A stretch of 63,365 bases of DNA, the filler included, from Octopus bimaculoides (lineage: Eukaryota), in assembly GCF_001194135.2 (NCBI RefSeq). It is 4 parts of 4 records of this genome, joined end to end, with 100 filler letters (N's around TTAATTAATTAA, not from the genome) between each part and the next. Parts side by side here need not be neighbours in the genome. Positions count along the whole stretch, not along the records: positions 46,041 to 62,247 come from NC_068983.1; 3 more parts are not named here. One strand, written 5' to 3'. The notes below the pieces were generated by a model. The model worked only from the letters and a program-made list of their open reading frames with translations, did not search any database and was not told the origin of the DNA. Both the position numbers and the translations under genes were made by a program. Below, one piece after another: positions 1 to 63,365 of this stretch. The stretch's first letter is position 1. Every line of letters begins with the position of its first letter.

Positions 1-109
1 TTTTTTTTTATTCCAACCTTACAGGCAAAAATTGGTATAATATTACACCAGGTTTAATATATAATATATATGTGTATTACTAATTTAGAGATGAACCGCC
101 ACTCTACAA

Positions 110-600
110 CTCAGTCAAAAGTGGCCGATGCCGTTACCCACTGACTGGCTCCCGTGCCAGTGGCATGTAAAAAGCACCATCCAAATATGGTTGATACCTG
201 GTCCGGCTGACTGGCTTCCGTGCCAGTGGCACATAAAAAGCACCATCCAAACATGGCAATTGCTAGTACCTCTTGACTGGCTCCCATGCCGGTGGCACAT
301 GAAAAGCACCATCTGAACATAATCAATGCCAGGACCACCTGCTTGGCCCATGTGCCGGTGACAAATAAAAAGCACTATCTGAACGTGATCAAAGCTAAGC
401 CCACTTGACTGGCTCCTGTGCCTGTGGCACGTAAAAAGCACCCACTACACTCTTGGTTGGCATTAGGAAGGGCATCCAGTTGTAGAAACACTGCCAGATC
501 AGATTAGAGCCTGGTGCAGCTGCTTGCTCTCCAGACCTCAATCAAACTGTCCAACCCATGCCAGCATGGAAAACGGACGTAAAATGATGATGATGATGAT
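110..600 (+). mobile_element. SINE-like element: five diverged 66-bp tandem units followed by the RTE-type tail ending in (GAT)n
   Basis: GACTGGCTCC-type unit start recurs at 143, 209, 275, ~341 and 407. It is followed by ggcattaggaagggcatccag...catggaaaacggacgtaaaatgatgatg, a tail seen many times in the window. Confidence 0.7.
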
Positions 601-1016
601 ATGTGTGTGTGTATACACACACACATATATATATATATATATGGAAATAGTTGTTGTCATTATCTGTACCAAGAAAATTTTTAGTATGATGCCATGAATT
701 ATCTTGTCAAAACATATTGATATAAATGTCAGCCAAAGATGTCACACACTTGACAACTTCTGTTGTCAGAGCAACATTTACTGTTTTATAAATATTTATA
801 TAAAAATATTATCATACTTTGTCACAGTTCTTAATGATCTAAGTTCACTGCATTCTTGTCATTTAAATTTCTTTTTTCACATATTTCTACTTAACATAAG
901 TGCAGACTTGGTTGTGCGGTTAAGAATGTCACTTTGCAATCATGTGGTTTTATGTTCAGTCGCACTGTGCTTGATCTTGGGGCAAATGTCTTATGTGCTC
1001 GGCTGATGAATGCCCT

Positions 1017-1550
1017 GTGAGTGAACTTGGTAGATGGAAACTCTGTAGAATCCTACTGCATATGCATGTGTCTTTGTGTGTGTGTCCCACCATCATCTGA
1101 CAGCTGGTTTTGGTTTGTTTACACTCCTATAACTAAACAGTTCAGCATAAGGGATTGATGGAATAAGCACCAGCCCTGGACTGACTAATGTCTTGTGAGT
1201 GAACTTGGTTGATGGAAACTGTGTAGAATCCCATTGCTCATGAGTGTGTCTTTGTATTGGTCCCTCACTACCATTTGACAACTGGTGTTGGTTTGTTTAT
1301 GTCTCCATAACTTAACAGTTCAGCATAAGAGATTGATGGAATAAGCACCGGCCCTGGACTGACCAATGTCTTGTGAGTGAACTTGGTAGATTGTGTAGAA
1401 TCCCATTGCACATGTGTGTGTCTTTGTATTGGTCCCCTACAACCATTTGACAACTGGTGTTGGTTTGTTTACGTCCACATAATAACTCAACAGTTCAACA
1501 TCAGAGATTGATGACATAAGCACCAGACTTCAAGAAACAAGTACTGGGGT
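1017..1550 (+). repeat. Tandem triplication of a ~178-bp internal SINE segment
   Basis: gtgagtgaacttggt(a/t)gat...gtagaatcc...acaactggtgttggtttgttta...cagttcagcataag...gaataagcacc repeats three times in tandem. Confidence 0.75.
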
Positions 1551-3713
1551 CAATTTGTTTGACTAAACCCTACAAGATGCTGCTCCAGTATGACCACATA
1601 CTTGAAATANNNNNNNNNNNNNNNNNNNNNNNNNNNNNNNNNNNNNNNNNNNNNNNNNNNNNNNNNNNNNNNNNNNNNNNNNNNNNNNNNNNNNNNNNNN
1701 NNNNNNNNNNNNNNNNNNNNNNNNNNNNNNNNNNNNNNNNNNNNNNNNNNNNNNNNNNNNNNNNNNNNNNNNNNNNNNNNNNNNNNNNNNNNNNNNNNNN
1801 NNNNNNNNNNNNNNNNNNNNNNNNNNNNNNNNNNNNNNNNNNNNNNNNNNNNNNNNNNNNNNNNNNNNNNNNNNNNNNNNNNNNNNNNNNNNNNNNNNNN
1901 NNNNNNNNNNNNNNNNNNNNNNNNNNNNNNNNNNNNNNNNNNNNNNNNNNNNNNNNNNNNNNNNNNNNNNNNNNNNNNNNNNNNNNNNNNNNNNNNNNNN
2001 NNNNNNNNNNNNNNNNNNNNNNNNNNNNNNNNNNNNNNNNNNNNNNNNNNNNNNNNNNNNNNNNNNNNNNNNNNNNNNNNNNNNNNNNNNNNNNNNNNNN
2101 NNNNNNNNNNNNNNNNNNNNNNNNNNNNNNNNNNNNNNNNNNNNNNNNNNNNNNNNNNNNNNNNNNNNNNNNNNNNNNNNNNNNNNNNNNNNNNNNNNNN
2201 NNNNNNNNNNNNNNNNTTATTGAGCGAAAACACCTAAAGCTCCATGAGGCTCCAGCAGAGGATGGTGGCGAACCCTGCTGTACTCTTTCACCACAATTTT
2301 CTCTCACTCTTACTTCCTGTTTCTGTTGTGCCTGTAATTCAAAGGGTCAGCCTTGTCACAGTGTGTCACGCTGAATATTCCCGAGAACTACGTTAAGGGT
2401 ACACGTGTCTCTGGAGTGCTCAGTCACTTGCACGTTAATTTCACGAGCAGGCTGTTCCGTTGATCGGATCAACTGGAACCCTCGACGTCGTAAGCGACGG
2501 AGTGCCAACAACAACAACAATCTATCATACCATTTGCCTTGTAGCACCCACAGACAGGATGTGAGACGTCTTAGTTCAGCTGCTTTGGTGACACCTATTT
2601 GGCATCACTGATTCGACACCAATGTATTTAACATTAGACATTTTAATGTTTCTCTCTCTCTCTCTCTCTGTTTATGTGTGTGAGCATATTTCTCTTTATG
2701 TGTATGAGGAGAGAGAAAGTATTTATGTCAACCAAGTTCAGCTGATAAATTGTAATGTCTCACTCTCTCTCTCTCCTCCTTTCCTTTTTTTGTTTCACAT
2801 TCTGTTAGTATGTGCATATTTCAATAGACACTCTACATATATACATATACACACACATACACACATATATACAATATTCTTAAAGGAACAAAAATTTATC
2901 CAGCAACTCGGGCTAATACAAACAAGCCTAGTAGGTGTGAAAAACTAACTGGCATCTCTTGCCAAGAGCACAGGTGACAGTCAGATCGCAGATGTTTGTT
3001 GTGCATTCCACTATCGTTATTCCTTGTTGTTATCCTGTGCATCTGTGTGTAAAGATCAGTTGTGTTTTGCAGGGTTGCTTTATTTTAACCCTTAACTTAG
3101 AAGAAAGACATAGTGCTAGATAGAANNNNNNNNNNNNNNNNNNNNNNNNNNNNNNNNNNNNNNNNNNNNNNNNNNNNNNNNNNNNNNNNNNNNNNNNNNN
3201 NNNNNNNNNNNNNNNNNNNNNNNNNNNNNNNNNNNNNNNNNNNNNNNNNNNNNNNNNNNNNNNNNNNNNNNNNNNNNNNNNNNNNNNNNNNNNNNNNNNN
3301 NNNNNNNNNNNNNNNNNNNNNNNNNNNNNNNNNNNNNNNNNNNNNNNNNNNNNNNNNNNNNNNNNNNNNNNNNNNNNNNNNNNNNNNNNNNNNNNNNNNN
3401 NNNNNNNNNNNNNNNNNNNNNNNNNNNNNNNNNNNNNNNNNNNNNNNNNNNNNNNNNNNNNNNNNNNNNNNNNNNNNNNNNNNNNNNNNNNNNNNNNNNN
3501 NNNNNNNNNNNNNNNNNNNNNNNNNNNNNNNNNNNNNNNNNNTGTAAGTGCTTGTGCCTCTCTCCCAGAGAGTATATATATATATATATGTGTGTGTGTA
3601 TGTACATATATATGTGTATGTACATACACTTATATATGCATGTGTGTGTATATATTTGTACGCACAATCATATATATATATATGTGTGCATATATATATA
3701 TGCATAATATACA

Positions 3714-3754
<41 letters not shown>

Positions 3755-3757
<3 letters not shown>

Positions 3758-5060
3758 CTGCTTTAGAGATTTGGCTGTCCACCACCATTTCTCTCAATCA
3801 TCCAGAAGTTTCATGATGGTATGCAAGTGAGAGTGACATGTGGTGGTGAAGTCTTGGAACCCTTTGATGTCCAGGTGGCAGTAAAATAAGGATGTGGTCC
3901 TTGCCCCTGCACTGTTTAACATTTACCCGGTGGCTGTAACGCTTTCCAGGAGAAAGTTCACCAAAGAAGACGGAATTCATATTGGGTATTGCTGTGATGG
4001 CAGCATCCTTTAACACCTGCTGCCTGAAAGCCACATCAAGGATCCTCTCAACCACAGTGTACAAGATCCAGTATACTGATGATTCAGCTGCACCATCCCA
4101 TGCCTCTGCCTCTCTTCAACACATGACAAACTCAATGAACAGTGCTATTTTCGACTTGGTCTTCAAGTGAATCATAAAAAATCTGAAGTTCTCCAATCAG
4201 CATTTCCATACTCACCTCCTCCTCCTCAGCCTATTCCTGCTGATGGTCTTCTACCACAGGCAAACTCATTCTGCTATCTTGGAAGCACAGTCTCTAGTAC
4301 TAGACTCCGTAATGAGGGAATACTCCATTGGATCAATTTGGCCTCTGCATCTTTCAAGAAACTCAGCAAATGAGTTTTTTTTCTAACAAGAACTGTTTAT
4401 TAAGCTGTCTATATATCCACCTTCCTCTATGGGTCTGAGTGCTGGACCTTTTATCATCATCCATGTCAGACTACTAGAAGCATTCCATGTTAAATTTCTC
4501 CAGAGTATTCTCAGTCTCATATAGAAGGATAAGCTACCTCATACCAAAATCCTCCCCTGGGTAGGGATCTACAGCACTGAGGCCTGCATTCATTGTCTTC
4601 TCCACTGGGTTGGCCATATGATTTGGATGTTGGGTAACCGGTTCCCAAAGATGGTCCTTTTCAGCAAGATCAAGATTAGAAGTAGGCCTTACTGACATCC
4701 AAAACTTTGTTTTTATGATCATCTCAAGCAGTCGGTCATTTTTGTCCCTCCCAATCAGTTAGAGTCCCTAGTTGTTATTCGGAAGGCATGGAGGTTCGTG
4801 TGTGATGCTGGATTAGAGTGCTTTGAAGTTGAATGCAAGAGACTGCATAAAGAAAGGAGGAGACATTATCCTCAACCCCCTGCAGCTGTTGTTTGGGGTC
4901 ACTTTTAATCCCTTCAGTGCCACAAGGTCTGTCTATGTCATATTGGTCTTGTCAGCCATGTCCACTCCTATGAGAAACAATGTGCTGGAGGCAAAGGAGG
5001 ACGAATGTCTTGAATTGATGCTGTCATCACATGTGGTGGACAGTTATAGGCAAAAAAAAA
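3755..5060 (+). mobile_element. Degenerate RTE-clade LINE, reverse transcriptase 3' portion
   Basis: Frameshifted and stop-interrupted motifs FHDGMQ, VKxGCVLAPALFNIY, IQYTDD (YADD equivalent), NHKKSEV, FCYLGS, LASASFKKLSK and FLYGSECWT. Confidence 0.8.
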
Positions 5061-5118
5061 TTAAGTATCACCACCAAACACCGTCAGGTGTTTAGCTAGC
5101 TCTCTGTTCCTATATTAA

Positions 5119-5338
5119 CCCTTTTGAGACACACACAGTGTTTTAGTATGTGTAGCCAAAAAGACCAAAACTGTTTTCCTATTAAGACAGATCTACTGAA
5201 AGACGATCTTTGATTAGCTATTACACTTCAAAACAAATCATTCACTATGTTTGCTTCACTGGGCAGATGGATCAGCCTCAAAGTCCTTTCAGCTTGTATC
5301 ACTTGGGCTGATCAGTTGGCCTGGGTGTCCCAAGAGGG
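5119..5338. mobile_element. piggyBac-type MITE (220 bp)
   Basis: TTAA at 5115-5118 and 5339-5342. Imperfect TIRs CCCTTTTGAGACAC / GTGTCCCAAGAGGG. Confidence 0.7.
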
Positions 5339-5799
5339 TTAAGGACATTTATATCAACTGACCTCATGATAAAGTCATCATTCTCACAATACACATGATT
5401 TCTCTTAGCCCTTGTACAATTCCCATACTGGCATAGAATTCCATCTGGGAACCACCTCCATTCAAATTCACTGATTCACCTGTCTTTCCTCACCATCATT
5501 CCCAAGATCTCTCACTAAATTCATTTCTTCTCTTAGTTGCAACCTTCTGGGATTCTTCCCTAATCTTAATTTATTTCTGCTCATTGTTCAAGTTGATCAT
5601 CACAATATGGGTGGGTCTACAAAATAATAAGTCTTGCTCCTTAACCCCTGATAAACTAATCGAAAAATATAATATAAAATACAAACAGTACAGAAGCAAG
5701 TTTGTCCAGCATTGCAGAAAGCTGGCTGTATGGACTTGTGTGCTTCATAAAAGGATTCACTTTAAAGTATTGCTTTTAATAAACTGGTTTATTACTTTT

Positions 5800-6550
5800 G
5801 ATATATTTTTCTAATAGCCGACAACACCTTCATAATATGTGACAATGGTTATCACCCATTTATCTTTAGAATGGAAAATTTTTTCAAATGTCCTATCATT
5901 AAAGTATAGTTTTTCAAATGATTAAAATCTCTAACGTATTTCTCCAATGTTAGAAAACACTTATTGTCTGTTTTGCTGTTTTTTTTAGGCTTCTTTCATT
6001 ACATATAATGTTGGCATTATGGCTCTTGGAGAATAACTTGTGTGTAATCTGATTAAACTGATTGAAGTTTCTGCTATATCTCTTACATGATCTTAATGGC
6101 TTGTAATTTTCTCAGCTTTACATTTTTCCTAAATATCTTGCTTATAGCTTCCCAAATGACCAACTTTACAGACTGCATTTACAGACTTTTCTTTATCAAA
6201 GTCACACTCCTTATTAAACTATTGTTCATAATAATATTTTCACACATCCACTAGTGTTATGCCCATAACTATTTCCCATATATTATGCCAATATTTATCG
6301 CTCATACTTTCTTTTTAATGACAGTTACAATTCTAAACATGCTGTCTTTTTTTCCGCGAACTTCACAACTATACACTACGTATAGCAACAGTTTTCACAA
6401 AATATGTATCTCTCTTTATTTTATTTCAAGCCTTTTTAACCCCAATTTATTTCTAGTCATTAATTTTTCCATCTCTTTATTCTATTTTTGACATGTTGTA
6501 TCCATGTTTATTGTTTTGGCAATGCATGATAGCCACATAATCTTTTGTAA
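5800..6550 (-). mobile_element. Possible highly decayed IS630/Tc1/mariner transposase fragment
   Basis: Stop-riddled minus-strand translation includes LIRLHTSYSPRAIMP, resembling the LPxYSPxLNP motif. No TIRs identified. Confidence 0.3.
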
Positions 6551-6755
6551 CATTGAGCCATCACCAATGGCTGTAATTTGATGGGATTAGAGGCGAGTTA
6601 TCTCACCTGTCTATGACTTTCAGGTGTTTTAACACCTGGCACTCTGAGAGAGTATTCTCCACAATGTCAAATTGCAGCTTACAAGCAAATATACTGGCTA
6701 TGCATATATGTGGTTGATAATGTCTATTGCACTAGCACTCCTATTTCATATATAT

Positions 6756-6960
6756 GGTGCTATTTAGTCCAGGTGGTGCTATTGAGTCCAGGTGATGCTA
6801 TTGAATCCAAGTGGTGCTATTGAGACCAGGGGGTGCTATTGATTCCAGGTGGTGCTATTGAGTTCAGGTGGTGCTATTGAGACTAGGTGGTGCTGTTGAG
6901 TCTAGGTGGTGCTATTGAGTCCAGGTGGTATTATTGAGCCCACATGGTGTTACTGAGTTT
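6756..6960. repeat. 19-bp minisatellite, about 10 copies, consensus GAGTCCAGGTGGTGCTATT
   Basis: Ten consecutive units read directly from 6765 to 6954, plus partial flanking units. Confidence 0.95.
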
Positions 6961-9088
6961 GTCATGGCCCGGGCCAATAATGGCCAAAACCAATCTAAGT
7001 TATATATATGTACATACATGTGTATGTTCTTGTCTTTGTGCTTGACCCCACATTGCTTGACAATTAGTGTTGGTTTGTTTACGTCCCAGTAAATCAGCAA
7101 TTTGGCAAAAGGGACCAGACTTAAAAAAGATTAAATAATGGGATCAATTTGTTCAACTAAACTTTGTAGTGCCCCAGCATGGCTGCAGTCCAATGACTGA
7201 AACAAGTAAAAGAACTTAAGAAACTATGTCATTTGCATGTGGAGTATTTGTTTCAATATTGTGGGATTTTGTTTTATGTAATATAATTAGATTAACTGAA
7301 ATATGTTGAAATGTTATGTCAGTTGAAGTTTGCAAACCAATGGAATAAAATGGGTTTCTCACAAATATTATGTGGATAATATACAGCTCTATGTATTTTT
7401 ATTCTTTTACACATTTCAGTCATGCTGGAGCACTGCCTTAAAGGGTTTTAGTCGAGCAAATCAACCCCAGGGCTTATTCTTTGTAAGCCTAGTACTTATT
7501 CTATCATTCTCTTTTGCCGAACGGCTAAGTTACAGAGATTTAAACACTCCAACATGGGTTGTCAAGCAATGGCAGGGGGACAAACAGAGACACACATTCA
7601 CACACACACCCACATATATAGTCCGCTCTGCAGAGTGGTTACTGTTAGGAAGGGCATCTAGCTGTAAAACCCCTGCTAAAACAGACACAATAACCTAGGG
7701 TAGTTTTTCTACCTGGCTGGCTCCTGTCAACCATCCTACCCATACATGCATGAAAGTTGGACGTTAAATGATGATGAGGATGATGATATATATATATATA
7801 TATCTACATACACACGATGGGCTTCTTTCAGTTTCCATCCAATAAATCCACTCACAAGGCTTTGGTTGGCCTGAGGCTATAGTACAAGACACTTGTCCAA
7901 GGTGCCATGTAGTGGGACTGAACCAGGAACTATGTGGTTGGAAAGCAAACTTCTTACCATACAGCCACACCTCATATTTTATTTATTGGCAAACAAAGCA
8001 ACGGTTTATATGTTGTCTGTGGTTTCAACAATTTTCATTGCTGAAAATTGCATATTAAGTACATGATTAAGTTTAAAATTTCAAAATTTTGCCTTGAGAC
8101 ATGCAGTGTACCCTGGTGGTCAGTTATTGTAAAGGGAGATAATTGTTTCTAGATAAATCTTGGCTGGATTAGAAGTTTAAATTTTAAATGGAAGGCCAAG
8201 GATGTATGAAATATAAAGACCCCCCTTCAGTCATGAATGACCATGGGATTGCACCTAGAAAGTTACCCTCCAAGATACAAGTCGGGGCAAGGTTGTTTAT
8301 GGAAGACCAGCAGTCACCCATACATACCAGCCTCCCCTCTCCACTCCACCGATGTTATCCAAGGGAAAGGCAAAAGCCAATACAGCTTGGCACCAGTGAC
8401 GTTGCAACTCATTCCTACAGCTGAGTGAAACGAAGCCATGTGAAATAAAGTGCCTGGCTCAAGAACACAACACACAACCCATTGGTTTTGAGCCTGACCT
8501 TCTAACTACTGAGCCATACATATTTGAATTCAAAAAAAAATTTTTTTTTGCTTACACATTACAAATATCTTGTATTCATTTGTTTTTTTTATTTCCTTGT
8601 CTTGTTAACGTTAACAAAGGAAAATAAATAATTGAAGTTTAATAGTTTAAAATTTTTGTGTGAAATTCACCAAGACTACAAACACATGCATTAAATGTAT
8701 ATACACTGGACTACCAAACATTGATTTTTCTTTTTTATTTTTAATTTGAAGTAGATACTACATATTAGACATATTTCTAATGATTCGTTAATAAATTGTC
8801 TTCACACAAATATATCAACCACATTTGATAACAACATAAACTCCTGTCTGCATACATACAGATCTATTTTTGAATTCCTAATATAAGAAATAATTCTGCT
8901 TTTTATACATATGCACTGTTTGGCATTGAATCATTTCAGATATTATGTTTTTTTTATTCATCTTCATGAAAATTCTTGTATGTTTTTTTATGTTTGTTTC
9001 CATCAAAATTATCATGCCCTCTTTTCTTTCATGTCAGTATATATTTATTTGTTGTTTTTGTTATTATTATTATTAACAACAATAACAG

Positions 9089-9185
9089 ACAAAAAGAAGG
9101 GAGTGAGAAAATGAATTGTAACCTCCAGGCGAAACATGAAGAGAAAATTAAAATGATTCGCCGACAAAATACTGCTGCTCTCATG
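9089..9185 (+). CDS. CEP112: CEP112-like exon, (R)QKEGSEKMNCNLQAKHEEKIKMIRRQNTAALM
   Basis: Acceptor aataacag at 9088 and donor GTAAGT at 9186. An alternative in-frame acceptor is at 9128/9129. Splices in phase 0 to the next two exons. The joined peptide aligns without gaps to my recollection of the vertebrate CEP112 C-terminus. Confidence 0.75.
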
Positions 9186-11913
9186 GTAAGTTACACCTAA
9201 CAGAAAATGATTAATCAAATGTCAAAAAAAAACTACATTCTTTCTCTGTTAAATTCTTTATTTATTCTTTCATCTTTATTAATTTATCAAAGAATGAAAT
9301 CAGGGGAAATTTCCCTAAGGAATAACTTTGCCATTAAATCTGAATATGAAATCCAAATAGAATTGTTTATCTTTTTGCTGAATATTACTTTGAAGAGCTG
9401 ACAGAATTCAATCATTGTTGATAATTCTTTCCAAAGTTATTGGAATGAACGTTTCTCAGAAATATAGCCTTTGTTGCTGCTGCTGCTGCCTCTGCTGCAG
9501 TTAGCTTTTGTTGAGGCAAAAAAAATATATAAATTCTGAATATACCAGAAATAGTAAAGAATGGAAAATGATATGGCTTCAACATCATTGCTTCCATGTT
9601 AGTAATTGTGTATTTGAATTATATTACCAAACTAGCTTTCAAGACTAAATTTTTTTTTTTCTGTTTATTATAAAACTTATATCAATAAATGGACAGTTGT
9701 CTTTTTTTAAATAATTTTATTATATTAATAAAATTAGCTTTATCTGCATGAAGCTGCTATCACAATGAATATTTATTCAGTTCTATATAAATCATATCAA
9801 ATCAATAGATTTTATTATATGCAATCAGAAAGATTTTATTATATGAACTTTGACTTTCTTGTGAGGTCTTTTACTTTCAGAGAAAAGTTTTGCAATTTTT
9901 TTTTTTTTTTAAAGAATAAATAATCACATAGCTCTTACATTTGAAAAATAAATTTTAAAAAAGTCTTAATGGTAAAATATCTTATATTCTTTTATTAATT
10001 TATGATAAAAAAAAAATATGTGATAGGATGGTGCAAAATAGCATGTCAAATTTAATATCATAGTATTTATGTTGATATTGACAGTAAAAATTATTGAGCC
10101 GAAAGCTAAGTTCTTGAGATTAGAGATGGACTAGACGTAGCCATATCACCTGAACAAAATAAAAAAAACATCAAAGAAATATTGATACATATGTCTGCAG
10201 TTTTGCCATGAGATACAGCTACTGTAGTGTGGCTGTCTACAGAATTATTAGCCACAATTTGTCTGTTTCTTATCACATTATGTTTCCAACTCTAGAGATA
10301 CTTGTTTTAGTTATGCTATTTTTTCACACACACATTTATACTTTAAACCATGTACTGGGTTCTGGCATGTAAACTGATCAGAATGTTACGGCCAATTGCA
10401 CGCTGACCATTGCACCTCGGCAATATTGACAATTCTTCAGACATGGTGATTGGAAGTATTGCTTAGTGTAATAGTCAGTGTGAAACTAATGGTAACCATC
10501 TGACCTGTTTTATGTGCCATAACCAGTGATATACCGCATGATGGCATGAAAATATAACCACTCTATTTCCCATTTTGAGTGTGCTTATTCTCTGACTTAT
10601 GGATGACCAACTGTGAACCTTTGTTAAACTGTACAAGTAAGAGGGGAAGCAAGTTTGATTTAGCTGATTGTTCAACTTAATCAATGGTAGCAGTTAATAT
10701 TGTAAATGTATATAAAGCAATGAGCTGGCAGAATCATCAGCAAGCTGAGTAAAATGCTTAGCAGCATTTCGTCCATATTCCACCAACTTCAACTCTGTCT
10801 TTCATCCATTTAGGGTCAATGTAATCGACATACCCCTTCCTCAAAATTGCTGGCCTTGTACTAAAATTTGAAATTTATATTAAATACTGCTATAAAAGGG
10901 GCAAGCTGGCGGAATCATTAGCATGCCGAGCAAAATTCTTAACCGCATTTCATCCCTTTAGCATTCAGATTTCTTTCCCAAATGTAAGGCTTATTTATTC
11001 ACATTGTTTTGAATTAATTACACATTATTCTGTAATTTCAAGATTTCAATGGTGTGTTTATATATTTTTAGAATGACCTTGTAGGGTAGATGTGAAAAGT
11101 TGGATCTGATCAGTTTTCACATAAAGCAGGTAGAATATTTGGGCCAAATTAAATGCTAACACCCAAAACTGTTAAATTCACTTCAAAATTACTTTAGGAA
11201 GTGACAAAATTTTCATCACACAACCATGACCTGGTTACTGTCACAGTTCCACTGCAATTCATGTGTCAGTGACCAGGCCACACCATTAAGTAGAAGTAAA
11301 ATTAAAGTGAATTTAATAAATTTGGGTTTAAGGCATTGTGTTCAGATCATGAGATGATTTTGATTCCTGAACAAAGTGGTACATTGTGTTCTTGAGCAAA
11401 ACACTTCATTTCATATTGCTCCAGTCCACTCAGCTGTAAATGAATAACCCTGCAATGTTATTCCACAAGGAATATTGTGACTTTGGTCACTTATATGCCA
11501 TAGAAAATGAGTAACCAGCCTTGTGAGTCCTCAGGCTCAAGACAGTAATATCCAGGGTCTTACTTATTTACTGTGTGATGTAGCTGCCTTATTTTCACCC
11601 CACAGCCTCAGATCAGATCATTTGCTATTCAGGTACAACTCCAAAATTATAAGAAAGAGCTTTTACATTATCAAAACTAGTTGTATCCATCACTATGCTG
11701 ACGAGTAATGATCTAATCAAGATGAAATAGATCCTTCAGAAGCCTACTACAGTGATAACATTGATATGCTCCTGAACAACAACTCGTTATAGTGAAAGTT
11801 TTTTTGGTTTTTTTAAAGTCTGTGTTGCATTGTTGAAAGATATACAGAAACACACACTTGCGCACACACACAAACAATGGAAAAAGATAACTAAATGTAT
11901 TATATATATATAA

Positions 11914-12503
11914 ATACAGTGTACATTTAAACACATAAGAGGTATCCATCATAGGATTCCTTGCACACTAGAAAGAACAACTAAGTTCCAAACCACTATT
12001 AGGGATAAAACTTCGAAGGGAATGAAAAATAAAAACATTTACCATCTAGTTCCTGGACCAATGGTTTCTGACTTATTGTAGCAAATAAAATAATTTGCCA
12101 GGCGAAGTCTTCTTCAGCAGGTACACCCAGATTAAACATATATACATGAGGCAATCCAGTATATGCCCCATGCTTATACATTCTAATTTTTCAAATCTAC
12201 TGTGCAAGCACAGCTCCTTGTCAGCAGTAAATAAAAATTGCTTTTCAATTCAAGAATGATCCAGAAAAAATTATCAATAATTAATAATATCAAGGGTAAT
12301 AAGAAATATTAGAAATTTCTACTTCCATGTAAAAATTTAGTCCATAGACTATATATTATTCATATATATACAGTCTACATTTAAACACATAAGAGGTATC
12401 CATTATAGGATTCCTTGCATGCAAGAAAGAACAGCTAAGTTCCAAACGACTATTAGGGATAAAACTTCGAAGGGAATGAAAAATAAAAACATTTACCATC
12501 TAG
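11914..12503. repeat. 136-bp direct repeat pair (11914-12049 and 12368-12503)
   Basis: atacagt(g/c)tacatttaaacacataagaggtatcc...cttcgaagggaatgaaaaataaaaacatttaccatctag occurs twice with few mismatches. Confidence 0.9.
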
Positions 12504-12846
12504 CTATATATATATATATATAGCTATTTTTTTATTTCTATGTTGCATTGTATTGATAGACCTGCATTTAAAATTCCCACATTTTTAATCAAAACTTGTT
12601 AGTTATTATGGTGACAACACTATCTATCTATCTCATAGTCTTTCTGTATTTCTCTCTCAACAACAATTTTTCTCCACCACCTTCTAAATATACATTGTGA
12701 CAGGTGTTAATCTCTCTTTTTGATTCCTCCTCTTCTTCCCTCCTTCTAATAGATATTGTGACAGACAGACAGACAAAGATCAGCTTCTCTTTTATAATAT
12801 ATGATTTATAGTAATTTAACAGGTTTCACAATATATTTAAACGTAG

Positions 12847-12936
12847 GCTCTGCAACAGAAATATGATGAAGATTATTCAAAAGCTCGAAATCATGAACGA
12901 CAACTTGAGCAGCAAATCAGCCACTATGAAGAAAAG
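12847..12936 (+). CDS. CEP112: CEP112-like exon, ALQQKYDEDYSKARNHERQLEQQISHYEEK
   Basis: AG at 12845-12846 and donor GTAATT at 12937. 90 nt, phase 0-0, no stops, coiled-coil composition. Confidence 0.8.
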
Positions 12937-14389
12937 GTAATTCAGATTTATTTAATGCTTCAGTAATAATCATCCACATTTCCATGCTCGCATGGATCAA
13001 ATGGAGTTTATTGAGGCAAATTTTTTATGGTCTGATACCTTTCCTGTCACCAACCCTCACCTGTTTCCAAGCAAGATAAATATTTCCCCATGGCCAGATA
13101 TATTGTTGCAGAATTTTAGAAATAAACGACACTCTTGTATGACAGTGACACTCATTTACAACTAATATGCGATGTCACAACAAGGAAACACAAACACACA
13201 CACTCTCATGCATTTATACATATACACAACAGACTTCTTTCAGCTTCCATCTACCAAATCCACTCACAAGGCTTTAGTTGGCCCAGGATTATAGCAGAAA
13301 GACACTTGCCAAGGTGCCACACCATGGGACTGAACCTGAAACCATGTTGTAGTGAGGAGAATGAAGTACTCCATCATCATCACCAAGCTGTCTCTTTTAC
13401 TCTTTTACTTGTTTCAGTCATTTGACTGCGGCCATGCTGGAGCATGTGGTTGGTAAGCAAGCTACTTACCACACAGCCACTCCTGCGCCTTAAACATCTA
13501 TTGATGTTTTATGATATCTGGTATTCTTATATGAATATGCCAGGTAGGGCAGATGACTCTTTGCTATGTCTTCCTGCTGTCAAACAATTCAGAAAAGTGA
13601 TGCTGGTGCAGAATAGTATGACATAAATTGCTTAATTGTTATAATTAAAAATCATTATTATTAATAATTATTAAGGTGGCAAGCTAGCAGAATTGTTAGA
13701 GCATGAAACAAAATACTTAGAGCATTTCATCTGGCTCTTAATGTTCTGAGTTCAAATCACACCAAGGACAACTTTTCAGTGTTGATAAAATACAGTACAA
13801 ATAAGATATTGGGGCTGAAGGTACTGACTAACCCTTCTCCTCAAATTTCTGGCCTTGTGCAAAAATTGGAAACCATTATTATTATTATTATTAAGGCAGC
13901 AAAGGCAGTGAACTGGCAGAATCGTTAGCATGCCAGGTAGCATTTTACCTGTCCTTACATTCTGAGTTCGACTTTGCTTTTCATCCTTATAGGGTTGATA
14001 AATAAGTACCAGTTGATCACTGGGGATCAATGTCATCAACTTACCCCCCCCCCCCNNNNNNNNNNCCAAAATTTGAAACCACTATTGATAAGGCAGTGAG
14101 CCGGCAGAATCATTAGCATGCTGGACAGCATTTCTTAGCAGTATTTCTTCTGGTTCTTGGCATTCTGAGCTCAAATCCCATCAAGGTGAACTTTGTCTTT
14201 CATCCTTTCAAGATCAACAAAATAAAGTACCCTTCAAAGTACTGAGGTTAATGTAATCAACTCATCTACTCCCTCTAAAATTGCTGGCCTTGTGCCAAAA
14301 TTAGAAACGGTTATCATTAAAGTCTCATTAAGGAATAACGACTGCAGAAAACAGCTTTGTATAAGTTAGCTTTTCTTTCTTTATTTCAG

Positions 14390-27946: not shown

Positions 27947-28511
27947 TCTGTTGTTCCTTCTGTTCCTATGAGGCACTAGTCATCAGTAGCTTTCCTCCCC
28001 AGTCCTTGACTTTGGGTTGTCATTTCGGCTTTTCTCCAGTTGGGTCCCTGCTTTTTCAGCTCTACCTCAATATCCCACCTCACATATGTTTCCCTGAGGT
28101 AAGGCCTTCCTCCTCCACACTTTATTCTTTTGAATTGTCATTGATACTTGTGTAATTTTCCTTTTTTTTTATCGGGTTTGTCTCTTTTCCCCCACACTGT
28201 TTCTCTTAAGCCCTTCACTCCCTCTGGAACAGAGGCTAGCAAAGACTTCTTTCCACAGTCCTCAACTCTGAACTGTCTTTTCTGCCTCTCTCCATTTGGA
28301 TCCCTGCCATTTTCAGCTCTACCTCAATATCCCTCCTCACATGTTTCCCTGAAGGAAACCTTCCTCTCCCAGATCCTGGTTTTGAATTTTCATCAATGCT
28401 TTTGTAATTTTGCATATTTTCATCAGCCTTGTCTCCTTCCCCCAAACTCTTCCCCTTCTTAAACCCTTTGCTTCCTATTGAGCAGAGAACATTGGCAATT
28501 TTTCTCCATCA

Positions 28512-29070
28512 GGCTCATGTGCGGGCGACACATGAAATCTTTCGAGCGGGATCGTTGCCAGTGCCCCTGGACTGGCTCATGTGCGGGCGACACATGAAAT
28601 CTTTCGAGCGAGATTGTTGCCAGTGCCCCTGGACTGGCTCATGTGCGGGCGACACATGAAATCTTTCGAGCGAGATTGTTGCCAGTGCCCCTGGNNNNNN
28701 NNNNNNNNNNNNNNNNNNNNNNNNNNNNNNNNNNNNNNNNNNNNNNNNNNNNNNNNNNNNNNNNNNNNNNNNNNNNNNNNNNNNNNNNNNNNNNNNNNNN
28801 NNNNNNNNNNNNNNNNNNNNNNNNNNNNNNNNNGTGACACATGAGGTTTCTCGAGCGAGATGAGCGTGGCCATTGCCAGTACCGCCTGACTGGCCTTTGT
28901 GCGGGTGGCACGTAAAAGCACCCACTACACTCTCTGAGTGGTTGGCATTAGGAAGGGCATCCAGCTGTAGAAACTCTGCCAAATCAGATTGGAGCCTGGT
29001 GTAGCCATCTGGTTTCACCAATCCTCAGTCAAATCGTCCAACCCATGCTAGCATGGAAAGCGGACGTTAA
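28512..29070 (+). mobile_element. Young SINE-like element with near-identical 62-bp tandem units and RTE-type tail
   Basis: Units start at 28512, 28574 and 28636, followed by a gap inside the array. The tail ends ggaaagcggacgttaaa. Confidence 0.8.
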
Positions 29071-29708
29071 ATGACAACGATTCTCACTCTAGGTTGTTTT
29101 TCAAGAGAAGGGTTTCATTTCCCAGTCTTGGTTTTGAATTGTCATCAATGCTTATGTAATTCTGCTTTATTTCTAAGTAGGTTTGTTGGCCCTATGCCAA
29201 CCCATTTCTACCTCTGGGAAGAGGTCATCCATATTAGTCTGGTTTCCATCATTTGATCTGTCCAGTATAGGAGGACATCACCCTTCATTGATGTAGACCT
29301 CAGGGTTATTGTAAATACAAAAACCCTAACCCTACAACAAGGACTTGTAAACTTGTAGAAGACAAATGATGTTGCAATAATTATATTAATATTGTTTGTT
29401 AATCTCATTGTGGAGGTGCATGGCTTAGTGGTCAGGGTGTTGGACTCATGGTCATAAGATTGTGGTTTTGATTCCTGGACTGGACAACACATTGTGTCCT
29501 TGAACAAAACACTTCATTTCACATTGCATTGTGTACTTCATCATTTCATGTTGCTTCAGTCCACACAGCTAGTAAGAATGAGCAATCCTGTGATGGACTA
29601 GCGTCCCATCCAGGGAGGAATATATATGCCAGAGAAACCAGGCAAACCAGCCCTATGCTCCTTACTAACCCCTTAATCTCATTATTATTTTATTTTTTAT
29701 CTTTTCAG

Positions 29709-30140
29709 GTGTTTTCATTCCAATGGCTGCCGGTCAAGGAGGGGGCGGTGATGGAGGAACAGGCGGTGGTGGCAGCAACACAGGAACTGGAAGCAGCGCA
29801 GCCAGTGACCTGCCTGTCATTATCAAACAGCCGGATGATGTCTACTACGTGCTGAGGCACAAGCCGGCACTGGTCAGCTGTCATGTGAAGGGTGCCACTG
29901 ACGTGCAATTCAAGTGCAGTGGACAGGTGGTGCCTTTACGCAGCATGTCCAAAGTGGAGGTGACAGACCCAAAAAGCGGGGACAAGTACTTGATCACCAG
30001 CATTGAAGTACCCCGTGAGGAGGTGGAGGCCTATTTTGGCAAAGATGATTACTCATGTAACTGCCATGCTTGGAACAGGAAGTCAAAGACAGCACCAGGC
30101 ACAGCAGTAATCAGCAAGGAAGGTATTATCCGGAAGTCCT
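29709..30140 (+). CDS. UNC5: UNC5 netrin receptor exon: end of signal peptide, Gly-rich linker and Ig1 domain
   Basis: Acceptor ttatcttttcag and donor GTAAGT at 30141, phase 1-1. Peptide xVFIPMAAG-QGGGG...LPVIIKQPDDVYYVLRHKPALVSC...VQFKCSG...IEVPREEVEAYFGKDDYSCNCHAWN matches UNC5 Ig1. Confidence 0.93.
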
Positions 30141-30172
30141 GTAAGTAAACCCTGCTAAACTATATAAAGATC

Positions 30173-30759
30173 GGATCTATTTTAAAACGGGGGCCACATT
30201 TTTCATTAATGTTTTACATAGTGTTTTTGGTACCGAAAGACTTTCAAACTTCGTATACTTATCTATTTTGTGTTATAGAACAGAAAAATATTTTTGTATT
30301 CGAATTTATTTCATGTAAAAAATTGTCTTATTTCAATAATTTCAACCAATCACTGACAAGTATTCAGTTGTTTACATTTACTCCTCTGGCTGATTAAGCG
30401 ATGTAAAGCGTATTTAATCTCCATACCTTCGTTTTATTTGCTTTTTTCATTTTAAATTTGCTTTAACCCTAACCCTAACCCTAACCCTAACCCTAGGGTT
30501 AGGGTTAGGGTTAGGGTTAATTGTTTCAGAATCGTTTGTTTATGTAGTCGGCACTTAATGTATATCGGCTGAATGGACGTCAGTGATTGGTTGAAATTAC
30601 AGAAATACGACAACTTTAACATGGAATAAGTTATAGATTTCTTTTTTTTTTTAAGAAGACTAAGAGAAAAAGATGTTTTATATGACACATTCTACCAGTG
30701 TTCCAAGTTTCAAAGTGTTTCGTAAATGAAAAATGTGGCCCCCGTTTTAAAAAAGATCC
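30173..30759. mobile_element. Non-autonomous TIR (foldback) element with 8-bp TSD and a central (TAACCC)n-TA-(GGGTTA)n palindrome; Merlin-, hAT- or P-type
   Basis: 35-bp TIRs at 30173-30207 and 30725-30759 with 1 mismatch. TAAAGATC lies on both sides (30165-30172, 30760-30767). Internal inverted motif ttcaaccaatcactgac / gtcagtgattggttgaa. Confidence 0.85.
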
Positions 30760-31409
30760 TAAAGATCTGTACATGTCTGGAGTATATGTTATGATTATTA
30801 TTATTATTTTAAGACAGTGAGCTGGCAGACTTGTTATCAGGCTGGATGAAACGCTTAGTGATATTTCATCTTCTTCATTGTTGCCTTTATTGAACTCATA
30901 AAGCAAAATATACTGAAAATGCTCCTTTGTCACTTCCATTATAGCGTTGAAAAAATAACTGTTAAAATTGAACTGGACTCTTCAAAATTTGCTCTAAGGA
31001 TAAGTACAATCCCTACAGGTCTTCCTGGATGAATCTCATCATCTAGGCTGTACTTTCCAGCTTACAATTTCTGGAACCCCCTTTGACATTTCTGGAACCA
31101 CCATTGAAATTTTGTGAATGACAAAAGTTTGTCAACTTTTGGATAAAGGGATTACGACCTCCAATGTAGCTCCGTGGTGAATTGGTTTAATCTCCCTTTG
31201 AAACTGTGATCTAATTTCAGCATTAATGATTATGACTCCTATTATTCTTGCCTAGGATTTAAAAAGACATTGACTTTTGTGATTCTTAGATAACCTAACT
31301 CTTCAATTATACTTTTACTTTCTCTGTGTGTAAGAGAAATAGAGACTGAAATCTCATTTTGTGACCTTAAAATCTTTGTTTACTCCATTTTCTTCTTTTC
31401 TCGGTCTAG

Positions 31410-31513
31410 ATCTAAAGAAAAGATTTTATCGTGAACCCATTAGCACCTTCGTGAAAGTAGAAGACACAACACAGTTAGAATGTCTGCCACCCGAAGGGGA
31501 TCCAATGCCTGAA
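31410..31513 (+). CDS. UNC5: UNC5 exon: start of Ig2, (Y)LKKRFYREPISTFVKVEDTTQLECLPPEGDPMPE
   Basis: Pyrimidine tract plus AG at 31408-31409 and donor GTATGT at 31514. Phase 1-0, in frame with the flanking exons. Contains the UNC5 CxPPEGxP motif. Confidence 0.92.
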
Positions 31514-32397
31514 GTATGTAATCAATTCCATATTCTTTTAATATTTCCATACAGGATCCAGTCACTAACAACATTGCATTGAAATCGATTGATTTGCACA
31601 AGCACTACAAGAGAACTCTTTACTTGGTTGATGCATGGACAGCCATTTTTGTATCATCATCACAATCTCATCATCTGGTTGAGCTTGCTCAAACATTTTA
31701 AACCCACACACACCATCCATGTCAGTCCTGCATTAGTTGAGGGAAATCTTCATGTTCAGGTATGACCATGCTTTGGCATCCATAGCAGTAGGTCACTTTC
31801 CAATTCTTGTTTAGCTCACCAGCATCTGTCCGTTAGAATAGTGGAAACAAGCAGGAGCTCTACTACAGCTGTTTCTTGGTGGGATGAGTTCTCTGAAATA
31901 TGTTTCATCATCATCATCATCATCGTTTAACGNNNNNNNNNNCTCTGAAATATGTTTAAAATTGCATAATTATATTCTTGATGCATTGTTATATTTTTAA
32001 TGACTTGTCTTCTTTCATCAATCACTACACCTAATCCTTCCTCTTTCAGAAGTTGTCCCCCTGTTATTTCTTTTCTGCAGTTGTTGACTAGCAACAGTTA
32101 GGAACTGTTATAGTAACACGAATCTCACCAATCTCAAAAGACCTGCCCATGCTACGGCCTCTGCTTCTTTCTGCAGATTTTGCTAATAAAACAAAAAGCA
32201 TGGCTTTTATCTTTCACTCGTTTCAGTCACCTGATTGCAGCCATGCTGGAGCACTACCTTGAAGGGTTTTAGTCAAACAGATTGACTCCAGGACTTTTTT
32301 TAAAGCCTAGTACTTATGCTATCAGTCTATTTTGCTGAATCGCTTAGTTACAGGGATGTAAACACACCAAGCACCAGTTATCAAGCACCAGCAGGAG

Positions 32398-32448
<51 letters not shown>

Positions 32449-34324
32449 GATACATATATAAATACATACATACATACATACATACATACNNNNNNNNNNN
32501 NNNNNNNNNNNNNNNNNNNNNNNNNNNNNNNNNNNNNNNNNNNNNNNNNNNNNNNNNNNNNNNNNNNNNNNNNNNNNNNNNNNNNNNNNNNNNNNNNNNN
32601 NNNNNNNNNNNNNNNNNCGCATGCAATTGGAAAACAAGCTTCTTACCACACAGTCACGCCTGCACCTATATAACTATATATATATCATCATTTAACGTCC
32701 GTTTTCCATGCTAGCATGGGCTGGACGGTTCGACTGGGGTCTGGGAACCCAGGGGGCTGCACCAGGCTCCAGTCTGATCTGGCAGTGTTTCTACAACTGG
32801 ATGCCCTTCCTAATGCCAACCACTACACACACATACACATGATGGGCTTCATTCAGTTTCAGCCTACCAAATCTACTCACAAGGCTTTGGTCGGCCTGAG
32901 GCTATAGTAGAAGACACTTGCCCAAGGTGCCACACAGTGAGACAGAACCCAGAACCTTGTGGTTGGAAAGCAAGGTTCTTACCACTCAGCCTCGTCTACA
33001 CCTATGTCCATAGCTAGACAGTGACTTGGTTTAATCTGCCTTAAAACTGTAATCTTCCTAAATTGACATGAATAACTTGAAGTTTTGCATAAGTAACAAT
33101 CATGGTACTAATTTATTTGTTTCTGATATTCAAATCATTCATGCCAAGGCTTTAATAAGACATTCGTTACTTCTGCAGTTCTTAATTAACCAAACTCTGG
33201 TGACCACCATCTCTGTTATCTTAAACATCCTCCACAGTTTGCTAGACGGGGAATTAGTTTAAATCTTTTATGTCATTAATACAATTACATTCTTTCATGC
33301 TATAACTATTAGCCACATTGCAAGAGATGAGCTTTAATAGTCTGTTTCAATGATTAATATTAACGATAATTCCTCTGAGACAGATATATTTTTGTCAATG
33401 TATTTAATACTTTTGGCATAAACCATTTCAGATTCCTTAAGTAGTTCCACTGTTGCTACTAGTTTCTGATTATATTACTCTTGCAAAAGATTCCAAAGAC
33501 ATTCACTACTTTCACAAATTTTAAACCAAGTGTGTGAGTTATCACCATCAGCAACAGCAACAGCAGCATCATTATCATAATTTAAGGTCCACTTTTCATT
33601 GTTTACAATGGATGAGATGGAATTTGTCAAGGCAGACTTTCTATCACCGGATGCCCTTCTTATCACCAATCTTGACCTGCTTCTAGGCAAAGTAATACTT
33701 CCAGACATGTTTATCGTGGAAGATTGTAAGTGAATAGCATTGCTTGAATAACAGTGATGCTCATTTACGACCACCAAGTGATGTCAAAACAAATGTATAT
33801 AAATGTACACACACACAACCATGTACACTCACGCACACATATACATGAGTTAGCACAAGCTGGAGAAAAACAGTATTTGAATACTGAAGGCAGGGCAATA
33901 TGCTTTAATTACCACTACTGCCCAATGAGCAGGAAGATTTTGCAGCTTTCATAAAAGAGTATATATANNNNNNNNNNNNNNNNNNNNNNNNNNNNNNNNN
34001 NNNNNNNNNNNNNNNNNNNNNNNNNNNNNNNNNNNNNNNNNNNNNNNNNNNNNNNNNNNNNNNNNNNNNNNNNNNNNNNNNNNNNNNNNNNNNNNNNNNN
34101 NNNNNNNNNNNNNNNNNNNNNNNNNNNNNNNNNNNNNNNNNNNNNNNNNNNNNNNACACACACACACACACACACACACAGGCATGGCTGTGTGGTAAGA
34201 AGCTTCCTTCCAAACTACTTGATCCCAGGATCAATCCCACTGTGTAGATCTTGGGCAAGTATCTTCTACAAAGCCTTGTGAGTGGATTTGGTACATGGAT
34301 ACTGAAAGAAGCTCATCATTTATG

Positions 34325-34361
<37 letters not shown>

Positions 34362-34535
34362 CTTTTTGTCTTTACATCTCCATAACTTAGCAATTCAGCA
34401 AAAACAACCAATACAATGAGTACTAGACTTGAAAAAAAAGTCCTGGGGTTGATTTGTTCAACTAAAACCCTTCATGGTGGTGCCTCAGCATGGCCACACT
34501 CAAATAACTGAAACCAGTAAAAGATATATATATAT

Positions 34536-35151
34536 AAACCAAATGCCAGCCTTAATGTAAATAAATAATAAACAGACTCTGATAAAGTAGGGAAACAGTT
34601 TAACCCAGGAGAGAGAAATACCAAAGTCTTACTATTCCAAGAATCTTGCCAAAATTATAAGACTATACAATAATATTACAGAAATATTAGACTAATTCCT
34701 CATCTAGATATTTTGGAAGCTGTAAATAGAGCAGGAGTGATGTAGCAGGCATGGCTGTGGAGGTAAAGAAGTTTGCTTTTCAGCCATGTGGTTTTGGGTT
34801 CAGTCCTACTGCATGGCATTTGAGGTATTTGTTAGCCCAGAGCTATTGTAGAAGACACTTTCCTCAAATGCCATGCAGTAGGACTGAACCCAAAACCACA
34901 TAGCTGAAAAGCAAACTTCTTTACCCCCACAGCCATGCCTGCTACATCACTCCTGCTCTATTTACAGCTTCCAAAATATCTAGATGAGGAATTAGTCTAA
35001 TATTTCTGTAATATTATTGTATAGTCTTATAATTTTGGCAAGATTCTTGGAATAGTAAGACTTTGGTATTTCTCTCTCCTGGGTTAAACTGTTTCCCTAC
35101 TTTATCAGAATCTGTTTATTATTTATTTACATTAAGGCTGGCATTTAGTTT
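34536..35151. repeat. 290-bp near-perfect inverted duplication with 36-bp spacer
   Basis: 34536-34825 is the reverse complement of 34862-35151. I counted 4 mismatches by eye. Confidence 0.95.
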
Positions 35152-36464
35152 AGAAATCTAGAATTATATTTAGGAAACATTGAATCCTTGTAAACATTGA
35201 GAAGACAACCTCTGTGTGTGTGTATTTGCCTAAGATGACATGCAGTGGGATTGAACCTGAGACCATCTGATTGGGAAGCAAATGTCTTAACTACATAAGC
35301 ATGCTTACATGCCATGTAAAAGAGTACTGGTGTGGGTGCTGGTGACACGTAAAAGGCACTTGTGATTATGCCACATAAAAAAGCACCCAGTCCACTCTGT
35401 AAAGTGACTGACATTAGGAAGGACATCCAGCCATAGTAATCATGCCAAAGCAGACCTCCCCAGTGCTGGTGCCACATAAAAGCACCCAGTCCACTTTGTA
35501 AATTGGTTGGCATTAGGAAGGGCATCTAGTTGTAGAAACCAAGCCAAAAACAGACCATGGAATGTGTTGTGGCCTCTGGCATTGCCAGTTCCTGTCAAGC
35601 TGTCTAACTCATGCCAGCATGGGAAACTGATATTAAATGATGATGATGATGATACAGTTACAACAAGCTTCTTTCAGTTTCCCTGTACCAAATCCTTTCA
35701 CAAGACTGGTTGTTCCAGCATTGTATATAATAGAAGACAATTGTCTCAGATGCCATGCATTGGGACTGTACCTGAAACCACACAATTCAGAAGTGAACTT
35801 CTTCACTACACAAGCTTGCCTTCATCTTGCTGTATGGTTGAATACTGCCCTGAAGATATTTTTGTCCCATTCTTGCTAGCATAGCAAGAGGAGGGGGGTC
35901 CTTATGATGATGATGATGCTCAGCTAGACTGTTTGCCAAATGCCTTCATCTGTTCACTGCGTCCGATATAGAAGTTTAGCCTACATACGAATGCTCTGAT
36001 GAGGACCTACCCACTTCCTACCCCAAATGAGTTTTCCATAGACACATTGTCAGCCAAGATCTGTTGTTTACAAAGCAATCAAGAAGATGTTTAAAGTTTA
36101 TATTTTTCTCAGTTTGAGGGAAGGGGGTTCCACATGGGTTTAGCACTTCAGAGAAGGGCTTGATGAGAATTCCTGATCTGTGCTACTGGTAGGGGCCAGG
36201 GGTGGGAGATCAGGGGTACTTAATGGTGGGGTGTCGGTAGTGGTGCTGCTTGGCTGGTTGCATGTGTGTATGTGGTGTGAGGTTGTGTGTATGTGTGTGC
36301 TGGTGGTGGTGGTGGTGGTGGTGGTGTAGTGCTATAAGCATTTTTTGGTGTGTGAGTTAGTATTGTGTGTGTATATGTCTGAGTGTGTTTGTCTGTATGT
36401 ATGTGCACATGTATGCTCATGCACACGTACACATATATATTCTCACACACATACATGTACTGAT

Positions 36465-36511
<47 letters not shown>

Positions 36512-36650
36512 CATAACTATGCATTTGAATACATACATTTCTATATCTATGATGTATCTATCTATCTATATATATGTGTGTATATATGTATGCATGTGTG
36601 TGTATTCATATATGTAAATATACACACAGATGTGTATGACTATGCGAATA

Positions 36651-36706
<56 letters not shown>

Positions 36707-37580
36707 TACATACATGTGTATAAACACACACATCAATTTGTGGCACCACCATGCCTCATTAACCCAGGAAATAATGGCAGATGAATGGTAGATGGGGGGG
36801 CATAGTAGTGGGTGGTATACAGTTACTGAAGGGGGGGTTGGTAATAGCAGTAGTAGTAGGTGGTGGTAGTATTGTGTTAGTTATGGTAGCAGTAGTAGTA
36901 ATAGTGGTCTGTGGTGGTGGGGTTGATATCATGTAACATATGTGGAGGAAATAGTACTAACAGTAGTGTAATAGTAGTTATAATCTGGTGGTAGTGGTAA
37001 TTTTCTTGTAGTTGTAATGTAGGTTCTAGTGATGATGATGATGATAGCGTTGGTAGGTTTTGTTGGTGTTCTACAGCTGCCCCACCCCCGCCTCATCATT
37101 AAAATCATTTACAAAACATAGATATTAGCTTTGTTTGGACATTTCCTGACTGTCTAAATTAATTAGTCGAAGAGTATTAATTTCAGTGTCAGAATAATGA
37201 GGACAATCCTTCTGGATCAAATCATGGTGATGACCATGAAAGACAAAAGCTAATGAAGACATATGGAAATGACCTCCAGCATGGCCACAGTCGAATGACT
37301 GCAACAAGTAAACAATGAAAGATGAAAGATATATGGGAGCCTAAACAATGTCCCCCATAAATTAGCAGTCTGGTAAAAGCAATTCATTAAATTAGTACCA
37401 AGTCTTTAAGAAAAGCACTGGGGTTGATTCAGTCAACTACAAAATTCTTTAAGGTGGTGTTCCAGCATGGCCACAGTATAATGGCTGAAACAAGTAAAAG
37501 ATAAAAGATACTATATATCTAGTGCATTTAGGACTACATCATCAAATGTCTTGCATAGTAGTTAGTATTAATGGCCATGT

Positions 37581-37985
37581 GGAGGTGCAATGGCCCAGTG
37601 ATTAGGGCAGCGGACTCGCGGTCATAGGATCGTGGTTTCGATTCCCAGACCGGGCATTGTGAGTGTTTATTGAGATAAAACACCTAAAGCTCCCCAAGGC
37701 TCCATCAGNNNNNNNNNNNNNNNGGATGGTGGCGAACCCTGCTGTATTCTATCACCACAACTTTCTCTCACTCTTACTTCCTGTTTCTGTTGTTCCTGTA
37801 ATTCAAAGGGTCAGCTTTGTCACACTGTGTCACGCTGAATATCCCCGAGAATTACGTCAAGAGTACACGTGTCTGTGGAGTGCTCAGCCACTTGCACGTT
37901 AATTTCACGAGCAGGCTGTTCCGTTGATCGGATCAAGTGGAACCCTCGACGTCAAAACCAACGGAGTGCCACCATAGTTGTTGTT
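37581..37985 (+). mobile_element. tRNA-derived SINE
   Basis: Head with A-box-like TGGCCCAGTG and B-box-like GTTTCGATTCC. The body is shared with 2218-2610 and 57160-57420 (minus). Confidence 0.75.
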
Positions 37986-38412
37986 GTTTATTCCAAGGTT
38001 AGTCCTGATGCAACAAACCTATTGTCAAATATGTTCCAGCTGTGACCACCCCATCTTTTATCCAAATAATTTATTTTACATTAACAGTAAAATGCAATTT
38101 GGGGCTAACTTGATTACTATTTCCAACTGTACAAGTGTTATCTATTGACATATAAGAAGCCATTATTCTTATCACAGAGTATGAGTGTGTGAATTTAATT
38201 CCCACTCTGTTTCAAAGTAATTTTCTTCATAATATCCATCACATCAATGATGTTTACTCTCTGATACAGTCAGAGGAGTACCATGAAATTTAAAGTCTGT
38301 TTCAGACTGAAACTACATAAATTCTGTTTTCCATAGCAGATGAGATGTGTTCTATATTTTAATTGTCCTTGCCTAGTAATTTTTTTCGTATCCAATTTGT
38401 TTTTCACCCATG

Positions 38413-38446
<34 letters not shown>

Positions 38447-38538
38447 AACACACATACACACAGATGCATTGCTGTTTACTAACACTGCTAATAATAATGA
38501 TAATAATATTATGTTATGTGTTATGTTGTCTGTTACAG

Positions 38539-38719
38539 GTATTTTGGCTGAAGGATGGTCAGTTGGTAGACTTTGTGAAAGATGACAACCTCATTAATTC
38601 CCATGACAACAGTCTCATTATAAACCAGGCCCGTCTCTCTGATATGGGCAACTACACATGTGGAGCACAGAATCTTGCCAGCAAACGCCTTAGTGTGCCT
38701 GCAACGCTAACAGTCTTTG
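38539..38719 (+). CDS. UNC5: UNC5 exon: rest of Ig2, VFWLKDGQLVDFVKDDNLINSHDNSLIINQARLSDMGNYTCGAQNLASKRLSVPATLTVF
   Basis: Acceptor tgttacag and donor GTAAGG at 38720, phase 0-1. Contains WLKD, LIIxQARLSDxGNYTCxAxN and KR motifs. Confidence 0.95.
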
Positions 38720-38788
38720 GTAAGGTTCAATAAATTCTTTATTCCAAAACACCTTCAGAGCTCTTACATTTTTTTTATCTTGCAAATG

Positions 38789-38844
<56 letters not shown>

Positions 38845-40169
38845 GAGAGCAGTGCATGCCATCAAATTGCTCCTGGGGTACAAGCTCAATATACCCATCA
38901 TGGCTACCTGTCTGATAAGGGTACACCAGACACATGCATCACAACGATATGTGCACGACATGGTGATCTCGTATCAAGATAAACAGCACATGGCCTTGCA
39001 TGTGGGGCCCAGTGAGAATTTTCTTCAGGTCAAGTAGCCCATTCTGCTCAAAGGGTCTCTGAACTAGATTTGTTTAAGGATGATGAACAAAACACCCATG
39101 TTTCCAGGGGTGAATTATTCAAACTCTAAAGAATTTTTCTCAACACATGGCTATGATGCTTCCCCACAACTCCCGCTCATGATCAGAGATGCACATATCG
39201 TTAGCCATTAAGTGACATGTTCACCTGATTTAGGTCAAGTAACTGACTTGCAAATCTGCGAGATTGATCAGAATATTTGTTGTAACCCTCTTTTATACCA
39301 AGACAAAATATGTACATGTTGATGCTTCCAATCATTTAAGATCAGAAACCATGGGAACCACTGCCTGTTACTGCATCAGGGCAATTATTTTTACTATTAC
39401 TACTTTTATTAGTATTACCAGAACGACTGCTTTTCAGGTAGTTTTCTGCCAATTGCTAAATATTCACGTATTTGATTCCCAATTTGTGTAATTTCTCTGA
39501 TATCATCTACTTTTCCTTCATATTCTATATTCATATTCATGTAATTGCTCTCATTTGCTCAGTAAAAAAAAAACATTGCAAATAATGTCGCACTCAAAGA
39601 CAGAATTAGAATTTGAAGTAATAGATAAATATTATTTGACTTAATTTAGCCCCACATAAAATTCGTCAGATTACTCTATGTAACAACTGTTATTTCTTGT
39701 CTGCTTACCCCTGGAAAGTATGAAAAATAGCTAATATTTCCATCAAAATTTGTTTTTGTTACAATTATTCAAACCCTAAAGAACCCCTGTCAACACACAA
39801 AGCTATGATGCTCCACCACTAGTCCTGCTTATGATCAGAAATGCACATATTGTCAGCCACTAAGGGACATACTCAAGTGATTAAGTTCAAGCAACTAATT
39901 AAGGTGAAGCAAATCTGTGATATTGAATAGAGTATTTGTTATAATGAGATTTCTATTTCAGGAACTCAACACTGAATCTGTCTGAAATGTAATGGAAAAT
40001 AGGTCAGTTTCAAAACATTGATGTCCCAATGGCAAAAGCAAAGTTTGAAGGGAATAGTAGTCATTTCCTTTTATTTTTAGTTAGAAGCAAATAGAAAATA
40101 GCACTTACTGACAAAAGACAAAAAAAATAATTTTGTTATACAGTGTTGCCACATGAATAGTGCTGCACG

Positions 40170-40199
<30 letters not shown>

Positions 40200-40202
<3 letters not shown>

Positions 40203-41070
40203 GAGCAGTATTGGTATCCAAAAGACCCAAGGTTGCAGGTAATGCTATGTAAGTGTTATGGAAGGACTGTAGTTAAACTCTCAGTTCGATAATCCTCTTT
40301 AGTTTAAAGTTATGTCTAAAAAATTAGTGGTTTTGTGGAAATTTTCAAAAGTAATAGATAGATTGAGGCTAGAGAAAAAAAAATTGTGTAGATCTTTCCC
40401 AGCTCATTCTAAACAGGATTTATTTACGCTCTTGGTGACTAGCAAGGTGTCATCTATGTAGAGGCCTCCTTTAATGTTAGGGAAATGTATTTGGAGCTGG
40501 TGGGATATGTATAGTCCAACAAGGTCAGTGACTTGGGCGGAGTCGGATGATCCCATAGTAATGTCAAATAATTTGCTGTGGCTATAGTTATAGTGGTTGG
40601 CCCGGCACCAAAGTTTGTCCTCAAAAGAAATAAGGGTTTTATGAGCATTAAGGATTATGTTAATTCCTAATGGGGTTAGATTAGTTAGATTCCTAGCTAG
40701 AAGGAGAGATAAATTAAGAAGTTTGGGAGAAATAGAAGATTAGCAATTATTTATATTGAATTGTAGGAAAGAAACATTTCTACCACTTCTACACACCACT
40801 TTCCATGGATAATAGAACTGCAACTATAACATCTTTATATATTTTTATTTTTATTTTTACATTCATTCTCCTATTTCCCTCTATACTTCTTATTTCCTTC
40901 TTTTTAACCATCTAATATTTCCTTCTTTTTAACCATCTCGCATCGTCTCTGATGAAGGGATATTCCTAATATCCCAGAAACAGCTGTAAGACTAACTTTC
41001 TCTTTATAAATTGTTCTGAAAATTCCACATAGCCTTGACTTTGTTGTCTCATTTTATTTAACACCCACAC
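40200..41070 (-). mobile_element. Penelope-like element relic: RT core fragment plus adjacent terminal-repeat-like region
   Basis: Minus strand 40568-40449 reads FDITMGSSDSAQVTDLVGLYISHQLQIHFPNIKGGLYIDD, matching the Penelope RT pattern FDVTMGSxDxAExxxLVGLY...GLYRDD. Confidence 0.8.
40945..40992 (+). ncRNA. Type I minimal hammerhead ribozyme motif with palindromic stem III
   Basis: GTCT (stem I) - CTGATGA - A - GGGATATT cct AATATCCC (stem II) - A - GAA - ACAGCTGT (palindrome) - A - AGAC (stem I'). Predicted GUA cleavage after 40988. Confidence 0.7.
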
Positions 41071-41235
41071 ACACATATCAAAAGACTTCATAACTTGGAT
41101 TGAGAGAGAACTGGAAAAAAAAATCACAAATGAAGTACTTATGGTAGGCTTAGATTCATGTGATTGTATAACTTACAATTTCCTCCACATTACATTTCCA
41201 TCAATATATATGTGTATGTATATGTATGCATGTAC

Positions 41236-41282
<47 letters not shown>

Positions 41283-41494
41283 TGTATGTGTATACATTAA
41301 CTATCAGAAGTATATAACAGAAATAATCTTGTGTTGAGAGGGTTATTATGCCAATAATAACACATGCACTGGTTCAGCATCACTTTTTTTTGTTAGTCAG
41401 TTGGTTAAATATCTTACCAACTAACTAACTGGTCATTTGTTTAATGTGAATGTGTTGTTATTATTGGTGTAATAACCTTCTCAAGACATAAAAT

Positions 41495-42560
41495 TTGTTT
41501 CAACTCACAAATTCCCTTCAAGAATCTCACAAACCAATTACAAGAACAAAGTAACAGACCATGTTATAGTCCTTATCCTGTACTGTGTCAGTCCTCCATG
41601 ATGGGTTTTTTTTTTCTTTTTAAACCTTGTGCACAACAATCAATTACTTTAGGGGGAGAAATGAGACAAGTTTTGTATTTGGTATTGTTGACGTAAGTAA
41701 ATGAAGACCACTTTGTTTATTCATCTTTCTCTTTCTTCAAAAACACCCAATAAATATACATGGATACTGGAGTAAGTATAATTTAGCTGAAGTTGGATTA
41801 AACTTATAATTTGGGAGATATCTGCAGAAAGTAGTATTGACAACTTTTATATTTCCAACAGACACTCAAAAAAGATACACTGTCTTGCAGTGCAAGTTAA
41901 CTATTTTGCAGTGAATAGAAATTAGTTTTTGTGAATGAATCTTGTAGTTAAATTCATCAAAAATAAAAGAGACTTCAATCCCACAATATAATTTTTAAAA
42001 GATAAAATCATTAAATTTGGGATTTGTAAGAATTTTCTAAACAGTGTAGGCTTTAGTAATTGTTTCAACACACAAACAGACCTCATGTTATAGTCTTTAT
42101 CCTGTGCTGTAACAGGCTTCTATAATGGTTCTTTCTAAACCTTGTGCACAACATCAAATACTTTGGTAGAAAAAAATGAGACAAGTTTTGTATATGGTAC
42201 TGTTGTTTTTAATAAATTAAAACCACTTTTTTTTTTAATTCATCTTTCTCTTTCTTCAAAAGCACCCAATAAATATGCAAGGATACTAGTGTAAACATAA
42301 TTTATCTGTAGCTGGATTAAATTTATAATTTCGAGAAATGGTCTGACTGATATGTCTGTAGAAAGTAGCAGTAGAAACATTTGGACAATCTTAATATTTT
42401 CAGAAGAGTAAACAATACTAAAACAGACACTATCTTGCAGTTGACTATTCAAAAATCAGTTTTCTGATTGAAACTTAGGGTTGAAATCAGCAATAATAAA
42501 AAGAATCTTGAAAACTCCTGATTAAAAATTGGAATCTATAAAAATGTTCTTGACAGTTTA
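41495..42560. repeat. Old tandem duplication, two ~530-bp diverged units
   Basis: Shared blocks catgttatagtc(c/t)ttatcctg, aaaccttgtgcacaaca, aaatgagacaagttttgtat and ttcatctttctctttcttcaaaa(a/g)cacccaataaatat in the same order. Confidence 0.85.
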
Positions 42561-42880
42561 AATTTTATTAATTTCCTTCTTTTAGTAAACTATACAAGTA
42601 ATAAAGAAGCAGCTTCCTTCATTGTATTATAGGTTGTTGTTGTTGTTGTTGATGTTTTCTTTTAAGATTTAACCAGGATAACTGAGGCAGGACTCGTGAT
42701 CCAGTACTGGGTTACTGATGTTGGTGGAATGGAGGGTGGAAGTTGTCCTAAAATGGAAACCTGGCGTATATGATGTATATGTATGTTACATATTGCAATT
42801 GACACCAATGTTGTAAATGCAGATGTATAGAGTTCTAATCCTGCTGATGTTACTATTTCTATTTCTCCACACGACTGCAG

Positions 42881-43048
42881 TAAACGGAGGCTGGTCATCT
42901 TGGAGCCAGTGGACAGAGTGTTCGGTGAAGTGTGGTCGAGGGATACAGAAGAGGATGAGGTCCTGTTCCAACCCATCACCCTTGAACGGAGGAATGAACT
43001 GTCATGGAGACACCACCCAGAAGACATCTTGCAATGCACTCTGTCCAG
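42881..43048 (+). CDS. UNC5: UNC5 exon: first TSP1 repeat, (V)[55 protein letters not shown]
   Basis: Acceptor atttctccacacgactgcag and donor GTAAGG at 43049. 168 nt, phase 1-1. WSxWSxW, six Cys and NPxPLNGG motif. Confidence 0.96.
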
Positions 43049-43119
43049 GTAAGGTACAATCACATAATTGCATACACCCTCGTACTATATAGGCGGGTGT
43101 ATATATATACATACATACA

Positions 43120-43153
<34 letters not shown>

Positions 43154-44332
43154 CATACATACATACATATATATATATATATGCATCTGTGTGTATATAT
43201 ATATATGTATAGAATGTTTGAAGAGGTGTACAGATATTGTATATTGATGAAAAGGAGGCAGTCAGAATTTTGGATAATTTTTCGAACACAAGACAAAATC
43301 AAAATCATTTTGATTTTGATTTTTGCCTTGAGGAAAAACGAATGAAAGTGCTGATAAAGAATTATCCAAAATTCTGAATGCCTCCTCTTTCTCAGTATAT
43401 ATATAATACAAACACATACACACACACACACAAACATATATATATATATATATATTTATATATAGGTTTGGTAGTACAAAATATAAACAGGAAAATCAAA
43501 TTCAAAACATGAGTACACATTTTTATCTTTATCTTTTACTTGTTTCAATCATTAGACTGCGGCCATGCTGAGGCATTGCATTTTATTCGAAGAATTTTAG
43601 TTGAACAAATTGACCCTAGTACTTATTATTTATTTATTTATTTCTCTTTTGTAAACCCTGATACTTACTCTGTCGGTCTCTTTTCCAAAACTGCTAAACA
43701 CACCAACACATAACCACACCAACACCAGTTGTCAAGCAGTGGTGGGGTACAAAGAGCTACACAAAGACACACACACACACATATATATATATGATGGGCT
43801 TCTTTCAGTTTCCATTTAATTGTATCAGTCTCTTTTGCTGAACTGCTAAGTTACAGGGACATAAATGCACCAACACCAGTTGTCAAGCAGTAGTGGAGTA
43901 CAAACACCTACACAAACACACACACACACACACACAGATAGACAGATAAATAGATAAGAGGGACTTCTTTTGGTTTTCATGTACCAAATCCACTCAAAGT
44001 CTTTGGTCAGCCTGAGGCTATAGTAAAAGACAGTTGCCCAAGATGCCACACCTACACCTGTATCTATTTTTTATTTAATCAGCACCAATAAGAAGGTCCA
44101 GAGTTTCATACATTGAACCTGAGAGTTTGGTAAGTGCAGATGTATGAAACTCTTGGCTCTTGACTCTTCCTGTAACTTGCCAGTACCTGTCAAACCATCC
44201 AGCCCATGTCAGCATGGATAAATGGACATTAAATGATGATGATGATGATATATACTTATCTTCTGAATTCTATCTTCCTGTTACTATTATCAAACCTACA
44301 CACACACATATATATATATATATATCATTTAA

Positions 44333-45772
44333 TAAACAATATATATTTTTATGTGCTACTATTAGTTTCCTGTGCTGAGAGCATGCCAAATAGTGTTTTT
44401 TAACACATCTGATGTCCTAACACAATCATCAGACACTGCCCACATGACATAATGAACTAAAAATGGGACAATAGAATGAGAGAAAAGGCAAGAAACAAGT
44501 AGATATAAAAGGTGGAAGGTTGAAAAACTTGAAAACAAAAAAGAAATCAGTAAGAAGTAAATGTGGGGAAATAAAGTTATTTCCCATTAGACTGCGAAAG
44601 ATAGTGGCTTAGAGTCTGCAGTACAGTTACTCAATCAGGAGAGGGAGGCACTTGACACGTTCCTCATCAGGAACTTAGCCATGTGCTCACAACTTCTGAA
44701 AATTTTGGATCTAGAATTCAGCAGTGAGTTAGAGTTCTTAGATTTGAAAAGGATACAAGTTCTTTCAACTACACATAGCTTACATTGTTTTGATCAGTTA
44801 ACATATGGTGTAGATTTTTAGACAATTTTCCACTTTATTGTATGTGGTGTAGCATTTGATTTCAGACCCCCATATGTGGTTAGCCAGCTTAGTAGTTTTT
44901 CTTTTGTCCCTGGGTTGGAAAGGGGATAGTGATTTTTTACTTCACTTTCACAAAGTCCAATATAGCCCTTCCTGTCGGTTGTGTTATTATCTAGCATTGC
45001 CGTAATTTCTGCCTCGTAGATGATGGACTTAATCATACACAGCTGGCTGGGTTAACAGGTTCCTGGGTCTTGACGGTTAGAACTGAGAGGGGAGGTCTTG
45101 ATGTGGGTGTCATGTAATGATACTCTTCATATTGGAGCAGCAGCTATATGATAATTTCACTGAGCACCTGTTAAATATTCTTCTGTACCTGTGATTTTCT
45201 GGAGAATGTTTGTCTAGGAATCTTTTACCTATGTTAGTTTTTACATTAAGGGAAAAGGAAGGGGTGAATCAAATTATTTTCCTAACTCTATTATTATTAT
45301 TATTCTAATTATTATTAGAGGCATTGTATATTAATTTATCCTTAAAGCCACTATTGGCTAGGGGGTTGTTGCAGTAGGGGATTGCCTTCTCAAAAATTTC
45401 TATAGAGGAAGAGAGTTAGAAACTCTGTTATTAATGATAGCTATCAGGTTTTTAAATACTACAGAATGATGACAAGACTATTTATGTGTATAGGAAAGAT
45501 TTTTGTTGGGCTTATTGGTAAGGTTTATAAGCGGAAGAGGTCAGGTTTAGGAAAGCATCTAAAAATTTGTCTAAAATTGGTTTTCTACCTTTTATATCTA
45601 TATCTTTCTCACCTTTTCTTGCTTTTTCTCTCATCCTATCGTCCTATTTTTAGTTCATTATGCCATATGTGCCCTGATGATTGTGGTAGGACACCAGACA
45701 TGTTAAAAACACTGTTTGGCATGCACTCTGCACATGAAATTATCAGTAGCTCATAAATACATATATTGTGTT
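44333..45772 (-). mobile_element. Penelope-like element relic: GIY-YIG endonuclease fragment flanked by inverted ~190-bp terminal repeats
   Basis: Minus ORF 44818-45036 reads SIIYEAEIT...GYIGLCESEVK...IKWKIV. 44333-44519 is the diverged reverse complement of 45583-45772, and both contain CTGATGA. Confidence 0.75.
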
Positions 45773-45893
45773 TACTAAATAATACTTATCTCTCACCAGA
45801 TGGAGTACTTTTTTTTTGTTGATCTTATCTTCACGAAACAGTACACTATATATATATATATATACACAAATACAGATACAGGCATGTAATATA

Positions 45894-45940
<47 letters not shown>

Positions 45941-46040
45941 NNNNNNNNNNNNNNNNNNNNNNNNNNNNNNNNNNNNNNNNNNNNTTAATTAATTAANNNN
46001 NNNNNNNNNNNNNNNNNNNNNNNNNNNNNNNNNNNNNNNN
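45941..46040. other. Unsized scaffold join: 44 N + TTAATTAATTAA + 44 N
   Basis: Same 100-bp construct as at 23391 and 62248. Confidence 0.95.
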
Positions 46041-46299
46041 AGAGAGAGAGAGAGAGTGAGTGAGAGAGAGAGAGAGAGTGAGAGAGAGAGATGAATGAAT
46101 TTATATATACAAATTTCTGTTCGTCTGTCTCTACAGGCAAATGAACGGAGATGTATGTATGTATGTATGTATGTATGTAGGTATATATGTATGCATGCAT
46201 GTATGTATGTATGTATGTATGTTTGTATGTATGTATGTATGTAGGCATGCACGTATGCAACCATGTGTGTTTAATAAAAGTTCGGTCGGGAGATTTGGA

Positions 46300-46756
46300 A
46301 AGACAAGGAAAAAAAAAAAGCAATACGAAACAGCACAATGAAAGTGAAAGTAAAAGACGAACAAAGCAGGCTAAGAGAATCACATCGCGAATCAGAACCA
46401 CAACAAAGTCACAACAACCACTGCCGTCATAATTGTACCGGTGCAACCACCACCAATCACAACAGCCGCTGGCCAACGGAGAACTCTCTTAGCGGTCGCA
46501 CGCTCAGCCAAGTAGAAATAGCAACTAAATTCCCCTCCAACACCACTCTCGGGAGGAAGAAATATTTGAAAATGGAGTCGGAGGGAGGGAAAAACAAAGA
46601 TGTGATGGTCACAGTTGGGACGCTTTTGATATGTCAACACTGACTTGAGACCAAACAGCAACAATAATTAACAATCTCGTCTCTCTGTCTTTCTCTAAAA
46701 TGATGATGATGATGGTGATGTATCATCAAGATCGTCGTCATCGTGGTCGTGGTCAC

Positions 46757-46793
<37 letters not shown>

Positions 46794-46963
46794 GTCGTCG
46801 TCGTCGTCGTCGTCGTCATCATCATTAACTTCCGCTGTGGATACAATTGTTGTTATGTATATTACGTCTTTGTATGTTAAAATATGCTATAGTTGCTGCT
46901 GTTGTACTTATTGTTATTGTTGAGTGGCTGTACCGACTGTTATGGTTGGTGGGACACGCGGCT

Positions 46964-47018
<55 letters not shown>

Positions 47019-47019
47019 A

Positions 47020-47052
<33 letters not shown>

Positions 47053-47084
47053 GCCTTCCACAATAAATATACTTGCTCCTCCTA

Positions 47085-47119
<35 letters not shown>

Positions 47120-47596
47120 ACAGCAACTATTCAGGTCCACCACCACCAATACCCTCGCCGCCACCACCACTACCAGTTTCTACTTACAGTATACTGTTAC
47201 TGCCACTGCTACTGCGGTTAAATCTTCCTCCTCCTCCTTATCCTCCTTCGGCCATTGTGGCTATTGAACTCATCACTGCAACCACAACGACTGGCTGTTG
47301 ATGTTACTGCTGCTGGTTCTGTTGCTGTTGTTGTTGTTGTTATCACTGCTATTGCCGCTACTGGAGTCGTTGTCGTTCGTCTTGTTGTCGTTGTTATTGT
47401 TGTTGTTGGCGATGGCGTTGTAGCAGTAGTAGTAGTAGTAGTGGTTGTTGTTGTTGTGAATGCAAGTTCGATCGACGGTCGAAATTGGCCGCTGCCCGCC
47501 CGCTCGCCTGCCAGCCAGCCAGCCTGCCTGCTTTCAACAGTTAGCCGCCGAGAGCCGCGCAGGGCGCGATCCCCGACTCCCAAACCAAAAAAAAGC
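46300..47596 (+). promoter_or_regulatory. CpG-rich putative promoter/5' leader of the SNAG gene, interrupted by (TAC)n, (TAT)n and (GTT)n tracts
   Basis: Non-repeat CpG-rich blocks at 46380-46620 (CCAAT at 46453) and 47461-47596, the latter directly preceding an ATG in an A-rich context. Confidence 0.55.
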
Positions 47597-47705
47597 ATGC
47601 CTCGCTCGTTCATGGTGAAATGTGGAGTGAGACGGCGCTGTGGACTTCAGTCGTCACCCAACCGGGTGGATTCTGACTACCTGGAGGAGTACTTCCCCGC
47701 AATCA
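47597..47705 (+). CDS. First coding exon of a SNAG-domain transcriptional repressor (Snail/Scratch/Gfi/Ovo/Insm group): MPRSFMVKCGVRRRCGLQSSPNRVDSDYLEEYFPAI
   Basis: aaaagcATG start context. MPRSFMVK is a near-perfect SNAG motif (MPRSFLVK). A GTGAGT donor follows at 47706 after 36 codons + 1 nt, the short phase-1 first coding exon typical of these families. No zinc-finger exons are seen in the window. Confidence 0.82.
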
Positions 47706-49297
47706 GTGAGTTTCAAAACAACAAATATATGCGCATACACACTCCTATTATGTTTAATATATACAGCGCATTGCTCTCTTACCATTTATACTTACGAGTG
47801 TATGTATGTATGTATGTATGTATGTATATTGCATATAGGCTTGAATGCTTACGTACATACATACATACATGCATACATACAGACGTGCATGCATGTACGC
47901 ACACATTCATATGTATGTGTATGTGTGTGTGTATATATATGTATGTATTTATATATATATANNNNNNNNNNNNNNNNNNNNNNNNNNNNNNNNNNNNNNN
48001 NNNNNNNNNNNNNNNNNNNNNNNNNNNNNNNNNNNNNNNNNNNNNNNNNNNNNNNNNNNNNNNNNNNNNNNNNNNNNNNNNNNNNNNNNNNNNNNNNNNN
48101 NNNNNNNNNNNNNNNNNNNNNNNNNNNNNNNNNNNNNNNNNNNNNNNNNNNNNNNNNNNNNNNNNNNNNNNNNNNNNNNNNNNNNNNNNNNNNNNNNNNN
48201 NNNNNNNNNNNNNNNNNNNNNNNNNNNNNNNNNNNNNNNNNNNNNNNNNNNNNNNNNNNNNNNNNNNNNNNNNNNNNNNNNNNNNNNNNNNNNNNNNNNN
48301 NNNNNNNNNNNNNNNNNNNNNNNNNNNNNNNNNNNNNNNNNNNNNNNNNNNNNNNNNNNNNNNNNNNNNNNNNNNNNNNNNNNNNNNNNNNNNNNNNNNN
48401 NNNNNNNNNNNNNNNNNNNNNNNNNNNNNNNNNNNNNNNNNNNNNNNNNNNNNNNNNNNNNNNNNNNNNNNNNNNNNNNNNNNNNNNNNNNNNNNNNNNN
48501 NNNNNNNNNNNNNNNNNNNNNNNNNNNNNNNNNNNNNATATATGTATATATATATGTATATATATAACAAATAATCACATACATACACAAACATATACAT
48601 ACATACATACATACATACATACACACATATTCATACATACATGCATATTTATGTATATGTATTTATACATGTCAATGCCTATGTGTGTGATGTACACACA
48701 CACACATACACACACACGTATGCATACATACATATATGCATGTTTAAAGCCTTATTTTTTATTTTACTTAATTTTGCAGTATAATTAATGTTGTTTTTGT
48801 TGTTGTTGTTTAACCCCAGGTCATTTCTGGCTGTGGAAGCCTATAGTGCAAAACGTTCCAGGCACCACAAACAATTCTGTTGTTTTGGGGTTCTTTTTTA
48901 CTCGTTTTATTTTATTTTTTGGGGGAGTTAATTTATCTTGGATTTATGAATTGCATTTTTTTCTTTTGTTTTTTTTTATATAACTGAAAGGTTTGATTTA
49001 AGGGAGATTTGACTGCTGTTGTTGGCCTGTCGAGCACTACATTTAGGCTCCTTGTTGATTTATGAATGATGTTATTTTTTCTGCTGTTGTTATTGTTGTT
49101 CTAGTATTGTTGTTTAGTCCCGGTTCAGCCTTGAACCAGAGGAGCTCGTCTTCATCTTACGTGCAAGGAACCCAACGTGTCATTATCCCACAATTCATTC
49201 ATTCTTTTTATGACGTCGAAGAGTTATTTCGGGGAGATTTGGTTACTATTTCTAGCACAGGTCTTATTTCTGATAGTCTGATAATGTTTGTTTTTTT

Positions 49298-49394
<97 letters not shown>

Positions 49395-49420
49395 TACACG
49401 TACGTACGTATGTATGTATG

Positions 49421-49454
<34 letters not shown>

Positions 49455-51994
49455 TAAAAGAACACGATTAGAGTTTAAAGATACACCGTATTCGTATATA
49501 TGCGCGCATATAGGTTGTATGTGTATGACACGTCTAAGTCCGTGTGAGACCCCCGGCGTCCTGAATGTTATGATACCTAGATTCTAACGAATTCCTACAA
49601 CTGATTAATATTATGTAAGCATGTATGTATGTATATTCACACATGTGTATGGTTTCTATATATATATATATATNNNNNNNNNNNNNNNNNNNNNNNNNNN
49701 NNNNNNNNNNNNNNNNNNNNNNNNNNNNNNNNNNNNNNNNNNNNNNNNNNNNNNNNNNNNNNNNNNNNNNNNNNNNNNNNNNNNNNNNNNNNNNNNNNNN
49801 NNNNNNNNNNNNNNNNNNNNNNNNNNNNNNNNNNNNNNNNNNNNNNNNNNNNNNNNNNNNNNNNNNNACGGTTTAAACAATAAATTACCTGCCTCTGGAT
49901 GCCCTCTAACCAAGACGGTACCCACACAGGTGATTCTCAGGAGTGCCTCCGGATTTAAACATCCTCTGGTTGCTTGGATGCTTCAGACTACCCCTGAAGG
50001 ATTGAGGCAACCCTATCATTTACCTATATATATATATATATCTGTGTGTGTGTGTGTGTGTGTGTGTAATACATACATATCTGTACGTTTATTATATAAT
50101 GTATGCGTGATTGTGTGCAATGAAGATCGTCCACTAGCCGCCACCACCACCACCACCACCACCACTATCACCACAATCACCAGCATCGCTACCGTCATCA
50201 TCATCTTTATCATTAATATTCAAAATATTAATATCTATCAGAGTTATTCATTGTTGTTGTTGTTGTCGTCGTTGTTCAAGACGGAGAACTGATAGACTCG
50301 TTATACTGTCAGAAAGTAAAATACCTTGTGGTATTTATTCCGGCTGTTATTATACTAATCCAAATCCCACCGCTATGTGTGTCCCCCACTCCACCGTTTG
50401 ACAACCGTCGTTTGCGTGTTTACATCCCTGTAACGTAGCGGTGTGGCCAAAGAGATCGAGAGAATAAGCATCAGACTTAAAAAAAGAAAAAGAAGACTGG
50501 GGTTGATTCATTCGACTAAAAACTCTTCAAGGCTGTGCCCCAGCATGGTCGCAGTCTAATGAATGAAACAAGTAAAAGATGAAAAAATCCTATTCTATTT
50601 AGTTGTAAAAATCACAAACACACACATACATACGAAACGATCACACACACAGTCACATATGCTTTCATACATGTACACGCACACACATACATACTCACGC
50701 ATGCAAATCGATTTACCACACCCTCTTTGAATTCTTTTATAAATACTTCTCTATTTTCATAGGATAATGTACTTGTGATGTAAACTGACATTTGTTTCTG
50801 TATTGTCCTTGTGGCAAATAAAAGAAGCTGACATTATTATAATCAAGATCAATGTCCCAGTAATAATGGTTTCAAATTTTGGAACGAGGCCGACAATTCT
50901 GGGGACGAGATTAAGTCGACTACATCGATGCCAGTGCTCAACTGGTACTTATTTTATCGACCTCGAAAGGAATGAAAGGCGAAGTCGACCTCGGCGGAAT
51001 TTGAACTCAGATCGTAACGTCAGAAGAAATGATGCTAAGCATTGTGTCTGGCGTGCTAACGATTCTGCCAGCTCTCCGCCTTACAATACCAGTGATAATA
51101 ATGTTTGTTTATTCTATAAATACCCCGAAACTTTCTTCTTTTGCTCTAAACAGAGTGACTTCTTATGCAGATCCGTTTGAGCAGCATTATAGCGCCTAAC
51201 CCCGGCAAAGCAACGCACTGGACACAGTAGTGTAAGCCACAACATAGATACATCAAAATTAGTTCTATAGACCAGTGGGGGTCTGGGTTACTGCCCAGAG
51301 GGCTCTGTTTATTTGTCTATTTATTTGTTCCCTCTCAGAAGAAGAGATTCTTTCTGTTCTAGTAATTTCTTTCCTCAAACGTCTGTCTAACGAAACTCCC
51401 TTTCTTCTTCTTTCCTTGATAAATATAACATTCTTTTTTAAAAATTTGTTGCTGTGTGATAAAAAGTTTGCTTCCCAACCACATGGCTTCCTCACTGCAT
51501 GGCACCTTGGACAAATGTCTTCTATTATAGCTCGGCCCGACCAAGGCCTTGCGAGTGAATTTGGTAGACGGAAACTGAAAGAAGCTCGTCTTGTGTGTAT
51601 GTGTGTTTGTCCCTCACCACCGCTTAACAACTCGTGTTGGTGTGTTTACGCCCTCGTAACTTAGCAGTTCGGCAAAGGGAAGGTAGAATTAATACCAGGC
51701 TTAAAAAACGTACTGGAGAAGAATCGTTTGGCTGAAATTCTGCAAGGCGGTGTTCCAGCATGGTCGCAGTGTAATGACTGAGACAAGCAAAATGATAAAA
51801 AAGATAATTTTCTGATTTTTTTTACAACTTCTGATTACATTCCCCTGCACACACGCACTTTTTTTGCGGTTCCCAGCGCACCATGTAGTTGTTTGAGCTC
51901 TGTTTTATTGTCGGTTACTTGTCCTGCGTGTAACTTTCATCAAAAGAATAATGCAATCAACCTCACCTTTACCACGAGTTTATATCAGTATGAC

Positions 51995-52074
<80 letters not shown>

Positions 52075-52659
52075 CTATCGTAATTATCATCATTGTCTTT
52101 ATTACTGAGTATACAGCTCAGAAAAAGATAGATAGATAGAGAGAGAGAGAGAATGGAAGAGAATACTTGCCCTTGTCAGTAAGGGCACTCTGGGATTCTG
52201 ATTGGCCCCAGGTGATTGTAGCTGTACTGGGACCTTTCCAATTCTATTTTCTTTGAGGATGTTGCGTTTTTATAGTTGTTTATTCTCATACCTGATTTTA
52301 TATATCAGTTCCCAGCCTTTTGCTTATTTTGGTAATTTATTCCTGTGATCCCCTTGCTAACGTGGAAGAAAATACCTTCAGACCAAAAGCCACCCAGTTT
52401 AACTCTGTTCTTCATCTTTTAGGTGTTAAATACAGCTTCGATATAGTTACCTGTTCCACTCTAAAACAGGTGGCCTTGTGCCAATATTAGATACAATTAT
52501 TATTATCTTTATTATTAAAATATACTTCATTCTTTATATTGTATACCATGTAGATTGGTATTTAATTTCTGTTATTTAATTTCTCTCATACCATTCTATG
52601 CAAATCTTCACTCTTTAGGTCCGTCTTTGTAGTGTACTCTTCATCCGTCATCCAGGAGA

Positions 52660-52750
<91 letters not shown>

Positions 52751-52899
52751 GGATTTCTTTATCAACCACAAGAGTTTACATTAAGAAAAATATTATGGCC
52801 AGTATAGGATAAAGCAAAAGAATGTGTGTGTGTGTGTGTGTGTTGTGAGGGTTTTGCGTGTAAAAATACTGACAAAAGTTTTTTTAAAATCAACAACGT

Positions 52900-63365: not shown

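Follow-up and report, generated by a model that had tools for sequence, protein, structure and literature searches.

As a short open frame in Octopus bimaculoides DNA begins with the residues MPRSFMVK, a form of the SNAG motif, the locus raises the question of whether this frame is the start of a gene and, if so, to which family that gene belongs. The window, by which we mean the whole stretch of 63,365 nucleotides that was analysed, is made up of four genome parts joined with filler, and the frame lies in the part taken from NC_068983.1 (46041-62247). An earlier note had proposed here a hidden first exon of a SNAG zinc-finger repressor, placed downstream of an incomplete UNC5 gene and perhaps nested within it; the SNAG first exon stands, and its hidden state, the UNC5 nesting and the supposed oddity of its sixth residue (Met6) do not. 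Going by computed gene models, the frame is very probably the first coding exon of the octopus Gfi-1/Senseless/PAG-3 orthologue, a SNAG-type repressor. It is an ordinary gene start in a textbook family, and it is already contained in a public gene model.

Anatomy of the exon and its surroundings

The ATG, read in the sequence in the context aaaaaagcATGc with A at -3, is the first in-frame ATG downstream of a stop at 47219, with none in the leader upstream of it. It opens a frame of 36 codons that translates to MPRSFMVKCGVRRRCGLQSSPNRVDSDYLEEYFPAI (108 nt, followed by an extra A at 47705), of which residues 1-8 form the SNAG core MPRSFMVK. The match to the loose pattern MPR[SGA]F[LM]V[KR] runs directly from the initiator Met and includes Pro2 and Lys8, and both of the gene models considered below begin there. 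The A that ends the exon opens a split Lys codon, and the GTGAGT donor behind it matches GTRAGT at six of six positions. The ATG, the 36 codons, the donor, its phase of 1, the GC-rich leader and an enclosing nonsense ORF of 439 aa had all been described in the earlier note, and every base agrees.

The 439-aa ORF (47255-48574) is a mechanical call that encloses the exon between a (GTT)n-type microsatellite upstream and a (TGTA)n microsatellite downstream, the latter followed by 192 X residues from an N gap. Upstream of the exon, 1.5 kb of DNA (46041-47460) consists almost wholly of tri- and tetranucleotide microsatellites, with (AG)n, (ATGT)n, (TCA)n, (CTA)n in about 30 copies, (TAT)n and GTT-rich tracts, and these open long frames without meaning on either strand, such as 47218-47613 on the minus strand. 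In a genome this rich in microsatellites, mechanically called ORFs are misleading.

GC content reaches 0.60 over 47441-47640, compared with about 0.33-0.41 in the flanks. The CpG observed/expected ratio is 0.95 at the exon, barely above the 0.74-0.82 of the flanks, and singles out no CpG island at 47597-47705. Within the leader, a candidate splice acceptor sits 57 nt 5' of the ATG (Table 1) and, should it be functional, the SNAG exon would be exon 2, after a non-coding exon 1. In vertebrate GFI1 the coding start lies in exon 2, behind a non-coding exon 1.

Downstream of the donor, no exon 2 or further exon was found in 46041-62247, where the O. vulgaris and Argonauta proteins match nothing beyond aa 36-37, and no C2H2 finger motif was found in any frame of the same interval. 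As no other exon lies in the part, intron 1 is at least 14.5 kb long, and such a length is consistent with the extent of the whole gene, 136 kb in O. vulgaris and 106 kb in Argonauta. Scans of the rest of the part against Pfam and Rfam and for tRNAs gave no match, and a repeat search within the intron gave N-run and microsatellite artefacts only. The intron is rich in microsatellites and contains seven N gaps, and since every one of these gaps is bordered by TG/TA-type microsatellites, simple repeats are where the assembly breaks; in principle, one of the gaps could conceal a short exon. Two families of dispersed elements also lie in the intron, of which the three-copy one matched no tRNA or Rfam entry and is probably a SINE-like octopus repeat.

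Table 1. Features of the part from NC_068983.1, with positions counted along the window.
Feature	Position	Strand	Basis or remark
GC-rich 5' leader or proximal promoter, Kozak-like aaaagcATGc	47441..47596	+	GC content; transcription start site putative
Candidate 3' splice acceptor AG (ctgctttcaacAG; cctgcctgctttcaacAG/TTAGCC)	47539-47540	+	70% pyrimidines upstream; acceptor use putative
Coding part of the very probable first coding exon, octopus Gfi-1/Senseless orthologue	47597..47705	+	Sequence, translation, gene-model identity
5' splice site GTGAGT of intron 1, phase 1	47706..47711	+	Sequence read
Start of intron 1 (at least 14.5 kb, runs off the edge of the part)	47712..62247	+	Translated comparison and motif scan
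Seven N gaps, ~2.1 kb in total	47962-48537, 49674-49867, 54541-54961, 55495-55538, 56298-56859, 57596-57692, 59461-59685		
Dispersed element, ~130-170 bp, 3 copies	50870-51082 (+), 58893-59024 (+), 61700-61917 (-)		Intron 1; copies 75-88% identical
Second dispersed repeat family, more diverged	50376-50586, 51604-51802, 56989-57067		Intron 1; 72-82% identity

Octopod gene models and the family of the gene

By a phmmer scan of 1.84 billion representative proteins with the exon peptide, we identified a single true match, the 635-aa O. vulgaris protein CAI9720440.1 (P0001; E 6.8e-16), whose residues 1-36 are 100% identical to residues 1-36 of the peptide. The three other matches (P0002-P0004) were repetitive proteins aligned to the Arg/Gly/Ser-rich middle of the exon and were regarded as noise. 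CAI9720440.1 corresponds to UniProt A0AA36F1P7, comes from the chromosome-level assembly GCA_951406725.2 and carries 'AA' as its only name. With tblastn, its residues 1-36 were placed on 47597-47704 at 100% identity (E 5e-19), and the rest of the protein is absent from the part. Past exon 1 it reads FPAI/KNGIVF (...EEYFPAI-KNGIVFTAAAIPP...), and as Lys (AAR) is the split codon begun by the A at 47705, this model uses the same ATG and the same donor. The start at 47597 and the donor at 47706 that the earlier note had picked out are those of a public gene model, which bears out its short phase-1 first exon of a SNAG zinc-finger repressor; the word hidden has to be withdrawn, the exon being already the start of CAI9720440.1, though under an uninformative name and with a broken finger region.

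Searches of a word-indexed protein collection gave no match, either with a 40-aa exon query or with an alignment of artificial MPRSFLVK, MPRAFLVK and MPRGFLVK variants, and the index fails on queries as short as these; both negatives are uninformative, because the same collection holds Gfi proteins, including one with the identical N terminus, and many MPRSFLVK proteins. A search of PDB sequences with the 36-aa peptide likewise returned nothing at E<=10, which is uninformative for an eight-residue motif.

Among the matches listed for CAI9720440.1, the best non-self match is the 929-aa Argonauta hians protein Ahia01_000342100 (P0005; E 2.4e-163), which begins MPRSFMVKSGGKRKHSGVLDLSSNPSKLHSEYLEDYFATLRNGIVF (MPRSFMVKSGG). 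Its residues 1-37 were placed by tblastn on the octopus exon at 51% identity (E 7e-7), and the first exons of Octopus and Argonauta share the MPRSFMVK core and a Y-L-E-[ED]-Y-F at the exon end. The two octopod proteins are collinear, with 67% identity over the first 165 aa and further blocks downstream, and there is no gap between them at the exon 1/2 junction, where the Arg of Argonauta (A+GR) is again consistent with a split codon whose first base is A. Exon 1 is joined to Gfi-type fingers in two independent computed models, which are collinear across this junction; the O. vulgaris annotation draws on Iso-Seq and RNA-seq as well as on protein alignment and ab initio prediction (PMC10700109), and the two supporting proteins are both computed models.

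The C terminus of Ahia01_000342100 consists of four C2H2 fingers, which share 84% identity with fingers 3-6 of mammalian Gfi-1 over 113 aa. When the recognition segment was taken as the residues between the second Cys and the last His of a finger, the Argonauta segments of fingers 3 and 5 were identical to those of Gfi-1 and of a spider Gfi-1b-like protein, and that of finger 4 was equal to the spider segment and differed from Gfi-1 by Y for F. The family helices of fingers 3-5 (KRSSTLSTHLLIH, HQKSDMKKHTxIH and a third) are matched in the Argonauta model and do not lie in the part itself. Among the matches listed that are 84-91% identical over the fingers, all with an informative name are Gfi-1, Gfi-1b or gfi1a-b, the others being unnamed, and generic multi-finger ZNF proteins owe their scores to many repeated stretches of only some 55-60% identity. 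In the PDB, the structure of Gfi-1 fingers 3-5 (2KMK) scored best over a single stretch, with 169 bits across 81 aa.

The two models differ in how many fingers they contain, with four in Argonauta and, in O. vulgaris, one complete finger followed by read-through: CAI9720440.1 contains finger 5 and half of finger 6, and fingers 3-4 are absent. After ...SFQRK (residues about 490-635) some 145 of its residues are unlike Argonauta or Gfi proteins; Argonauta at that point goes on VDLRRHIDTNHHLH and then stops. The finger region of CAI9720440.1 is defective, apparently through a missed splice or a read-through in the annotation. More generally, fingers missing from the octopod models may be annotation defects, or may reflect a real loss of fingers 1-2 as in Senseless.

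Within the SNAG motif, Pro2, Arg3, Ser4, Phe5, Val7 and Lys8 are kept directly after the initiator Met, and the 20-aa vertebrate SNAG (SKKAHSYHQPRS) is not conserved beyond residue 8. Met6 and the Cys that follows the core had both been considered atypical. Met6 proved to be common to octopus, Argonauta and two wrasse gfi1ab proteins (P0120, P0075), with Leu6 in 32 other Gfi proteins among the matches listed, and on this comparison it appears to be a tolerated conservative variant within the Gfi family. Cys9 does set the octopus motif apart, being specific to Octopus among the sequences compared, with Ser in Argonauta and vertebrates. A full-text literature search found no paper containing MPRSFMVK, none on the SNAG domain in octopus and none on SNAG/Ovol phylogeny in invertebrates, and no paper on octopus Gfi was found in a literature search judged by titles and abstracts.

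Alternative origins of the exon

One alternative is that the exon is a chance ORF or a non-functional remnant, such as a pseudo-exon or the relic of a duplication, picked up by gene predictors but unused in vivo, and we consider this very unlikely. It is true that only microsatellites keep the frame open, both into the intron and back to the stop at 47219, and that the CpG ratio of the exon is scarcely above that of its flanks. However, the pattern M-P-R-[SGA]-F-[LM]-V-[KR] is expected by chance just 8e-6 times in the part (both strands, at the base composition of the part), or roughly once per 2.7-Gb genome, and because of this low expectation, together with a GC-rich leader before the motif and a consensus donor after it that fits GTRAGT in full, chance is no serious explanation. 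Between Octopus and Argonauta the ATG, SNAG core, length, phase and Y-L-E-x-Y-F are kept and the middle of the exon has diverged, and conservation of the ends alongside divergence of the middle argues that the exon is under constraint. Pro2 and Lys8, which are functionally required in GFI1/1B (10.1101/519090), are also intact. The exon could in principle come from a paralogous copy of the gene.

A real exon could also belong to a gene that is nested in an UNC5 intron or interleaved with UNC5, as the earlier note had suggested from UNC5-like exons reported upstream in its window, and inside 46041-62247 we found nothing supportive of this. The adjacency is artificial, as the window consists of unrelated parts joined artificially, and across the O. 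vulgaris (136-kb) and Argonauta (106-kb) loci, taken as the gene ±10 kb, this gene is the only one in the lists of called genes; nesting or interleaving is accordingly abandoned as extremely unlikely. That the exon starts a gene of another SNAG family (Snail, Scratch, Ovo-like or Insm) is close to inconceivable, even though the eight-residue core alone cannot separate the families and EEYFP loosely resembles the Y-[IV]-P near the end of OVOL exon 1. The fingers of the gene models that start with this exon are Gfi-specific, none of the named proteins among the 120 best matches listed is a Snail, Scratch, Ovo or Insm, and the SNAG-2 block of the Snail superfamily (PMC2688512) is not recognisable at residues 13-21. 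An OVOL-like reading, based on the Cys residues and a Y-x-P near the exon end, was dropped because CAI9720440.1 has Gfi fingers. The family, which had been left open between Snail, Scratch, Gfi, Ovo and Insm, is thus narrowed to Gfi by the fingers of the orthologous models, and the other four fall out.

Putative function and place within the Gfi family

As a Gfi orthologue, the octopus gene would most likely encode a sequence-specific repressor that recruits LSD1-CoREST, by analogy with its vertebrate relatives. The exon would supply the extreme N terminus of the protein with the SNAG hook Met-Pro-Arg-Ser-Phe-Met-Val-Lys, and the long phase-1 intron (at least 14.5 kb) would part it from the linker exons and the C-terminal C2H2 fingers. 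The SNAG domain is said to resemble the histone H3 tail (PMC9098437), and through this resemblance the hook would bind LSD1/KDM1A and bring the CoREST complex to the target gene. In GFI1/GFI1B the motif must be free at the N terminus, where a tag abolishes function, and either substitution, P2A or K8L, is enough to abolish both LSD1 binding and repression (10.1101/519090). Fingers 3-5 bind DNA in Gfi proteins (bioRxiv 10.1101/519090) and in the octopus protein would read the DNA target, predicted by the same analogy to be of AATC type. Expression in sensory or neural precursors is plausible in view of the biology of Senseless, PAG-3 and Gfi1 (PMC2889900).

Compared with vertebrate GFI1/GFI1B, the octopus and octopod proteins have the same N-terminal core (Pro2, Arg3, Ser4, Phe5, Val7 and Lys8) and a similarly poorly conserved linker, a D-Y some 25-28 residues from the start (compare ...PRSPGPDY), and C-terminal fingers in the octopod models that are 84% identical over 113 aa. 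They differ in that octopus has Met6 for Leu, Cys9 for Ser and no conservation of residues 9-20, the octopod linker is much longer and Q/H-rich, the Argonauta model has four fingers (3-6) rather than six, and the octopod introns are far longer, with the gene spanning 106-136 kb. The Snail/Scratch genes likewise have a short first coding exon. They share the N-terminal SNAG-1 core, a presumed LSD1 hook, with the octopus gene, which differs from them in its finger set and in being without the SNAG-2, SCRATCH or CtBP motifs (described in PMC2688512).

Drosophila Senseless and C. elegans PAG-3 have the same Gfi-type DNA-binding fingers as the octopod models. Canonical members of the Gfi family have six fingers, and PAG-3 has five. 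Senseless has four, without fingers 1-2 (PMC2889900), a layout that the Argonauta model matches; it differs from the octopod genes, where SNAG is present, in being without a SNAG domain (PMC9098437). The ecdysozoan homologues among the matches listed (two from Trichuris and one from a spider) have six fingers and are without SNAG.

In the 2004-2010 era literature consulted here, SNAG was assigned only to the vertebrate GFI proteins. As two octopod genera have it, the SNAG-Gfi combination is suggested to be older than the vertebrates, and from the sequences compared we consider it reasonably probable that the combination dates to at least the protostome-deuterostome ancestor and was lost in the fly, worm and Daphnia lineages, and that Met6 is a naturally tolerated variant of the LSD1 hook. 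Other invertebrate Gfi proteins with SNAG are very probably present in current protein databases already, and the octopod Gfi with SNAG is a small correction, not a discovery.

The practical gain lies in annotation, and the importance of the locus beyond that is little: the O. vulgaris 'AA' record and the Argonauta 'hypothetical protein' can be named as Gfi-1/Senseless orthologues, and the O. vulgaris model is flagged as truncated in the finger region. A lophotrochozoan Gfi with a SNAG hook bears on when LSD1-recruiting repression joined this DNA-binding domain. Vertebrate Gfi, fly Senseless and worm PAG-3 take part in the development of sensory cells and neurons, and because of these developmental roles of the family, octopus Gfi would be a reasonable marker for sensory and neural lineages.
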